64,000 nt of DNA, taken from assembly GCA_038893995.1 (NCBI GenBank), contig JAWAQK010000005.1:1-64000 (forward strand). The letters run 5' to 3'. Positions 1-64,000 of the stretch are shown here, piece by piece. The notes under the pieces are model-generated. The model had not been told where the DNA came from, searched no databases, and saw nothing but the letters and a program-made list of their open reading frames with translations. How positions within the stretch are numbered: the first letter of the stretch is position 1; each line of letters begins with the position of its first letter. Both the position numbers and the translations under genes were made by a program. This DNA is from Candidatus Thorarchaeota archaeon (GTDB lineage: Archaea > Asgardarchaeota > Thorarchaeia > Thorarchaeales > Thorarchaeaceae).

Positions 1-782
1 TGGGTGTTGTGATCGATCCAGACACTGAATACCCCATTTGGAACTGAGTATATCATGTGCCTTATTCGACTCGTTTCGCAGAGTACAGACTGCAACGGGC
101 TGTTACGGAGTGTTCGAACTACCCTATGTGACGCATCATAAAGCGCGAACGACATGGCAGCAAGCCTGTCATTTGTGAAACCATCCAAGGACACTCTCAC
201 CCCTCCGTTCAGAGCCAGAAATGCAACCGTTATGTCGGGTATATTCTCGTACACCTGCCTGAGAATATCCCTCAGTGCTATCGATTGTGATCGGTCCAGC
301 GATATGGCCACCCGAGGAATGGATGATTCTGACTTATGGCCCTCTGAGATTGAGAATCCAGCTAGGATACGTCGCACCTCGTCTGTTGAATATGATCTGA
401 GTGGGGTCCTCTGATTCTCGACTCGATCTCTCAGCAGATATGATATCCTCGAAAGCCCGTTCTTCATCTCAATAAACAGTGCTGCTAGGTTGACTCTGGG
501 CGCAGTTGTTATCGTCAGGAAGCAGTCTGAGTCATTAGGAAGCGATGCCAGGAATACCTTTGATGTTTCTGATTCCATGAGTACGTACTTGAAGTCACGG
601 TGTATGGTCTTTGCAGCACCAAAAATCGCGCATGTTGACGATGCGACTGCGAATACCTCACTCTTGGTGAACCACACTCCTGCACTTGCAATCGGGACCC
701 CGTCCTTTTGCACAAGAACAACGTTCTCGACACCAGCTATCTGCTTGATGTTCTGGAGTGCCTCGTTCAATTCGTCGGGCAA
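1..782 (-). CDS. Tandem Roadblock/LC7-like domain protein (3' end outside window)
   Basis: Manual translation from TTG at 782 (GAGGT upstream): MPDELNEALQNIKQIAGVENVVLVQKDGVPIASAG...; a second similar unit LRDILRQVYENIPDITVAFLALNGGVRVS...LAAMSFALYDAS. Open to the window edge; absent from the ORF track. Confidence 0.75.
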   Translation of the reverse strand, partial: MPDELNEALQNIKQIAGVENVVLVQKDGVPIASAGVWFTKSEVFAVASSTCAIFGAAKTIHRDFKYVLMESETSKVFLASLPNDSDCFLTITTAPRVNLAALFIEMKNGLSRISYLLRDRVENQRTPLRSYSTDEVRRILAGFSISEGHKSESSIPRVAISLDRSQSIALRDILRQVYENIPDITVAFLALNGGVRVSLDGFTNDRLAAMSFALYDASHRVVRTLRNSPLQSVLCETSRIRHMIYSVPNGVFSVWIDHNT

Positions 783-929
783 TCAACTGACCTCGCAGCT
801 CTACTAGTTCTAACATTCTTGCTGTAGGATCCTATTTATTCCCCCCATTGTCTCTCTGACAACTGTTCTGGCTGTGATGCTCACCACAACTACCTGTCAG
901 AAACGGGTCATACCATGCGCAATGTTCCA

Positions 930-2225
930 CTACATGTGGATAGAGGCCGTGCTAGGGGCCTCCTGGAATACTGATCTCGCAGCTCGTCCAACCTTCAACC
1001 GATGTTCGTCCGAGGTATAGACTCTAATGACATCCAAGTACACCTTCATCATACTTGCTATGTTGGAGTAGTCTGAGAGTCTGCGTGACACTTTCTTGCC
1101 TTCTATGACTTCGAACGTTCCTATCTCCATCGGGTTCAGTGAGTCTAGGCCATACGGGACCGAAGGGAGTGTTGGAACGTCGACAATTACCTCATCAACT
1201 GGCACGCCCGCTTCTTCTGCGATCTCCTCCTGGATGCTCTCTCTGACCTTCTTCTTGGTCAGGAGCCTTGACACAAATCTGTCTTGTGTATGGACGACCT
1301 TTTCGAAGGCCGACTTGTACAACAATCTCGAGTCAAGTCGCCGAACCATCTCTGTTGCAAGTCTGGCGTCGTCGGATTCAGTCGGATCTACTCGTCTAAC
1401 CCTCGATATGAACGACATATCGTCGAGCTCGAGAAAGTCATCAATACTATCGAATCTGGTCAACCCCAGGACCCTGTCAGCGGCTGTCATTAGCTTTACC
1501 AACATCACTTCTACACTTCGGACGGTCTTGTGGTAATAGACATTCGAGAACATCTCATAGCGAGCCACCACGAAAGCTTCGAGGGCTCCTCTGGCCGTGA
1601 GATTGAATTCGATAAAGTGGTCATCTGAAACCTCGGCGCTGCTTATCAGCCTGTAAGTGTCTATCAAACCATAGTGTACCCCACAGTAGAACGAGTCGCG
1701 TACAAGATAGTCCATCTTGTCAACGTCGACTTGCCCAGCCACGATTCCAGTTACCACAGAGTCCGTTGTCTGTGATCTCTGCCCTCTGACCAGCTTTCCA
1801 ATCCTCTCTTTTGAGAAGCCTCCATTCTCGATTATGTCTCCCAGTTCACTCTCCCGAATCACCCACTCGGTGATATCTTCATGGTTCAGTCCCCTGTTTT
1901 CGAGTAGGGCTTCCTCGAAGACGTGACTGAATGGACCATGACCGACATCGTGTAGAAGACTGGCAATCCGAGTTTCTTGAAGTGCATCTTCACCAAGTCC
2001 TGCCTGGGGCAGTAACCGCTTCCCCATCAGATGCGATAGATACATCGCACCAATGGAATGTCCGAACCTGCTGTGTTCAGCCGTCGGATAGACCAAGTGT
2101 CCTCCAGATAGTTGTTTTACTCTCCTCAACCTCTGGCAGGGCTGTGAGTCTACTATTTGTCGCTCTATCTCTGTTAGCTTTATGAAGCCGTGAATGGGGT
2201 CGTTGATCTCTATGTGCCCATTCAC
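930..2225 (-). CDS. HD-domain phosphohydrolase, SAMHD1/YdhJ-like dNTPase family
   Basis: DPIHG, QRLRRVKQL, HSRFGHSIG, LLHDVGHGPFSH, DVDKMDYLVRD and VYYHKT motifs. Confidence 0.9.
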   Translation of the reverse strand: MNGHIEINDPIHGFIKLTEIERQIVDSQPCQRLRRVKQLSGGHLVYPTAEHSRFGHSIGAMYLSHLMGKRLLPQAGLGEDALQETRIASLLHDVGHGPFSHVFEEALLENRGLNHEDITEWVIRESELGDIIENGGFSKERIGKLVRGQRSQTTDSVVTGIVAGQVDVDKMDYLVRDSFYCGVHYGLIDTYRLISSAEVSDDHFIEFNLTARGALEAFVVARYEMFSNVYYHKTVRSVEVMLVKLMTAADRVLGLTRFDSIDDFLELDDMSFISRVRRVDPTESDDARLATEMVRRLDSRLLYKSAFEKVVHTQDRFVSRLLTKKKVRESIQEEIAEEAGVPVDEVIVDVPTLPSVPYGLDSLNPMEIGTFEVIEGKKVSRRLSDYSNIASMMKVYLDVIRVYTSDEHRLKVGRAARSVFQEAPSTASIHM

Positions 2226-2232
2226 TGTTTCC

Positions 2233-2979
2233 TCACCTACTCATTGGGTCAAAGGTCCTCAACACACTTACCAATTCATCAACTGAGCCTATGCCTGATA
2301 CACATAGAGGAAGGTGAATACTCTCAGCTATCGAGATTGCAATAGGGTCCAGTTCTCTCACCCCATGCAGGATGACGACCGTCGGCTTGACTGCAACTGA
2401 AGTACCGATCTGACTGGCCTTGATTGCAACCATTGGCGAACGGCCAGTCGTGACATTTGTAAGTATTGCTGCGCGTTGAGTGGTGCCACCATAGAGTCGA
2501 AGCAGTTGCTGTGGGGTTAGAGAAACTATGGCCTTGACGCTGTCAAGTATTGTATAGCCATACACCACGTGCTCAAGCAAGGCACTGTGTGTCAGGATTC
2601 TGCAGCGAAGCAGTTCTACCAGTTCCTTCGCGACAACGGGAAATCCAAACTCTCTGCTGTCCAAGATTGCATCTGACGAGATCTCGGGCGCAACTAGCTT
2701 CTCCAGAGCAATTGCGATTCGACCCCCATTTGCCGCGTCCATTTCTATCAGTCCCTCGACAAAGCGTCTTATTGTTTCAACACGAGGTGACTTCCTGCGT
2801 CCGCTCTCATAGTCACTTATCACTGATGGAGATACGCCCAGGTGAGCGGCCAGATCCTTCTGTGAGATCTGGAAACGTTCCCTCCATCTCCTCATCACCA
2901 TACCTGGATCCTTCTCTGAGAAACATATCTCGCCGGCCATGACCTCTGCAAGCCTTTGTGAGGTCTTGCTGGAACTCAT
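2233..2979 (-). CDS. XRE-type HTH transcriptional regulator, COG1709-like (paralog 1)
   Basis: WRERFQISQKDLAAHLGVSPSVISDYESGRRKSP and TGRSPMVAIK; start placed at ATG 2979. Confidence 0.85.
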   Translation of the reverse strand: MSSSKTSQRLAEVMAGEICFSEKDPGMVMRRWRERFQISQKDLAAHLGVSPSVISDYESGRRKSPRVETIRRFVEGLIEMDAANGGRIAIALEKLVAPEISSDAILDSREFGFPVVAKELVELLRCRILTHSALLEHVVYGYTILDSVKAIVSLTPQQLLRLYGGTTQRAAILTNVTTGRSPMVAIKASQIGTSVAVKPTVVILHGVRELDPIAISIAESIHLPLCVSGIGSVDELVSVLRTFDPMSR

Positions 2980-3089
2980 ATGCACTCGTTCTACGTCACA
3001 TGAGATAAGAATTGTCATAAGCTGCGGAGTTGCCAACGCCCCACCGAAGAGCTAATTATCGGAACCATGCACCAGCTATGTGTGGACAC

Positions 3090-3854
3090 ATGCTGTTTGC
3101 ATTCATTGTAGGTACGGCTGGCTCTGGAAAGTCGACATTGACCCAGTCCCTGCAGAAGTGGCTTGTCGATGCAGGGTTGAACATAGCGACAGTCAATCTA
3201 GACCCTGGAATTGAGCGTGCACCCTACCTAATCGACGTTGATGTTCGAAGCTACGTGAGCTATCCTCGAGTCATGGAACAATTCGGACTTGGACCCAATG
3301 GGGCTCTTGTTGCGTGCCTTGACATGACGGTAAATCATATCCGTGAACTGAGAGACGAGATACTGGACACTGATGCGGACTATGTTCTTGTTGACTGCCC
3401 CGGGCAGATGGAGCTCTTCGCCTACAGAAACTCAGGACCCATGGTCGTAGACGGACTGAGAGGAAAGGAACAAGCAATGTCTCTCTACCTCCTTGATTCA
3501 AACATGGCGCGAACTCCCGAGGGGTACCTGTCTTCAATGCTCCTGGGTATGTCTGTGTGGATACGATTCGGGCTGCCTCAGCTCAATGTGCTTAGCAAAT
3601 GCGATCTCCTCGATCCAGAGGAGGTAGATCGCCTACTGAATTGGTCTGCTGAACCGTTTGCGATCGAAGACGATCTTGAGAAGTCGTCTGGTGGTATGAT
3701 CAAGGAATTCACCTATGCCCTGCTCCGAATGCTGGACGATCTGGGAGGTCTGGGGGCAACAATCCCCACATCCTCACGAAACATGACTGGTCTAGACGAA
3801 CTCTATGGTGAGATGCAACGGGTATTCATGGGTGGCGAGGACACACTAAGGTAG
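3090..3854 (+). CDS. GPN-loop GTPase
   Basis: GTAGSGKS, NLDPG, LGPNG, DCPGQMELF, SKCD. Confidence 0.93.
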   Translation: MLFAFIVGTAGSGKSTLTQSLQKWLVDAGLNIATVNLDPGIERAPYLIDVDVRSYVSYPRVMEQFGLGPNGALVACLDMTVNHIRELRDEILDTDADYVLVDCPGQMELFAYRNSGPMVVDGLRGKEQAMSLYLLDSNMARTPEGYLSSMLLGMSVWIRFGLPQLNVLSKCDLLDPEEVDRLLNWSAEPFAIEDDLEKSSGGMIKEFTYALLRMLDDLGGLGATIPTSSRNMTGLDELYGEMQRVFMGGEDTLR

Positions 3855-3861
3855 ACGGGGT

Positions 3862-4884
3862 GTGCGCAATATCGGAAAGTACTACGCCCTCATCTCAGGT
3901 GATATGATTGACCTCGCCAGAGCCGAGGTCGAGTCGCTACTCAACATGATTGGGAATCGATGCATCGTTGACTGGAGGGGTCGGCTAGCGGTGATCAGCT
4001 CGGACCATGATCCCACAGACTTCCTTCTTCAGCGGGCTTCATTCGCGAGGGCGGTTGGTGAGATACTGTTCACTTGTGATCGTCATGGCCCTGTGTCGTC
4101 CGACGCTCTATCGGCTGCTCTTCGACCCGACCAGACCTTTCGTATAGATGTGATAGCACAGGATCACAGAGTTTCCAGTAGCGAGAAAAAAGAACTGATA
4201 ATGAAGTGGGGCAGGTCCGTACACGAAGCGACCGGAGGAACTGTGAATCTGGAGTCCCCCAATGCTCGGTTTGCTCTACTTGTAGATGATGATCATATCA
4301 TGTTCTGTAGATACCACGAATCACATCTCCGCAGGGAACTCAGATCGCGCCTTGCCAGCAAGAAACCCTTCTTTCACCCATCAATGATGAACTCTGTAGT
4401 GGCCAGGGCTCTATGCAACCTGGGCCTGCTTAGAGCCGGAGAGGTACTGCTTGACCCCTTCTGTGGGGCCGGAGGAATACTATGTGAAGCAGCTCTCATG
4501 GGCGCATATGTTGTAGGAATCGACTCCAATCCTCGACTTCTACGGGGCGCGCGAATGAACCTTGCTTCACAATGCAGTACCAACAGTACACTCATTCTAG
4601 GCGATTCGAGGTTCATACCTATCTCAGGTGTGAGCTTGGTCGTGACTGACCCTCCCTACGGCAGGACGAGCTCTACCCGCGGCCATGATGCGGTAGGATT
4701 GGTTAGAAGATTCTTTGCACAGACTGATGACATTCTTGTCTGTGGAGGTCGTGTCTGCATCTGCGCAGACAGCGAGATGAACATTGGAGATATCCTCGAC
4801 ACTATGGGCATGCCAGTTGAACTTCGTGTGAAGGTCCCGGTTCATGCTGGGCTGTGTCGAGAAATATTTCGTGTCCGCATCTAG
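3862..4884 (+). CDS. trmG10: tRNA (guanine10-N2)-methyltransferase, THUMP plus MTase (Trm11 family)
   Basis: KPFFHPSMM, LDPFCGAGG, TDPPYG. Confidence 0.85.
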   Translation: MRNIGKYYALISGDMIDLARAEVESLLNMIGNRCIVDWRGRLAVISSDHDPTDFLLQRASFARAVGEILFTCDRHGPVSSDALSAALRPDQTFRIDVIAQDHRVSSSEKKELIMKWGRSVHEATGGTVNLESPNARFALLVDDDHIMFCRYHESHLRRELRSRLASKKPFFHPSMMNSVVARALCNLGLLRAGEVLLDPFCGAGGILCEAALMGAYVVGIDSNPRLLRGARMNLASQCSTNSTLILGDSRFIPISGVSLVVTDPPYGRTSSTRGHDAVGLVRRFFAQTDDILVCGGRVCICADSEMNIGDILDTMGMPVELRVKVPVHAGLCREIFRVRI

Positions 4885-5306
4885 TCCGCTACGATGCGTC
4901 CATCCTCGGTGCGGGGGGTGAGCCATGACAATACAGACTCGAATTCCAGCCGACTTGTGAACTCCAGTTTCACCATGATGCTACCCAGTGGAGGCGTTTC
5001 CTCTGAGTCATCAACTAGCCGTAGTCTCTTTATGGTGGCCGCCTGCTTGTCTAGAAGAATGAACGATTCTTGTCCATTCCAATTCAGGATCAGCCTTGAT
5101 TTTACGGTGTCAATGATCCGCAGATTGTGAATCATCGAGCGTAACTCGGCAAGTAGATCCATCCCCTCTCCTTCGAAGTATAGCTCACGTGGAAGGCCGT
5201 CGTTTCTAAGAGTCGGCTTAGCCCCGATAATGAGGGACGAAATTGCATCACTCACAACTCTATCGTCCTCGGTTGGGTAGACTGGGCAGATGACGCGCAC
5301 TTTCAT
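4881..5306 (-). CDS. UPF0201 family putative RNA-binding protein
   Basis: PVYPTED, LDKQAA, PLGSI and WLTPRT..G; coupled to the upstream kinase-like gene. Confidence 0.85.
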   Translation of the reverse strand: MKVRVICPVYPTEDDRVVSDAISSLIIGAKPTLRNDGLPRELYFEGEGMDLLAELRSMIHNLRIIDTVKSRLILNWNGQESFILLDKQAATIKRLRLVDDSEETPPLGSIMVKLEFTSRLEFESVLSWLTPRTEDGRIVAD

Positions 5307-5846
5307 TCAGGACAACTCCATCATCAGTCTTCGTCCATTCTCTCTCAAGCTCTCCAGATCCCCCTCATTGATGATCATGTTATCGCTGAGTGCGATCACT
5401 CCGCCAATACCAACAGAGATCTCTCTTAGGTCTCTCTCACGAAAGGTTTTCCAGTCTGGGGGCGCATCCTCACGCCCTCTGCTCTGAAGTCTTCTGAATC
5501 GGGTCTTTGGAGATGAATGTACACACACCAAGAGAACGTCATCGCAGAGCCGAGAGAACTCCTCCACCTCTGCAAGGCTTCGACATCCCTCGATGACCAC
5601 AATCTCCGATTGCAAGGCAGCAATCTCGTCCACACACATTCTGGCAATTGCACCGGGACCAAATCTGTCCCTGAGCTCGAGCATTATCCTTCCAGTATTG
5701 GTAGGATTCGGTTCTAGACCTCTTTTCCTAGTTTCCCTGCGCACGACATCTCCCATTACGATCACTGGGTATCCTTCCTCTCTGAATACGTTGGCCAACT
5801 CGCTCTTTCCCGATCCTGGCATCCCGGTGAGTATCACGATACGCAT
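5307..5846 (-). CDS. UPF0200 / dephospho-CoA kinase-like P-loop kinase
   Basis: TGMPGSGKS, MGDVVR, RGREDAP, RDLRE. Confidence 0.85.
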   Translation of the reverse strand: MRIVILTGMPGSGKSELANVFREEGYPVIVMGDVVRRETRKRGLEPNPTNTGRIMLELRDRFGPGAIARMCVDEIAALQSEIVVIEGCRSLAEVEEFSRLCDDVLLVCVHSSPKTRFRRLQSRGREDAPPDWKTFRERDLREISVGIGGVIALSDNMIINEGDLESLRENGRRLMMELS

Positions 5847-6075
5847 CTCCAACCACATCCAGTTCCTTCAATCTTGCCCATTGATCGCACCCGGACTGAG
5901 GAAGTCTTGTCGATTTCCCTTCTTGCTTCCACAGTCATATCACCTCAAACATTTCGTGTTCGGATTATCCTTTCCGATTCTGGGCCCTGCAGGGAAACTT
6001 GTGGTCTCTTGCAAAGCTCATCCAGATACTCTTCAAGATCGATTTGGGGTTCTACCTTGTGTGTCACATATGCAG

Positions 6076-7224
6076 TCAGATCACATATGACAAGTCGTTG
6101 TTCCCTCGCAGATTCCTCAACACGGATTCTACCGTTTCTGATGAGATACGGTCCTTCTTCTCCGCTATCGCTATGTGAAGTGATTCCTTGATGACTCTGT
6201 CTCTCAAGTCTCTTCCAGACAGTCCCTCTGTCATCGCAGCGACTCTTCTGATGTCAATGTCTATGGGAATAGGCAATCTCTTTGCATAGAGTTCCAGAAT
6301 CCGGGCCCGTTCGTCAATGGTGGGAAGTTTAAACTCGAATACTGCATCGAATCTGCTTCTGAGTGCGGGATCTATGAGTGCAGGTGCATTGGTTGCTCCG
6401 ATGACAACCACTCCTGACTCCTCTCCCGTCCTGTCCATCTCACTCAGCAGTGCAGTGACCACCTCGGAAACATCTCCCCTTATGGACTGAAATGACCTCG
6501 ACAGACCGATTGCATCGAGTTCGTCCAAGAATACGACACACGGCGCAAGCCGACGAGCATCCTCAAAGAGAGCACTTATCCTTCTTCCTCCGTCACCGAC
6601 ATGAACCCCAATCATATCTGACGCCTTGGTGAGAATTATCCGTGCATTGGCATGACTTGCAAGCGCCCTTGCAGTCATCGACTTGCCTGTTCCTGGACTT
6701 CCATAGAACAAGATGGCACGGGGAGCCCATTCTCCAAACTTCTTAGGGTCTTCGAGATACCTGAGAATTAGCTGGCATTTCTGCTTGACCGACTCGTGAC
6801 CAATGATGTCATCAAAACACAACTTTCGACTCAGCGTCTGGGTGAGATCCGGGCCTGTAGTCTGTAACACTATGTCTGTGTGTCTTGTGATGACTGCCTC
6901 CGGGGGTTCAACCTCCATTACTTGGAATGCAAAATCCGGCATGACGTATCGGTCGAACAGATAGATTCCTGTTCTCACTATACTTCCTATCCACTGCTCT
7001 CGTGCGTACTCTGTGAATAACTCAATTGAATCAACCTCCAGTCCTCCCGGCTTTGGATCTCCCCTCAGTCTGAAGGGATAACCAACTTCCCTGAGTACGA
7101 GTCTGGTTGCTCCGGGAACTTCCGCACCATGTCCCTTGGAGTTCTTCTTGGTAGACCCTCGGACGTTTGTCTGAGTCTTCGCCCCGGACTCATCCTGTCT
7201 GGTCAACTTACCACTTTCCACCAC
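6076..7224 (-). CDS. Archaeal AAA+ ATPase (COG1223-like)
   Basis: YAREQW N-domain, FGEWAP, GSPGTGKS, FLDELD, DPALRSRF. Confidence 0.88.
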   Translation of the reverse strand: MVESGKLTRQDESGAKTQTNVRGSTKKNSKGHGAEVPGATRLVLREVGYPFRLRGDPKPGGLEVDSIELFTEYAREQWIGSIVRTGIYLFDRYVMPDFAFQVMEVEPPEAVITRHTDIVLQTTGPDLTQTLSRKLCFDDIIGHESVKQKCQLILRYLEDPKKFGEWAPRAILFYGSPGTGKSMTARALASHANARIILTKASDMIGVHVGDGGRRISALFEDARRLAPCVVFLDELDAIGLSRSFQSIRGDVSEVVTALLSEMDRTGEESGVVVIGATNAPALIDPALRSRFDAVFEFKLPTIDERARILELYAKRLPIPIDIDIRRVAAMTEGLSGRDLRDRVIKESLHIAIAEKKDRISSETVESVLRNLRGNNDLSYVI

Positions 7225-7292
7225 TCTTCCTGTTCAGGCGGTATCCTTTAAGAGTTGTCTTGGGTATACTCAGTCAGCTTGACGTGGTGCCT

Positions 7293-7868
7293 ATGAGTGA
7301 AACCGAGCGCGTAAGGGCCTTCCTGAGCATAGACATAGATGATGATACACTTCTGACACGAATATCCTATTTGCAACGACTGCTTGATACTGACTGTGCT
7401 AGACTCAAGCTAATCGACAGAGATGATATCCATTTCACCCTCCGGTTCTTTGGTGACATAAGTAGAGGGATGGTCGAGAAAATGCATGACTGTCTTGATG
7501 GGTTCCAGTTTCATCCCTTTGACATCACCATCTCTGGAGTTGGGGCATTTCCAAGCGCAGCCCGACCTAATGTCGTTTGGGTCGGCGTATCGAGGAATCG
7601 TGAATTGATGGTCCGGCTCAAAGAACAGATCGATGAGTCCCTAAGAACGCTCGGATTCCCATCAGACGCCAGATTCGCGCCGCATGCCACCATTGCGAGA
7701 GTTCGGAGTGTTGTTGATCGTAATCGTTTTCGCGAGAACCTGGCCTCGCTCTTGAGAGAAGAGGTAGGAACAATGGTCGTCACTAACTTCCGGCTTACAC
7801 AGAGCGTATTGACACCATCAGGGCCCATCTACAACACCCTTTGGGAGATACCTGCAACTCGAATGTGA
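7293..7868 (+). CDS. thpR: RNA 2',3'-cyclic phosphodiesterase (2H family)
   Basis: RAFLSID, HFTLRFFG, PHATIAR, SVLTPSGPIY. Confidence 0.92.
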   Translation: MSETERVRAFLSIDIDDDTLLTRISYLQRLLDTDCARLKLIDRDDIHFTLRFFGDISRGMVEKMHDCLDGFQFHPFDITISGVGAFPSAARPNVVWVGVSRNRELMVRLKEQIDESLRTLGFPSDARFAPHATIARVRSVVDRNRFRENLASLLREEVGTMVVTNFRLTQSVLTPSGPIYNTLWEIPATRM

Positions 7869-7960
7869 TCCATTGACATTGGCAACTGGTGTTCATCGAA
7901 TTGCTTATACGCAGTCATGGTTCTCCCAGCCCATAAACGCCTCCGGAGTATGACCAGGAG

Positions 7961-9646
7961 ATGGTAGATACAGGCAATAAGACCCCCGCATTTGTTGTGG
8001 TGACCGGCGGCGTGCTCTCGGGCATTGGAAAGGGTGTGACTACAGCATCCATCGCAAAGTTATTTCAGTTCCGCGGCTACAGCGTCCGCATAGTCAAGAT
8101 CGACCCCTACCTCAACATAGATCCTGGTACACTCAACCCCGTAGAACACGGCGAGGTTTTTGTGACCGATGGGACTTGGATCTTTCACCCATTCAGAGAC
8201 TTCGAGTTCAAGATATCCGAGATTGACCTTGATTTTGGCACATACGAGAGGTTTACGGGACTTGATGTTCATCCGTCCCAGAACATAACATCTGGTCAGA
8301 TCTACCTGTCAGTCATTCTTGAAGAAAGAAAAGGACGTTTTCTTGGTCGGACTGTTCAGATCATCCCCCATGTCACTGACCACATCAAACAGAGGATTTG
8401 GGACGTGGTGCATGAGAGTCATCCTGATGTCCTGTTGATAGAGATCGGTGGTACTGTGGGCGACATTGAGGCGATGCCCTTTCTGGAGGCAATACGGCAA
8501 CTCACAATGGATGTTGGACGAAACCATGTTGCGCTCGTGCATGTCACATACGTGCCCTATGTCAAATCTGTGGGGGAGTTCAAGACCAAACCAACACAAC
8601 ATAGCGTGCGTGCTCTCCAGGGCCTTGGATTGCAACCAGATGTGATCGTGTGTAGAGCGGAACTAGAGTTAGATGAATCCTTGATGGCAAAGATCGCACT
8701 GTTCTGCAACGTGCCACGAAACAGAGTGATCTCTAACCCAGATACGCCGGTGATCTATAGCATCCCCCTCCTATTCGAGAAACAGGGACTGGGTTCTGCA
8801 CTTGTTGAGCATCTTGGTCTTGAGAGCAGGCCTGCTGATGTGGGTCCATGGGCGAAGATCGTGGAATCCTTTGTAAATGCAAAGGATACCATCGTCATTG
8901 CAATGCCAGGGAAGTATACTCGATTGGAAGACTCCTACAAGAGTATCAGCGAGGCGCTGCAGCATGCTTCTGCTGCTCTTGGGGTCAGAGTGAACGTGAA
9001 ATGCATTGAAACTGACGAACACACCTGTGAGTTCTTTCGGTCTGAGTTTGAGTCCGTCGATGGAGTGCTACTCACACCCGGATTTGGAAACCGCGGTGTC
9101 GAGGGGATGATCAGTGCAGCTTCTGCAACACTCAACCTGAATCTGCCGTTTCTGGGAATATGCTACGGTGCTCAACTGGGCGTAGTCGCATTTGCCAGAA
9201 CACGGATGGGGTGGAACGGTGCCCACACAACAGAAGTTGACCCCGATAGTCTGTACCCCGTTGTAGATCTGATGGACGAACAACGGACAACCAAGGAGAA
9301 GGGCGGTACCATGCGTCTAGGTGGACATCCAGTACACATAGTGGAGGGCACTCATCTACACAGACTCTATGGAGAAAGAGTAGTGCGCGAAAGATTCCGG
9401 CACAGATATCACCTGATTCAGAGATATATTGGGAAGATGACTGACAAGGGCTTGATAGTTTCTGCCTACGATGAAACTGGTTCCATCATCAATGCTGTTG
9501 AATTGCGTGAACATCCCTTCTGGATTGGGGTGCAGTTCCATCCAGAGTTCAAATCGCGGCCAGATCGTCCTCATCCACTTTATGTGGGTCTAATAAGAGC
9601 AGCACTGGAACACAAGAGAGCGAGAGTGGAATCGCGTGGAGAATGA
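7961..9646 (+). CDS. pyrG: CTP synthase
   Basis: [36 protein letters not shown]. Confidence 0.97.
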
Positions 9647-10790
9647 CCTTGACAGTGTGTTGTACAGATTGGTCAAGGAACTTGAACACATCGAGGGCTC
9701 TCGGGCTCGTTTCGGTCAAGTACTACGGAAGATAAAGACCCAGATTGACCTAGGCCATTATCGATCCATTGCATCAAGCACCATTGAGCATGCTCTTGTT
9801 AGTAGGGTGGATCCCACTTCGTTAGCAGGATTGCGCATCGTAGGAATTGACGGCGGCTTGGCCCGCCGGAGTTTCAGAGCGATGGACTTGATCATCACAC
9901 GGGGCATCGCAGTCATCTTTCGATTTGGCCCCCCCGAGGGTCCTGATGTGGAGTTCTATCCCGGTCCATTTCCCCCACCACAAGTGACTCCTCTCATGTT
10001 GACGCTGTCAAGTACTGAGCTTGATCAGATGGCCACCCTTGAGAGGATAGCAACTGAGCTCCGGGTCGCTCTCTCGGTCCTCGACCAGTTTGAAGTAGAT
10101 GTGATCTTGATGGATGGTGGTCTTTTCTTTCATCCGAGAGACCGGCCTCCGCCTTCCTCACCGGTGTATGAGAAGTTTCAGGAGGTCATGGCACTCTACA
10201 GACAGCTATATCTCGCCACAAGAAGAAAGCAAGTTGTGCTCGTTGGTATAGTCAAGGATAGTCGTTCTACAAGAATTGTCAACATGTTGGGAGAGATCCT
10301 TCCTCATGTTCTACGTGACCCGTCCGTTTTCAAGATGATGGAGGGCATAGACTACCGACGCCTACTGAAGATCTCCCGAGACTGTGATCTACTTGATACC
10401 TTTCTTGACGAGACCGAGAGGACCTTCATCTTCAACTACTCATCCGAACTCATGCACGCAACTGGTGGAGGCCAAGACGACCTTCAGCAATGGGCCTCCG
10501 ATATCTGGATCTCGTATCTTCGCACAGCAAGGAACGATCTGCCGATTAGAGCAGAAGTGCTGGTTGATGGCGATCCAGTGGGTCAAATGGAGCGCGCCCT
10601 TCGGGTTGTGCTTCCCCTGGCCAGGCGCCATCCTGAGTATGGACTACCCGCACCTGTTCTTGAAGCTGATGCTAGAGCAAGGATCTCAAGTCATGAAGCA
10701 CAGCTCATAATGGACCGACTGATGGCAATGTCTGGTCTTAGACACATGCTACTTGGAAAAAGACGTTCCAGAAACCCATTCGGGGGTTGA
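9636..10790 (+). CDS. nurA: NurA 5'-3' nuclease
   Basis: GIDGG, LMDGG, GIVKDS, YGLPAPVLEADARA; directly upstream of herA. Confidence 0.88.
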   Translation: MENDLDSVLYRLVKELEHIEGSRARFGQVLRKIKTQIDLGHYRSIASSTIEHALVSRVDPTSLAGLRIVGIDGGLARRSFRAMDLIITRGIAVIFRFGPPEGPDVEFYPGPFPPPQVTPLMLTLSSTELDQMATLERIATELRVALSVLDQFEVDVILMDGGLFFHPRDRPPPSSPVYEKFQEVMALYRQLYLATRRKQVVLVGIVKDSRSTRIVNMLGEILPHVLRDPSVFKMMEGIDYRRLLKISRDCDLLDTFLDETERTFIFNYSSELMHATGGGQDDLQQWASDIWISYLRTARNDLPIRAEVLVDGDPVGQMERALRVVLPLARRHPEYGLPAPVLEADARARISSHEAQLIMDRLMAMSGLRHMLLGKRRSRNPFGG

Positions 10791-10797
10791 AATAGGG

Positions 10798-12312
10798 ATG
10801 AATCGCCAGCACTCTCGTTTGGGCACAGTCATATGCACAGAGCGTACTCCCAGTGTGACAGAGTTCAGCTTCGTTGTTGAGGGCGAACCAGATGAGATTG
10901 TCGTGGGGAGAGGACAGTATGTCGCTGTGCCTATGTCAGATGGTCTAGTCATTGCTAGAGTCCAGAACCTGCTTGGGATGAACAGGTACTACCAACATGC
11001 TGAGGCAGTTCGCGAGTATCAGTCCCATGGTGAACCTTTACGAACAATCTTCCCCACTGATCGGTGGCAGTACACGGTTGCAGAAACCCGCGTCTTGGGC
11101 TATTGGCGCGATGGTCGTTCTGTACGACCATACTTTGTGGTTCCACCAGGTTCCATCGTCCGTCCCGTCGACGAGTCCGTTCTCTCAAAGTTTCTTGGTC
11201 TCGATCCCGAACACGGTTTGAAACTTGGTCGTCTTACAGACCACGAGATAGACTTCTGCCCGACATTGCAAGGTCTGCTTTCAAAACACATGGCTATCCT
11301 GGCAATGAGTGGAGCTGGGAAGTCCTACTTTGTTTCGGTCCTCATTGAGGAACTATTATCGAGACGCGAAGCTGACGGACGTCTCGCGACAGTGCTGGTA
11401 GATGTCCATGGTGAATACTCGTATCTTACAAAGATGACTCCGAACGATCTGGGTCTTCCCGAAGGGTCAGTTGACATCGACCACATTCGTGGTTCACACA
11501 TTCAGATCCCAGTAAACTCCCTCAGCGCAGAAACACTGGCATCATTCGTTTCAGACATGAGTCCCATTCAGCTGCGGGATCTGAGGAGGGTCCTTACAGA
11601 GGCTCGAAACAGAACGGACCTCCTCACTCTGTCTGACATTGCAACTATTATCTCCGAAGATGGGAAAATCAGCAAGAATACTCGCGACGCATTAGTCGGC
11701 TGGATCCTGGGCCTTGAGGATACAGGTCTCTTTGGCAAGGAGGCGCTCCCTGAACTCGTCAGTTCGATCCGACCCGGCAGAGTGACCCTTATTGACCTCA
11801 GCGACTTTGTTTCGATGAAGAAGAAACAGATCATTGTGTCCTATCTTGCAGGAGAGCTGCTCAATCTCAGGCGACGAGGTCTCATCCCCCCGTTCTTACT
11901 GATCCTAGAGGAGGCGCATCAGTTCTGTCCGGAAGGCCGTCATGAGCTGGCTCTTCCACGACCCCAGATTGAAACCATTGCTCGGGAGGGTCGCAAGTTC
12001 TTTGCACTTTTGTGCCTCGTATCTCAACGACCCGTCCGTCTGTCAACTACTGTACTCAGTCAGTGCAACACTCACGCAATCTTCAGAACAACAAACCCAT
12101 ATGATCTGGAGCACATTGGGAGGAGCAGCGAAGGCATCGACAAAGAGTCGCTTGAGATGATAACGACTCTGAGTGTCGGTGAGGCTCTATTTGTTGGCGA
12201 GGCAGTCACAGTACCGACTTTTGTCAGGATTCGAAAGCGCAAGTTTGAACCCGAATCTGCCAAGTCGCTGGAAGAAACTCTGAGAGCAGTCAGTCGTCAA
12301 TGGTCTGTGTAG
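10798..12312 (+). CDS. herA: HerA helicase/ATPase
   Basis: HAS-barrel N-terminus, HMAILAMSGAGKS, DVHGEY, LEEAHQF, REGRKF, SQRP. Confidence 0.9.
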   Translation: MNRQHSRLGTVICTERTPSVTEFSFVVEGEPDEIVVGRGQYVAVPMSDGLVIARVQNLLGMNRYYQHAEAVREYQSHGEPLRTIFPTDRWQYTVAETRVLGYWRDGRSVRPYFVVPPGSIVRPVDESVLSKFLGLDPEHGLKLGRLTDHEIDFCPTLQGLLSKHMAILAMSGAGKSYFVSVLIEELLSRREADGRLATVLVDVHGEYSYLTKMTPNDLGLPEGSVDIDHIRGSHIQIPVNSLSAETLASFVSDMSPIQLRDLRRVLTEARNRTDLLTLSDIATIISEDGKISKNTRDALVGWILGLEDTGLFGKEALPELVSSIRPGRVTLIDLSDFVSMKKKQIIVSYLAGELLNLRRRGLIPPFLLILEEAHQFCPEGRHELALPRPQIETIAREGRKFFALLCLVSQRPVRLSTTVLSQCNTHAIFRTTNPYDLEHIGRSSEGIDKESLEMITTLSVGEALFVGEAVTVPTFVRIRKRKFEPESAKSLEETLRAVSRQWSV

Positions 12313-12484
12313 CGGAGATGTTTCAGGACGCCAGGGATATCATTGTATGGACCAAGGTCATCAGCTCCGGACATGCGTCCGACGGAATGCCATTTCGCGT
12401 CCCTATCGGTCGAAACAACACTTCCCAGAACGCCAGACACATAACCATTTGACATCTCTTTCTGTGTCAGGAGGCAGAGTATTG

Positions 12485-13897
12485 ATGACCTCTGAAACAC
12501 AGCCCCCTCGCCTGTTCGGTACATCAGGAATTCGAGGAGGTCTTGAGAGGGTTAGCACAGAACTAGCACTTGATCTGGGTCGTTCACTAGGAACGAGTCT
12601 GAGTCCTGGTGCCTGTGTCAGCATTGGTACTGATGCCAGAGAGTCCGGAGCCATGCTGCTGAGTGCATTTGTGGCAGGTGTGCAGTCCGCCGGAGTCAAT
12701 GTCCTACTCCTTGGACTTGTGCCGATGCCCCTGGCCGCATTCTACAGCACTTACCCCAACATCTCTGTTTCTGTAATGTTGACGGCTAGTCACAATCCTC
12801 CCTCAGACAATGGCTTCAAGTTCTTTAGGAATGGTCGTGAGTTCATAAGATCCGAGGAGATCTTGATAGAACAGGTCGTCCGTGAGAAGAGTTTCAGGAC
12901 GGCTCCATGGACCATGATTGGCCACACTATGCAAAGAGAGGCCAAGGATGAATACTTACATCATCTCCTAGATTTCCTGCGCTCTCGGGGTGGAGTCGCC
13001 GATGGGATGAGGGTGGTTATCGATTCCGCGAATGGCGCCGCCACGAACTATACACCATCCTTGCTGGAAAACTTGGGTTTCGCAGTCGTCACTATGAACT
13101 CTCATATTGACGGATGGTTTCCTGGTCGTCCTCCTGAGCCATCTCCAGCAAATCTTGCAGAAACTATGGATGTTGCGCGTGAACTTGGGGCGGGTGTCAC
13201 GATCTGCCACGATGGCGACGGCGATCGACTCGCAGTCATAGATGAGAGAGGACAGTTTGTGGACCAGAATAGAGTCATCGCACTCTTTGCAAAGAGTGAG
13301 CTGGAGCGCGTGGGTGGCGGTAAGGTTGTCGTTTCTATTGATACATCGAGTGTAATTGATGAGATTGTGAACTCCTGCGGAGGTGAACTGGTCCGTGTAC
13401 CACTCGGGTCTTTACAATACGAGATCGCTCGAGATACCAATCACGAAATCGTCTTTGCATCGGAACCCTGGAAGCCAATATTTCTGGAATCTGGTGGGTG
13501 GATGGATGGTATACTGGGAGCTGCCCGATTTGCACAACTCACATATACAGACGGAAATGGGAAGTGCACAATGCTAATGAGAGGAATTCCTGAGTATCCA
13601 GTTCTCCGAGAACAGATTCACTGCCCCGACGAACTAAAGTCCGATTTCATGAAGAGTGTTAGGACACTTCTGAAATCAGAGGTATCAAACATAGACAAGG
13701 TTCTCGAGGTTGATGGTATCCGAATTGACCGTGCGGACGGTTCCTATGTTCTTGTACGTGTTTCCGGAACTGAGCCCAAGGCGCGAGTGTACATTGGCGC
13801 GAGAACGAGGGAAACTCTGGACAAGCTCCGTCAGATCTCTCAACGCATAATGGAACAATCCCTTGGGCAAGCAAGAGCAATGAAACATGGTGGCTGA
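12485..13897 (+). CDS. Phosphohexomutase (PGM/PMM/GlmM family)
   Basis: FGTSGIRG, TASHNP, DGDGDR, RVSGTEP. Confidence 0.92.
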   Translation: MTSETQPPRLFGTSGIRGGLERVSTELALDLGRSLGTSLSPGACVSIGTDARESGAMLLSAFVAGVQSAGVNVLLLGLVPMPLAAFYSTYPNISVSVMLTASHNPPSDNGFKFFRNGREFIRSEEILIEQVVREKSFRTAPWTMIGHTMQREAKDEYLHHLLDFLRSRGGVADGMRVVIDSANGAATNYTPSLLENLGFAVVTMNSHIDGWFPGRPPEPSPANLAETMDVARELGAGVTICHDGDGDRLAVIDERGQFVDQNRVIALFAKSELERVGGGKVVVSIDTSSVIDEIVNSCGGELVRVPLGSLQYEIARDTNHEIVFASEPWKPIFLESGGWMDGILGAARFAQLTYTDGNGKCTMLMRGIPEYPVLREQIHCPDELKSDFMKSVRTLLKSEVSNIDKVLEVDGIRIDRADGSYVLVRVSGTEPKARVYIGARTRETLDKLRQISQRIMEQSLGQARAMKHGG

Positions 13898-14171
13898 TAT
13901 TCGTTATCAGCTGCTTCGTGGCTTAAGAATCTGATTACACTCATTGTGTGGCCCTTGTCTGTCTTGTGCAAAGGCGTCCTCGTGACGTTTCCCTGGTCGT
14001 TTCGCCCCTTACCCCTGCGACAGCCTGTTCATTTGTCTCGTGATACCTCATTTCCGTCCTTACTCCCATTTCCGACAACGTCGGTGGTATCTTTCAGGTC
14101 TGTAACGATCCCAACGGCCATAACCCAGACAACAAATCCTTAAGTCGCCCCCTGCATGCCTCTCCTACACC

Positions 14172-14522
14172 ATGTCTGATAGCACTGATACCGCAGTCCG
14201 ACGAATGGCCGAGTTACTTCGACGCGGTGCCACGATGCTTGCAGATCCCTGCCCCCAGTGCGGTGCTCCCCTGATGAGGGTGGACAAGGACCTTTATTGT
14301 GCGAGATGTGACAGAAATGTAGTCGTTGTGAGGGAGGGTCAACAGGTTGATCTACAGACATTGAAGAGTCTGCTTCCTGGCGTCCGCGAAACAGTTCTAC
14401 GTAAGATTCGTTTGATGAACGAGATGATTGATAAAGAAGCCAACCCGGATGCTCTTCTGAGGCTCCTGAAGATCATGTTATTACTTCTTCAAGTACTTCA
14501 CAATCTTGAGGACTCCAGATGA
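14172..14522 (+). CDS. UPF0148 / autoantigen-p27 Zn-ribbon protein
   Basis: MAELLRRGATML..CPQCGAPL...YCARC. Confidence 0.88.
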   Translation: MSDSTDTAVRRMAELLRRGATMLADPCPQCGAPLMRVDKDLYCARCDRNVVVVREGQQVDLQTLKSLLPGVRETVLRKIRLMNEMIDKEANPDALLRLLKIMLLLLQVLHNLEDSR

Positions 14523-14553
14523 GCGGCTTCCTGGCGTGAGAAACAATGATCGT

Positions 14554-15189
14554 CTACTCTTGCTGACCTCGTCGGAGTCTTGCTCTCCTGGCCTTCACTT
14601 CTTCAGGTCCTTTCAACACCTTGCATTTACGGATCTCACACTGTCTGAGTGGTATTATTGTCTTGACTCGCTCCCGGACCTCACTCGCTAACTCTCCCAT
14701 GACAACCTTCTCAACCAGCTCATCAAAGGTATGCTTCTTTGCGTGTGTGACTATGACCCCCTCAATCTCCTTTCTGACTGCATGCTCTTGGCTTGTCTTG
14801 ATGCGATTTGTGGTGAACACTATCACCGAGATACGTATCAGATAGTCATCTTTTGTAAGTATAGGGCCAATCCAGTCAATTCTTGAAGTACCTCTTCTTA
14901 CTAGCCCTCTGAGGTAGTCCGAACTCCACTCATGACCGTAGAAAACAGTCTTCGCCTGTTGACCTACCACGTCGATTATCTTGAGTCTGAGCTTCACATG
15001 AACCTGATTCGGATCTCCAGTCACATCCTTCAGTGTTGGTTCCACGGTCCGTCCAATGAGGAATGCTGGATCACTTGCAGGAGTACTTCCTACTACCTTG
15101 TTGTTGAAGTAATCGGGCGCTACAATGTCGTACCATTGCTTCTCTCTCCAAGTGTCCCTTGTCTTCGTTGTTGTCTGCTTGGATGACAT
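14554..15189 (-). CDS. rps3ae: Ribosomal protein eS1 (S3Ae)
   Basis: DTWREKQWYDIVAP, DYLRGLVRRGTSRID, IIPLRQCEIRK. Confidence 0.96.
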   Translation of the reverse strand: MSSKQTTTKTRDTWREKQWYDIVAPDYFNNKVVGSTPASDPAFLIGRTVEPTLKDVTGDPNQVHVKLRLKIIDVVGQQAKTVFYGHEWSSDYLRGLVRRGTSRIDWIGPILTKDDYLIRISVIVFTTNRIKTSQEHAVRKEIEGVIVTHAKKHTFDELVEKVVMGELASEVRERVKTIIPLRQCEIRKCKVLKGPEEVKARRARLRRGQQE

Positions 15190-15384
15190 TCTGGAAGATC
15201 ACGCTCAGAGCAGTAATCGGTGCTTTTGCTGCGGGCATACACCCATCGAATCGATATCGTGCAGCCTCAGACCGGCCTAATGGTCTGCAAATAAAAAGGT
15301 TGTGAAAGTAGGCGGACTTCATGACTCGTGAGCAACGTAAACTAGATATTGCTGGGTGGGCTTGGCTTTCAGGGGTCTTGCAAG

Positions 15385-15525
15385 ATGGAGAATGTTCGGT
15401 GTACACGATGCGGTTACAATGACGTCGCGCTCGTGAAAAGAGAACTGATGCCAAAAGGCGGTTTCAAGAAGACCTATCGTTGCCCCAGATGCAGCCATGT
15501 ATGGACTGACCCAGCCAATACCTGA
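15385..15525 (+). CDS. 46-aa Zn-ribbon microprotein
   Basis: Manual translation MENVRCTRCGYNDVALVKRELMPKGGFKKTYRCPRCSHVWTDPANT; CxxCG...CPxC; GGGGT upstream. Confidence 0.75.
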   Translation: MENVRCTRCGYNDVALVKRELMPKGGFKKTYRCPRCSHVWTDPANT

Positions 15526-15578
15526 TTCCTTCTATGAAAACCATTATATTCCATGTATTGCCGAAAGATCGCATCACT

Positions 15579-15663
15579 GCGGAGGTTGCCAAGCCTGGTC
15601 AAAGGCGCTGGACTTAGGATCCAGTCTCGAAGGAGTTCACGAGTTCGAATCTCGTCCTCCGCA
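15579..15663 (+). tRNA. tRNA-Leu(TAG), intronless, CCA encoded
   Basis: GCGGAGG/CCTCCGC acceptor, CTGGA-CTTAGGA-TCCAG anticodon arm, long variable arm, TTCGAAT. Confidence 0.97.
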
Positions 15664-15838
15664 CCATCTGAACGAACTCCCAATGTGTGACTGTTCTCGT
15701 GTGATGATCTGGTATTGTTTCTGCTCGTCCGAGGTTGTGAAACCATAAGCCCTACGCATACCATGATGGTGTGCGGGCATCATGGACGTCAGTCCTGATC
15801 CAGGACTGTACTGACCGGAGACCCTCTCCTAGTGTATC

Positions 15839-15870
15839 AAAAAGAGAAGGAGAGAGAGCCCTCTCTCTCC
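15839..15870 (-). terminator. Hairpin plus pyrimidine/U-tract after acs
   Basis: Minus strand GGAGAGAGAG-GG-CTCTCTCTCC followed by TTCTCTTTTT, starting 5 nt after the stop codon. Confidence 0.65.
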
Positions 15871-15875
15871 GAAAC

Positions 15876-17864
15876 TCATACTATTCTCTCTCTGACCAAA
15901 GTATCGACAACACTTGGGTCCGCAAGAGTCGTTGTGTCGCCCAGGTCATCCAACTGTCCTGCAGCAATTCTCTTGAGGATTCTGCGCATGATCTTGCCGG
16001 AACGAGTCTTTGGCAGGGCGTCTGCGAATTGGATCTTGTCTGGTGTCGCGATCGGTCCAACAGTTGCCCTGACATGATCGCGCAGCTCCTTCTTGAGCTC
16101 CTCGGTCTTGGGAACCCCCTCCTTAAGAGTGACAAAGACGTATATTGCCTCTCCCTTGACCTCATGGGGAAATCCCACTACTGCAGACTCAGCAACAGCA
16201 GGATGCGATACAAGGGCGCTCTCTATCTCTGCAGTCCCAAGCCTGTGTCCGGACACCTTTAGAACATCGTCTAGTCGCCCCATGACAAAGTAGTATCCAT
16301 CACTGTTGCGTCTTGCGCCATCACCAGTGGTATACATTGGCAGTCCGGTCTCGGGGTCCTTGTGGTATATCCAATAGGTGTCGACGAACCTCTTGTGATC
16401 TCCATAGACCGTGCGCATCAGTCCAGGCCAGGGCTTCTTGATACACAACCAACCTCCCTCGTTGACGCCTACTGGCTTGCTGCTGTCATCCACGATTATT
16501 GGATCAATACCAAAGTACGGAAATGTAGCTGAACCAGGTATGGTTGCAGTAGCACCGGGGAGCGGTGTTATTATCACTCCTCCAGTTTCAGTCTGCCAGT
16601 ATGTATCAACGATCGGGCACTGCTCTTTTCCAACGACCTTGTGATACCACATCCATGCCTCTGGATTGATTGGCTCGCCTACCGTGCCCAACAGCCTTAG
16701 AGATGAGAGATCGTGTTTCAAAACAGGCCCCTCCCCGAATTTCATCAGTGATCTGATAGCCGTAGGGGCTGTGTAGAACTGGTTCACCTTCCATCTCTCA
16801 ACCTCAACCCAGAACCGGTCGTTGTCGGGGTAGGTCGGCACGCCCTCAAACATCATGGTGGTCGCGCCTGCACAGAGGGGTCCATAGACTATGTATGAGT
16901 GTCCTGTGACCCAACCAATGTCAGCAGTGCACCAGTATATGTCTCCTGGATGCCAGTCAAAAATATTGAGAAAACTGTGAGCAACGTAGACCATATATCC
17001 TCCCAGTGTGTGGAGGACCCCTTTGGGCTTCCCAGTGGACCCTGATGTGTAGAGGATAAAGAGTGGATCTTCAGCATTCAGCCATTCAGTTTCGCACTTA
17101 TCGTCCACTTTCTCATACTCTTCATGGTACCACAGGTCACGCCCGGGTGTCATCGGGACATCCTTTGTGCCGATCCTACGAACAACCAGCACCTTCTCAA
17201 TGCTGGGCGTGTCCTTTAGAGCTACGTCAGCATTGGCCTTCTGAGAAACGACCTTCCCACTCCGGTAATAGGCGTCTGCAGTAATTAGGACCTTTGCCTG
17301 ACAGTCGATTATCCTGTCTCTGAGGGCATCTGCGCTGAAACCGCCGAAGACTATGCTGTGAATCGCACCGATCCTCGTACATGCGAGCATAGTGATGGCC
17401 AGTTCTGGTATCATTGGTAGGTATATCGTCACTCTGTCCCCTTTCTTTACGCCCAGACCTCTCAGGATATTAGCAGCCTTGTTGACCTCGTGAAGGAGCT
17501 GGCTATAGGTATAAGTCCGGGACTCTTTCTCGGGTTCACCTTGCCAGATGAGTGCCGTCTGGTTTCCCTTACCCGCCTCTACATGCTTATCAAGGCAGTT
17601 GTAGGCCATGTTTGTAATGCCATCTTCGAACCACGTGAATACGGCATTCTTCGGGTCTTTCCAGTCAAGTCCCTTCGTTGGCTTCTTCTTCCAGTAACAC
17701 AATTCTGTTGCTATCTTGATCCAAAACTGATCGGGGTTCTTCAACGACTCGTTCCAGAGTTTCATTCTCTCTTCGTGGCTCTTTATGTAGGCTCTCTTGA
17801 CGAAATCGGGAGGCGGTGGGAACCTGCGCTCCTCCTGACTCGTGACAGTAATCTTCTGGCTCAA
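15876..17864 (-). CDS. acs: Acetyl-CoA synthetase (AMP-forming)
   Basis: [47 protein letters not shown]. Confidence 0.97.
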
Positions 17865-18010
17865 CTTGGGTCACCAATCATTCTGTCTTTTGGCTGCTCG
17901 TCCACCGGGGTCCTATTATAAGTTTATCCAATACCCGTCGACATTGTTTCTACCATTTGTCATGGTGCCCGTCGGGGCTCGGTTTCAGTCCCGACGAGCA
18001 AGAGAACCTC

Positions 18011-19282
18011 CTACTGTTCCTTTTCGGTCTTCTTCAAGAACAGCGTTACGAGCATCGCGAATATCGCCAGGATTCCGGTGATTATGAATGCCATATAGTA
18101 GGAGCCTGTCCAATCCTTCATATAGCCCGCGACAAGTGCTCCCAGAATGCCTGCAAAACCGTATGCAGTAAAGACAACGCCGTAGTTCTTGCCGACATTG
18201 CTTGTACCAAAATAGTCTGCAGTCGCGGATGGGAACAGTGCAAAATTACCACCAAAACAGAATCCTACCGTGGACGCTATGACTGTCACGACGATCCATC
18301 TACCCTCTGCAGGAGGTAGTGAGGCTACCAGTGCAAAGGAGAACATTGCCATCGACAACACAAGAAACATGATGGTCATCGTGAGCCTTCTTCCAATCCT
18401 GTCCGATATCGTGCCCCATACGATTCGTCCGGCTGCATTGAATATCGACATTATTCCCGCGATTAGTGGTCCCAGAAACAGTGGTACAACTAGTGGGTCG
18501 ACATCAGCTGCAGCACTCTTGACCATCCCCAGAGTCATCAGTCCTGCAGTTGCTGCGAGGAAAAACATCAGCCAGAGCATCTTGAATCTCGATGTTCTTA
18601 TCATTTCTCGAGGAGTCAAGCTCACCCCGGAGGCATCAGCGGTGGTAGGCTTAGGTACAAATCCGGGTGGTGTCCATCCTGCTGGGGGATTCCTCAGCAA
18701 CTGAGACCCACCAATCACGACCACCAGATAGATCAGCCCCAGCGTCAAGAACGGTGTTCCGACAAGTCCTCCATTAAGCGCAATCAGGTACTCCTCAACA
18801 TAGCTGAATACAAGGGCTCCTCCGCCAAAGCCGGCAACTGCCACTCCAGTGATGGCCCCCTTCTTATCAGGGAACCACTTGACAAGTGCGGCGATAGGAC
18901 AGACATATGCAAAACCTATCCCAGCACCGCCTACAAGTCCGTATGTCATGATCAGGAACAGCGTACCGGTAGTTGTGTCTAGCGCAAGCATATCAATCAG
19001 TGACGCCAGAATGTATCCCAGTCCCAGTAATAACCCTCCGAAGGTGGCCACTTTCCTAGGTCCTGCACGGTCCTGCCATCTTCCCGCCAGTACCATGAAT
19101 CCGGCGAATGACGCCAGACCAGCAGCAAATGGGAGCAACGCATTGGTTGCAGGCCACGAGTAGTGTGTGGCAACCAAGGCACTCTGAAATATGCTCCATG
19201 CATAGATGGTTCCTAGGCATATCTGCACTACCACTCCTCCGATGACTACTAGGAGTCTGTTTCCCACTCTTTCAGACATCAT
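18011..19282 (-). CDS. MFS transporter, oxalate:formate antiporter (OFA) family
   Basis: GTIYAWSIF, GRWQDRAGPR, KWFPDKKG, GKNYG; about 12 hydrophobic segments. Confidence 0.9.
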   Translation of the reverse strand: MMSERVGNRLLVVIGGVVVQICLGTIYAWSIFQSALVATHYSWPATNALLPFAAGLASFAGFMVLAGRWQDRAGPRKVATFGGLLLGLGYILASLIDMLALDTTTGTLFLIMTYGLVGGAGIGFAYVCPIAALVKWFPDKKGAITGVAVAGFGGGALVFSYVEEYLIALNGGLVGTPFLTLGLIYLVVVIGGSQLLRNPPAGWTPPGFVPKPTTADASGVSLTPREMIRTSRFKMLWLMFFLAATAGLMTLGMVKSAAADVDPLVVPLFLGPLIAGIMSIFNAAGRIVWGTISDRIGRRLTMTIMFLVLSMAMFSFALVASLPPAEGRWIVVTVIASTVGFCFGGNFALFPSATADYFGTSNVGKNYGVVFTAYGFAGILGALVAGYMKDWTGSYYMAFIITGILAIFAMLVTLFLKKTEKEQ

Positions 19283-19685
19283 TATGACACCTCGTTCAAG
19301 GTGACTGAGGCGGGGGCTGACCCTCGTATGCTAAAAGGTTATCGAGAAACGGATCGCGGAAACGATAACTTCGCGCTGGTCATATTGGCTTCTGCTGTTG
19401 TATCTGGACATACTGTCGACCAGTGATAGTCTTGAACCTATCATTTCAACCAGAACGCAACAATCTACCAGCGACAGACCGATGTGATGGAGCCTCCATT
19501 AGAACGAATACTACTTGGCCGTCTAGGATTCAGACTTACCTTTGGCCCAGAGCATGTTCTGTCGTCGGCCTGTAGCGGTCTGTCCGTTCAGTTTCCTATG
19601 TCCAGTGAGTCAGCATCTCCATAGATGGCCGTGTCGGAAACCTCTATATCGCTTCCCCCCCAATGTCTCCGACTGGAGACAGACG

Positions 19686-21566
19686 ATGGTAGACCACCTG
19701 GAGAAATACAAGAAGAAAGTAGTTACTGCCAGTGAGGCAATCCGCAAGATTCGTCGTGGTGCTAGAATCTTCCTCGGCACTGGATGTGGCGTTCCGTATC
19801 ATCTAGTTCAAGAGCTGGCCAAGAATGCCTCTCAAATGGCTGATAACGAGATCGTTCACCTACTCACGCTGGGAGACACTCCGTCTGCAGACCCGTCATT
19901 CCAAGCACAATTCAGGCATAACACATTCTTTGTATCAGACAACATTCGAGCTGCCGTTTCAGAAGGCAGGGCTGACTACACGCCAATCATGCTGTCCGAC
20001 ATCCCCAGACTCTTCAGGACTAGGAGAATGCCGCTCGATGTTGCACTGGTTCAGACTAGTCCCCCGGACGAACATGGCTTTTGTTCACTTGGAATCTCGG
20101 TTGACATAACAAAGTCCGCAGTGGAGAGTGCGGATCTGGTAATTGCACAGATCAACGAACGTATGCCCGTGACTCACGGTGACTCTTTCGTTGACGTCCG
20201 TGACATTGACTATCTTGTACCATTCACTGAACCATTGAGAGAGTTTGAAACTCCTGTCGTGGATGAGACAATCAACCGAATCGGTTCATATGTTTCACGT
20301 TTGATCGAGAATGAATCTACTCTAGAACTGGGCATTGGTGCTTTGCCGCAGGCGGTCTGCAACAACCTCTTGGACGCAGGAGTAAAGGATCTCGGGATTC
20401 ATACTGAGATGTTCAGTGATAGTCTGATCCCCCTGATTGATAGCGGCATAGTAACATGCAAGAAGAAGACACTTCACAAGGGCAAGGTGGTTGCAAGCTT
20501 TGCAATGGGAAGCGAGAAGCTCTACGAGTACGTGGACAATAACCCCTTCTTTGAGTTCAGGCCATCCGAGTATGTCAACGATCCATATATCATTAGTCAG
20601 AATAACAAGATGGTTGCAATAAACTCAGCACTTGAAATTGACCTGACTGGCCAAGTCTGTGCTGACTCAATAGGGCACAAGTTTTACAGTGGCATTGGTG
20701 GACAGGTAGACTTCATCAGAGGCGCCTCGAGAGCCCCTGATGGCAAGGCCATAATCTGTATCCAATCCACTGCAATAAACGAAACAGTTTCGCGCATTGT
20801 CCCGCGTCTCAGTGAGGGTGCAGGAGTTGTGACAACCCGCGGCGACGTGGACGTCGTGGTCACGGAATACGGCATGGCGACACTTCATGGCAAGACCATC
20901 AGGGAACGTGTGCTCTCCCTCATAGCAATTGCACACCCGAAGTTTAGAAACGAGCTGCTAGAGGCAGCCAAGAGGATGATGTACGTATTCGAAGATCAAG
21001 TACCGTTCCTCTCTCAGGGCACCTATTTCGCTACCGAGTACGAATGCGAGGAAACTTTCAGAGGTCCAGAGGGTCCGATCACGGTCAGGTTCAGACTGAT
21101 CCGTCCCGATGACTCAGATAGGATCAAAGATCTGTTCTACAACTTGTCAGAAGAGTCGATCTACTTCCGGTTCCTGACGCCACTGAAGAGTCTGCGACGT
21201 CAGACTCTTCAAGACTTTTACAACGTAGACCAGTCACGCGATATCAGCATCGTGGCGGTCATCAAGCCCAAGAATACAGGAGAAACTGAGCGCATAATTG
21301 GCGCTGGTAGGTATCTCCTTGACCGCACTACGAATGAGGCTGAATTTGCACTTCTGATTCAGGACGAGTACCAGAACAGAGGGATAGGCTCATTCCTGCT
21401 CTCACATCTGATGAGGATTGCGAAGAGCAAGGGTGTGAAAGCATTCGTTGCATACGTCCATCCGCGGAACCAGCCCATGATCCGTTTCCTGCACAAGACA
21501 GGGAAGATAATCGAGAGCAAGCTAAATCCTAGGGATGATGAGTACATCTTCAAGCTTAGGCTGTGA
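19686..21566 (+). CDS. Acetyl-CoA hydrolase/CoA-transferase fused to a C-terminal GNAT acetyltransferase
   Basis: LELGIG, HTEM, EIDLTGQ, SGIGGQVDF, VVTEYG; C-terminal IRPDD...AEFALLIQDEYQNRGIGS. Confidence 0.92.
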   Translation: MVDHLEKYKKKVVTASEAIRKIRRGARIFLGTGCGVPYHLVQELAKNASQMADNEIVHLLTLGDTPSADPSFQAQFRHNTFFVSDNIRAAVSEGRADYTPIMLSDIPRLFRTRRMPLDVALVQTSPPDEHGFCSLGISVDITKSAVESADLVIAQINERMPVTHGDSFVDVRDIDYLVPFTEPLREFETPVVDETINRIGSYVSRLIENESTLELGIGALPQAVCNNLLDAGVKDLGIHTEMFSDSLIPLIDSGIVTCKKKTLHKGKVVASFAMGSEKLYEYVDNNPFFEFRPSEYVNDPYIISQNNKMVAINSALEIDLTGQVCADSIGHKFYSGIGGQVDFIRGASRAPDGKAIICIQSTAINETVSRIVPRLSEGAGVVTTRGDVDVVVTEYGMATLHGKTIRERVLSLIAIAHPKFRNELLEAAKRMMYVFEDQVPFLSQGTYFATEYECEETFRGPEGPITVRFRLIRPDDSDRIKDLFYNLSEESIYFRFLTPLKSLRRQTLQDFYNVDQSRDISIVAVIKPKNTGETERIIGAGRYLLDRTTNEAEFALLIQDEYQNRGIGSFLLSHLMRIAKSKGVKAFVAYVHPRNQPMIRFLHKTGKIIESKLNPRDDEYIFKLRL

Positions 21567-21785
21567 CAGTCAGTCATTGCGTCTGATTACGCACAGTCGA
21601 TACAGTGGGCGCTGATGGTTCAAGAGAGCCTCTTCGTAGCGTATCCCACCTGGACTCATGGAGCCTTGTACTGGTGAGTTTCGATCGTTCTGGGTTTCCG
21701 CGGGGGAAAACCAGCACATTGCACTGGTCCGACCTCACGGAGCATTCCTATTGCCTCCCAGATACACGAGAATGAGTCAATGTGG

Positions 21786-21920
21786 TGGGCCCGGCCGGAT
21801 TTGAACCGGCGACCTCCGCCTGTCAGCGCCCACCGCGAAAGTACCGTGGACCTATCAGAGCGGCGCAATAATTGACCTGCCCGTATCTTTGCACGGGCCT
21901 CCAGTCTATGCAACGAGCCC
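21786..21920 (-). tRNA. tRNA-Ile(GAT) with two introns (D-loop 21872-21900; 37/38 21822-21852), CCA encoded
   Basis: GGGCTCG/CGGGCCC acceptor, GCCGG-TTCAAAT-CCGGC; removing both inserts gives CCGCT-CTGATAA-GGCGG. Confidence 0.85.
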
Positions 21921-21958
21921 CGCTATGCTACGGGTAGCCCGCGTATAGAATAAAAAGA

Positions 21959-22858
21959 TTATGACCCACTCTTGTCGAGAGCTCTCGGACATCTCTCGCG
22001 CACTACCTCTAATGACCTGACAGTCTCCTCGTTGGTGAGCTCGAATATCACGGGTCCTCGGAATCCGCTATGCACAAGCTCGCACAAGAACTCCTCCACT
22101 CGTAGGTCTCCCGTTCCCAGAGTCTTGTGGTCCTCGGGCACGGACACTCCATTGACGCATCTGAACCGTCCGTCATGTAGATGGATCTCCACTATCCTGT
22201 CATGGTGTTGTCTGTAGAACTCGATCGGGTCCTCTTTGCCTGAATAGCGGGCAAGTAGATGCCCCGTATCGAAACAGATGCCGGTATCGCACTCGTCTAC
22301 AACATCTCGTGTGAACTGGAATGGGAACTCAACATTCTCGATCGCCAACTTCCGTGGTCTGATGTTGGTCCTTTCGAGGATCTCCGTCACGCTTCTTATC
22401 GAGATTGAGGCCATTAGCTGACATATCAGATCTCGAACGCTCTGCTTGACCCTCAGCCTTGAGAACTCAGCGCCCAGGGGTCCAGTTGAGTGTAACACGT
22501 AGACCTCAGGATCCAATCTCTCGATGGCCATGATCGAATCTACAATACATTCAACACTTGCTCTCCGGATGTGTTCGTTGAAGCTTGCTGGCTCTAGCGA
22601 CCAGAGTGGTAAGTGTACAGTGTAGCCTATACCTACTTCATCACGGAGATCAATCAGATTGTCTATGACACTGTCAGGGATAGATCCCGGTATTATGTGA
22701 CGAATGTCCAGTGTGAGTTCTACTACGGTAATGTATTCAATTGCAGCTGCTCTTCTTATTGCCTCAATGATATTGAAACGAGAGAAGTCGGGGAATCCAT
22801 CGACTATCACCTGCTTGGCAGTCGTCTCGAACTCCAGTGCCGTGATCCCAAATCTCAT
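21959..22858 (-). CDS. Xylose-isomerase-like TIM barrel (AP endonuclease 2 family; possibly CbiR-like)
   Basis: YTVHLP, VLH, IEN, DTGH, HLHDG, DH and FE metal ligands. Confidence 0.75.
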   Translation of the reverse strand: MRFGITALEFETTAKQVIVDGFPDFSRFNIIEAIRRAAAIEYITVVELTLDIRHIIPGSIPDSVIDNLIDLRDEVGIGYTVHLPLWSLEPASFNEHIRRASVECIVDSIMAIERLDPEVYVLHSTGPLGAEFSRLRVKQSVRDLICQLMASISIRSVTEILERTNIRPRKLAIENVEFPFQFTRDVVDECDTGICFDTGHLLARYSGKEDPIEFYRQHHDRIVEIHLHDGRFRCVNGVSVPEDHKTLGTGDLRVEEFLCELVHSGFRGPVIFELTNEETVRSLEVVRERCPRALDKSGS

Positions 22859-23048
22859 GATGAGCGAACCGCATCCAGCAGACGCTTGGTATGATTATCA
22901 ATCTTACTCGATAGACCTACTTCCTGATGTTGTCAGGTTTGCTCCCACCAACTCCATCCCGACGCTATCTACTCGCTTCCACTGAATAGCATTGTCTGAT
23001 GGAATGGATTATTAGTGCTTTGTCCCAGTCGCATCCCGGCGACTGAAC

Positions 23049-23870
23049 TTGAGATCACACCACAGACACTTCGCGCTACAGTATCTCCGGGATGAGGTAC
23101 TTCCCACTCCCTTCTGCCCAGGTTGCGGAAATGGAATAGTCATCAACTCCTTTCTGAAGGCTATCAAGGACATGGGTCACGAAGATCTGAGCGGATTCGC
23201 ATTTGTTTCAGGCATAGGCTGTGGATCTTGGATCCCCTCCCCTCACTTCAAGGCAGACTCATTACATACAACACATGGCCGTGCACTTGCCTTTGCTACG
23301 GGTCTCAAGATAGCAAGACCTGAACTGAAGGTAGTGGTGATCAGCGGCGACGGTGATCTCGCCGCAATTGGTGGAAACCACCTCATCCACGCAGCGCGAA
23401 GGAACATTGATCTCACGGTGATCTGCGTAAACAACTACCTCTATGGTATGACCGGAGGGCAGGTAGGTCCGACTACATTTACAGGTGATGTGACTACAAC
23501 GACGCCGTACGGCAATCCAGAACGTCCATTCGACCTGTCACGATTGGTCGCAGCAGCTGGTGCAAGCTATGTGGCCCGATGGACGACCGCCCATCCGATC
23601 CAGGCCACCCGTGCTATACGAAGGGCGCTTGAGAAGAAGGGATTTACATTTGTTGAAATGATCAGTCAGTGTCCCACATCCTATGGACGGAGAATGCAGA
23701 TCGGTGGGGGCGTAGAGATGATCAAGTGGTTCCGAAGGCTTCCGGTGAGGAAAAGGGATGATCCGATCCACCCAACGACCCCGACGAGGGATGGAATTGA
23801 CCTCGGTGAATTCGTCGACACGGACGCGACAGAATTTGTCGATAATCTGAGCAAGATGATCCGGAAGTGA
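23049..23870 (+). CDS. korB: 2-oxoacid:ferredoxin oxidoreductase beta subunit
   Basis: FCPGCG, SGIGC, HTTHGRA, GDGD...NN, YGMTGGQ. Confidence 0.93.
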   Translation: MRSHHRHFALQYLRDEVLPTPFCPGCGNGIVINSFLKAIKDMGHEDLSGFAFVSGIGCGSWIPSPHFKADSLHTTHGRALAFATGLKIARPELKVVVISGDGDLAAIGGNHLIHAARRNIDLTVICVNNYLYGMTGGQVGPTTFTGDVTTTTPYGNPERPFDLSRLVAAAGASYVARWTTAHPIQATRAIRRALEKKGFTFVEMISQCPTSYGRRMQIGGGVEMIKWFRRLPVRKRDDPIHPTTPTRDGIDLGEFVDTDATEFVDNLSKMIRK

Positions 23871-23881
23871 GGTGTTCGTTG

Positions 23882-24409
23882 ATGAGGAAGGAGATCCGCA
23901 TTGCTGGTTCAGGAGGGATGGGCGTCGTCCTCGCCGGAGTTGTGCTGGGTCACGCAGCAGTCGTCTATGCAGGGCTTAATGCAGTTCAAACACAGGCATA
24001 CGGTTCCGAGGCCAGAGGCACAGATGCCAAGAGCGAAGTGATCATCAGCGACGCACCGATCCTGTACCCGAAGGTGATCAAGTCAGACTACGCTGTACTC
24101 ATGTCTCAGAAAGCATTTGACACAAATGTGTCCGATGCCAAAGAAGGTAGCGTAATCCTGGTAGACCCAGACCTTGTGGATTGCCGGGGTTATGATAGCC
24201 GTTTCGAGATCCTCAGGGTGCCCGCCATCGTATTGGCAGACAGGATTGGGAACAGAATGGCGGCGAACATGGTCATGCTGGGAGCGTTGGTGGCAAGGTC
24301 CCGCGTATTCTCAATCGAGGTCCTTGAAAGGTCAATAACACAGCTGGTCCCATCTAAGAGTGTCGCTTCGAGTATTCAGGCGGCCCGTCTTGGATCGACT
24401 CAAATCTAG
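23882..24409 (+). CDS. korC: 2-oxoacid:ferredoxin oxidoreductase gamma subunit
   Basis: IAGSGGMG, YGSEARG, ANMVMLG. Confidence 0.92.
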   Translation: MRKEIRIAGSGGMGVVLAGVVLGHAAVVYAGLNAVQTQAYGSEARGTDAKSEVIISDAPILYPKVIKSDYAVLMSQKAFDTNVSDAKEGSVILVDPDLVDCRGYDSRFEILRVPAIVLADRIGNRMAANMVMLGALVARSRVFSIEVLERSITQLVPSKSVASSIQAARLGSTQI

Positions 24410-24684
24410 CCCCCATGAACAAGCGGAACTATGTCTATTCTATCCTTCTCTTCAAGCTTTGCGGATAGTCCTCCAGCGAGTGCGATATCCACGTTGTTTT
24501 TCATCACTAGTGCATTACGCTCTATGGTTTCAACACTATTCCAGGTGGTATTGAGGTCAGGATTATCCTTCAGCAGCTGCCTCAGGAGGTCCCCAAGAGT
24601 AGCTCCCTCGGCCATCTCCATATCAATACATTCGCCCTGGCCTCGGAGAGCGCTGATTCCCCGAAGAACGACTCTCACTATCAA
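24406..24684 (-). CDS. Ubiquitin-like MoaD/SAMP/Urm1-type protein
   Basis: Beta-grasp size and pattern; C-terminus PLVHGG. Confidence 0.88.
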   Translation of the reverse strand: MIVRVVLRGISALRGQGECIDMEMAEGATLGDLLRQLLKDNPDLNTTWNSVETIERNALVMKNNVDIALAGGLSAKLEEKDRIDIVPLVHGG

Positions 24685-24687
24685 GTT

Positions 24688-25692
24688 TCATGGCATCCTC
24701 CGACGTTTCAAATCATTTGATCTGGAAAGTTGAGTGAACAGATTTCTAAGTCCGTTCTCATTCACTTCTCCAGCACGAAAGACGGTCCTAGTGTGTATGT
24801 CAGTGACTGTCAGTTCAGCAGGCTTCGGGGGCCTGCTCTCCCGGAGACAGAGTATGGGATGCGATGTCTTGCGAACTTTTTCTGACTCCTCTCCATCATA
24901 CCTACAGCCATCTGACTCATAGGCCCTCATGAGATCTGCTAGGTCGGCTGTGCCGTCGGTTCTTAGACTCAGGTATGTCCTGCCACCAAGACAGACACAC
25001 TTCGCCGCTAGAGACCTCGCCTCCGAATCACTATTTGGAACCGGTGCTATTACCGACACCCCGTGTGCAGCACGAATCTGCTCGGGTTGAATTCCGAGTC
25101 CAGACATTGTCCGAATGCCAAACTCGACTACTCTGGTTGCGTTCATCAAGGCACCTGCAGCACTGGCTGAAGGTACAACTGCACAGAAGAGGTTGGACGG
25201 TGAGATCCCACATAGGCTGGCGATTTCGCTGGTGATGGTCGCAGTGGGTGTGTCACGAGTGTCAAGTGCTACCATCCCCAGCTCCGACTCCTCGTGATGT
25301 TCGATCCTCGAGTAGACATCAGTTTCGACATTGGCGAGTGCTCGTGCTGGTCCTGATGCTATCGCTGTGAACCCGCCAATCTTCAGTTGCCAAGAAGCCA
25401 TCTGCGAACCGAGTGTTGCAGTGCTCGGTCTGTTGACTCCAACAACAACTGCAGGGAACCGCATTCCTGCCAAGCATGTGTGTGAGCTTCTGACGACACC
25501 AAGACCCCCCATACATGCTTCTGCTATCAGTCTGCCTGCCTCTTCACACCCTGGACTATTCAGACCTGCGTCGACTACGGTGCATCCATTCTCTATGATT
25601 CTGACATCACACTGTAGGTCATCTGCAATGTCGATTAATCTATTCACCATGTCGACAGCATTTGCGTTTAGACTCAGTGACATCGAGTTCAC
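24688..25692 (-). CDS. mch: Methenyl-H4MPT cyclohydrolase (Mch) homolog, divergent C-terminal half
   Basis: ENGCTVVDAG, CMGGLG, SGPARAL, RVVE, AGEVN. Confidence 0.8.
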   Translation of the reverse strand: MNSMSLSLNANAVDMVNRLIDIADDLQCDVRIIENGCTVVDAGLNSPGCEEAGRLIAEACMGGLGVVRSSHTCLAGMRFPAVVVGVNRPSTATLGSQMASWQLKIGGFTAIASGPARALANVETDVYSRIEHHEESELGMVALDTRDTPTATITSEIASLCGISPSNLFCAVVPSASAAGALMNATRVVEFGIRTMSGLGIQPEQIRAAHGVSVIAPVPNSDSEARSLAAKCVCLGGRTYLSLRTDGTADLADLMRAYESDGCRYDGEESEKVRKTSHPILCLRESRPPKPAELTVTDIHTRTVFRAGEVNENGLRNLFTQLSRSNDLKRRRMP

Positions 25693-26011
25693 TTGCCTGC
25701 CTTAGCAGCCCTGGGTGCCGATGTCTGAACCCTGCCGCTCCAACTCCTAGCGGGCTCAGCTGGACCAGCGACCACATGTCTTGTGTTCTTTCCACTTGTC
25801 CTGGTTCAAAGTCTTTCCGATGTACCCAACTCGGTCGACCAATCTCTGCAGCAGTTTCGAAGTTGGGTGCAGTACCATTCTTCAGCAAAGCAGTCTCCTC
25901 TCCAGGCCTGTGGGCCGTTTCTAGACATCCGGAAGACTGAATACCTCTTTATTGACAACACTGCACTCCGTCCTCAGGATCTGAGGTGCTGGGCAGTCCG
26001 ATAGATGAAGG

Positions 26012-28342
26012 TTGAGAGTATTGCACCACGAAGGTTCGCTTGAGGTAGACACGGATGTGGGCCGGGTAAGAGTTTCCGTATTGGACCCCCGAATTGCAAG
26101 AATCCAGATATCTCGCGACAACTATCCTGTCTATGAATCATTCTCCCGGATTCCCTACGGAGTAGAATTCGAGATATCCCGATCTCTTCATGAGAACAGA
26201 TGGTTTCTCAGGACGAGTGAGTTTGAGATAGCTGTCTCTCTTGGCAAGTTTGACATTGAACTGACTGATCCCACCGGACGTCTGATACTCAAGACTCTAC
26301 CCGATAATGGTTTCATCTGGATCGATCAGGGATTTGAATGCAGGATGGCCCTGTCCGGAGAAGAACACTTCTATGGTCTGGGTGAGAAGACCGGTCCACT
26401 GGACAAGCGTGGTCGCAGATATGAGATGTGGAACACTGACTCTCCTGGCTACGGGCTTGACAGTGACCCGCTATATCAGAGTGTCCCGTTCCTTCTAGTA
26501 CTGAATCAGTCTGCGGCATATGGCATCTTCTTGGACAATACTCATCGAACATTCTTCGACCTTGGGAAGAGTTCTGCAGATTACTACTCCTTTGGCTCCA
26601 CCGGTGCGCCTGTGGACTACTACATCATTGTCGGGCCCCGTGTTTCAGATGTGATTGATGGTTATACTCGCATTACCGGGCGACCACACTTCATTCCTCG
26701 CTGGGCCCTCGGATACCAACAGTCTAGGTTCATGGAGATCAAGAGCGAGGATGACATTCTGTCGATTGCTTCTCAACTCCGAAGCAGGGGCATTCCCTGC
26801 GACACGATTGTCCTCGACATTGGCTACATGGATGAGTTTCGGATATTCACTTGGAATCGACAAGTCTTCCCAGTGCCATCTGATTTCACATCGAGATTGA
26901 CCCAGATGGGTTTCCGTGTGATGGCCATACTCGATCCAGGTGTAAAGCTCGAGAACGGGTTTGGTCTGTATGAGGAGGGTGAGTCCAGGGGCATGTTTCT
27001 GAAGAACAGCGACGGTTCCACGTATGTTGGGCTTGTCTGGCCCGGGGAAACCGTCTTCCCCGATTTCTCACGACCTGAAGTCCGGGAATGGTTCAGTCTA
27101 CATTTTGATTTCTTTCCCCGGAGCGGTCTCAGCTGCAGCGCCTGGATAGACATGAACGAGCCTAGCAACTGTATCTACGAGGGGCTGAGAGAGGAGTACT
27201 CCATGAAGAACGTCGTCGATGTGGAGGGCAGACCTTGGGAGGAACGACTGAGGAATGTCTACGGACTTGGAATGGCAGAGGCTACCTTTCAGGGGCTGAA
27301 GCATTTCTACCCCGGCAAGAGACCATTCATCCTCACTCGTTCAGGATTCGCCGGCTATCAGAGGTTTGCTGCAACATGGACCGGTGACAACTGTTCCACA
27401 TGGGAGCATCTGGCGCTGTCGATACCAATGCTTCTCGGTCTGGGGCTTTCGGGAGTTTCCTTCTGCGGGGCCGATGTCGGGGGGTTCATGGGTGACTGCA
27501 CTCCCGAACTGCTGGCAAGATGGTACCAGTTGGGGGCGTTCTATCCCTTTTTCAGGAATCACACGAACATGAATACCGCAAGGCAGGAACCATGGGTCTT
27601 TGGTGAGGAGATAGAGCAGATCTCACGTGAGGCTGTCTGTCTTCGCTATCAGCTGTTACGATATCTGTACTCGCTATCAAGGGAAGCAAGCACCAGTGGC
27701 ATTCCTGTGATGCGGCCGGTCTTTCTTCATTTCCAGGAGGACGAACAGACTCATACACTTGATGATGAGTTCATGGTGGGTCCCTTCCTGCTGGTTGCCC
27801 CTGTCTTGAAGGAGGGCGTCAGACATAGGGATGTTTACCTACCTGCAGGATCATGGTTCGACTATTGGACCGATCTGATGCTTTCCGGACCAGGACGATA
27901 CACTGTTGACGCCCCCCTGTCTAGGATTCCGATCTTCGTGCGAGGCGGAGCGGTTCTGACGGTGGGAGATGTGGTCCAGACTGCCGATGAGTCTCAGGGT
28001 AATTTGACCCTCCTGATCTATCCTCATGGAGATGGTGACCATGTTCTATTCGAGGACGACGGCATTTCTGATGGTGGGCCCTTCGCGACCACACGTTTCC
28101 AGGTCCACTCTGGTAATGGCTGGCTGGACCTGATGGTAGAGTCAAGACAGGGTTCCTACCCTATTCCGGACCGGCAACTATCGATAGAGTTTAGGGGCAT
28201 CAACGGTGATCCTGTGAGTCTTGAGTATGACGATGAAGAACGACTCCATCACCTGGTCCGACTGTCGGAGACCCGGTTCAGATTCACAGTCAAGGATGAC
28301 GGGCATGACCATGTGCTTCATTTCAAATGGACCCGACCATGA
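26012..28342 (+). CDS. GH31 alpha-glucosidase
   Basis: YGLGE, PRWALGYQQSR, WIDMNEP, WTGDN, PFFRNH. Confidence 0.95.
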   Translation: MRVLHHEGSLEVDTDVGRVRVSVLDPRIARIQISRDNYPVYESFSRIPYGVEFEISRSLHENRWFLRTSEFEIAVSLGKFDIELTDPTGRLILKTLPDNGFIWIDQGFECRMALSGEEHFYGLGEKTGPLDKRGRRYEMWNTDSPGYGLDSDPLYQSVPFLLVLNQSAAYGIFLDNTHRTFFDLGKSSADYYSFGSTGAPVDYYIIVGPRVSDVIDGYTRITGRPHFIPRWALGYQQSRFMEIKSEDDILSIASQLRSRGIPCDTIVLDIGYMDEFRIFTWNRQVFPVPSDFTSRLTQMGFRVMAILDPGVKLENGFGLYEEGESRGMFLKNSDGSTYVGLVWPGETVFPDFSRPEVREWFSLHFDFFPRSGLSCSAWIDMNEPSNCIYEGLREEYSMKNVVDVEGRPWEERLRNVYGLGMAEATFQGLKHFYPGKRPFILTRSGFAGYQRFAATWTGDNCSTWEHLALSIPMLLGLGLSGVSFCGADVGGFMGDCTPELLARWYQLGAFYPFFRNHTNMNTARQEPWVFGEEIEQISREAVCLRYQLLRYLYSLSREASTSGIPVMRPVFLHFQEDEQTHTLDDEFMVGPFLLVAPVLKEGVRHRDVYLPAGSWFDYWTDLMLSGPGRYTVDAPLSRIPIFVRGGAVLTVGDVVQTADESQGNLTLLIYPHGDGDHVLFEDDGISDGGPFATTRFQVHSGNGWLDLMVESRQGSYPIPDRQLSIEFRGINGDPVSLEYDDEERLHHLVRLSETRFRFTVKDDGHDHVLHFKWTRP

Positions 28343-28387
28343 TTGTCCAATACTCTTAAATCTCATCCCTTAAAGAAAAGCCTCGAA

Positions 28388-28490
28388 GGGTCGGTGGTCT
28401 AGCTTGGCATGATTCTTGGTTTGGGTATCAATGACGCTCGTCATTGATCGAAACTCCAAGAGGTCACCGGTTCAAATCCGGTCCGGCCCA
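28388..28490 (+). tRNA. tRNA-Pro(TGG) with canonical intron 28426-28454, CCA encoded
   Basis: CTTGG-TTTGGG^...^T-CCAAG; clear BHB (TTTG/CGAA; ATCAATGAC/GTCATTGAT). Confidence 0.96.
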
Positions 28491-28663
28491 CCAACCTCTT
28501 CTTGGCCTGTATACTGTTCTACTGAACGCACTCGTTCCGTACGCTACCCCTAATGACTGCTGGTCTATAGTGCCGCATCTGCGTCAGATTGCAATTTACC
28601 AACGTGAAAGCATATATGATAGTCCCACCAGTTCCGGCCGTACCGGATGGCGGTGTGAAGGCG

Positions 28664-29074
28664 ATGCCCCCTAAGGACATGAATATCATCGTGTTCGGCT
28701 GCATGCAATGCATGTATGCAGCTGCAGATCTTGCTGGCACAATGAAGTACCAGTATGACGTTTCTAGCCGGATCATCAGAATGCCCTGCACTGCCCGATT
28801 GGACATCAGTTTCATCCTGAAGGCGCTGCAGGAAGGTGCAGATGGAGTCCTTGTTATCGGATGTCATCCCGGTGACTGCGCCTACAAGACGGGGAACCTT
28901 GGAGCAGAGCGACGTGTGCGATTTGCCAGAAGACTGATCTCCCAGTTGGGAATCAATGAAAATCGTGTCAAGATGGTCTTTGTCAGTGCAGCAGAGGGCG
29001 ACAAGCTTGCCCATGAGATAAACGTATTTGCAGAGGAGATTCGACGAATCGGGCCCAATCCTCTTCGGCTATGA
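28664..29074 (+). CDS. mvhD: MvhD/FlpD [2Fe-2S] hydrogenase delta subunit (all-Cys form)
   Basis: CMQCMYAAADLAG, PCTAR, GADGV..GCHPGDC, SAAEG. Confidence 0.93.
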   Translation: MPPKDMNIIVFGCMQCMYAAADLAGTMKYQYDVSSRIIRMPCTARLDISFILKALQEGADGVLVIGCHPGDCAYKTGNLGAERRVRFARRLISQLGINENRVKMVFVSAAEGDKLAHEINVFAEEIRRIGPNPLRL

Positions 29075-29289
29075 TTGAACCCTCTTGTTTAGTCGATCCG
29101 CCGACACTCTGCGGGTGGTGTCTACGACCTAATCGGGCGTCTAGAACATTTGAATTCACGAAGTCGAAGATGTCCTAGTCGTCCTAGGGGCATTGGTCAT
29201 ATTACCTGTGTTATCCATCAGTGCCACAACAGAAACTCATATGCCCCACAGAACAAAAGAGTCATGAGATTGTTTAGTATGTCGAGGGG

Positions 29290-30138
29290 GTGGGTTTGGT
29301 GAAGGACGAACGCAAGGCCACAAGGGAGCGGATACACCCAAGAACAACATTGAGAGATAGGGTCCGCGCAGGATTGATGGGCAGTGGGTTATGCCTCACA
29401 GCATTTGACGAGTTAGAAAACGACATCGAAGTCCAGACGATCCTTGAGGACACCAACCGAATGGCCATTGATAGGCTCGGGTACTCAGATCATGGACATG
29501 TTCATTCACTAATAGTAGTCAAGAATGCAATGGAACTTTTCGATCTCCTGACAACATCACTCGAGCCAACGATCGTCAAGGAGGGCACTGGAACCCTGGA
29601 GGATGCCCGCCTGATAGTCTTGTTGGCCGGTTATCTGCATGACATAGGCATGAGCGTTCATAGAGAGGGACACAATCAATACTCGGTAACACTTGCATGT
29701 CCCATTATTGACAGAATACTCACAAAGGTCTATCCTGACGACCGACATAAACAAGTCCACATTCGTGGACACATACTTCATGCGATACTGTGTCACGATA
29801 AGGCAACTCGGCCCAGTACTGTCGAGGCCGGAATCGTTGGCATCTCAGATGCCTTGGACATGACATCAGGCCGTGCCAGGATTCCGTTCAAGGCAGGAAG
29901 CATAAACATTCATTCAGCCTCTGCTATGGCGATAGAAGAGGTCAAGATCTCCAGAGGGCTGGAGCGTGCCGTCCGAATCGAGGTGTCAATGAGTAACGCA
30001 TCCGGGATATTTCAGATACAGGAACTTCTCGAGAAGAAGATCCGCAGCGCCTCTCTCATCACTGACCACATTGAGCTCTATGCTGTGATGACCCCAAAGG
30101 AATCGCGGATACTCGACAAGAGCATCCGCATTCTCTAA
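29290..30138 (+). CDS. HD-superfamily phosphohydrolase (COG3294-like)
   Basis: RLGYSDHGHVH, LHDIG, DALDMTSGRAR. Confidence 0.88.
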   Translation: MGLVKDERKATRERIHPRTTLRDRVRAGLMGSGLCLTAFDELENDIEVQTILEDTNRMAIDRLGYSDHGHVHSLIVVKNAMELFDLLTTSLEPTIVKEGTGTLEDARLIVLLAGYLHDIGMSVHREGHNQYSVTLACPIIDRILTKVYPDDRHKQVHIRGHILHAILCHDKATRPSTVEAGIVGISDALDMTSGRARIPFKAGSINIHSASAMAIEEVKISRGLERAVRIEVSMSNASGIFQIQELLEKKIRSASLITDHIELYAVMTPKESRILDKSIRIL

Positions 30139-30210
30139 GACTCAATCGTACTGGTTATATGTGTCCCGCAAGACTTGACATATCGCTCGGAACCCCAAGG
30201 GGGCCTCTGC

Positions 30211-30639
30211 ATGAAACTTGACGAAGTTGATGCGAGGATTCTGAAGATCCTGCGACAGGATGCCCGACGTCCCTACTCCGAGATAGCTCGAGAAGTGGGT
30301 AGAACAGAGGTCACAGTTCGGAGGAGAATCAGAAACCTTGTGAAGGAGGGCATCATCAAGAGATTCACGGTGGTCGTCGATCGAAAGAAGATTGGCATGA
30401 CAGTGTCTGCAATGGTCCGTGTCAAGACTGCAATGAGTGAGGCCACAGCGATTGCAGAGAGGGTGCGTGACTATGAGGAGGTGGATGAAGCCTGCTATCT
30501 TGACGGGCCCTGTGGCATCCTACTGCGAGTCACAGTTGGAAGTCTTAACGAGCTGCGCGAGTTCATAGAAAAGAAGCTGGGACAGATAGAAGAGGTCGAA
30601 ACATGCATTGTCCTCGATACCGTCAAGTCATCAGCATGA
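30211..30639 (+). CDS. Lrp/AsnC transcriptional regulator
   Basis: LDEVDARILKILRQDARRPYSEIA...GIIKRFT. Confidence 0.93.
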   Translation: MKLDEVDARILKILRQDARRPYSEIAREVGRTEVTVRRRIRNLVKEGIIKRFTVVVDRKKIGMTVSAMVRVKTAMSEATAIAERVRDYEEVDEACYLDGPCGILLRVTVGSLNELREFIEKKLGQIEEVETCIVLDTVKSSA

Positions 30640-30649
30640 TCGTAATTGT

Positions 30650-31072
30650 GTGCTGATATCTCAAGAGAATGTCGATCTACTGATTGAGCATGCAGAGGAC
30701 TGTCTTCCTTTCGAGGCGGTTGCGTTCCTCCTAGGGAGGTTCGGGAAGCACATAGAGGTTTCGAGAATCGTCATCATGACAAATCGGGCCAAGTCACCAA
30801 CAGAATTCAGCGTATCCCCAGAGGACGAGTATCGGGTGTTCTTGCAAGCAGAAGCAGCAGGCGATCTTGTTATCGGGATATTTCATTCACACCCTGCTCC
30901 TCCTGAACCATCTAGTGTAGACCTGGAGAACATGAAACTCAACAGGGTTGTATGGATGATTGCGTCGAAAGTTTCTGGCAAATGGGAGCTTAGCGCTTAT
31001 CTGATGTCGGACCATATTGCGAAACGGATCCCCCTTGTCATCTCCTCGGACTGCGCCGCAGCAGGCCCTTGA
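30650..31072 (+). CDS. JAB/MPN+ metalloprotease (desampylase-like)
   Basis: PFE...HSHP..PEPSSVD JAMM motif; start uncertain. Confidence 0.87.
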   Translation: MLISQENVDLLIEHAEDCLPFEAVAFLLGRFGKHIEVSRIVIMTNRAKSPTEFSVSPEDEYRVFLQAEAAGDLVIGIFHSHPAPPEPSSVDLENMKLNRVVWMIASKVSGKWELSAYLMSDHIAKRIPLVISSDCAAAGP

Positions 31073-31397
31073 TTGTTCCCGATGTACGTTTCGGGTCTAA
31101 GGAAACCTCACAACCATTGATCTCAGAAAGCGCACTCATCGCCGTCAATACATTGTCTACTACGGATGAATTGCACTGAATGATACACACCCCTGTCGAC
31201 TCATCATAGGAGTCAATGAAGAATCTAGACATTGCGACTGTCAGCTCACCATAAAGGCTGAGTATGCTCTGAATTATTGCGTTTCCTATCTTCTTCTCTG
31301 TTATCTGTGTCCCATCCGTATGGACCATGACGAGCACATGGCGCTTTCTATATGTTCTCACAGTCCGACCTCTCTCAACACTAGTCTTAGGCATCAC
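31038..31397 (-). CDS. rnp2: RNase P protein Pop5/Rpp14
   Basis: RKRHV, LYGE and TSGTIKGL; adjacent to rpp30. Confidence 0.88.
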   Translation of the reverse strand: MMPKTSVERGRTVRTYRKRHVLVMVHTDGTQITEKKIGNAIIQSILSLYGELTVAMSRFFIDSYDESTGVCIIQCNSSVVDNVLTAMSALSEINGCEVSLDPKRTSGTIKGLLRRSPRR

Positions 31398-32035
31398 AGG
31401 TGTCTATCTAGGTTACGCCTAACGGTTTCGTTGGGTAGTTCGTCCACTGCACATTGCAATAGTTCCTCGTCTGAACTCAGAAGTTTCCCGATGAACCTCA
31501 GTGCTGCCGATGATCTCATTTGAGTTGGCGTACTTGCGTTACTAGATATCACCGGCTTCATGCCCACCTCCACTGCAGTTTCGAGGTTACTCCTTAGAGT
31601 CTTCAGGATCCTTGACCGCTCAAGCCCTGTCGTCTTTAAAAGAGGCTGTATCTGGATCTCAAGTAACTTATCATTGTCAGCGGCCAGTCTGGCTACTGGT
31701 CTATGCATGATACACTCGCGAGCGTATGGATCCACGGTAATCAGGTCCACATTTGGATCCGTCGCGGCCCATGCTACTGTCTGGCGGGTTCCGAGAGCTA
31801 TTGCAACAACTACTGACCGTTCTCGAGCACGCCTGGCTTGGACTCGGAGCTCGTCAATGCTTCTCAGTTGTAGATTTGTTCGTGCATACACGCTGACATT
31901 ATCGCGAAACGTGATAGGCGTGTCGAGTGGACATGTTGTGGCAAATCCACTAATTCGCAGGGATCTGGCCATCAATGTGAACCTGTCCAACAAGTCCATG
32001 CTTTCAATCCTCACACTAAGGTCGACTAGTCCCAA
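31394..32035 (-). CDS. rnp3: RNase P protein Rpp30
   Basis: VDLI, VARLAADN..LEI, ISSNAS...MRS; conserved operon context. Confidence 0.85.
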   Translation of the reverse strand: MGLVDLSVRIESMDLLDRFTLMARSLRISGFATTCPLDTPITFRDNVSVYARTNLQLRSIDELRVQARRARERSVVVAIALGTRQTVAWAATDPNVDLITVDPYARECIMHRPVARLAADNDKLLEIQIQPLLKTTGLERSRILKTLRSNLETAVEVGMKPVISSNASTPTQMRSSAALRFIGKLLSSDEELLQCAVDELPNETVRRNLDRHL

Positions 32036-32492
32036 CCCACTCCCTCCTCTGACGTGAATCGAGGATGAATTCTCTGATGTCAGAAACTGAGCATCGGGGG
32101 AAGTTTCTGAAGTGCACACTGACACTGATCACATCTGGTCCATGTGCCAGCCGGATCTGACCCATGTATGCATGCTGTTTCTCAATGCGGAGATAGAGCC
32201 GACAGACTTCGTCAACTCTCTCCTTCAGTGTTTCTAGGATCCGATCTACATCTTCCTGTTGCAAGGCCTGCATTAGGTACGAAAAGGTCCTCTTACAGTC
32301 TTCCCTGCCCTTCAACACCATTGTGAGTACCAATATCACGTTCTGGTACTGGCCCTCGGCCCTTTTCGTTGTCACAGTGGCCTCTGGTCTGAGCTCCTCT
32401 GGCAATATAGCCAGCAGCGATGCATGAACTCTGGATGGGACCTCAGTTGCACGCGAGTATGCACGAGCCTCGATCCTCTCAATGAAGAGCAT
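32016..32492 (-). CDS. COG1325 RNA-binding protein (exosome superoperon)
   Basis: RATE, EGQYQN, LYLRIEKQ; lies between eL15 and rpp30. Confidence 0.85.
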   Translation of the reverse strand: MLFIERIEARAYSRATEVPSRVHASLLAILPEELRPEATVTTKRAEGQYQNVILVLTMVLKGREDCKRTFSYLMQALQQEDVDRILETLKERVDEVCRLYLRIEKQHAYMGQIRLAHGPDVISVSVHFRNFPRCSVSDIREFILDSRQRREWVGTSRP

Positions 32493-32511
32493 CTTTGAGC
32501 CCCTAATGGTT

Positions 32512-33093
32512 CTACTTGCCTCTATTACGTCGCGCGGCAAGAGATGGTCTTAGCTTCTCAGCTCCCGTGCCTCTATTATCAAGCCCACGGCTCTTCTTGC
32601 CAGCAGAAGTAAGGCCTCTGTTCTCACGTCCCCTATGAACAGGGTCACATATCCAATTGATGTGTGGGTCGTTGTATATGGATGGGTGATTCGGATCGAC
32701 CATTATGACCTCGTAGAATATCCACTTGTGGTCTTGCCCAACCCAGTATGAGTTGAGCACTCTCAGATTGGGATACTTTCTTCCCGCGCGCTCCTCTGCA
32801 ATCCATTGTCTTGACTTCTTGGGTGTGTATTTGCTGACACCCAGACTTCTGGGTTTTCTGCCAGCATCCGGACGGATCTTCTCTCTTGGTCCTCTACCAG
32901 TCCTCACACGCACAACTATGTATCCCTGCTTTGCCTTGTACCCGAGAGCGCGTGCGCGGGCAAGCCTCGTCGGTTTCTCGAGTCGGACAATGCTCTGCTG
33001 CTTTCTCCAAACTATCAACCTGCTCCGGACCAGTTCGGTCCGCTCCTTCTGTTCAGCTAGCCAGGACTTATCCATGTACTTGTATGCAGACAT
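32512..33093 (-). CDS. rpl15e: Ribosomal protein eL15
   Basis: LGYKAKQG, VLNSYWVG, RGLTSAG. Confidence 0.98.
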   Translation of the reverse strand: MSAYKYMDKSWLAEQKERTELVRSRLIVWRKQQSIVRLEKPTRLARARALGYKAKQGYIVVRVRTGRGPREKIRPDAGRKPRSLGVSKYTPKKSRQWIAEERAGRKYPNLRVLNSYWVGQDHKWIFYEVIMVDPNHPSIYNDPHINWICDPVHRGRENRGLTSAGKKSRGLDNRGTGAEKLRPSLAARRNRGK

Positions 33094-33104
33094 TTCACTA
33101 CACT

Positions 33105-33186
33105 TTCCTTTGTGGAATTCATTCCCTTGTTCTGGTTCAGCCAGACATGGCTACATCCCACGGACTTGTCCGCCATCACAAAGGAA
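33105..33186 (-). promoter_or_regulatory. Structured 5' leader of rpl15e (eL15-leader-like)
   Basis: 10-bp TTCCTTTGTG/CACAAAGGAA stem enclosing GGGATGT-AGCCA/TGGCT-GAACCA. Confidence 0.65.
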
Positions 33187-33263
33187 TCAGCTCAGACATT
33201 ACCGTCCTTGGAGCTATACTGCTCGTTGAGTAGTCTACTTAAAGACGTAACGATTCGCATCAC

Positions 33264-34181
33264 CTATTTCGACTTGAACTCATTGATGACCTTCTCTGCC
33301 GCAAGGTCTCCAACTCTTTCTTGCGCCTCCTCAGTGGATGAAGCCAGATGCGGTGTCGCAACCACCTTTGGATGCTTGGCAAGAGACCAGTCCGTTGGAG
33401 GCTCCTGCTCAAAGACGTCGAGTCCTGCTCCAGCTATGGTCCCCTCATCGAGGGCCTTGAGAAGCGCAGCCTCATCTATGATCCCTCCCCTGGCGGTGTT
33501 GATTATGTATGCGGTCTTTTTCATCCGCCTCAACTCTTTCTCGCCAATCATGTTCTTCGTTTCTGGTAACAGAGGTACGTGAACCGTGATGAAGTCTGAT
33601 TTCTCAAGGATCTCATTCAGGGATGCGGAGGTTATGCCGAGTTTCTTGCATTTCTCTTTCACATCGATCACGTCGTAGGCAAGTACCATCATTCCAAACG
33701 CAGTCGCCCTCTTTGCAACCTCGACCCCTATGCGTCCCAGGCCAATCACTCCCAATGTTTTCTGCCACAGTTCGACTCCGGACAGACTTTTCTTCTCCCA
33801 CTGTTGTGCTTTCATCAGTGAGTCTGCTCGTGTCAGTCCCCTGGCAAGTGCCAACATATGTGCGAATACCATTTCTGCGACAGATACCGTGGGTGCCTCT
33901 GGTGTGTTGAGGACCTTTATTCCCCTGGCCTCTGCTGCCTTCTGGTCGACGTTGTCGAGGCCAACACCAGCACGTACGATCAGTTTCAGCCTGTCAGCTG
34001 CCTCGATCACCTTGCTAGTCACCTTTGTGGCACTTCTGACAAGTATGCAGTCGAATCCCTTGATCTGTTGTTCAACTGGCCCGTCGACATCCTTGTTTCT
34101 GACGACGACCTCGAGGCCTGCATTCTCCATTCTCTTCTTAGCAGACTCGGCTATTGGATCAGCTACCAGCACACGAACCAT
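33264..34181 (-). CDS. D-2-hydroxyacid / D-3-phosphoglycerate dehydrogenase (no ACT domain)
   Basis: RAGVGLDNVD, GLGRIG, NTARG, DVFEQEP, TPH. Confidence 0.92.
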   Translation of the reverse strand: MVRVLVADPIAESAKKRMENAGLEVVVRNKDVDGPVEQQIKGFDCILVRSATKVTSKVIEAADRLKLIVRAGVGLDNVDQKAAEARGIKVLNTPEAPTVSVAEMVFAHMLALARGLTRADSLMKAQQWEKKSLSGVELWQKTLGVIGLGRIGVEVAKRATAFGMMVLAYDVIDVKEKCKKLGITSASLNEILEKSDFITVHVPLLPETKNMIGEKELRRMKKTAYIINTARGGIIDEAALLKALDEGTIAGAGLDVFEQEPPTDWSLAKHPKVVATPHLASSTEEAQERVGDLAAEKVINEFKSK

Positions 34182-34277
34182 TGGAATACCTCCTTACGAA
34201 CGAGCGCCAGGCGGTGGAATGTCAGTCTTAAACTTGGCGGGCGAACATTGAAATCTGACGCTGTGCCGGATAACCCT

Positions 34278-34814
34278 ATGAAGAAGCAAATAGAACCAAC
34301 TACAGCTGTAGTGCCCTGTCCAGTCGTTCTGCTCAGCGTGGGCAATGGAACCGATGCAAATGTTTTGACGGTCTCGTGGATCGCCAATGTCTGCAGCGAT
34401 CCTCCTACCGTTGCTGTCGGGATTCGACCTACGAGATATAGCCATACTCTACTCAAGCAGAGCAATGACTTTGTCCTGAACATCCCGTCGGTCAACATGA
34501 TTGAAGCAGTCGTGAGATGCGGCTCAGTCTCAGGTCGTGAACACGACAAGTTCGCAGAGTGCAGTCTCACGGCTACGCCATCATCCGCAGTCAGAAGTCC
34601 CGCAATCCAAGAGTGTCCAATACACATAGAGTGCAAGGTCCGGAATGTCATTCCGCTGGGTTCTCATGACCTATTTCTGGGGGGGGTTGTTTCTGTCAGT
34701 GTAGATCCTGATGTGCTTGATAGCAATGGCCGCCTCGATGTATCAGCAGCTTCCCTGTTGACCTATGTTCCTCTTGCAGGTGAATACTGGAGTCTACGTG
34801 GCAGGGTTCGTTGA
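34278..34814 (+). CDS. Flavin reductase-like FMN-binding protein
   Basis: PCPVVLLS, CGSVSGREHDKF, IECKV, GSHDLF. Confidence 0.9.
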   Translation: MKKQIEPTTAVVPCPVVLLSVGNGTDANVLTVSWIANVCSDPPTVAVGIRPTRYSHTLLKQSNDFVLNIPSVNMIEAVVRCGSVSGREHDKFAECSLTATPSSAVRSPAIQECPIHIECKVRNVIPLGSHDLFLGGVVSVSVDPDVLDSNGRLDVSAASLLTYVPLAGEYWSLRGRVR

Positions 34815-34816
34815 GC

Positions 34817-36034
34817 CTACTTGAGGCCCTTAGCGCTAACTATCTTGATCACGTCCCGGTCTTTTAGCACGTGTTTGTCTGAAATCCTCATCTTTGTCCT
34901 TGCATCGATTGCGTGTATGAAACTCTCCATAAGATCCGTGTGTATGTATCCGGCAAATTCCTTGGCCGTAGTACCCTCTGGAACCAGGAAGACATCAGGT
35001 AGCACATTCCCATCGGCATCGCTGAGCGTATTTGGGTCGTGAACAGGATAGACGGTTATCATCTTCAGGTAGTCAAAGACAGCTTCATTCAAGATTCTTT
35101 GGACTCCCGTACCTCCAAACTTCTTGAGGATGTCGGTACGAATTCTCTCCAGCTGGGCAAGATCGCTGGGAGCGAGCTGCTCCGGATGAACTATCTCAAA
35201 ATCATCACTCCCTGAAACGTATCTTATCACGCCCTGCCGGTCTAGGGACCTCAACACCTTCTCTGCCAGCGCACTTGTGGGTACTATCAGTAGATTTGGC
35301 ACTGCCTGTTTCATTTTCAGGTAGATTTCTGATGCTCCCGGCCTATCGATCTTGTTGGCTGCAATTATGATTGGCTTCGAGGCCCTCTGAAGTGCCATTG
35401 CAAACTGCTTCATCTCATCTTTTGACCATCTATCAGCGACCTCTGTCTTGAGTCCCGAGTCCCGTATTGCCCTTGCTATGTGAGCTCTGGTGATGCTCAG
35501 TCCAGACAGCTTTTCCAAGAGTAGATCCTCCAACTTGGCCCCCTCTGCGCGCACCCTTCCCGTGATTCTTCTCCAATCCTTCTCCAATATACTGAGTATC
35601 CATTCTGAGATCTCGTCCTCCAAGAAACGTATATCGTCGATCGGGTCATGTGACCCTACGGTGACTTCTTGTCCCTCTGAGTCAAGTGAGCCGCTCGCAT
35701 CCACTATGTGGATCAACACACTCGCCTGACGTAGATCATCGAGGAACTGGTTTCCCATTCCTCTTCCCTCATGTGCTCCGGGCACGAGTCCTGCAACATC
35801 AATCATCTTTACGGGGACTAGCCTTGTTCCATCGATACACAGAGAGTTTCTTGGATTGTCCTTCACGCCAAAGTCCTTGCAGGCACATCTTGTCGTCACA
35901 TGGGCCACTCCCACGTTAGCCTCAATTGTTGTGAATGGGTAGCTCCCGACCTTGAAGTCGGTCATGCAGGCTGCATTGGTGAAGGAGGTCTTTCCAGAGG
36001 ACGGTTTGCCGACGATGCCAATGCTAAATACCAT
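34817..36034 (-). CDS. ychF: Obg-family YchF-like ATPase/GTPase with TGS domain
   Basis: GKPSSGKT, YPFTT, DVAGLVPGA, NKID, IHTDL. Confidence 0.92.
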   Translation of the reverse strand: MVFSIGIVGKPSSGKTSFTNAACMTDFKVGSYPFTTIEANVGVAHVTTRCACKDFGVKDNPRNSLCIDGTRLVPVKMIDVAGLVPGAHEGRGMGNQFLDDLRQASVLIHIVDASGSLDSEGQEVTVGSHDPIDDIRFLEDEISEWILSILEKDWRRITGRVRAEGAKLEDLLLEKLSGLSITRAHIARAIRDSGLKTEVADRWSKDEMKQFAMALQRASKPIIIAANKIDRPGASEIYLKMKQAVPNLLIVPTSALAEKVLRSLDRQGVIRYVSGSDDFEIVHPEQLAPSDLAQLERIRTDILKKFGGTGVQRILNEAVFDYLKMITVYPVHDPNTLSDADGNVLPDVFLVPEGTTAKEFAGYIHTDLMESFIHAIDARTKMRISDKHVLKDRDVIKIVSAKGLK

Positions 36035-36212
36035 TCAACCACCCTGTAGTAAGTCGATTGTTCATGCTCTGTGATAAACATCACCGTTCTGGGCCCGTCT
36101 TTATGCTCAGATTGCTTTCTTCATAATGTGCGTGAAGTCCGAGCCGACTTCCGAATATACGGAGCTGAACGACCGGTGTGCAAGTACTTGAATGAGGCTG
36201 GACACGCCCCAT

Positions 36213-36410
36213 CTAGATGGGGGTATCCCCGTGTTTGAGTATGAGGATCGTTACCATCGTCGCCGCAATCATGACAACTGTTACGAAGACAAATGGATTG
36301 ATCCCTGCATGACTGGGCGGAAGAGGAGTCAGAGTGCCAAGCAGTGCTAGCACAGCACAGATCGCTAGAGCAATTATCGGAATCCAGCGCTTAGATTGCT
36401 CCATATGCAC
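36213..36410 (-). CDS. Small two-TM hypothetical protein
   Basis: Two hydrophobic stretches; co-directional and close to the upstream genes. Confidence 0.6.
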   Translation of the reverse strand: MHMEQSKRWIPIIALAICAVLALLGTLTPLPPSHAGINPFVFVTVVMIAATMVTILILKHGDTPI

Positions 36411-36430
36411 AACACCGTATGGCTACTCTA

Positions 36431-36721
36431 TTATTGCTTTCGTGCAGCTTGACACAGTTCTACCAGCCTTGCATCAATAGATCTCAGGACGACCTTAATG
36501 AGATCTCCCAGTCGAGAAACAGACTTGATCAGGTGTGCGGCAACTTGATCGGTGTTGCCTCCGATTCCTCGAAGCACTTGAGTGCCCTCGCCCGACAAGA
36601 GACGGATTGATTCAGTCACAAGTATGAGCAGCTTCTGTATCTCTGTTTCTACTTGCTCTCGTTGATCTTGCACATATCTCCTCAGGGAGATAATGCCGTC
36701 AACATCATGCTCAGCTGACAC
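36431..36721 (-). CDS. Hypothetical helical protein downstream of GINS
   Basis: ATG 6 nt after the GINS stop, preceded by GGAGTGA. Confidence 0.7.
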   Translation of the reverse strand: MSAEHDVDGIISLRRYVQDQREQVETEIQKLLILVTESIRLLSGEGTQVLRGIGGNTDQVAAHLIKSVSRLGDLIKVVLRSIDARLVELCQAARKQ

Positions 36722-36727
36722 ATCGTT

Positions 36728-37330
36728 TCACTCCTCTTTACTATCCAGCACCACCCTCGTCACGGTTCCATTTCTTAACCAGTGCTTTACATTTTCGTAC
36801 GGGACAGAGGCAATGTCCTCAGCTTTGAATGGTCCGTACGTTTCGCCGTCAACTCCTACAAAGGCACTATCTATGGGCTTGATGAACCGCACAGTCACAT
36901 AGTCCGTAGTGGTGTCACAGCTGGTGCCATCATCTCCAGCAGATCCCGATTTCCGAACAGACCCGCCGGCCAGTACCTCTTCCGCGAATTCCAGATGACC
37001 CGCTGACGCCCTCTGCAATCTGCCGAAGAATTCCTCCTCCGCATTTGTCATAGCCCCGGTGGGTCGTCTGTTTTCGAGTGCGTCCCTCAATATCTTATCG
37101 CGCCGGATTGACACTAGGTCATTCAACATGAACTCTACGTTCCTTATCATTGCTGTTAGAAGCTCCGCTCTCAGCTGTTGTTCGGACGGAGTCTGTGCAA
37201 GATCCACTCTCAGCATGGTCAGGTACTCCATTGCCTTACTGAGTTTCGTGTCGTCAAGGTCCTGAAGGTCTTCATTTTCCATCTCGTTGGTCCAGAGCCG
37301 ATTCAGGTACTCGTAGCCGTCCTCATTCAA
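36728..37330 (-). CDS. GINS subunit (Gins51)
   Basis: L.SIRRDKI helical A-domain plus B-domain VGVDGETYGPFKAEDIASVP; follows priS. Confidence 0.9.
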   Translation of the reverse strand: MNEDGYEYLNRLWTNEMENEDLQDLDDTKLSKAMEYLTMLRVDLAQTPSEQQLRAELLTAMIRNVEFMLNDLVSIRRDKILRDALENRRPTGAMTNAEEEFFGRLQRASAGHLEFAEEVLAGGSVRKSGSAGDDGTSCDTTTDYVTVRFIKPIDSAFVGVDGETYGPFKAEDIASVPYENVKHWLRNGTVTRVVLDSKEE

Positions 37331-38711
37331 CTGTTGCGACCCCCTTGCAGAGAAAGAACATCGCGGCAGAAAGAGGCATCTCGATAACCTCGTCCGTGTA
37401 AGGGCCGTAACTCACGTCTCCAATTCTGATTGGTGGGACTTCGACACTGCTCCTGACTCTTATCTTTCGTTTTCCCTCAAACACAATGCTGTCGGAAAGA
37501 GGGTCAAAGTCATCCGCCTCGTCTCGTGTTACGGGTCTGACGAGGAACCCTGTCTTTCCGTTCAGACTGCCTGCTAGACGAATGACGCGATGCAGATCAT
37601 GTGTTACAGGTTCATCAATCTCGGCTCCCCATTTGCTTGCTGCACTAGTCAGGATCTCTTGCCATGTTCCATAACCTATGCCCTTCACCGGTCTGAGTAT
37701 TGGCGGGTCTCTCTTGAGACCGTCAATGGTCTGCTGTCGCGTCACCTGGTTCTTCAGTATCTTCGTCCATCTGCTACTCTCTTGATACCCGTCGATTTCA
37801 GTGAGATAGCTGATCAACGCATCGGCAGCCTTTCCATGCCAGCCAGGCGTCCCTCTCCGAGGGACCACGATGACCCTTTCTTGTTGGCCCAGGATCCTTC
37901 TTGCGTTGATACCCCTCCCCGTAACGAAGTGTATGATCTCTATTCTCGCGCTTGAGTCGAGTTTCGACACATCCGGGTCTAGGACCCGCACATGATACCC
38001 TCTATGGCCGCTGTAGTTCACTCGGATGTTTGTTGGCTCGATGCCCAGGTCCTCAACGAGAAACTTGTCGTAAAGTCGGAGTGCATTCGTCTTTGCTAAT
38101 CCCAGACATCTCTCACAGATCCACTTCAGTGTACCAAATGTGGTGCCGCCGCACTCAGGACAGCCATTGTCCGGAGGCTCATTTGTTCCCGTCCTGCCGC
38201 ACTTCTTGCAGATCCACTTGTCATGTACGTTCTTGCAAGGAGAGTTCAGATGGTCTGCATCAATATCGAATACCAGTTCTGCCCCCTGCCAACCCTTCTC
38301 ATCCATGTTCCTCGCGACAGGGGCTCTGTAGAACGCTGCCGAGTGATATATGCTGTGAGGCGGAGACTCCACTAGGAATTGGGTCAACTCCTGCGCAGAT
38401 CCAAAACCCAGATGGCGCGTCCAGTTGTTCCACTGAAGTCCGGATGCCCCACATCTCGGACATTTTCTTAGCGTGGGAAGGAATTCCGACCCCTTTTCAC
38501 CGCAGCCGATCTCCTCGCTCACCACGAATGAGTGCTTAGAGAGAACATACCTCCTTTCTACTCTTCTTCTGTTGCAGGTCCAGTTGTACTTGAAGCTCTC
38601 AACTCCAAACTCTCTCATATTGAGCTTCTCGGGGATACTCACCTTTTCAGGATGAGCACGGTAGTGCGACTGGAAGGTCAACTGAATGAACTTTCGAGTC
38701 TTCCAGTCCAT
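37323..38711 (-). CDS. priS: DNA primase catalytic subunit with Zn-ribbon insertions
   Basis: REFG, ELVFDIDAD, YSGHRGYH, IDEPVTHD.HR..R..GSL. Confidence 0.94.
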   Translation of the reverse strand: MDWKTRKFIQLTFQSHYRAHPEKVSIPEKLNMREFGVESFKYNWTCNRRRVERRYVLSKHSFVVSEEIGCGEKGSEFLPTLRKCPRCGASGLQWNNWTRHLGFGSAQELTQFLVESPPHSIYHSAAFYRAPVARNMDEKGWQGAELVFDIDADHLNSPCKNVHDKWICKKCGRTGTNEPPDNGCPECGGTTFGTLKWICERCLGLAKTNALRLYDKFLVEDLGIEPTNIRVNYSGHRGYHVRVLDPDVSKLDSSARIEIIHFVTGRGINARRILGQQERVIVVPRRGTPGWHGKAADALISYLTEIDGYQESSRWTKILKNQVTRQQTIDGLKRDPPILRPVKGIGYGTWQEILTSAASKWGAEIDEPVTHDLHRVIRLAGSLNGKTGFLVRPVTRDEADDFDPLSDSIVFEGKRKIRVRSSVEVPPIRIGDVSYGPYTDEVIEMPLSAAMFFLCKGVATVE

Positions 38712-38803
38712 CTGTGCATTCTCCTCTATGTTTGTTCATGCACACTAGGGAGAGTTTCCCTGCCACATCCTGTGTGGTCGATCTTGTCCGCTCTACGGAT
38801 CTG

Positions 38804-39559
38804 TCATCTCCTCTGGACCCTCGGAGCAAGAATAAAGCCGACTCTGCTTCCCTCTGCCAGATTGAAGTCGAGCGTGATTGGCTTGTTGGTGCTAAACTGA
38901 AGGATCACAGTGTCCCCCGAAACTGATCTTGATATCTCTGATAGGTAACTCAGGGCGTACATCGAGGTGGCGCTGTTCTTGACCTTCAGGTCAAAGAGGG
39001 CCGATTCGTCTCCCAGCTTGAGCACAACCTCTGCCTCTCCGCTGTCTCCCTCTCCCGCCAAGATGATGGCCTCGTTGTTTGCACTTATTCTAACATGACT
39101 GGAGAACACGCCCACATCACGTATTGCCTGTTTGAACCCTTCAGCATACATCTCCGCCCGGACATCAAGTTCCGTAGATGGTCTTCGGGGAACGCTATCA
39201 GGTGGTGTCAACATCCTCAGCCTGAAGATTCTGTCAGCTTGACCTAGTGTTCGTATCTGGAACTTCTCCGCATCAGCATCCTCAATCACAAACTCGAGTC
39301 TATCGTCTCCCCCAAGTCGCTTGCTGATCTTCGCGAGCTCGTCCACTCCGAGGCAGATTTGACGCTCTCTGTCACACATGTACTCTTGGAATACACTTGC
39401 TGGGAGCATCAGATCAATCATTGCAGCTCGTGACGAGTCCATCTGCCGTAGTGCGATTCCGTCACTGGATGCAACAAAGTGCGCTTCTGTGAGGAGCGTG
39501 GTCAGCGCATCCACGATCTGTTTCCACATCTTCGTACTGTCAAGGGTCGCCTTGAACAA
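38804..39559 (-). CDS. pcn: PCNA sliding clamp
   Basis: MFKA, MDSSRAAMIDL, YALSYL, ILAPR. Confidence 0.96.
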   Translation of the reverse strand: MFKATLDSTKMWKQIVDALTTLLTEAHFVASSDGIALRQMDSSRAAMIDLMLPASVFQEYMCDRERQICLGVDELAKISKRLGGDDRLEFVIEDADAEKFQIRTLGQADRIFRLRMLTPPDSVPRRPSTELDVRAEMYAEGFKQAIRDVGVFSSHVRISANNEAIILAGEGDSGEAEVVLKLGDESALFDLKVKNSATSMYALSYLSEISRSVSGDTVILQFSTNKPITLDFNLAEGSRVGFILAPRVQRR

Positions 39560-39572
39560 TTCTTTTCCTCCT

Positions 39573-39935
39573 TCACTTTACTGCCGCTCTCAGTGCCTTT
39601 TCCTCTAGTTCTAGTGCTCGCTTAAACTCTTTGATGTCCAGTCTGCTGATGTCGTGCACCTTCTCAGCAATCAACCTTATGCCTGTGTCGCTGCTCTCCG
39701 AAACACTCCCGACAATCATATACATTCTGCCCACCTCGAGTGTATCATCCACGAGCACTTGAACTGTTCCAGCGTGTCCTATTTCATCAATAATGTCCTG
39801 AACCTGTGCCACTCCCTTGTCTGAATCAATGACGATGCACATGATGCTCACTGGGTCGTTGAGCTGGTTAGAGAGGTTTCGTATACGCGTGAGTCTTGCT
39901 GATCGTCTACGCGGCTGTGAGATGTCCTCTGGTAT
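39573..39935 (-). CDS. RPA14/RPA3-like small OB-fold subunit (probable ATA start)
   Basis: Frame stays open upstream of the called GTG (PEDISQPRRRSARLTRIRNL...); OB pattern; C-terminal helix LDIKEFKRALELE. Confidence 0.7.
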   Translation of the reverse strand: MPEDISQPRRRSARLTRIRNLSNQLNDPVSIMCIVIDSDKGVAQVQDIIDEIGHAGTVQVLVDDTLEVGRMYMIVGSVSESSDTGIRLIAEKVHDISRLDIKEFKRALELEEKALRAAVK

Positions 39936-40000
39936 CTCTCATCACCCACGAAGTAGTTCGGTGCTGCATGCTATGCAACCGCGGTATAAAGCATGTTTTG

Positions 40001-40342
40001 TCAGCGTCCTCCATAGTATCGCCAAGTATGCTTGCACTTGGTACACCTGTAGAACTCAGTTGACCCCTCGTCGGCTCTCCTAGTCTGTACAGTCCAATAG
40101 TACGCAACTCTATTACCACACTTCTCGCAGACCGCGGTGGTTGTGGGCATCGGCACCTGGTCGTCCTCCACAATGACGATCTTGTCGCGTGGGGTCTTTG
40201 TGATCCTTCTAGTGACTGACATCTCCCCCCTTGACTGGTCTAGTGTCTTGACTGCACCACAACTACGGCACTTGAGCACCCTGTGGCCATCGTCTGTCGT
40301 GCTGACGGCCATCATTGCGCCGCACTTCTCGCAGAACTCCAT
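40001..40342 (-). CDS. tfs: Transcription factor S (TFS/RpoM)
   Basis: FCEKCG...CRSCG; CEKCG...QTRRADEGSTEFYRCTKC. Confidence 0.96.
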   Translation of the reverse strand: MEFCEKCGAMMAVSTTDDGHRVLKCRSCGAVKTLDQSRGEMSVTRRITKTPRDKIVIVEDDQVPMPTTTAVCEKCGNRVAYYWTVQTRRADEGSTEFYRCTKCKHTWRYYGGR

Positions 40343-40557
40343 GTCTTGTATCACTTCGGAGATTGCCCGGTGAGCTCTTCAATTAAGGCTTACTGAAACA
40401 TACAATACAATGTGTTTCACGATCTACGCTCCCTGGTCCCGCGTGACATGACCGTGCTGAGTCGCCATTACCCAGTGAGATTCGAAATATTTATCTCGCT
40501 GCACTAGGCTTGCGCCCATTGCAGTAGTCCGGTGCAATGGACCTCTGTGACCGACAT

Positions 40558-40661
40558 GCCCCAGTAGCTCAGGTGGTTAGATCGCCTCCTTGGTATGGCG
40601 TCACGACCTGTGGTCGCTAACAGACAGGAGGAAGTCGCGAGTTCAAATCTCGCCTGGGGCT
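40558..40661 (+). tRNA. tRNA-Thr(GGT) with canonical intron 40596-40625, CCA encoded
   Basis: GCCCCAG/CTGGGGC acceptor; CCTCC-TTGGTA^...^A-GGAGG; TTCAAAT. Confidence 0.94.
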
Positions 40662-40760
40662 CCAAATCTCCAGGCTCATTCTTCAACGCAAGTCGCCTCT
40701 GATTAGGTTGACCATGTACAGGACTGGATGCCTGCAATGATGTGATAGGATGTGCTGTGA

Positions 40761-41957
40761 GTGGTCGTATATCGTGAGTATGTTGAAGGAAGTACGGCAT
40801 TCATAAGTGCAGATATAGACTACTACACTACTTCAGTGCATCATCCCACCTCCGAACTGCCGATCTTTTACAACCCCCGCATGAAGGTAAACCGTGATCT
40901 GTCCGTGCTTGTGCTCGATGCTATTGGTTCCCGCAAGGAGATCCATTCGATCTGTGAACCATTTGGTGGGTGTGGAGTAAGAACACTGAGGTATCTGAGG
41001 GAGTGCAGAGGTGATTTCGTAGCTCATGTGTTCGACATCAATCCTGTTGCTGTTGAAACCATCCGTCAGAATGTTCTGCGATACGACCTGCAAGATCGCG
41101 TCCGAATATTGTCTGGCGATGCAAGACGTCTGCTCATGGACGAGTCTCGTGGACGAGGCTTCGACATGGTTGACGTGGATCCATTTGGCTCCCCAGCACC
41201 ATACTTGCCCTACGCCGTCCAATCAATTGGACCGAATGGTGGTCTCGTCGCAGCTACTGCAACAGATATGCCGGTCCTATGTGGTGTGTATCCGAGAGTT
41301 GCTCTCAGAAAGTACGGTGGGCTCTCCATTCGCGCCCCCTTCTCCAAGGAGATAGCCATCAGACTCCTCTTCTCTCTCCTGTTCCATGCTGCAGGCATGG
41401 CTGACATGTCCATACGTCCATTAGTGAGTCTGAGTGACGCACACTATGTTCGGATCTGGGCCTGGGTTTCACGCAGTTGTGTCGAAGCGAATACTTCTTC
41501 TAAAGAGATTGGTATTCTGCGCTATTGCGACAAATGCATGAGTGTAGAGAAGATCCCCCTGTCGTCATTGGGAAATCACAGTCCTGAGCATCGGGATGGC
41601 TGTTCTCATTCACATCCCAGAATTGCTGGTCCTATTTGGCTAGGTCGCCTATGGAACCGTGATCTCATCGAAAACATCCTGACACTAATGGGCCGTCATG
41701 AATCAATCGTTTCTGACGTGCAACCTCTTGTGAAACTTCTATTGGAAGAAGAAGAACTGTCCGACATGCCGTATGTGGACATCCATTCAGTGTGTGACAC
41801 CTACGGCTTGGTGCCTCCTCCGATGACTAAGGTTATCAATGCGTTGAGGGACCTTGGCTACAGGGTCTCTCGGACTCACTTCAGTGCAACGTCCCTTAGA
41901 ACGGATGCGGAGATAGGAGACTTGGTCCGTCTCATTGAGCACCTGAATGGAGGGTGA
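40761..41957 (+). CDS. trm1: tRNA (guanine26-N2)-dimethyltransferase
   Basis: FYNPRMKVNRD, DVDPFGSP, TATD, GPIWLG, SRTHF. Confidence 0.95.
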   Translation: MVVYREYVEGSTAFISADIDYYTTSVHHPTSELPIFYNPRMKVNRDLSVLVLDAIGSRKEIHSICEPFGGCGVRTLRYLRECRGDFVAHVFDINPVAVETIRQNVLRYDLQDRVRILSGDARRLLMDESRGRGFDMVDVDPFGSPAPYLPYAVQSIGPNGGLVAATATDMPVLCGVYPRVALRKYGGLSIRAPFSKEIAIRLLFSLLFHAAGMADMSIRPLVSLSDAHYVRIWAWVSRSCVEANTSSKEIGILRYCDKCMSVEKIPLSSLGNHSPEHRDGCSHSHPRIAGPIWLGRLWNRDLIENILTLMGRHESIVSDVQPLVKLLLEEEELSDMPYVDIHSVCDTYGLVPPPMTKVINALRDLGYRVSRTHFSATSLRTDAEIGDLVRLIEHLNGG

Positions 41958-42583
41958 ACGGCGCAATGGGCCGGCCTCTTGATGAACGTCGGAAGGAGCA
42001 TTACTACCGCGCTGCAAAGAAACACGGCTACCGAAGTCGATCCGCATACAAGTTGAAACAGATCGCAAGACTGCACGGACTTCTGAAAGGTGTGAAGAAG
42101 GTCTTGGAACTCTGTAGTTGTCCAGGCGGATGGACTCAGGTGCTGAGAGAAATGGATGAATCGCTACAGATAGTCGCGGTCGACATCGAGGAGATGCGCG
42201 AGATAGAGGGGGTCGTCTTCATAAGAGGCGATATAACTGACCTCCAGACACAGTCTGAGATTCGACGGCTCACCGGCGGCTCAGTTGACTTGATACTATC
42301 TGACTGTTCTCCCAGAGTTTCTGGCAACTGGGATCTCGACGTGGCCAGACAGTTGTCTCTGGCCGAAACAACTATGATACTGGGAACCTCATTGCTCCGA
42401 CCAGGAGGCCGAGTACTTGCAAAGGTGTTTCAAGGACCTGGGTTTCAGAATTTTCTCGAGTTCGTGCGCTCCAATTACGGGTCGGTGAAGCTGATAAAGC
42501 CTGACGCTTCTCGGAAGACTAGCGCTGAGATATACGTACTTGCTTCGAATCCTACTAGAAACAGCAATACTGGCATATACTAG
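41954..42583 (+). CDS. rlmE: 23S rRNA 2'-O-methyltransferase RlmE/FtsJ
   Basis: GYRSRSAYKL, PGGWTQ, SD.SP, KVF, SR..SAE. Confidence 0.95.
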   Translation: MNGAMGRPLDERRKEHYYRAAKKHGYRSRSAYKLKQIARLHGLLKGVKKVLELCSCPGGWTQVLREMDESLQIVAVDIEEMREIEGVVFIRGDITDLQTQSEIRRLTGGSVDLILSDCSPRVSGNWDLDVARQLSLAETTMILGTSLLRPGGRVLAKVFQGPGFQNFLEFVRSNYGSVKLIKPDASRKTSAEIYVLASNPTRNSNTGIY

Positions 42584-42780
42584 CTAGCCCCAAAGCTCAT
42601 CAGCCATTCCTCGAGTTTTCTGCACGAGAGCGGCGAATCTGTCTGTCGTACTCCACATCTGGCCAATTTCACGCAATGGAAGCACGGACATCCGTTGAGG
42701 TCTGATAGCCCGCCTTCTGCAGTTTCTGTGATGCTGTCTCGCAAGATGAACTTCATCTCATCAGTTTCTGTTTTCTGCAT
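42580..42780 (-). CDS. Stand-alone RPC34/TFE-beta-type Fe-S domain protein
   Basis: PCFHCVKLARCG....SPLSCRKLEEWL; GAGGG before ATG 42780 (alternative start 42798). Confidence 0.7.
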   Translation of the reverse strand: MQKTETDEMKFILRDSITETAEGGLSDLNGCPCFHCVKLARCGVRQTDSPLSCRKLEEWLMSFGAS

Positions 42781-43030
42781 AGTCAAACCCTCGGACATCG
42801 TTCGTTTCCATGAAAGTCCATGAATTGAGGCACAGTCATTCTCTTGATGTGTCGCTGTTTCACAGACTTCCAGTACCGTTTAACGCATCGTCACTGATCT
42901 CGCTGATATCACACCATACGCACAATTGTTCCAACATTGCACGGACGCATATTTAGTATTCGGAAGCGGTGTTCCGACCACAACATCATCCTATATGATG
43001 ACCTATTCCAGTGTCCATGCCGTATTATCA

Positions 43031-43270
43031 TTATGAAGGTCTTCTCATATATAAGTACAGCGTTTGACCAATCAGCTTGGATGTCCTCTCGATCTCCTGG
43101 GGACGAATCGCCACATATGGCCTCTTCACTGGACCAAACACGTCTACAATACGACCCACATTCCTAACATCCTTGTCCACTACTACTGCGCCAACTGGCG
43201 GTGTCTTGTCAGTCTGCACAATGATGTGTCCCTGTTGGCTTATGTGCAGTACCTTGCCGAGCCTTCGCAC
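43031..43270 (-). CDS. gar1: H/ACA RNP protein Gar1/Naf1
   Basis: RLGKVLH, VGRIVDVFGPVKRPY. Confidence 0.92.
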   Translation of the reverse strand: MRRLGKVLHISQQGHIIVQTDKTPPVGAVVVDKDVRNVGRIVDVFGPVKRPYVAIRPQEIERTSKLIGQTLYLYMRRPS

Positions 43271-43273
43271 GGA

Positions 43274-43633
43274 CTATCGCCTCCTGGCGCCCCTATTTCT
43301 TCCTGCTCGTTTTTCCTGCGCCTTGTTTTCGCTCACTCGACTCGCCACTATCTGGCGGGCTGCCTTCGCCAACATCAGTATTACTCTATTCTTCTTGTGT
43401 CCTCTTGGGTTGGTGATCACCAAGCGTCCTCGACCACTGAACCAAGTACGGGGATAGGCCTTGTCCCCCTCAACCCTTGCCTCGAGTCCTATGGTATCTG
43501 CAGCCTCCTTCAAGAGATCAGCTGTAGGACTTGGAACTGCAAGCTTGGCAGCAATTCGTCTTCCCTCGCTTCTAGTAAGGTTCTGGTCAAGGTAGGAGGG
43601 CCAAACAATCATCTCTCCCAAACGACGCTTCAT
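43274..43633 (-). CDS. srp19: Signal recognition particle protein SRP19
   Basis: WPSYLD...RSEGRRI, KAYPR. Confidence 0.95.
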   Translation of the reverse strand: MKRRLGEMIVWPSYLDQNLTRSEGRRIAAKLAVPSPTADLLKEAADTIGLEARVEGDKAYPRTWFSGRGRLVITNPRGHKKNRVILMLAKAARQIVASRVSENKAQEKRAGRNRGARRR

Positions 43634-43749
43634 CGATTCCCACCCGAGATGTATTTTCATGCTAGGTATCGTTTGAAAGACGTTTTAAGTTGTCCTGTTG
43701 TCACTTGGAGTAACCACCAACCTACTAACGGGGTGGAGGGCACTGAGAA

Positions 43750-44235
43750 TTGCCTCGCAAGAGTAAGGACATCTATTTTGCCGAGATAGCCGACCTTGTT
43801 TCATCTCGAAGCACATGTCTCAGAAACCAGGTCGGTGCGGTCTTGGTGAAGAACTCCCAGATTCTATCAACAGGTTACAACGGAGCCCCCAGAGGTCTCA
43901 GACATTGCGAGGATCTGGGCTGTATCAGGGAACAGTTGGGCGTAAGACCCGGCGAGCGTCATGAGCTCTGCAGAGGGCTTCATGCCGAACAGAATGCACT
44001 CATCCAGGCCGCGTATCACGGAGTGAGTGTGGCTGGTGCAACTCTTTACTGTACGACAAAACCATGCAGCATCTGCACCAAGATGCTGATCAACGCGGGT
44101 GTACGGGAAGTAGTGTACTTGGAGGATTATGATGACGAGCTGTCAGACAAGTTGATCCAGGAGTCTGGTATCTCGCTGCGGAAACTAGACCTGAGGCGTA
44201 GGTATGGCCGGAGCGGTCAGATTTCGGATGAATGA
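43750..44235 (+). CDS. dCMP deaminase family protein
   Basis: RSTCLR, TGYNGAP, HAEQNA, PCSIC. Confidence 0.93.
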
Positions 44236-44293
44236 TCGCAGGAAAGATTAAAGTAACTGACAGCAGCGTCATTGTCAGAAAGGTGCACTCCCG

Positions 44294-45223
44294 ATGGCAA
44301 GGTTTCGAAACCTCATCAGTATTCTGGATCTCACACGGGAAGACATCGACCTAATACTCGACCGCGCGCATGAAATGGAAAACGTCTCCGCCAAACGCTC
44401 GGGCATTCTGGGCGACAAGATCATGGCCTGCCTGTTCTTCGAACCCTCCACGCGGACCCGCCTGTCATTTGAGAGTGCGATGTTACGATTAGGCGGAAAA
44501 GTGCTGGGATTCGCAGATGTTGCTGTGTCCAGCGCAGGTGGAAAAGGCGAAACCCTCGCCGATACAATACGCACGGTTGAGCGTTATGCCGATGTGATAG
44601 TCATACGGCACCCACTTGATGGTTCAGCACGGCTGGCCGCTGAGTTCTCAAGTATCCCAGTGATCAACGCCGGCAGCGGGTCTGAGGAACATCCGACCCA
44701 GGCGCTCTTGGACCTCTATTGCATAAAGAAGATCAAGGGCCGAGTTGATGGTATCAGCATCTCACTGTGTGGCGACCTGAAGTATGGACGGACTGTGCAC
44801 TCTTTGGCCATGGCCCTCTCGCATTACGATGTACGTGTCAAGCTGGCATCTCCACCAGAACTGCGTATGAAACCGACAATCGTCGAGGAGATGAAGAGTG
44901 CTGGCATCCAGGTTGAAACTGCGGATAGTATCGAGGATGCGGTAAGGGATGTAGACGTCGTATACATGACCCGTATCCAGAAGGAGAGGTTCCCCGATGT
45001 GCGAGAGTACGATCTGGTAAAGGGGAAGTTCCGTCTGAAGTTGAGTGACCTGTCTCTCATGCGAGATGATACGATCATCCTTCATCCGCTTCCAAGAGTT
45101 GATGAGCTAGACCCCGCTATCGACAATACACGTCACGCCAAGTATTTTGACCAGGTCTCGGCAGGTGTTGTCACCAGAATGGCGATACTCGACCTCATTC
45201 TGAATCCCGAAAGAGACTCTTGA
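44294..45223 (+). CDS. pyrB: Aspartate carbamoyltransferase catalytic subunit
   Basis: FFEPSTRTR, HPTQ, GDLKYGRT, HPLP. Confidence 0.97.
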   Translation: MARFRNLISILDLTREDIDLILDRAHEMENVSAKRSGILGDKIMACLFFEPSTRTRLSFESAMLRLGGKVLGFADVAVSSAGGKGETLADTIRTVERYADVIVIRHPLDGSARLAAEFSSIPVINAGSGSEEHPTQALLDLYCIKKIKGRVDGISISLCGDLKYGRTVHSLAMALSHYDVRVKLASPPELRMKPTIVEEMKSAGIQVETADSIEDAVRDVDVVYMTRIQKERFPDVREYDLVKGKFRLKLSDLSLMRDDTIILHPLPRVDELDPAIDNTRHAKYFDQVSAGVVTRMAILDLILNPERDS

Positions 45224-45926
45224 GCTCTCTTATCATCTGGTCAAGTGAGTCAATCCTGCTGATGGCCAATGGGATTCTCATCTGTTCTGACAGCTCCAGG
45301 GCCAGACGGTCAACGGTCTCAGTTCCGTGAAGCACTACCAGAGTGGGTTTGAACTCCTGTGACTTGATCGCAACCATGGGCGCCCTGCCAGTGTTCACTC
45401 TCGTGAAGATCAGGCATCTCTCTGTTGTTGCCCCAAAGAGCTTCAGGAAGTCATCACTGTTCAGTTCTTTGACGGCGCGTTCTACATCTATGACCGTATA
45501 CCCGTACACGGGCCTATCCAGGTATGCTTGACCTGCAAGAACGTCGCATTTCAGTCTTTCACAGAACTCTTTCGAGGAGAGTGGTGTGTTGAAGTCTCCC
45601 ATGGCGAGAGCAATATTGAGATCCACTAGACTGACGTCCATCAGCCTAAGGAAAGCACTGGTCACTTGCCCACCGGTCCTACTATCGAGTGCGAGGAGCG
45701 CTGTCACGAAGCGTCTAATTGTTCCTGTGCCCGGCGACTTTCTCCTCCCCGACTCGTAGTCGCTTATCACGCTTGGACTTATCCCTAGATACTCCGCCAG
45801 TGTTGTCTGCGGTATCCTAAACCTCTCTCTCCATGCGCGCATTGTCTGACCTGGTTCATCAGACAGTGCGATTGAACCAGCAATCCTCTTGGCAAGTCTG
45901 TCCCTGATGGACGTCTCCGTCGACAC
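45195..45926 (-). CDS. XRE-type HTH transcriptional regulator, COG1709-like (paralog 2)
   Basis: WRERF...SPSVISDYESGRRKSP; TGRAPMVAIK. Confidence 0.87.
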   Translation of the reverse strand: MSTETSIRDRLAKRIAGSIALSDEPGQTMRAWRERFRIPQTTLAEYLGISPSVISDYESGRRKSPGTGTIRRFVTALLALDSRTGGQVTSAFLRLMDVSLVDLNIALAMGDFNTPLSSKEFCERLKCDVLAGQAYLDRPVYGYTVIDVERAVKELNSDDFLKLFGATTERCLIFTRVNTGRAPMVAIKSQEFKPTLVVLHGTETVDRLALELSEQMRIPLAISRIDSLDQMIRELKSLFRDSE

Positions 45927-46094
45927 ATTGATTTCTAACCCACCATGTTAGATAAGCATTTCGACTATTGTCGATGTGTGGTATTTCATTGTCCGTCCAG
46001 AGAGATCTCATCCTGGATGGCTGATACATAAGGATTCATCAGACTGCTGCAATCGACTCTGGCAAGACATCACGTGGGAGAGAAAAGGAATTGG

Positions 46095-46264
46095 TAGCGG
46101 GTGGTCGAGTTTCAGCCAGCTGAACTTGTCAGGCTTGCCTTTGAACGACCGATCTCGGGGTTTCCCAAGCGGAGCTCAGTTGCATCCGCAGTTATGAGCC
46201 CCGCGGGATAGATTGCCAGCAGCGTGGATCAGATCCACACGACTCCTGGCTTCCCCAACCCGCT
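46095..46264 (-). tRNA. Initiator tRNA-Met(CAT) with three introns (46213-46244, 46162-46192, 46109-46139), CCA encoded
   Basis: AGCGGGT/ACCCGCT acceptor with A1-U72; GGGA/TCCC D-stem; CGGGG-CTCATAA-CCCCG; GGTCG-TTCAAAT-CGACC after removal of three BHB-flanked inserts. Confidence 0.92.
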
Positions 46265-46359
46265 GACTATCTTTCAGCTCGGGATGGGATAAAAGGATTT
46301 TCGTAAGAAGTTTCAGCGCATATGACCCGTGCCGTGAGATTAGCATCTCTTCTCTGACG

Positions 46360-46848
46360 TCACAAGGCCTTTCCTTGAGCTTGGCCGACAACACTTGAAG
46401 GGAGTGCTCTCACGATGCTTTCCAGCAGGGACGCAAAGGCAACCGAGGCTGTGGCTACCTCTCTGCTGATACTGCCGCTGATATCATCATTTAGATTGTC
46501 AACCAGGACCTGAACCATCTGCTCAATACTCACCAATCCCCTCAACCAGCAGTAAGCAATTATCGCCTCGTAAGTGTCGGCCGCCTTTCCGACGTCCGTT
46601 CGCTTTCCAATACTCTCGTAGACACAACTCGAGCGAATTGCTCGCGCAAGAATGATATCCCGCACCCTCTCTCCATGCAACCGACCGAGAACCAGTGACT
46701 TCGCCACCGAGTAACACAGGTTCACAATGCAGTCGCCGACCTGGGCCAGTCCAGTGTCATTAGTGATTTCTCTGAGAGTCTCATGACGAGTCAGATCGTA
46801 CAACATGCGAACCGCACCAGTCCATGATGGATCGGAGTATAGTGTCAT
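46360..46848 (-). CDS. Archaeal mini-RNase III-like protein
   Basis: LAQVGD.IVNL.YS and AD.YEA..AY.W; downstream of rpoL. Confidence 0.8.
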   Translation of the reverse strand: MTLYSDPSWTGAVRMLYDLTRHETLREITNDTGLAQVGDCIVNLCYSVAKSLVLGRLHGERVRDIILARAIRSSCVYESIGKRTDVGKAADTYEAIIAYCWLRGLVSIEQMVQVLVDNLNDDISGSISREVATASVAFASLLESIVRALPSSVVGQAQGKAL

Positions 46849-46859
46849 GCAGATTGTAA

Positions 46860-47138
46860 CTATTCCTTCCAGCTGTTCACGAACTCCTTTCTGAACTCCT
46901 CTACACGTGCCAGCATCTTCTCAAGCGCCTCCCGTAGTACGGTCTTGGCTTGATGATCCCTCGTCCTGAGCGTAAACACAGGATTGCTAAGGAGAGGGTG
47001 TTTCAAAGCGTAGCCCGCGAATTCTACACTGGGCTCTTCGAGAAGAGTCCTCCGCAACAGGTTGCAGAACGAGTGTCCCTCTCCCACTATCTCAATCTTC
47101 AGATCATAGTCGCTGCTTTCAATCAGGTTTATCTTCAT
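46860..47138 (-). CDS. rpoL: RNA polymerase subunit Rpo11 (L)
   Basis: GEGHSFCNLL, FAGY..KHPL. Confidence 0.95.
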   Translation of the reverse strand: MKINLIESSDYDLKIEIVGEGHSFCNLLRRTLLEEPSVEFAGYALKHPLLSNPVFTLRTRDHQAKTVLREALEKMLARVEEFRKEFVNSWKE

Positions 47139-47142
47139 GTTT

Positions 47143-47901
47143 CTACCTCCTCTTCAGATTACTTCTCCTCAGATGTGAATCTCTGCGAGTCGACTCAGGT
47201 CCCACTCTTCTGGAATCCACAGTTGATCGTCTGTCGCGCGAGACAGGACGTCCTGCCGACGGCCTTTGAATACTACCATATGTACGATGCCTTGGTGCAA
47301 GGTCCGGTCTTGGTTCTATACCAAACCAGCGACCATAGTCTGAGGCAACTTCCCTTGTCTCTCTGTTGTCACATGCTAGACACGCCAAGTTGTTGTGTGT
47401 GGTATGAACCAGCTCGTGGCCGCACTTCCTGCACTTTGCATAGATTACTCCAAGATCAGGACCAACAAGACTGAGCTCAACAGGAATCTTGTGAGTCGTC
47501 AATACCATTGCCCTGACTATGTCTCCGACTGCTATCACGTCATGCATAGACTTCACATAGCGCCTGGTCACATTGGCAATGTATACTTCCCCGAGCCAGG
47601 AGTTGTGTACATCGATCTCGTTTCTTCTGGCAATTGCAATCTCCGCTCTCTGGTCATACACACTGGAAACCTCTCCTATGACAATGTCCCCCTTGAGGGG
47701 TAGCGCCAGCTTTACTCTTCCATCCGTGTTCAGCACCTGAATGCTTCGTGCCTTCATGTCCATCGACACTACGCCGGCGGTCGCTGCAAAGACTGCCCCA
47801 TCATGCTCGTATGTTCCGAAGCTTGGCATGAGTTCCTCGATGACGCAGAGTCTGTCTCCAGGGACCACAACATCACCGTTCCTAACGTTTGCCAATGACA
47901 T
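47143..47901 (-). CDS. csl4: Exosome cap subunit Csl4 with R/S-rich tail
   Basis: VVPGDRL..IEE, GDIVRA, LGVIYAKCRKCG...CLAC..RETR. Confidence 0.93.
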   Translation of the reverse strand: MSLANVRNGDVVVPGDRLCVIEELMPSFGTYEHDGAVFAATAGVVSMDMKARSIQVLNTDGRVKLALPLKGDIVIGEVSSVYDQRAEIAIARRNEIDVHNSWLGEVYIANVTRRYVKSMHDVIAVGDIVRAMVLTTHKIPVELSLVGPDLGVIYAKCRKCGHELVHTTHNNLACLACDNRETREVASDYGRWFGIEPRPDLAPRHRTYGSIQRPSAGRPVSRDRRSTVDSRRVGPESTRRDSHLRRSNLKRR

Positions 47902-48520
47902 CACTCCTCTCTATCCGATAGAGATCGACCTCTATCGTGTGTATGCTCTTTTGGTGGAATTCGTAAAGATGTCCTATTGGAAATCTCAATGTTTCCACGT
48001 GTGTCACTCTGCCACCCATCTCCACTATTGCTTGGGTAAGGAATCTCCTGCTCTTCTCGCTGGAGAGATGGAAGCTGTATGTCACTTCCGCCACTGAGAG
48101 AGCCCTCCTCAGGAATCTGAGGTCTGCACCGCGGGTCTTGACGCCGAAGGGCGGATTGGACAGCACGGTATTCGCAGTCTGACGAATCTCAAAGGATGAT
48201 ACGTCAGCGAGTATCCATTCTGTGACACCTTCTACACCAAGTAAGTCGGCGTTTCTTCGTGAAACCTTTAAGGCTTTGGATTCTACATCGACACCGAGGA
48301 CCATCTTGGCCCCCATCAATGCTGCTCCCAGCGCGAGTATGCCATTTCCACAGCCGAGATCGCATACAGTCTTCCCTGTTATGTCTCCGTGCTGGACCTG
48401 AGCTGCGTACACAACCCTTGCTGCAATAGTGGCTGGAGTAGGATACTGCTCAAGTCTGACATCAAGATCAGTCATCGGATCGATTGACTGCAACAGCATC
48501 TCGAGATTCTTGAGTCGCAT
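47882..48520 (-). CDS. METTL5-family N6-adenine methyltransferase
   Basis: LEQYPTP, DLGCGNG, NPPFG, FH. Confidence 0.92.
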   Translation of the reverse strand: MRLKNLEMLLQSIDPMTDLDVRLEQYPTPATIAARVVYAAQVQHGDITGKTVCDLGCGNGILALGAALMGAKMVLGVDVESKALKVSRRNADLLGVEGVTEWILADVSSFEIRQTANTVLSNPPFGVKTRGADLRFLRRALSVAEVTYSFHLSSEKSRRFLTQAIVEMGGRVTHVETLRFPIGHLYEFHQKSIHTIEVDLYRIERSDVIGKR

Positions 48521-48606
48521 GAGTATCCGGCCTCTTCACGGACGTGAGTGGGATCAAATGACGTACCTAGGTAATACCCATCCTTATGACCTCTTCACAC
48601 TGTCTT

Positions 48607-48650
48607 CTCCAGTGGAAGAAAGACTATTACCAGGTTCGTTTCCAGTGGAG
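48607..48650. promoter_or_regulatory. Inverted pair of mini-ORB-like Orc1/Cdc6 boxes
   Basis: CTCCAGTGGAAG (+, 48607-48618) and CTCCACTGGAAAC (-, 48638-48650) immediately upstream of cdc6. Confidence 0.65.
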
Positions 48651-48659
48651 TTGACATAA

Positions 48660-49907
48660 ATGGAAAAACCCCTTGACAAGCTATTCGACAAGTTTCTTCA
48701 GGGCCAGGCGATATTCAGAAACAGAAATGCGTTGCGACCAACCTTCGTCCCTGACACACTGCCCTTCAGGGAAGAACAGATGGCCCGGATTGCGTCCATA
48801 CTCGGACCCGCCCTCAGAGGGGCCCCCCCTTCAAACATACTCTGTTACGGCAAGACAGGTACGGGAAAGACTGTAGTTGCAAGGTATGTCCTGAACGTGC
48901 TCGTCGAAAAGGCGAAGGAAAGTGGGGTGAAGGCCCCTATCGCGGCCTATGTCAACTGCCGAATCGTAGGTACGAACTATCGCGTACTCAAGCGTCTTTG
49001 TGACCAGATCGATGCGACAATGCCAGACGGGACAGAGGTTCCATTCACAGGGCTTCCTACGGATGAGATTCGCGATCTCCTGAAGAACAAGCTCGACGAG
49101 GAATCAAACATACTGACGGTGGTCTTGGATGAGGTGGATAGCCTTCTCAAGCGAGATGCCAGCCAGGGTAATGACATACTATATGGCCTTACTCGGATGA
49201 ATGGGGAGCTCGAGAACAGTAGGATATCCATAATTGGAATAAGCAATGATCTCAAGTTCAAGGAGATGCTTGACCCTCGTGTCTTAAGCAGCTTGGGTGA
49301 GGAGGAGATCATATTCCCCCCATACAATGCCGTTGAACTGAAGGGCATTCTCGAGCAGAGAGTGAAGATGGCGTTCAACCCAGGATCGATCGCAGACGAG
49401 GGAGTCATCAATCTTGTCGGTGCGCTAGCTGCTCAGGAACATGGTGATGCAAGGCGTGCCCTTGACCTCCTCAGAACAGCTGGGGAACTTGCAGAGAGGA
49501 GGGGTGAAGACAAGGTGACACAGGACCACGTTCGTGAGGCTCAGAAGATCCTTGAGCGCGATAGTGTTTCTGAAGCTGTCAAGACGTTGCCAATGCAGTC
49601 AAAGGCTGTCCTGCTGGCGGTCTATGCGCTAGTGGGCCGGGGTCACCGTGACATAATGACCGGCGAGTGTTTCAATGTCTACACTGACATTGCAAGGAGC
49701 CTCTCAATAGACACCCTCACACAGAGACGCGTATCAGACCTGATATCCGAACTCGACATGCTTGGTCTCATCAATACGACCGTGATATCAAAGGGAAGAT
49801 ACGGTCGTACAAAGAAGATTCGTCTGGCAGTTAGCAAGAGCCAGATTGGGGCCATCCTCGAGGAAGATCCTCGTCTAAGCAAGCTTGCAAAGACGTTGGT
49901 TCCCTAA
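48660..49907 (+). CDS. cdc6: Orc1/Cdc6 replication initiator
   Basis: GKTGTGKT, LDEVD, LDPRV.SSL, FPPY, GDARRALD, winged-helix SKGRYGRT. Confidence 0.97.
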   Translation: MEKPLDKLFDKFLQGQAIFRNRNALRPTFVPDTLPFREEQMARIASILGPALRGAPPSNILCYGKTGTGKTVVARYVLNVLVEKAKESGVKAPIAAYVNCRIVGTNYRVLKRLCDQIDATMPDGTEVPFTGLPTDEIRDLLKNKLDEESNILTVVLDEVDSLLKRDASQGNDILYGLTRMNGELENSRISIIGISNDLKFKEMLDPRVLSSLGEEEIIFPPYNAVELKGILEQRVKMAFNPGSIADEGVINLVGALAAQEHGDARRALDLLRTAGELAERRGEDKVTQDHVREAQKILERDSVSEAVKTLPMQSKAVLLAVYALVGRGHRDIMTGECFNVYTDIARSLSIDTLTQRRVSDLISELDMLGLINTTVISKGRYGRTKKIRLAVSKSQIGAILEEDPRLSKLAKTLVP

Positions 49908-49924
49908 ACGATTGAGAGATCAAC

Positions 49925-51154
49925 TCACAGGCCGTGCAGTGGAAACACAGTTTCCTTGATCTTGTCAATAGTTTCACTGACTGCGCGACGGATGCTGGGC
50001 TCATTATCACAACTGACCCTGTATGGTCTGTCTGTCCACCCCTCTGCGTAGACTATGACTTTGGAATCGTTACAACGTTCTACCCATCTCGGTGGCAACT
50101 CGGTCGGAAGACGAACTCCTATCAAGTCCGAGAGAATCATAGTCCATATGCGTGCTGCAATCGCCGGATTGTAGCCCCCTCCTCCGACCACAACAAGCCC
50201 GCTGTTCATCTTGCTGACGAGTCTGCGCACGGTTTCAGACATGCGCGCATAGGTGTCGTTTGTCAACATGAGATCTGCCAAAGGATCATACATGTGACAG
50301 TCAGCGCCAATCTCCCAGAATACAAGGTCCGGGGCGTAGACACGCCAGATTGGCACAACCACCTCCTCGAAGGCTCTCCAGAACTCGTAGTCGTCTGTGA
50401 GTGGGGGAAGTGGTATGTTGATCGAGTATCCCTTGCCTGGACCTGTCCCGATCTCCTCAACTCTGCCGGAGCCCGGAAAGAATCCGATGCTCAACTCGTG
50501 CATGGAGATGGTCAATACATTTGGGTCTGAGTAGAATGCTCTTTGAGTGCCATCCCCATGATGCGCGTCCGTATCGAGATACAACACTCTCTTTCCCGGA
50601 TACTCCTTCCTGTATCTCTTCAGGGCTACCACACAGTCGTTGTAGTAGCAGAAGCCTGCCGCCTTGCTCTCGGTCGCGTGATGAAACCCACCAAAGAAAG
50701 AGACCGCATTCTTGAACTTGCCCTCTGCCACCCCCATTGTGGCATCCACAGTTGCGCCTACCGGATATCTGGCGTAGGTGTCCACATTCGGGAATATTGG
50801 GCACTCCTCCGAGTCAAGCCCGAATCTCACCGCATAGGCACTTCCCATGTTGCTGAATAGCTCCACAGTTTCCACATATGATGGGTCATGGTAGATCAGC
50901 AACTCCTCCCGTGTGGCTTCCCGCATCGGAACCAGCATCAAATGCTCCGATTCAGTCAGTCCCGTTTCAACTGCCAAGCCCCAGACAATCTCAAACCTGG
51001 CCCTGTTCCAGTACGGATTCTCGGTGCCCCTCATTCTCCTGATGTCATCGAGTCCGTCAAGCGCCAACATCATGTCAGGACTGAAGAGGACAGTTTCGGC
51101 ATCCATGATACGGTACTTCCTGAATCTTGGTCCTAGTCGGCATCTTTCTCCCAA
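49925..51154 (-). CDS. Zn-dependent deacetylase (HDAC/AcuC family)
   Basis: GGFHHA, GFCYYND, DAHHGDG, GGGGY. Confidence 0.92.
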   Translation of the reverse strand: MGERCRLGPRFRKYRIMDAETVLFSPDMMLALDGLDDIRRMRGTENPYWNRARFEIVWGLAVETGLTESEHLMLVPMREATREELLIYHDPSYVETVELFSNMGSAYAVRFGLDSEECPIFPNVDTYARYPVGATVDATMGVAEGKFKNAVSFFGGFHHATESKAAGFCYYNDCVVALKRYRKEYPGKRVLYLDTDAHHGDGTQRAFYSDPNVLTISMHELSIGFFPGSGRVEEIGTGPGKGYSINIPLPPLTDDYEFWRAFEEVVVPIWRVYAPDLVFWEIGADCHMYDPLADLMLTNDTYARMSETVRRLVSKMNSGLVVVGGGGYNPAIAARIWTMILSDLIGVRLPTELPPRWVERCNDSKVIVYAEGWTDRPYRVSCDNEPSIRRAVSETIDKIKETVFPLHGL

Positions 51155-51218
51155 TTAACCCTGATGATATGTAGGCGACGTCATCAACAGTCCATCCGAA
51201 ACACTCATTATTCGACTG

Positions 51219-52262
51219 ATGGCGGCGTTTCCTGTGATTTCCCCGTTTGAATTGCTCAGACAGGTTCTCTCTGGAGATCTGGGGGAACGACTGCCCATCT
51301 CGTTATGGAAGCACCATCCATACGCTGATCGCGACCCGGTGAGCCTGGCGGAAGCAGAAACGTCGTTTCATCGGGAGTTTGACCACGATCTGATGAAGAT
51401 CACATTTCATGGCAGGTACCCAGTGGTCGACTGGGGGTGTGTTGCTGTCTATGACGGACGGATATCCGGCTCAACTACTTGCGAATCATGTTCGGTCAAT
51501 TCAGTCAGTGACTGGGAAACACTCGAACCCGTCGATGTGAACTCGGGAGAGTTTGGGAAGCAACTTCGGGCTGTTGAACTCATCAGCAGGTATGCTCACA
51601 ATCGTGTTCCCACGGCTGCAACGGTGTTCGACCCCGCGATGGTGGCAGACAAGCTGTGCTGTAACAGGCTGCTCGACTATGCTTCCGAAGCACCCGAACG
51701 CCTGAAGATCGCGCTACAGATGATAACGGGGGTAATGGTCGAGTTTGGACGAGCATGTCTCGAGATAGGCTGTGATGGACTATTCATAGCCTCTCAGCAT
51801 TCTACCAGCTCAGTGAGTGATGCGTTCTTCCGAGAGTTTGTCCTTCCCTATCTGTCTGAACTTATTTCCAAACTTCGGTCTAGGACAAGAATGCTGTTAG
51901 TTCATCTCCACAGCGTGGGCCCCAGTGATGAGGTCCGACTTGCAGAGGTATCACGAATATTTGGTATTGATGCCCTCAACTGGGACGCGCAGGGCTCGGG
52001 CCCCGGGCTTAAGGAGGGGAAACGGATCAGCAGGAGAAGTGTGATGGGTGGCATTGATCAAGATGGCTTGTTGAGGACTGGCACGCATGACCAAGTTGCC
52101 TCAGGGGTGATCAGCGCCATCAGAAACGCCGGGCTCAGGTCGCTGGTAGTGGCCCCTGGCTGTGTCATTCCAATTGACGTACCATCTGAGAACATCCACT
52201 CAGCGCTGAGTATTGTCCGATCTATTGATCCATACTCGAAGGAGTGGTCTCCATTCGAGTGA
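51219..52262 (+). CDS. Uroporphyrinogen decarboxylase / MtaA-like TIM barrel
   Basis: PISLWKH, LHS, GGIDQ, VAPGCVIP...ENI. Confidence 0.8.
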   Translation: MAAFPVISPFELLRQVLSGDLGERLPISLWKHHPYADRDPVSLAEAETSFHREFDHDLMKITFHGRYPVVDWGCVAVYDGRISGSTTCESCSVNSVSDWETLEPVDVNSGEFGKQLRAVELISRYAHNRVPTAATVFDPAMVADKLCCNRLLDYASEAPERLKIALQMITGVMVEFGRACLEIGCDGLFIASQHSTSSVSDAFFREFVLPYLSELISKLRSRTRMLLVHLHSVGPSDEVRLAEVSRIFGIDALNWDAQGSGPGLKEGKRISRRSVMGGIDQDGLLRTGTHDQVASGVISAIRNAGLRSLVVAPGCVIPIDVPSENIHSALSIVRSIDPYSKEWSPFE

Positions 52263-52383
52263 TAATCAGCAATGCAATCAGCGAGCGGTCTCTCACCGTT
52301 CACCTGGTAATTGAGAAAACGATCACTGAACACGAACATAATGTCTTGGCGGACAGGTCTGCAATCCCCTGGACCAGCGGAGG

Positions 52384-52483
52384 TGCCGAGGGAGGGATTC
52401 GAACCCCCGAACTCCTTCGAGAGTGGATGTCTCTCCTCTAAGATCTTGAGTCCACCGCCGTTGACCAGCTTGGCTACCTCGGC
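52384..52483 (-). tRNA. tRNA-Leu(CAA) with 16-nt canonical intron 52429-52444
   Basis: GCCGAGG/CCTCGGC acceptor; GTGGA-CTCAAG^...^A-TCCAC; long variable arm. Confidence 0.95.
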
Positions 52484-52555
52484 ACCTTGTGCTCTGTCGT
52501 CCTCCAGTGGTTTATAGGAATTTCGTAGCGCGTGATGAACCAGACGTAATAGTCC

Positions 52556-55500
52556 CTATGTGTCCTCCTGTCGCAGGAGCCTGGCCTTCGACTGGAATAT
52601 GGGGCCGATAGTACCCATTATGAACCTGACGAACCCCTCGTCCTCTGTCACAACCCCTACGATCTCCTCCTTCTTTGCTGAAGCTGGGGCCAGCAGCATC
52701 TCCTCGCTGTCCCGGATACAGGCATATACGTCTCGTTCAGGTCTTGTTCGAATTCTGACGTTTCCCTTCCCGATCAGTGCCTTTGCCTTCTCCATGATCC
52801 TCGGATCTTCTGAAACTACAATTTCGATGCCGATTGCGCTCTTACTCCTAGCTATCATGTCTTCAGGCACCTCATCATAGCTGGGAAGGACCAAAGTCAC
52901 TTTGGACTTGGCTCTCTGAACCATATCCTGAATGTGTGATAGGACTGCCTTGTGGGTCACAACAGTCCATGTCTTCTTCGCACCAGGATATCCTGAATTG
53001 ACAAGCCTGTCCCACCCCACACGGAGGATCTTGGCAACCTCAGTGCCTTCTCCTTTTACTGAGACTGAACTTGGGAACGCTCTCTCGAAGAACGCATTCG
53101 TGTTCCCAACAAGATCGCTCTTCATCGCCCCCTGTGTCAGCCCGTTGATCTCACTGACAAGGGAGTCTGAAAGGGAACCAAGTTCGTTGCACAGTGAATC
53201 GACAAGAGTTTCCACGTCCTTTCTGAAGGATATTGTTTCACTCTGTAACGACTTCAATGATGATGATACTGTTTCCACAGATTTGCTCTTGAATTCCTCA
53301 GCAGTCTCTGTCAGTGTCTGGAGTAGCTGCTCACCTGACTTGTCTGTGGCAACCTTTGAAGCGTCTAGATGTGTCGTGATCTCGGACTCCGACTCCACTA
53401 CAAGCGTGTTGAGCTTCTCATTGATGCCGTTGACCTCGGTGTTGACATATTCCATGAGATCGTCGGTCACACGTTTCAAATTGGACTCAAGATCACTCAC
53501 TGTGGACAAGAGTCCATCTCCCAGCACACGAAACTCTGTTGTGAGCCGTGAGTCAATGGTCTTGCATTGCTCCGACAATGTATTGGCCGTCGCATCCACC
53601 GTCTGTGTTATTTCCTGTGTGATTGTTTCAAGTTGTCTTGAAATCTCTGAACTGGCTTCCTCGAACATCTCAGCTATTCCGCTAATGACCTCGTCTGACT
53701 CATGACCGAGTGTTTCCCTGCGCCTCTCAAGAGCCTCCTCAAGTTCCGCAAGCGTCGTTTCAAACTTGTGCTCTGTTGCCTCGATTGCACTGTCAGCCTG
53801 ACTACTCACAGAGCTGCGCAAGCCACTCGCAAGTGTCCTCATCTCTGTTTCAATACGTTGCCCCACCGCTTCAGCCGCATTCCCGTGCTTGGTAACGATC
53901 TCGTTGAGACTATTCCTCTGGATCTTCAGCAGTTCCTCGGTGTCAGATAACACTTGAGCAAAGGACTTCTCAGTGTGCTCATTCAGTTCCGCCATCATGT
54001 TATCCATCTGTGTTCGAGCTTGTTGCTCTGCGTTGTCTGCCTCTACTAGTATGTGCTGCAGCTCCTTTCTGACAGCTTCCAGTAATTGGTTCAATATCTC
54101 TTCGTGTGACCTCAGACGCTCGGTAACAGTCCCCTGGACATCAGCCTGGATTTTCTCATGTATCGAGTGACTGTTCATGATCTGCTTCTTTGTCAGATCA
54201 ATAATCTTGTTGCTCTGCTGGGTAAGTCTACTGTTCGATTCTTTCACTGCACTATCGGCAATTTGCTGTATCTCCGCAGATGCATCTTGGACAATCCCCG
54301 TCATTTGCTGCTGTAGCTTCTGTGCCATCCTGTTTAGACTCTCTATGGTCCTCTCTGCGACCGCCTTGATACTTGATTCGGTGGCCTTCAAAGTGGCGCT
54401 CAGTTCCTCTGTGATGGAGGACATGGCAGTCTGAAGAAGGGTCTCCTCTGCCTTTAGTGCCTCCTGGTTTCGTAATACCAATGATTGACCTATTCCATTC
54501 AACGAGTCTCTGAACTCGGTCCTGGCATGTCCCACTATCATCGAGGTCTCCTGATCAATATCTTTCACTGCCGCCGATGTCGCAGCTGACAGTGTTTGAA
54601 TTGAACCAAGTCCTATTGTTCTTGATCTGTCTCTGGCATCGGTTACACTGTGCTTCAATGCGCCAAGGAGGTCCGTGATGTCTTTACTGATGGAGGACAG
54701 TGATGCCTCGGCCGTTTCCTGAAACTGTTTCAAATCTGATGAGACTGAGTCTTGATGATCCCTGAGGACCAGACCGACCTTGTCAATGAACAAGTCAGTT
54801 TCCGATGCGACATGCTGCTTCTGAGCATCTGCTCGTTCTCTCTCGGATGCAATCAGCTCCTGAACAGTTGTCGCAAGGGCCCCGTGTACATCATTCAACA
54901 GTCTTTGTGCCTGGTCGACCTGCTTCTTCACCAGCTCGACAATCTGCTTCCGCTCAACCCCCATCTTCTCTGAAAACGACTTCGACTCTGAATCAATCAC
55001 CTGAGCACCCTGTGCAGCAACAAGACTCATTGCCTGCCTTGATTGTTCAGCGGCCACCCCCAGAATGGACCTTTCCTCTTCAAGCACCTTGTCGATTGAC
55101 TTGGTGAATGTTCCGCGGCTCGATGCCAGACTGGATGTCGTCGACCTACCAAGGCCTTCGATACTGGACACTATTCCCTTTCGTGTGTTGTCGATCGTGG
55201 TTGTGGTTTCTGACGACCATCTTTTCATTCGCGTGATCAGAGAGGTTCCAGCAGACGAAACATTGTTCTTGACTTGGTCAGTCAGAGGTGCAATCGTATT
55301 GCCAGCTTTGTCTTTCCATTCGGTGAATGCATTCTGAAGAGATGCCTTGCAGGACTCGAGAGCCACATCCATCTTTCTTGTTGAGGAATCAGCAATCTTG
55401 GAGAGTCGCTCCGAGGAGTTGCTCCTCAGTTTCGCGATGGAGTCCTTCTTATCAGTCAGCGTTCGAACAGTAGACTCTGTCAAATCACTGAGTTGGTTCT

Positions 55501-55822
55501 TGATGTTCTTCACAAGTGTTTCTACAGCTTGCTTTGTTTCTTCGCGTAGCTGCTCGACCCTTTCCCCAACAGTTTCAGCCTCTCTTGCCAGGCTCTCAAA
55601 TGGCAACACAGCCTGATATCGTGGTGTTACACCCCCAATCTCAACTAACATCCCACCATTCTTCAGCTTGAGCACTACTTTCTCAATCGTCTCTAGCGGT
55701 AGACCTGTGATTAGAGAGAGATCGCCCGTAGTCACATTTCCGGTGGCCATGGCCAGTGTGTACACTCTGGCTTCGTCTTCGTTCAACCCTGAGATTCCCG
55801 ATATCAGATCCTTTCCTGACAT
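52556..55822 (-). CDS. TrmB-like wHTH, ~870-aa hendecad helical region and TrmB-type C-terminal domain
   Basis: GLNEDEARVY...GVTPRYQAV; long amphipathic region; WTV...IQDMVQRAKSKV...RDSEEMLLA. Confidence 0.85.
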   Translation of the reverse strand: MSGKDLISGISGLNEDEARVYTLAMATGNVTTGDLSLITGLPLETIEKVVLKLKNGGMLVEIGGVTPRYQAVLPFESLAREAETVGERVEQLREETKQAVETLVKNIKNQLSDLTESTVRTLTDKKDSIAKLRSNSSERLSKIADSSTRKMDVALESCKASLQNAFTEWKDKAGNTIAPLTDQVKNNVSSAGTSLITRMKRWSSETTTTIDNTRKGIVSSIEGLGRSTTSSLASSRGTFTKSIDKVLEEERSILGVAAEQSRQAMSLVAAQGAQVIDSESKSFSEKMGVERKQIVELVKKQVDQAQRLLNDVHGALATTVQELIASERERADAQKQHVASETDLFIDKVGLVLRDHQDSVSSDLKQFQETAEASLSSISKDITDLLGALKHSVTDARDRSRTIGLGSIQTLSAATSAAVKDIDQETSMIVGHARTEFRDSLNGIGQSLVLRNQEALKAEETLLQTAMSSITEELSATLKATESSIKAVAERTIESLNRMAQKLQQQMTGIVQDASAEIQQIADSAVKESNSRLTQQSNKIIDLTKKQIMNSHSIHEKIQADVQGTVTERLRSHEEILNQLLEAVRKELQHILVEADNAEQQARTQMDNMMAELNEHTEKSFAQVLSDTEELLKIQRNSLNEIVTKHGNAAEAVGQRIETEMRTLASGLRSSVSSQADSAIEATEHKFETTLAELEEALERRRETLGHESDEVISGIAEMFEEASSEISRQLETITQEITQTVDATANTLSEQCKTIDSRLTTEFRVLGDGLLSTVSDLESNLKRVTDDLMEYVNTEVNGINEKLNTLVVESESEITTHLDASKVATDKSGEQLLQTLTETAEEFKSKSVETVSSSLKSLQSETISFRKDVETLVDSLCNELGSLSDSLVSEINGLTQGAMKSDLVGNTNAFFERAFPSSVSVKGEGTEVAKILRVGWDRLVNSGYPGAKKTWTVVTHKAVLSHIQDMVQRAKSKVTLVLPSYDEVPEDMIARSKSAIGIEIVVSEDPRIMEKAKALIGKGNVRIRTRPERDVYACIRDSEEMLLAPASAKKEEIVGVVTEDEGFVRFIMGTIGPIFQSKARLLRQEDT

Positions 55823-55887
55823 TTCTCTTCAGTCCCGAGGGACATCAGTAACTTTTCGACCACTTAATCCTTTCAGATGATTGGTCA

Positions 55888-56217
55888 CTAAGACACGAGT
55901 TCCTCTAGAAGAGGTTTGATCTTCTTGTAGAATTCCGCGATCAGGATGTTTCTGGGATTATCAGAGTCCAGAATGAAGAGCCTGATCTGTTGTCCAACTC
56001 TTATCTCCTTAACAAACTTCATGTCTATCAGTGGTTGCATCACCCTATGGACTGTAGAGTGTGCCAGCCCGGTTTCCCTTGCAGCTCTACCAAGATTGAG
56101 GAACTCCTTGGGGCGATCCAGAAAAAGCTGAACTATCCTTGTCTGCGCTCTTGATGCAAATACCGTTTCTAATAGTCGTTTCTCCTTTGGTACCCCTCTC
56201 TTGGCCCTAGCTCCCAC
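55888..56217 (-). CDS. Small winged-helix DNA-binding protein
   Basis: VFASRAQTRIVQLF...ARETGLAHSTV...DNP; GTG start overlaps the pyrH end. Confidence 0.8.
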   Translation of the reverse strand: MGARAKRGVPKEKRLLETVFASRAQTRIVQLFLDRPKEFLNLGRAARETGLAHSTVHRVMQPLIDMKFVKEIRVGQQIRLFILDSDNPRNILIAEFYKKIKPLLEELVS

Positions 56218-56899
56218 CGGTGACCACGCTCCCGACTGACTCGCCCGCAAGAGCTCTCCTAAGGTTCTCGATTACCGTGCCGTTGAATATGACCGTTCTT
56301 ATTCTCGACCTAGCAATTATCCGTATGGCGACTGGATCGAAGAGTTCATACTCCCCTGCTCTGACTCCCGTGTGAGTGAGAATACTGTTGAGTTCCTCAA
56401 CACTAAGCGTGTGAAGGATCTTCGCACCAGGTTCTCTCGGATTCCTGTCGAATACACCATCTACATTTGTTGCGTTGAGCAGTTTCTCAGCCCCCATGAC
56501 CTCTGCAGTAAGTGCCGCCACTGCGTTTGTCGACTGACCAGGTGTGAGGCCCCCCATGACGACTATCCTATCAGAACACAGTGCTCTCTCGAATTCCTCG
56601 AGGGTCTCGGGAACCGATGGATATGCAGACTCTCCCAGTGCCACTATCATCAGTTCTGCATTGTGACGCGCCATCTTGATCCCGAGCCAATCGCATTGAG
56701 ACTCATTTGCTCCAAGCTCTCGTGCAGCAGTGACGAACTCCCTTGCTGCCTTGCCGCCACCGACCACAAGTGCAATCCTGTTTCCCTTCAGAAAGAAGTC
56801 TCTGACCACTGATGCATATTCTCTGATTGTGTTGGTCTTTAGCCGACCGTCGTCACCATACAGAAGGGATCCTCCGATCTTCAGGACAACTCGCATCAT
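56207..56899 (-). CDS. pyrH: Uridylate kinase
   Basis: KIGGS, VVGGG..AR, D.LGI, PGQSTNAVA, TNVDGV. Confidence 0.95.
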   Translation of the reverse strand: MMRVVLKIGGSLLYGDDGRLKTNTIREYASVVRDFFLKGNRIALVVGGGKAAREFVTAARELGANESQCDWLGIKMARHNAELMIVALGESAYPSVPETLEEFERALCSDRIVVMGGLTPGQSTNAVAALTAEVMGAEKLLNATNVDGVFDRNPREPGAKILHTLSVEELNSILTHTGVRAGEYELFDPVAIRIIARSRIRTVIFNGTVIENLRRALAGESVGSVVTGGS

Positions 56900-57411
56900 A
56901 TGACCTCAACTTAAGGGGCTTTGAAAGGGTCACCTCACTGAACTAAAGAACCTTTCTTGAATGCACAGACCCGTCGCTTTATCGATGGGTCCCAACGAGC
57001 GTGCCTAGACATGATCCTACATTTGGTAGTCTAAAATGAAACCTGAACCAAACCCCTCGAGACTCCGTGAGTCCGGTTCTCAATCCACAACCTCCTGCCA
57101 TTCAATTGTACCAAGTTCGTCATCAACAGGATTCTTGTCTTGGGCACCTTGTGATTGTCCCGACTGCAGACGTCACTCGAGAACACCTCCGCAATGAATC
57201 CATCGACACTCATGACAATGATGTACTCAGAATCAGTTACGTGCCTTGATCATGAATGCATGAGATCAAGTTGCCTGACGACCCATCATGCTGTCAGGTC
57301 CCTCTCATGGTCAGCGGTCGCCGCCCAAACCCTTTTAGGAACTACGAATAGGATGAATGACTCGCCCTCCAATGGCACCCTTCCCATCAGTTGTCAAGAG
57401 GGATACTTACA

Positions 57412-59874
57412 GTGGTATCAAAGACCTTTGCTCCTGCATTGACTTCAACTCGTTGGACGGCGCAGTCCGAAGAAGCATTGATTGATACATGGTCCAACGA
57501 GAAGACGTATGCCTTCAATCCACATTCGAGGAAGACCATATACTCCGTAGACACACCCCCTCCGTATCTGTCGGGTCACGTCCATCTTGGTCAGTTGATC
57601 CACTACACTCAGATTGACATGATTGCTCGTTATCGCAGGATGCAAGGTTTTGAGGTCAACTTCCCACTGGGACTGGACAGAAACGGGCTACCTGTTGAAC
57701 TGAGGGTGGAGAAGGAACACGGAATCAGTATGCACAGTACTCCTCGTGATGAGTTTGTGAGGCGATGCAAGGAGGAACTCGATCACTACGAGAAGGAAGT
57801 CATCCAGGCCTTTAAGAGAGCTGGATTGAGCTTCAACACATACGACGAGGACGGAATCTACAGGACTGACAGTCCCGACTATCGAGCAGTAACACAGGCC
57901 ACCTTTATCGACCTATGGAGGCGTGGCCTGATATACTCAGACTACCGTCCCAATAACTGGTGCTTCGAATGCGGCACGACCATTGCAGATGCTGAGGTCG
58001 AGTACTCCGAGCGAACTGCAACCCTGAACTATCTCTATTTCGAGGTGCCCGGTGCTGAGCCCCTGAAGATAGCGACTACTCGACCGGAGTTGCTGTGTGC
58101 ATGTGGGGCTGTGTTTGTTCATCCTGAAGACGAAAGATATCGAAACTACGTCGGAAAGAAGGCCATTGTTCCTCTCTTCGGACTCGAGGTGCCAATTATC
58201 GAGAGTCGTACGGTGCTTATGGACTTTGGTACCGGCGCACTGATGGTCTGCAGCTACGGTGATATCGCAGATGTGATGGCCTTTCGCGACCATGCACTGA
58301 AGCCAATTGCAGCAGTCGGACCTGATGGTAGGATGACCAGTGCTGCTGGAAAGTACGCTGGCCTGACGACTGAGGAAGCAAGACGACAGATCATCTCCGA
58401 TCTCAAGGAGAGGGGAATCCTATACAAACAGGAACCGACTCTGCAGCGAGTACCACTGTGTTGGCGTTCCGATACCCCCATCGAGTTCATAGCCATGGAC
58501 GAGTACTACCTCAAACAGACCGAGTTCATAGAGGACTTACTGAAGATCTCAGAGGATATCACATTCTATCCTGCTCATCATCGGCAGATCTTGCTGGACT
58601 GGCTAAATAGAGTCAGTGTTGACTGGCCAGTGAGCAGGAGGCGCTTCTATGGGACCGAGATACCAATCTGGTACTGCAATAAGTGCGGTTCCCCTGTATT
58701 GCCGGACTCCAATGAGTTGAGATACTACAGGCCTTGGTGTGAGAGTCCTCCATTTGACACATGCCCGAAATGCGGTGCGCGCTCTGGTTTCAGGGGAGAA
58801 GAGCGAACATTCGACACCTGGATGGACTCGTCTATCAGTGGTCTTCAGATCATCGGGTACCTTCGTGATCCAACTCTGTTCAAGAGGGGGTTCAAGAGAG
58901 TTCTGAGACCTCAGGGAAAAGACATCGTACGCACCTGGTTGTACTACTCCCTGCTTCGAACATACCAGCTCCTGAAGGCCCCCGCATTTAGAGAAGTCTG
59001 GATCTCTGGTCACGTTGTGGATGAGAAAGGAGAGAAGATGAGTAAGTCGCGTGGAAACTCTCCGGACCCGCTACCCATAATTGAGAGGTATGGGGCGGAT
59101 GCATTGAGGCTATTTGGAGTTCTGGAGGCGGGTCTGGGGAGTGACGTACGGTTCGAAGAGGAACGGCTTGCTGGCGTTTCCAAATTCATGACAAAACTAT
59201 GGAATATTGCCAGATTCATCTCGATGTTTCCCTCCAGGATTCGGCTTGAGTTCTCTCAGCTCACACCCGTCGACAGGTGGATTCTGGCTGAAACCAACAA
59301 CCTGTTGAAGAGAATAACTCCTGATTGTGAGAGACTTGACTTTCACAGACCAGCTGTAGAGGTGCGCAGCTTCACATGGAACTTCCTTGCAGACCACATA
59401 CTCGAACTCCTGAAGGGACGTTGTCTCAATGCCGAAGAACATGGTTTCACTGAGTCTGAGCAGAAGTCCGGGTGGTACGCCCTGCACGAGAGTCTGAAAG
59501 TTGTACTGAGGTGCCTGGCTCCCATGTGCCCGTTCATAACTGACACTATCTATCGGGAGTTGTACGACAGTAGAGGCGTTCACAGAGCAAGATTTCCAAC
59601 TCCTAATGACACGTGGAAGTCTGACCTCACCGACCGTACCGAGCTTCTGCTGTCTATCAATATGGCCATCTGGAAGTACAAGAAGGATGCCGGGTTATCT
59701 CTCAGAAATGCCATCCCGGAAGTGTGGTTGCCTGTTGTGGTCGAGCCATGGGTCAGGGATCTTGCCGCAATGCATGGCATTGGCAGGGTCCAACTCGGAG
59801 AACCTGACGATCAACACTTGGTGGGCATCAGTCTTCCAAACACGGCCTACAAGATCTTCATACGACCCAGTTGA
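57412..59874 (+). CDS. valS: Valine--tRNA ligase
   Basis: DTPPPY, HLGQ, TTRPE, SRRRFYG, DTWMDSS, KMSKS. Confidence 0.95.
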   Translation: MVSKTFAPALTSTRWTAQSEEALIDTWSNEKTYAFNPHSRKTIYSVDTPPPYLSGHVHLGQLIHYTQIDMIARYRRMQGFEVNFPLGLDRNGLPVELRVEKEHGISMHSTPRDEFVRRCKEELDHYEKEVIQAFKRAGLSFNTYDEDGIYRTDSPDYRAVTQATFIDLWRRGLIYSDYRPNNWCFECGTTIADAEVEYSERTATLNYLYFEVPGAEPLKIATTRPELLCACGAVFVHPEDERYRNYVGKKAIVPLFGLEVPIIESRTVLMDFGTGALMVCSYGDIADVMAFRDHALKPIAAVGPDGRMTSAAGKYAGLTTEEARRQIISDLKERGILYKQEPTLQRVPLCWRSDTPIEFIAMDEYYLKQTEFIEDLLKISEDITFYPAHHRQILLDWLNRVSVDWPVSRRRFYGTEIPIWYCNKCGSPVLPDSNELRYYRPWCESPPFDTCPKCGARSGFRGEERTFDTWMDSSISGLQIIGYLRDPTLFKRGFKRVLRPQGKDIVRTWLYYSLLRTYQLLKAPAFREVWISGHVVDEKGEKMSKSRGNSPDPLPIIERYGADALRLFGVLEAGLGSDVRFEEERLAGVSKFMTKLWNIARFISMFPSRIRLEFSQLTPVDRWILAETNNLLKRITPDCERLDFHRPAVEVRSFTWNFLADHILELLKGRCLNAEEHGFTESEQKSGWYALHESLKVVLRCLAPMCPFITDTIYRELYDSRGVHRARFPTPNDTWKSDLTDRTELLLSINMAIWKYKKDAGLSLRNAIPEVWLPVVVEPWVRDLAAMHGIGRVQLGEPDDQHLVGISLPNTAYKIFIRPS

Positions 59875-60095
59875 TCCTTGAAAGAAACCAGGGTCCTGTA
59901 GGTCTGGTGCAGTTCCAAGCCGTTGGATAGACGTATGTGCGGACTAGACCCCCACCGCCAGCTGGGACTTGTCAGTGTCTTCAGACACCATGTCATCAAT
60001 TCTGGTGTCTTGTCATTATCTGGATCTATAGTACGGGGATATATGGTCCGATCTCAACAGAAAGTACTGACATTGATCCGCGATAGGGCCCCCAG

Positions 60096-60356
60096 ATGAT
60101 GATTGCTGAAGTTGCTCTGCTCCTGAGTATCTACATTATCTGGCTAGTCACGCTGGTCAGCGCAGTGGTGTCTGCAGACGAGGCCTCCCTGACAATCTCC
60201 ACCACACCATTCCTTCTTACTCTGCCCTTTTCCTTTCTAATATCGGCTGTGCTGAATGTCTACTTGCCCCGTATGCTAGAGATCAACCTCCTACTGACGT
60301 TGATCGTGGGAATACTCATGTCCGCGAGATGGTGCATGGCCATCGTCAGCGAGTGA
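60096..60356 (+). CDS. Small membrane protein (about 3 TM)
   Basis: 86-aa hydrophobic ORF filling the intergenic gap. Confidence 0.6.
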   Translation: MMIAEVALLLSIYIIWLVTLVSAVVSADEASLTISTTPFLLTLPFSFLISAVLNVYLPRMLEINLLLTLIVGILMSARWCMAIVSE

Positions 60357-60380
60357 GGGAGTTAACGTCGAGAATTCTGG

Positions 60381-60542
60381 TCACTCCTTCTCCTTTCTCT
60401 TGAACTCAGTGTAGTTGCACCGACCGCATGCATAACGATTAGAGTGTTCTGCCATGTATGTACCCTTCTCGCATCGGGGGCATTGCTTTCTCAGTGGTGT
60501 CACCTTGCCGCTCTTGTCAACCTTGTACAGTTTGTGGCTCAC
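60381..60542 (-). CDS. rps27ae: Ribosomal protein eS31 (S27ae), no ubiquitin fusion
   Basis: Manual translation MSHKLYKVDKSGKVTPLRKQCPRCEKGTYMAEHSNRYACGRCNYTEFKRKEKE; GTGA overlap with eS24. Confidence 0.95.
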   Translation of the reverse strand: MSHKLYKVDKSGKVTPLRKQCPRCEKGTYMAEHSNRYACGRCNYTEFKRKEKE

Positions 60543-60850
60543 TCAGCTTCTCCCTCCTTCTTCTTCGGCTCGTGTCGCCTCAGGATGTGCGCTTGTTCAA
60601 TCTTCTTTACTGCTTCCGGAGTGAAGTACAGGCGTGCAGATCCCGTAGTTCTGCCGATACCAAACATTGTACGCATCTCAGTGATGACAAGACAGGAGGG
60701 ATCGGCGTTAAGAAGACCTACCAACTTGGACTTTACGTCCGCTCGACTTGGAGTCTTTTGACCCGCATGTTCTATCTTGAACTCCAGCTCCCGTCTGTTG
60801 AGTGGCGAGTTCAAACGTTCACGAACTATCTCTATCTCCAATGCGGTCAA
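60539..60850 (-). CDS. rps24e: Ribosomal protein eS24
   Basis: NSPLNRRE, TPSR, FG...G.ARLY. Confidence 0.95.
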   Translation of the reverse strand: MTALEIEIVRERLNSPLNRRELEFKIEHAGQKTPSRADVKSKLVGLLNADPSCLVITEMRTMFGIGRTTGSARLYFTPEAVKKIEQAHILRRHEPKKKEGEAE

Positions 60851-60927
60851 TTCTCCCTTTCAATATTCGACAGCGGCGCACGCCCTTCTAGGGTATACTA
60901 ATAAAGGTTTCACCCTCCACCACAGTG

Positions 60928-61140
60928 TCAGCGAACTTTTAGTGCATACTTGCCCGGACGATCAATGTTCAGGCGTTCTGCGATGTATGAAGTCTTTCTC
61001 GGATCCTCGTGAGGGTCACGGCCTGGAAGTATCACTACGATTCCAGTATACGACGAGGAGAGATTAGTGCTCCTGCAGTTGGGACACACATTCTCAACTG
61101 TGAGATAGTGACATTGTCTGCAAGCTCGTAACTTGGTCAT
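60928..61140 (-). CDS. spt4: Transcription elongation factor Spt4 (RpoE'')
   Basis: ACRQC...CPNC, PGKYALKVR. Confidence 0.95.
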   Translation of the reverse strand: MTKLRACRQCHYLTVENVCPNCRSTNLSSSYTGIVVILPGRDPHEDPRKTSYIAERLNIDRPGKYALKVR

Positions 61141-61160
61141 GCGGACTGCCTCCGTCTTCT

Positions 61161-61742
61161 CTATTTCTTCACTTCACCGCGAGATACTTTCAAGTCCTCC
61201 TCTATCCATGAAGTGTCAGGACCGATCTTCCCGAGAAATGGTTGTCGCATCGTCAGTCCTAACTTCCCAGACCTGTTGCCCGACTCAAAGCTGATGGATG
61301 TTACTCTGGCCCTCACTTGGTCTCCTTCACGCAGCGTCCGCCCTGTTGTCTTTCCCATGAGTGCATTGGTCTTGGGGTCCTGTGAGATGTAGTCATCGCA
61401 TATCTGACTCACGTGACATAGTCCGTCCAGCGGGCCCATCCTGATGAAGGCTCCGAAGTCCATAATCTCAACAACGTTGCCCTCAATGATCTCCCCCCTG
61501 AGAGGTTTGAAGGTCAAGACCCTGTACGTGACTGTGTGATATGTTGCACCATCTCCAGGCACCAGACGTCCAGGTCCAATGCTCACTATCTCTATCACTG
61601 CGATCATCAGGCCAATATCTCTGTCCAGGACATTCTCGTGGTTTTTTCTCAAGTATGTCATTGCGGCCTCCTCGATGGGCTGGCCGAACTGTGACGGGGG
61701 TATTCTCACGACATCTTTGACAGTGACGATAGAGTAGATCAT
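61161..61742 (-). CDS. rpoE1: RNA polymerase subunit Rpo7 (E')
   Basis: VRIPP, PGDGA, FGAF...GPLDGL.H, LTMRQPFLGK. Confidence 0.96.
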   Translation of the reverse strand: MIYSIVTVKDVVRIPPSQFGQPIEEAAMTYLRKNHENVLDRDIGLMIAVIEIVSIGPGRLVPGDGATYHTVTYRVLTFKPLRGEIIEGNVVEIMDFGAFIRMGPLDGLCHVSQICDDYISQDPKTNALMGKTTGRTLREGDQVRARVTSISFESGNRSGKLGLTMRQPFLGKIGPDTSWIEEDLKVSRGEVKK

Positions 61743-61888
61743 CGGTACCTCCTAAGAGTCCTCGGCGCCATTCCTCAGCCATGACACAATCAAAGAACGA
61801 TCAGACCCTACTTTAGAGGCAAGGAGTCTTCACCCGACGGCTCGTCGGTGCCTGAATCCAGGTCGAATAAAAAGATTGTGACACGGTC

Positions 61889-62296
61889 TTACGGCACCGC
61901 ACCTATGACGATCACCTTTTTCCCTTCGCGGAGTGTGATCACCGTCAGTCCCAGGTCTCGTGAGCGTCTTCTCAGCTCTCTGTCATTTGTAGCAATCACA
62001 TATCCTTTGACCTTAGCATACTCCAGCAGTTGTTCGTCCACTGACATGTTCTCCATGTGGTCCGGGACTGTCTCCCTGTCGCATCTACCCGCCAGACTCA
62101 TGGCATGCCTAAAGTGTCGAGCTGTACCTCTGTGCTTCTCATCTTCTGCCCTTGTCTCCAGTTCATGTAGCACCGAGTCAATAACCACGAATCTGACAGG
62201 GAGCTCTATGGTCCGCTCTATCTCAGAAAAGATATCGATGCGAAGAGTGCTAGGAACGAGAAGAAAGTTCGAGTCTAGAAGCACAGTCACCCGCAT
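61889..62296 (-). CDS. PIN-domain protein (Fcf1/Utp24-like)
   Basis: LDSNFL, EL, VDE, ATND. Confidence 0.9.
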   Translation of the reverse strand: MRVTVLLDSNFLLVPSTLRIDIFSEIERTIELPVRFVVIDSVLHELETRAEDEKHRGTARHFRHAMSLAGRCDRETVPDHMENMSVDEQLLEYAKVKGYVIATNDRELRRRSRDLGLTVITLREGKKVIVIGAVP

Positions 62297-62321
62297 GTGG
62301 CTACACATCCGTGGTGTGAGC

Positions 62322-63563
62322 TCATATTACTGCATGACCGATGAGCCTCCACTTGTTGTCCAGTCGCCGTCCAATGGCCACTCTCTGGCCATCCTCGACG
62401 CAGACCGGTCTCTTCAGAGTCACCTCAATCTCTTCGCCATGGAGCTTCGTGATGACCCCAACTGTGGCTGCTGTTCCAACAACGATCATGAGTTGCTCGT
62501 TCAGCTTCAGATTCTCAACCTCCTGTTGTGCCTCTGTACCAACTACCCGCTTCATCAATACCGGCTGAATCATGAGTTTGCTTACAGTCTTTGGCATCTT
62601 TCCCGGTCTGCCCACCACATTTCCAATCAACCTGTCAGCGCGGGTGATTGCAGGATCCAGATATGTTCCAATGCCAATGAGGCCTCCCGGATACGCTGTC
62701 TGAAGCATATTCCCGCTGCCTGACATGAGGCTGGCAATCTTCGCACGTAGGGGCTTGAATCCCTTATCAGTGCTCACACCAGGTGAGATCTCTATCTCAT
62801 CACCCACCTTCAACTTGCCTCTGACTATCGAGCCTCCTATTACTCCCCCCTGGAGATTCTCAGGTCTAGTACCGGGCTTGTTCACATCGAACGATCTCGC
62901 AACATACATCTTTGGAGGTGCTTCATCATCACGATCTGGCGTGGGCATCACTTTCTCTATTGTCTGTACCAGGAGGTCTATGTTGGCTCCAAAGACAGCA
63001 GAAACGGGAATTACAGGCGCGTTTTCAGCGATGGTGCCACGCACAAAGTCCTTTATCTGTCGGTAGTGGGCCTTTGCCTGCTCTGGTGTCACGAGTTCTA
63101 TCTTGTTCTGGACGATGATCAGGTTCTTCACACCTACTATCTCGAGTGCTCGAAGATGCTCGGATGTCTGAGGCATCGGACAGCGCTCATTGGCCGCTAT
63201 CACAAGAATCGCGCCGTCCATTATGCTTGCCCCGCTGAGGCAGGTAGCCATCAATGACTCATGACCCGGGCTGTCAACGAAGGAAACCTCCCGCAGGACT
63301 TCCAATCGACCGCCACATCTGGGACACTTGTCACCATTAGCAAGGTACTTTGTTGTATAGGCCTCTGGCTCAGGACAGTTGACACACTTCAAAAGGGTGG
63401 TGGCTGCATATCCCAGCTTGATTGAGATACCCCTCCGTATCTCGTCAGAGTACCTATCCGTCCATTCTCCGGTGATCTTCTGCACAAGGGTTGTCTTACC
63501 ATGGTCGACGTGACCAAGAGTACCTATGCTAATCTCAGACTGACCTTCATACTTTCTAGTCAA
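62322..63563 (-). CDS. eif2g: Translation initiation factor 2 gamma
   Basis: GHVDHGKT, RGISIKLGY, DSPGH, NKIE; TTG start inferred at 63563. Confidence 0.96.
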   Translation of the reverse strand: MTRKYEGQSEISIGTLGHVDHGKTTLVQKITGEWTDRYSDEIRRGISIKLGYAATTLLKCVNCPEPEAYTTKYLANGDKCPRCGGRLEVLREVSFVDSPGHESLMATCLSGASIMDGAILVIAANERCPMPQTSEHLRALEIVGVKNLIIVQNKIELVTPEQAKAHYRQIKDFVRGTIAENAPVIPVSAVFGANIDLLVQTIEKVMPTPDRDDEAPPKMYVARSFDVNKPGTRPENLQGGVIGGSIVRGKLKVGDEIEISPGVSTDKGFKPLRAKIASLMSGSGNMLQTAYPGGLIGIGTYLDPAITRADRLIGNVVGRPGKMPKTVSKLMIQPVLMKRVVGTEAQQEVENLKLNEQLMIVVGTAATVGVITKLHGEEIEVTLKRPVCVEDGQRVAIGRRLDNKWRLIGHAVI

Positions 63564-63664
63564 TGATGGCTCACATCCGAAGACGCCTGACGCATAGCGC
63601 CTGTTGAGCGTTCTGCATAAGAAGTATGTGGTACACCGGAGGAGCTGATACAAATGGATGGTGC

Positions 63665-64000
63665 CTATGCAGCCTTTGATATTAGCTCGTCAAGAGGCAC
63701 ATTTCCCTTCTGTTCCACTCTGATATTCACCTGTGCGATGAACTGAGTGAGCTCACGTCCTCTCACAGTCTTTCGACGCGCACCGCCCTTCTCCACCTTT
63801 CTCAGTCCAGGCGGGCCACGTATAAGGACTCTCTTCTTACCTCCGCCGTGTACGTCGGGACGAATCGGAAATCCCGACTTATCAGTGCCACCGGTGATCT
63901 TCAACTTATATCCCGGTAAGCCAACCAGGTCCCCCTCAAATACATCTCCCACGCTCTTACCTATCAGAGCATTGGTCTTGGCCTCATCCAGCTCATACTG
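63665..64000 (-). CDS. rps6e: Ribosomal protein eS6 (5' end outside window)
   Basis: LIGKSVGD...ITGGTDKSGFP...RKTVRG. Confidence 0.96.
   Translation of the reverse strand, partial: QYELDEAKTNALIGKSVGDVFEGDLVGLPGYKLKITGGTDKSGFPIRPDVHGGGKKRVLIRGPPGLRKVEKGGARRKTVRGRELTQFIAQVNIRVEQKGNVPLDELISKAA

Follow-up and report, generated by a model that had tools for sequence, protein, structure and literature searches.

On the minus strand of this Thorarchaeote contig lies what is very probably a functional and apparently single-copy initiator tRNA-Met (iMet) gene, one that is divided into four exons by three short introns and whose transcription and splicing are predicted. The gene is located in the window, by which we mean the whole 64,000-nucleotide stretch of DNA that was analysed, and its parts and flanking signals are arranged as follows.

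46289..46303, minus strand: putative archaeal promoter, with BRE-like CGAAAA, TCC and TATA-like TTTTAT, the last spanning -30 to -25 relative to the mature 5' end
46092..46264, minus strand: complete 173-nt gene for initiator tRNA-Met(CAU), with four exons, three introns and an encoded CCA
46245..46264, minus strand: exon 1, tRNA positions 1-19, comprising the 5' halves of the acceptor stem and D-stem and the D-loop to G19
46213..46244, minus strand: intron 1, a D-loop insert of 32 nt following G19, with a relaxed BHB
46193..46212, minus strand: exon 2, positions 20-37, from the remainder of the D-loop through the 3' half of the D-stem to the 5' half of the anticodon stem and loop CUCAUA
46162..46192, minus strand: intron 2, an insert of 31 nt at 37/38, the canonical site
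46140..46161, minus strand: exon 3, positions 38-59, from A38 and the 3' half of the anticodon stem through the variable loop to the 5' half of the T-stem and T-loop UUCAAA
46109..46139, minus strand: intron 3, a T-loop insert of 31 nt at 59/60, with a strict hBHBh' motif
46092..46108, minus strand: exon 4, positions 60-76, from U60 through the 3' halves of the T-stem and acceptor stem to A73 and CCA
46079..46090, minus strand: T-rich tract directly after the CCA, putative transcription stop

When position 46264 is numbered 1, the exons fall at 1-20, 53-72, 104-125 and 157-173 and the inserts at 21-52, 73-103 and 126-156. The 173-nt unit starts with AGCGGGT and ends with ACCCGCT-A-CCA, and exon 1 is an exact 20-nt match to the spliced product that is the same as the 5' ends of the orthologs. 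A sequence-only reading made before this analysis had given the gene the range 46095-46264. Its start and its exons agree with ours, but its end does not, as 46095 is the discriminator A73 and the encoded CCA (46094-46092) carries the gene on to 46092.

Identity and conservation of the spliced product

Excision of the three introns leaves a 76-nt tRNA plus the encoded CCA (79 nt), for which ARAGORN returns tRNA-Met(cat) with a complete cloverleaf of four arms. Specifically, the spliced product has A1-U72, an anticodon stem CGGGG/CCCCG in which GGG/CCC makes up three G-C pairs at 29-31/39-41, the CAU anticodon within a 7-nt loop (CUCAUAA), a T-loop UUCAAAU and the discriminator A73. In archaeal and eukaryotic initiators, A1-U72 and three consecutive G-C pairs at 29-31/39-41 are identity elements. 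Judged by its sequence features, the locus at 46264-46092 is an initiator-type tRNA-Met gene whose use in initiation is predicted, and the 76-nt iMet cloverleaf with A1-U72 and a GGG/CCC stem that the sequence-only reading had proposed is the one that ARAGORN recognises.

The motif GGGCTCATAA occurs a single time in the 2.33-Mb assembly (82 contigs, 91% complete), and short-word BLAST of the spliced product against this 91%-complete assembly finds the four exons in order at 46264-46092 only. The sequence-only reading had named two results that would speak against it, an intronless iMet elsewhere in the genome combined with a lack of spliced reads, and a spliced product that does not score as a tRNA. 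No further initiator copy, intronless or otherwise, was found in the 91%-complete assembly, and the spliced product scored as tRNA-Met(cat). A second CAU tRNA was detected at C2:109164-109278 (plus strand), which we assign to the elongator Met or Ile2 type because it has G1-C72 and an anticodon stem GCAGG/CCTGT. Between its anticodon stem and T-arm, this second tRNA gene carries an insert of ~38 nt, which ARAGORN misplaces as a 19-nt anticodon-loop intron.

Orthologs of the gene were obtained by searching 40 related genomes with the locus. Once their inserts are removed, 19 of the 20 family genes give a 79-nt product; the other one (L025, 80 nt after splicing) was left out of the pair count. 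Among the 19 orthologs, which amount to 14 distinct sequences, 399 of 399 stem cells are paired over the 21 cloverleaf pairs, and double compensatory changes are seen in five of these 21 pairs. Such compensatory evolution of the exons in the family genomes indicates purifying selection on the spliced product.

These observations bear on the alternative that survives best, namely that the locus is a decaying or silent pseudogene and that the working iMet gene lies in the ~9% of the genome outside the assembly. The 91% completeness of the assembly and its division into 82 contigs leave room for such a gene, and expression of the locus is predicted from sequence alone. However, the spliced product keeps all 21 stem pairs and each of the three BHB helices is perfectly paired, a promoter-like element is conserved, and every family genome inspected has an iMet locus of the same exon structure whose exons change by compensation. 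We consider a pseudogene very unlikely and favour a functional iMet gene at this locus.

Regarding the flanking signals, an element of the form GAAAA-N3-TTWWAW lies 25-40 nt upstream of the window gene and recurs at a similar distance in most of the family orthologs; it is probably a BRE/TATA promoter. Pyrimidine- or T-rich tracts are found 3' of the gene in nearly all orthologs, and the T-rich tract after the CCA is probably a terminator. Upstream of the tRNA gene lie genes for a methyltransferase, an Rrp4-like protein, RpoL and a protein with PF11469, and downstream of it lies a gene for an HTH protein. The next gene upstream on the same strand (window 46360-46848, minus) codes for the 162-aa PF11469 ('Ribonuclease III', archaeal type) protein and is the last of an operon with the methyltransferase, the Rrp4-like protein and RpoL. 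The Cdc6 that adjoins the locus is 75-85% identical to the Cdc6 of many Thorarchaeota MAGs, in agreement with the Asgard host that the sequence-only reading had presumed, and among 80 loci around Cdc6 homologs the tRNA gene does not adjoin cdc6 in other Thorarchaeota.

Splice motifs and processing enzymes

The exon-intron boundaries were set by ortholog alignment under a strict gap model, independently of any splice motif. The reference for this alignment was the uninterrupted 79-nt ortholog of genome G017 (locus L021), which scores 59.2 bits with Rfam RF00005. The spliced product is colinear with this intronless gene and identical to it at 71 of 79 positions; the eight differences consist of two D-loop bases and six bases that form three compensatory pairs. 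The alignment permits a single boundary for the D-loop insert and likewise a single one for the T-loop insert, while the anticodon-loop insert has four sequence-equivalent cut positions, from which the BHB register picks 37/38.

An archaeal BHB (bulge-helix-bulge) consists of an outer helix, a 4-bp central helix and a second outer helix, with a 3-nt bulge on either side of the central helix, and EndA cuts after the second nucleotide of the bulge. At the boundaries set by alignment, the central helix is paired at 4/4 positions and in exact BHB register for all three introns. The motifs are given below, with the cut in each bulge marked by a hyphen.

Intron 1, after G19: central helix GCCA/TGGC; bulges GG-A and AA-T; helix h' present, helix h absent at the 3' bulge
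Intron 2, 37/38: central helix CTCA/TGGG with one G-U; bulges TA-A and AA-A; helix h is the 5-bp anticodon stem, helix h' is offset by 2 nt
Intron 3, 59/60: central helix TTCA/TGAA, all Watson-Crick; bulges AA-G and AC-T; helix h is the 5-bp T-stem, helix h' has 2 bp

In intron 1 the inner helix h' opens with G-C followed by U-G and then runs on into an 8-bp hairpin, and the outer helix h is absent on the 3' side, where A14 stands opposite C, giving a relaxed motif of the HBh' type with a loop at the 3' site. The inner hairpin of intron 2 is GCGGA/TCCGC, with two unpaired nucleotides beside the 5' bulge, and helix h' of intron 3 starts with G-C and C-G. These predicted pairings make the motif strict for the T-loop intron, near-canonical for the one at 37/38 and relaxed for the one in the D-loop. 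The lengths of the inserts (32, 31 and 31 nt), their sites (after G19, 37/38 and 59/60) and their junction helices had all been put forward from the sequence alone, and both the sequence and the ortholog alignment return the same values.

A second alternative accepts the gene as real and holds that one or more splice sites are off by 1-2 nucleotides, or that an insert is removed otherwise than by EndA at a BHB. The four sequence-equivalent cut positions of the 37/38 intron would allow this, as would the relaxed D-loop motif with no outer helix at its 3' bulge. Nevertheless, the 79-nt orthologs allow one boundary each for the D-loop and T-loop inserts, the BHB register and the alignment give the same sites for three of three introns, and any of the equivalent cuts at 37/38 leads to the identical mature sequence. 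As for removal by other means, 31-32 nt is too short for the features of a group I or group II intron. Shifted sites or another route of removal strike us as highly improbable, even somewhat more so than a pseudogene, and we retain EndA cleavage at the three sites listed above as the predicted route.

When the introns were shuffled (100,000 trials), an in-register 4-bp helix appeared in 0.023, 0.024 and 0.034 of trials for introns 1, 2 and 3, respectively, and all three helices appeared together in 4e-5; the background of in-register helices for 31-32-nt spans across the window is 0.020. The notion that an intergenic stretch merely holds tRNA-like pieces by chance, to which the silence of standard scanners at the locus lends some colour, is ruled out by four ordered exons totalling 79 nt that are 90% identical to a bona fide intronless tRNA, by the orthologous loci and conserved pairing across the family, and by this shuffle frequency. 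The minimum-free-energy fold of the whole precursor recovers GCCAG/CTGGC and the T-stem pairings and leaves out the A/U-rich TTCA/TGAA helix. BHB helices are protein-stabilised, and this fold was counted neither for nor against the motifs. Finally, a blastn-short search of each intron against the whole genome gave only chance matches of 12-14 nt, and thus no sign of intron copying between genes.

Two EndA paralogs are encoded in the genome, one of 192 aa on C15 and one of 215 aa on C39. The best match of the C15 protein is Aeropyrum pernix EndA alpha (3P1Z_B, E 7.6e-44), with an alignment that is ungapped through the Crenarchaea-specific loop (CSL/L1), that keeps the CSL residues K44 and R46 (VEKPR against IRKPR) and that includes the catalytic Tyr, His and Lys motifs. 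The C39 paralog is more distant and is without the catalytic His, and we read it as a putative structural beta subunit. RtcB is encoded as well (598 bits). Hirata and colleagues (PMC3241643) found that the CSL, and K44 above all, confers cleavage of D-loop and relaxed motifs, and an (alpha-beta)2 plus L1-loop type of EndA, which the two paralogs here match, has been reported for Asgard archaea (PMC5829648). The sequence-only reading had stated that an endonuclease of broad specificity is needed and had suggested typing the EndA of the genome. Such an enzyme would indeed be called for because the D-loop intron lacks an outer helix at its 3' site, and the typing yields a catalytic alpha subunit with the CSL/L1 loop together with the second paralog that has no catalytic His. 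From this homology we assume that the host EndA cuts relaxed and non-canonical motifs, and predicted cleavage at the D-loop and 37/38 sites depends on that assumption.

Taken together, processing would begin with transcription from the BRE/TATA promoter ~25-40 nt upstream, giving a pre-tRNA of ~173 nt in which each intron and its flanking exon would form a BHB with a 4-bp helix between two 3-nt bulges. EndA, composed of the catalytic alpha subunit with CSL/L1 and the putative structural beta subunit, would cut after nucleotide 2 of each bulge, in whatever order the introns would be removed, and RtcB would join the exons into the 76-nt tRNA with encoded CCA. As predicted here the mechanism is the standard archaeal EndA/RtcB pathway and not a new one.

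Detection by tRNA finders and published disrupted tRNA genes

ARAGORN makes no call at the unspliced iMet locus, whether run with or without its intron option, and Rfam RF00005 (Infernal) does not detect the locus at its gathering score, nor at E <= 10 on a 551-nt stretch. At the gathering threshold Rfam also detects none of seven intron-bearing orthologs, including three that have a single intron, and it does detect the intronless one. The iMet gene is essential, yet it is overlooked by both of the tRNA finders that were run, which bears out the suspicion of the sequence-only reading that standard annotation may miss it. Two ORFs of 72-73 aa overlap the tRNA gene, one at 45976-46197 (plus) and one at 46176-46394 (minus). 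Neither has a Pfam match and both are probably spurious; gene callers could label the two as hypothetical proteins and so may mask the tRNA.

Across the whole genome (G000, 82 contigs) standard tools find 27-28 tRNA genes, and they detect none for Asp, Asn, His, Ile, Lys or Phe in this 91%-complete genome. Many more multi-intron tRNA genes must be hidden in it, and tRNA-based inference of completeness or of codon usage will be wrong for this genome and for its Thorarchaeota relatives if homology is not used to look for multi-intron genes. At window positions 21783-21920 (minus) ARAGORN calls a tRNA-Ser(act) with a 47-nt intron, a mis-modelled gene that the Rfam tRNA model does not report. The acceptor stem of this locus is GGGCTCG/CGGGCCC, its T-arm is GCCGG-TTCAAAT-CCGGC and its CCA is encoded; when read by eye, the sequence resembles a tRNA-Ile(GAU) that is interrupted twice, in the D-loop and at 37/38.

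Fragmented multi-intron tRNA genes are already known in Asgard archaea from publications of 2018, 2024 and 2026. A connection between the Asgard type of EndA and disrupted tRNA genes was drawn by Kaneta et al. (2018, PMC5829648), whose survey included one Thorarchaeota genome. For three complete Asgard genomes, Valentin-Alvarado et al. (2024, PMC11291895) reported that 92-95% of the tRNA genes contain introns and that more than half of the intron-bearing genes have several of them, often in non-canonical positions. A 2026 preprint (10.64898/2026.10.13.758758) describes up to five introns per Asgard tRNA gene and D-arm inserts that annotators missed. These three publications supersede the statement in the sequence-only reading that triple-intron tRNAs are rare and have been reported chiefly from Thermoproteales.

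The iMet gene of the window resembles the published Asgard cases in belonging to the same superphylum, in having several short (~20-35 nt) introns of the protein-spliced kind at both canonical and non-canonical sites with a BHB at the boundaries, in its EndA with the L1/CSL insert, and in a D-arm insert that annotators overlook. It differs from them in that the host is a Thorarchaeote and in that its three introns are fewer than the published maximum of five. The words 'initiator' and 'iMet' are absent from the main text of both PMC11291895 and the 2026 preprint, and 'Thorarchae' is absent from the main text of the preprint. The locus adds Thorarchaeia, and specifically a single-copy iMet gene, to the published picture of intron-rich Asgard tRNAs.

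Multi-intron tRNA genes also occur in Thermoproteales (Pyrobaculum, Thermofilum), as cited in PMC3218864 and PMC4090602. Shared with the gene described here are BHB introns, two or three to a gene, in the D-loop, anticodon loop and T-loop, and dependence on a heterotetrameric EndA with the Crenarchaea-specific loop, which for the Thorarchaeote is predicted from its genes. In contrast to the Thermoproteales cases, the host here is an Asgard and not a TACK archaeon, the introns are without sequence relation, and the intron content of one orthologous gene ranges from 0 to 3 within a single family.

Disruption of a single-copy iMet gene has precedents as well, as the gene is split in Nanoarchaeum equitans and permuted in Thermofilum pendens, where a junction at 59/60 is accompanied by a 37/38 intron (PMC3218864). 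The Thorarchaeote gene shares with these that it is an essential single-copy gene predicted to work only after BHB processing, that its CCA is encoded and that the 59/60 and 37/38 sites are used. Unlike them, it is colinear, neither split nor permuted, and it has an additional intron in the D-loop.

Intron variation among orthologs

A survey of iMet genes in relatives, which the sequence-only reading had recommended, shows that the family orthologs recovered from the 40 genomes searched carry 0, 1, 2 or 3 inserts at the same three sites, specifically in the D-loop after position 17, 18 or 19, at 37/38, and in the T-loop after positions 56-59. A three-intron iMet is also present in genomes G020 and G022. 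Introns 1 and 2 of G005 and G020 align to those of the window with 76-78% identity over 125 nt, and we therefore regard them as homologous to the window introns. One orthologous gene with 0-3 introns at three recurrent sites in one family provides a clean comparative series, which could serve to date the gain and loss of introns and to probe which substrates Asgard EndA accepts.

Within two pairs of genomes of the same genus, G005/G020 (loci L002/L003) and G007/G022 (loci L013/L006), the members differ by the T-loop intron of iMet. These sequence differences within two genera point to recent gain or loss. Given that both genus pairs (g6 and g8) differ by a T-loop intron and that the family spans 0-3 introns, one could envisage ongoing intron turnover in the Thorarchaeia iMet gene, with three fixed hot spots (D-loop, 37/38 and T-loop) that undergo repeated short-term gain and loss, and with interruptions that are perhaps favoured for breaking the attachment site of integrating elements. 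We hold this scenario as doubtful and offer it tentatively. If true, iMet would be a natural series for how BHB introns arrive, a matter left open by the 2026 census.

As to the attachment-site idea, four separate matches to the iMet 3' exon lie within ~4 kb in the related genome G018 (G018:C149:1548-5660); such repeated copies of the tRNA 3' tail are what elements integrated at the iMet tRNA would be expected to leave. No spare 3' tails were found downstream of the iMet gene in this window. At locus L002 (G005:C2) the first 12 nt of the iMet gene (AGCGGGTTGGGG) are duplicated ~59 nt upstream of the real gene, which may be a remnant of rearrangement or integration. Finally, in a 1.4-Mb single-contig genome of the same phylum (L030, G026:C1:700180-703197) the iMet gene spans 229 nt and contains at least four inserts, one of which apparently lies within the 3' acceptor strand.

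Follow-up and report, generated by a model that had tools for sequence, protein, structure and literature searches.

A TrmBL2-related Asgard protein with a hendecad rod of conserved length and predicted antiparallel pairing

Main finding

The gene at 52556..55822 (−) of the window, i.e., the whole 64,000-nucleotide stretch of Thorarchaeota (Asgard) DNA analyzed here, encodes a 1088-aa product that, judged by its sequence, appears to be a TrmBL2 relative whose short pairing helix expanded to 76 unbroken 11-residue repeats. The first half of this rod (aa ~96–503) seems to pair antiparallel with the second half (aa ~507–914) in the register i+j=1010. On balance, we lean towards a non-enzymatic structural protein that arose within the TrmB family, on its TrmBL2 branch, and is built as an antiparallel rod for which an intramolecular fold-back is the simplest form. 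The rod is, to our knowledge, among the longest uninterrupted hendecad coiled coils. A literature search for the architecture found no published account of it or of the family, in agreement with the first-pass annotation, which had suggested an undescribed protein. The register makes the structure directly testable and offers a natural model for the design of antiparallel hendecad coiled coils.

Domain organization

The protein consists of a TrmB winged helix (aa 12–73), a helix of ~836 aa and an HKD-less, PLD-like domain of TrmB type (aa ~951–1088). This order of TrmB head, hendecad helix and PLD-like TrmB C-domain had been read correctly from the letters, and its support is stronger than first stated. 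The features, with the evidence for each in brackets, are as follows:

55595..55789 (−): TrmB-type winged helix-turn-helix, aa 12–76 (Pfam PF01978, PDB profile match, charge)
54314..55594 (−): arm 1 of the putative hendecad coiled coil, aa 77–503 (period 3.667, constant phase, one AF2 helix 77–503)
54302..54313 (−): rod centre, either dyad or tip, aa 504–507 (break in AF2 DSSP, mirror centre 505)
53087..54301 (−): arm 2 of the putative hendecad coiled coil, aa 508–912 (charge and volume complementarity; AF2 helices 508–778 and 801–901)
54128..54498 (−): central zone, aa 442–565 (conserved paired patches; sole site of orthologue length variation)
52973..53086 (−): linker from the rod to the C-domain, with the first helices, aa 913–950 (gaps at aa 922–924, with the sole length differences, of 1–3 residues, within the 878-aa class of orthologues; AF2 helices 908–915 and 920–941)
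52559..52972 (−): TrmB/TrmBL2-type PLD-like domain without HKD motif, aa 951–1088 (Pfam PF11495, AF2, Foldseek)
55888..56250 (−): small winged-helix gene (HTH_IclR-like), directly upstream (Pfam PF09339, E 9.5e−6)

No Walker A motif was found by the motif scan anywhere in the 1088 residues, and Pfam and NCBIfam scans gave no SMC or AAA matches. The highest 19-residue Kyte-Doolittle mean was 1.12, and therefore no transmembrane segment is expected; on both points the results agree with what had been noted before. The scan for an H.K....D (HKD) motif was negative as well, the only histidines of the C-domain being H957 and H963.

At the N-terminus, where a TrmB-type winged helix had been placed at aa ~1–72, Pfam TrmB (PF01978) was matched at aa 12–73 with 28.5 bits (cut-off 25.6), and a profile of the N-termini compared with the PDB had TrmBL2 (5bpd, 5bqt, 5box) as its best match (E 6.5e−7, aa 5–94). 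G28, T31, R68, and P74 are invariant in 18 aligned sequences, and G33 and G64 nearly so. The fold of the proposed DNA-binding head thus stands, but DNA binding by it appears doubtful: the winged helix is acidic in every orthologue, with a net charge of −3 in the studied protein and between −2 and −8 among Thorarchaeial orthologues, and where TrmBL2 has the recognition-helix stretch PRTY, the family consensus reads EEVE and the studied protein ETIE. Because of this acidity and the replaced recognition-helix residues, docking on chromatin through DNA is uncertain.

The full-length Pfam scan missed PF11495, and the TrmB kinship of the C-domain was visible only with the isolated domain and a fold search. 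When taken alone, aa 925–1088 matched Regulator_TrmB (PF11495) with 27.6 bits (cut-off 22.2) over profile positions 3–122 of 233, and the isolated C-domains of all 16 orthologues (16/16) matched the same profile. Since only these positions are present and nothing follows the PLD-like half, the sugar-binding subdomain (barrel) is absent. With the AF2 model of the C-domain (pLDDT 83.7, pTM 0.79), Foldseek placed TrmBL2 and TrmB on top (E 5e−10 to 6e−8), followed by PLD-superfamily folds; the match to TrmBL2 had an E of 5e−10 and that to TrmB 2f5t an E of 1.3e−8, with an rmsd of 2.7 over 137 columns. The earlier reading of aa ~950–1088 as similar to the PLD-type C-domain of TrmB is borne out by these matches, whereas PDB sequence searches with the C-domain (single sequence, then profile) gave nothing meaningful. 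This domain is the most conserved part of the protein, with 46–63% identity to Thorarchaeial orthologues and 40% to the orthologue from a second family.

A single hendecad register of conserved length

The hydropathy of aa 81–930 has a single peak at period 3.667, with a power of 956 vs. 9.5 ± 9.1 in shuffles (z = 104), while period 3.5 is at chance level, an answer to the Fourier comparison of the two periods that the first-pass annotation had proposed. The hendecad phase does not shift between aa ~67 and ~902, i.e., 76 hendecads in one register, and only two prolines occur in aa 81–930, so the description of the middle part as a nearly proline-free hendecad helix holds. After stacking by 11, the hydrophobic share at positions a, d, e, and h is 82, 57, 51, and 66%, respectively. 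The rod has a net charge of −41, with basic residues at position e in arm 1 and at position i in arm 2. Every orthologue peaks at 3.67 with similar phase tracks, and the first ~35 residues of the rod, which align to the dimerization helix of TrmBL2 (the TrmBL2 alignment reaches aa 94), are its best-conserved stretch.

The length of the rod is held exactly, with deletions tolerated only at the centre. In 12 of the 16 Thorarchaeial orthologues, P74 and W952 lie 878 aa apart; in three others the spacing is 876–877 aa, with the difference confined to aa 922–924. In the 878 class the rod has no indels, yet its identity to orthologues is 11–20%. That 76 hendecads without an indel were retained at such identities points to strong selection on the rod itself. 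In the three length variants, every deletion (22, 7 + 22, and 114 aa) falls within aa 442–557, in a central zone that also carries two conserved paired patches, G445/N452/L456 and R552/H555/I562.

Evidence for antiparallel pairing of the two arms

The evidence for the register comes from charge and core volume. Between positions i and j, the mean charge product drops to −0.037 at i+j=1012 and to −0.027 at 1008 (background 0.004 ± 0.008), and these offsets of ±2 correspond to the flanking salt-bridge geometry of an antiparallel coil. At 1012 the product is negative in 24 of 24 orthologues, and no hendecad-block shuffle out of 1000 reached the charge signal. Of the registers with the same phase, 1010 shows the strongest core-volume complementarity (r = −0.26), with large residues facing small ones (W169 opposite A/G841, Y309 opposite G701, F356 opposite G654, S455 opposite H555) and a compensating pair N169/L841 in orthologue L020. 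Conservation, charge, and volume all give a mirror centre at 505. The conservation mirror itself peaks at i+j=1010 (r = 0.64, matched by 0 of 500 shuffles); after high-pass filtering the peak stays at 1007–1010 but significance is lost (p 0.04–0.45), and the register is therefore not rested on it. Mutual information and hydropathy covariation along anti-diagonals, available for only 24 sequences, did not single out the register. When sequences were tested one by one for charge, the centre fell near the rod midpoint both in close orthologues (505–506) and in the class of ~1300 aa (~614–617); in distant family members this test was too noisy to place centres.

In the full-length AF2 model, whose confidence is modest (pLDDT 66.9, pTM 0.28), the only central helix break according to DSSP is at 504–507, with pLDDT < 50 over 495–514, and the remaining helices span 77–503, 508–778, 801–901, 908–915, and 920–941. 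Foldseek with this model gave whole-length alignments only to fold-back SMC-type chains (MukB, condensin Smc, JetC, Smc5/6), at very low TM-scores of 0.05–0.09. From the DSSP break and these alignments we infer that the model folds back on itself.

The complementarity of charge and volume speaks against the single free extended helix that had been proposed initially. The rod would be either a fold-back of ~63 nm or an antiparallel dimer of ~125 nm, and the earlier figure of over 100 nm would hold for two-chain pairing only. In either case, antiparallel pairing would bring the N- and C-terminal domains together at a rod end, as in TrmBL2.

Comparison with known systems

TrmBL2 (TK0471/PF0496; 5bpd, 5bpi, 5bqt, 5box), a nucleoid-associated protein of Thermococcales, has the same order of extended winged helix, amphipathic pairing helix and PLD-like domain, and like the rod protein it has no sugar-binding subdomain. 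Its helix is short (~35 aa in a protein of ~264 aa), in contrast to the 836-aa helix of the rod protein with its predicted antiparallel self-pairing. The NCBIfam TrmBL2 equivalog NF041141 scored 18.3 bits vs. a cut-off of 530, and the rod protein is therefore not a TrmBL2 orthologue. On DNA, TrmBL2 forms a non-specific coat (PMC4877046) and is a roadblock for SMC (PMC11840125). With the sugar-sensing regulators TrmB and TrmBL1 (3qph, 2f5t) the protein shares both Pfam domains, PF01978 and PF11495, but the sugar-binding half of TrmB sensu stricto is missing and the NCBIfam TrmB equivalog reached 18.1 bits vs. a cut-off of 600. Of the catalytic phospholipase D superfamily, the C-domain matches the fold alone, as the HKD motif is missing.

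The arms of SMC proteins (MukB 9gm7/7nyx, condensin Smc 6yvu, JetC 9qe0, Smc5/6) and Rad50 resemble the rod protein, as predicted, in the head formed by N- and C-termini and the long antiparallel coil, and also in the conserved arm length. In contrast to them, the rod protein lacks an ABC ATPase head, Walker A, hinge and zinc hook, its centre is plain helix, and it is purely hendecad, whereas SMC arms have register breaks. Considering the TM-scores of 0.05–0.09, the likeness to SMC is best taken as a topological analogy and not as homology. Tetrabrachion RHCC and the E/G peripheral stalk of rotary ATPases share the 11-residue repeat and the a-d-e-h core. The hendecad coils we know of in these two systems are much shorter and parallel, as opposed to 76 consecutive and apparently antiparallel hendecads. 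Hendecad (11/3) coils are straight or slightly right-handed (PMC3293630, PMC6131620). The tail of ZorA (Zorya defence) gave a profile match on the rod (E 3.9e−15, tail positions only), but the MotA/ExbB-like transmembrane domain is absent. Kinship with ZorA, LeoA or apolipoproteins was rejected, as the profile matches were confined to the coiled-coil parts and reflect periodicity.

Alternative explanations

The register evidence fits a fold-back and a two-chain arrangement equally well. In the latter, two extended chains would lie antiparallel, residue i of chain A against residue 1010−i of chain B, in a bipolar strut of ~125 nm that carries at each end a composite TrmBL2-like head (the winged helix of one chain with the PLD-like domain of the other) and could bridge distant sites. 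We regard this as possible, though with clearly less confidence than the fold-back. The orthologue alignment has no conserved glycine or proline at the rod centre, where the columns are helix-favouring, the core residues L496, L499, I507, and A514 are conserved and the hendecad amplitude is strongest; furthermore, the deletions of 22, 7, and 114 aa keep the helical phase within ±33 degrees, each having a size from one of the three residue classes, out of 11, in which the hydrophobic stripe stays continuous (~2% by chance). Both the absence of a helix breaker at the point of top amplitude and the phase-keeping deletions speak for a helix that runs uninterrupted across the dyad. On the other hand, there were just three deletion events, unconserved loops are common in helical hairpins, and AF2 breaks the helix at 504–507, though a monomer prediction would fold back either way. 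The bridging rod envisaged in the first-pass annotation would be compatible with this antiparallel strut; its parallel extended form is disfavoured by the mirror signals. A parallel in-register homo-oligomer, as in tetrabrachion or an extended TrmB dimer helix, with the winged helices at one end and the PLD-like domains 125 nm off, is in fact very improbable, despite the conserved asparagine N452 at core position ‘a’, the a-d-e-h core that is classic for right-handed parallel coils, and the precedent of TrmBL2, whose amphipathic helix promotes dimers and sets the HTHs for two adjacent major grooves (PMC4877046). Such a rod predicts no mirror signal from arm to arm, while sharp peaks were found at i+j=1008/1012 for charge and 1010 for volume, all indels are central, and the two arms differ in the position of their basic residues (e vs. 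i).

Exchangeable apolipoproteins likewise use 11/22-mers and antiparallel bundles, and the rod might by analogy be read as apolipoprotein- or perilipin-like, with a bundle of 11-mer helices that opens to cover a membrane or lipid surface and the head serving as an anchor. Pfam Apolipoprotein (PF01442) was matched in four stretches (E 1.8e−19), ApoLp-III weakly, and ApoA-IV was among the PDB sequence matches. However, the 70.6 bits of PF01442 are below the Pfam cut-off of 90, and ZorA-tail profiles match equally well, so the apolipoprotein matches stand for periodicity rather than kinship. Proline punctuation (2 Pro in 850 aa) and a signal peptide are missing, the narrow core stripe and its large residues are typical of coiled coils, the rod is strongly acidic, and both its exact length and the exact register between the arms argue for a permanent rod. 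Lipid binding is thus highly unlikely, and the DNA-membrane tether suggested at first finds no support. We give equally little credence to an ordinary TrmB-type transcription regulator with a long linker devoid of its own function. Both end domains exceed the Pfam thresholds of the TrmB family and one database source labels a homologue ‘sugar-specific transcriptional regulator TrmB’, but a functionless linker is hard to reconcile with 76 hendecads free of indels at 11–20% identity, nor does a regulator of this kind agree with the absent sugar-binding subdomain and the acidic recognition helix.

Possible function

In the preferred reading, the protein would form an intramolecular fold-back arm of ~63 nm with SMC/Rad50-arm-like topology but no ATPase, its arms held together by large-against-small core packing and by salt bridges on either flank (i+j=1008 and 1012). 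The TrmBL2-like heads may dimerize via the ~35 conserved residues at the start of the rod. With the least confidence, we suggest that the rod might act as a passive spacer or tether of fixed length, without nucleotide consumption, that the head might have chromatin or a protein partner as its docking site, and that the conserved patch near the tip (aa 445–463 with 547–565) might bind something else. That the exact length outlasted drift to 11–20% identity suggests that length itself is the function (ruler, spacer or tether). It is a tentative and rather doubtful extension of this idea that the family constitutes an Asgard-wide, nucleotide-independent molecular ruler. Its TrmBL2-derived head would be carried by an arm that resembles those of SMC proteins and has a fixed length of 63 nm (125 nm for the bipolar dimer), and the rod would bridge, or set the spacing between, chromatin or a head partner and a second structure at the near-centre patch. 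The function is wholly inferred, and the lack of a conserved operon partner was counted against it. Little is known of how Asgard archaea organize their cells and nucleoids, a matter of relevance to how the architecture of eukaryotic cells arose; if the ruler reading is true, the protein would represent a previously unrecognized class of nucleoid or cytoskeletal organizers in those archaea that are most closely related to eukaryotes.

Gene neighbourhood and distribution

A comparison of the orthologues’ flanks revealed no family-wide operon partner, and no convincing origin-type repeats were found near the neighbouring orc1/cdc6 gene. The small winged-helix gene reported directly upstream is indeed present as a 120-aa ORF at 55888..56250 (−), 65 nt from the rod gene, but its synteny is limited: it is adjacent and 63–71% identical in five distinct genomes of one subclade and missing from the flanks of the other orthologues. 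A word-indexed homologue search gave just two proteins, and whole-genome and exhaustive profile searches were needed to recover the family, whose C-domain occurs in 143 of the 151 Asgard genomes searched, with 1–5 copies in each.

End domains and family membership

The ORF at 52556..55822 (-) of the window is real and encodes a protein of 1088 aa (P0001, hereafter the rod protein). The first-pass annotation had described its termini as a TrmB-type winged helix and a PLD-like TrmB C-domain, and both descriptions were correct. The N-terminal domain was recovered by Pfam as a PF01978-type winged helix:

aa 12-73, TrmB winged helix, 28.5 bits vs a cut-off of 25.6

The best PDB match for the N-terminal profile was TrmBL2 (E 6.5e-7), with an alignment spanning aa 5-94, i.e., the winged helix and the start of the long helix. 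PDB sequence searches with the C-terminus gave no match. When aa 925-1088 were scanned alone, Regulator_TrmB (PF11495) was above threshold (27.6 bits vs 22.2), as it was in the C-domains of all 16 orthologues, with only profile positions 3-122 of 233 covered. These correspond to the PLD-like half, and the sugar-binding half is absent. An AF2 model of the C-terminal part (16 orthologues; pLDDT 83.7, pTM 0.79) had its best Foldseek matches in TrmBL2 (5bpd, 5bpi, 5bqt, 5box; E 5e-10 and up) and TrmB (2f5t, 3qph), followed by the PLD-superfamily folds F13, PLD, NucT, FAM83, Zucchini, and Nuc. The rod protein is thus a TrmB family member by Pfam thresholds. Unlike TrmB and TrmBL2 themselves, it scores far below both NCBIfam equivalog thresholds (18 bits vs cut-offs of 530-600) and has no short helix of the kind by which their architecture is defined. 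A whole-sequence scan found no H.K....D motif, Walker A or TM-like stretch, in line with the earlier statement that Walker motifs and TM segments are missing.

In TrmBL2, an amphipathic dimerisation helix positions the paired winged helices through which the protein binds DNA (PMC4877046); TrmBL2 is also reported to act as an SMC roadblock (PMC11840125). The TrmBL2 recognition-helix sequence PRTYDVLRSL aligns to EEVEEILKKL in the family consensus and to ETIEKVVLKL in the window protein, while the wing residues R68-Y69 are kept. The net charge of the winged helix is -3 in the window protein, -2 to -8 in Thorarchaeial orthologues, and 0 and -1 in two distant homologues; that of the rod is -23 to -75 overall (-41 in the window protein), and the whole-protein pI is 4.5-5.4. 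Since recognition-helix residues are replaced by acidic ones and the winged helix is itself acidic, canonical DNA binding by the head is doubtful, so that of the "DNA-binding head" proposed initially the TrmB-type fold stands and the function is uncertain. Alternatively, the head may dock onto a protein, or only its wing may be used.

A hendecad rod of fixed length

The hydropathy Fourier spectrum of aa 81-930 shows only one peak, very sharp, at a period of 3.667 (power 956 vs 9.5 ± 9.1 in shuffles, z = 104), with 3.5 at chance level, which settles the choice between these periods that the first-pass annotation had left to a Fourier check. In 44-residue windows, the hydropathy phase varies by no more than about ± 45 degrees between aa ~67 and ~902; as a slip of a single residue would displace it by 98 degrees, 76 hendecads run in one register. 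Stacked by 11, the rod is hydrophobic in 82/57/51/66% of the core positions a/d/e/h, Ser, Thr, Glu, Asp, and Gln abound at the other positions, and only 2 Pro occur in 850 rod residues. Four sub-threshold Apolipoprotein stretches (Pfam) lie in the middle of the protein, and the tail regions of PADLOC ZorA profiles match rod aa 459-911 (E down to 3.9e-15), which suggests that ZorA tails share a hendecad-type periodicity with the rod. We attribute both kinds of match to the common 11-mer periodicity and not to homology, and the lipid- or membrane-binding role suggested at first is unsupported.

As a measure of rod length, the distance between two invariant residues, the wing Pro P74 and the Trp W952 that opens the C-domain, was taken in 16 Thorarchaeial orthologues. 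Twelve of them, the one from another family among these, share a distance of exactly 878 aa; three have 876-877 aa, with differences only at aa 922-924, past the rod, and one has 856 aa. The rod aligns without any indel at an identity to the window protein of only 11-20%. Additional orthologues form discrete classes of 856, 849, and 764 aa, with these deletions:

~517-538, 22 aa
~489-495 plus ~517-538, 7 aa and the same 22 aa
442-557 (best placement, centre 498-501), single block of 114 aa; placements centred on 504-506 score nearly equal

All three placements are central, so that only the middle ~115 of 836 rod residues are subject to length change.

Pairing of the two rod halves

Several sequence signals indicate that arm 1 (aa 77-503) and arm 2 (aa 508-912) pair ANTIPARALLEL (antiparallel) in the exact register i+j=1010, residue i being opposite 1010-i, which brings core position a opposite h and d opposite e. 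Charge products were averaged per anti-diagonal for i in arm 1 (aa 100-440) and j in arm 2 (aa 558-900). Two sharp minima were found, at i+j=1012 (-0.037) and 1008 (-0.027), against a 220-register mean of 0.004 (sd 0.008), and same-phase registers 11 away were near background. The product at 1012 is negative in 24/24 orthologues, the window protein alone gives -0.040 and -0.039, and none of 1000 block shuffles reached the minimum at either register. Offsets of ± 2 about the core register match the geometry of flanking salt bridges in an antiparallel coil (pairs b-i, e-f, g-k, and e-b), with basic residues concentrated at position e in arm 1 vs position i in arm 2. Partner core volumes are most anti-correlated at 1010 (r = -0.26), then at 999 (r = -0.13), other same-phase registers ranging from about -0.1 to +0.18. 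W169, for instance, is opposite A/G841, and the sole orthologue with N169 carries L841; further core pairs are Y/L309 with G701, F/M356 with G/A654, S455 with the conserved H555, L496 with A514, and L485 with A525. The 11-residue-smoothed conservation profile is mirror-symmetric at the same register (r = 0.64; 0/500 hendecad-block shuffles reach this), but after high-pass filtering the peak, still at 1007-1010, is not significant, and conservation was counted as a weak route. The charge and core-volume signals speak against the free extended rod of the first-pass annotation. A parallel in-register rod is very unlikely, as it predicts no charge, volume or AF2-model signal, nor central-only indels.

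Each register signal is compatible with both an intramolecular hairpin, which would be about 63 nm long (half of 836 x 0.15 nm), and a bipolar ANTIPARALLEL (antiparallel) dimer of two extended chains arranged head-to-tail, about 125 nm long with a composite head per end. We lean slightly towards the hairpin and consider the dimer possible, if less likely. In the full-length AF2 model (34 sequences; pLDDT 66.9, pTM 0.28), one helix covers aa 77-503 and the next 508-778; a 4-residue break (504-507) separates them, and in this protein the helix is interrupted again at 779-800. The break at the exact rod centre favours folding back over the dimer, but a monomer prediction folds back under either model, and so it is not independent evidence. 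A helix continuous through the centre, as in the dimer, is favoured by the lack of a conserved Gly or Pro at aa 495-515, by the conserved core residues L496, L499, I507, and A514, where hendecad amplitude is highest, and by deletion sizes (22, 7, and 114) that fall in residue classes 0, 7, and 4 mod 11 and keep the hydrophobic stripe continuous (chance about 2%). Whole-length Foldseek alignments of the full model were obtained only with the fold-back SMC-type chains MukB, condensin Smc, JetC, and Smc5/6, at very low TM-scores, so that the likeness is one of topology only.

Proposed role

The architecture comprises a TrmBL2-type head and a hendecad rod of fixed length with exact antiparallel pairing, and contains no enzyme motif. 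Most likely, the rod protein is a spacer or tether that acts passively and is under selection for its length. One docking site would be the head (winged helix and PLD-like domain) at the rod end, and the other the conserved paired patch of aa 445-463 and 547-565, which lies ~50 residues off the centre. Our literature search found no paper on a TrmB-headed giant coiled coil; new here are an indel map, a pairing register defined to the residue by charge and volume complementarity, the caveat of the acidic head, and the explicit choice between fold-back and bipolar dimer.

Distribution and gene neighbourhood

Only 365 clusters among 1.84 billion representatives matched the C-domain profile at E ≤ 1e-3. 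In nearly all matches, from proteins of 300 to 1800 aa, the domain lies at the C-terminus or a few residues from it, and the 3.66-3.68 peak is present in nearly all the long ones. Related contigs carry Thorarchaeota or Promethearchaeota MAG names, and distant relatives come from the Heimdall and Kari groups. Orthologues of full length (~1070-1120 aa) are present in most genera of the family to which the window belongs and also in one other family within that order. Within the phylum, 143/151 sampled genomes (1-5 copies each), 73/77 high-quality genomes, and 51/53 genera had matches. A second family member, a paralogue of 1306 aa, is encoded in the same genome (G000) on another contig, C1, at L044:7172-11092 (-); its TrmB wHTH scores 25.0 bits, just short of the cut-off, and its rod is Apolipoprotein-like. 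At L044 no neighbouring STAND ATPase was recognised, and upstream on the same strand are:

L044:11107-11994 (-), 295-aa protein without Pfam match
L044:12065-13000 (-), 311-aa coiled-coil protein

No family-wide partner gene was found in orthologue neighbourhoods. Upstream of the rod gene, on the same strand, lie archaeal pyrH and a basic wHTH that is well conserved (63-71% identity), with a divergent class I aminoacyl-tRNA synthetase. The wHTH is directly upstream here, as noted earlier, but its synteny is narrow: the block precedes the rod gene in only five distinct genomes of one subclade, and other orthologues have unrelated neighbours. The genes around the rod gene in the window are:

48660-49907 (+), Orc1/Cdc6 gene, about 2.6 kb from the rod gene
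49925-51154 (-), histone-deacetylase-family gene (PF00850, E 5e-84)
51219-52262 (+), URO-D-like gene (PF01208)
55888-56250 (-), small wHTH ORF; the longest reading begins at TTG and overlaps the pyrH 3' end by 44 nt
56207-56899 (-), pyrH

As wHTH orthologues have 99-109 aa, the true start in the window is probably further downstream. PADLOC matched this wHTH weakly to the candidate defence family PDC-M05A (E 5e-8), via the HTH only. On the other side, the HDAC-family and URO-D-like genes, just past the rod gene 3' end, are kept in the subclade retaining the pyrH-wHTH block. No origin-type repeats were found in window 47000-52600, and the proximity of orc1/cdc6 to the rod gene may be a coincidence. 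A Cdc6 homologue (29% identity, E 6e-40) at L020:5168-6241 adjoins the orthologue from another family. Two inverted repeats (window 52228-52487), located around the end of the convergent URO-D-like gene and in the ~290 nt that separate it from the rod gene, may be terminators or a structured element:

52228-52245/52411-52428, arms of one inverted repeat
52381-52394/52474-52487, arms of the other
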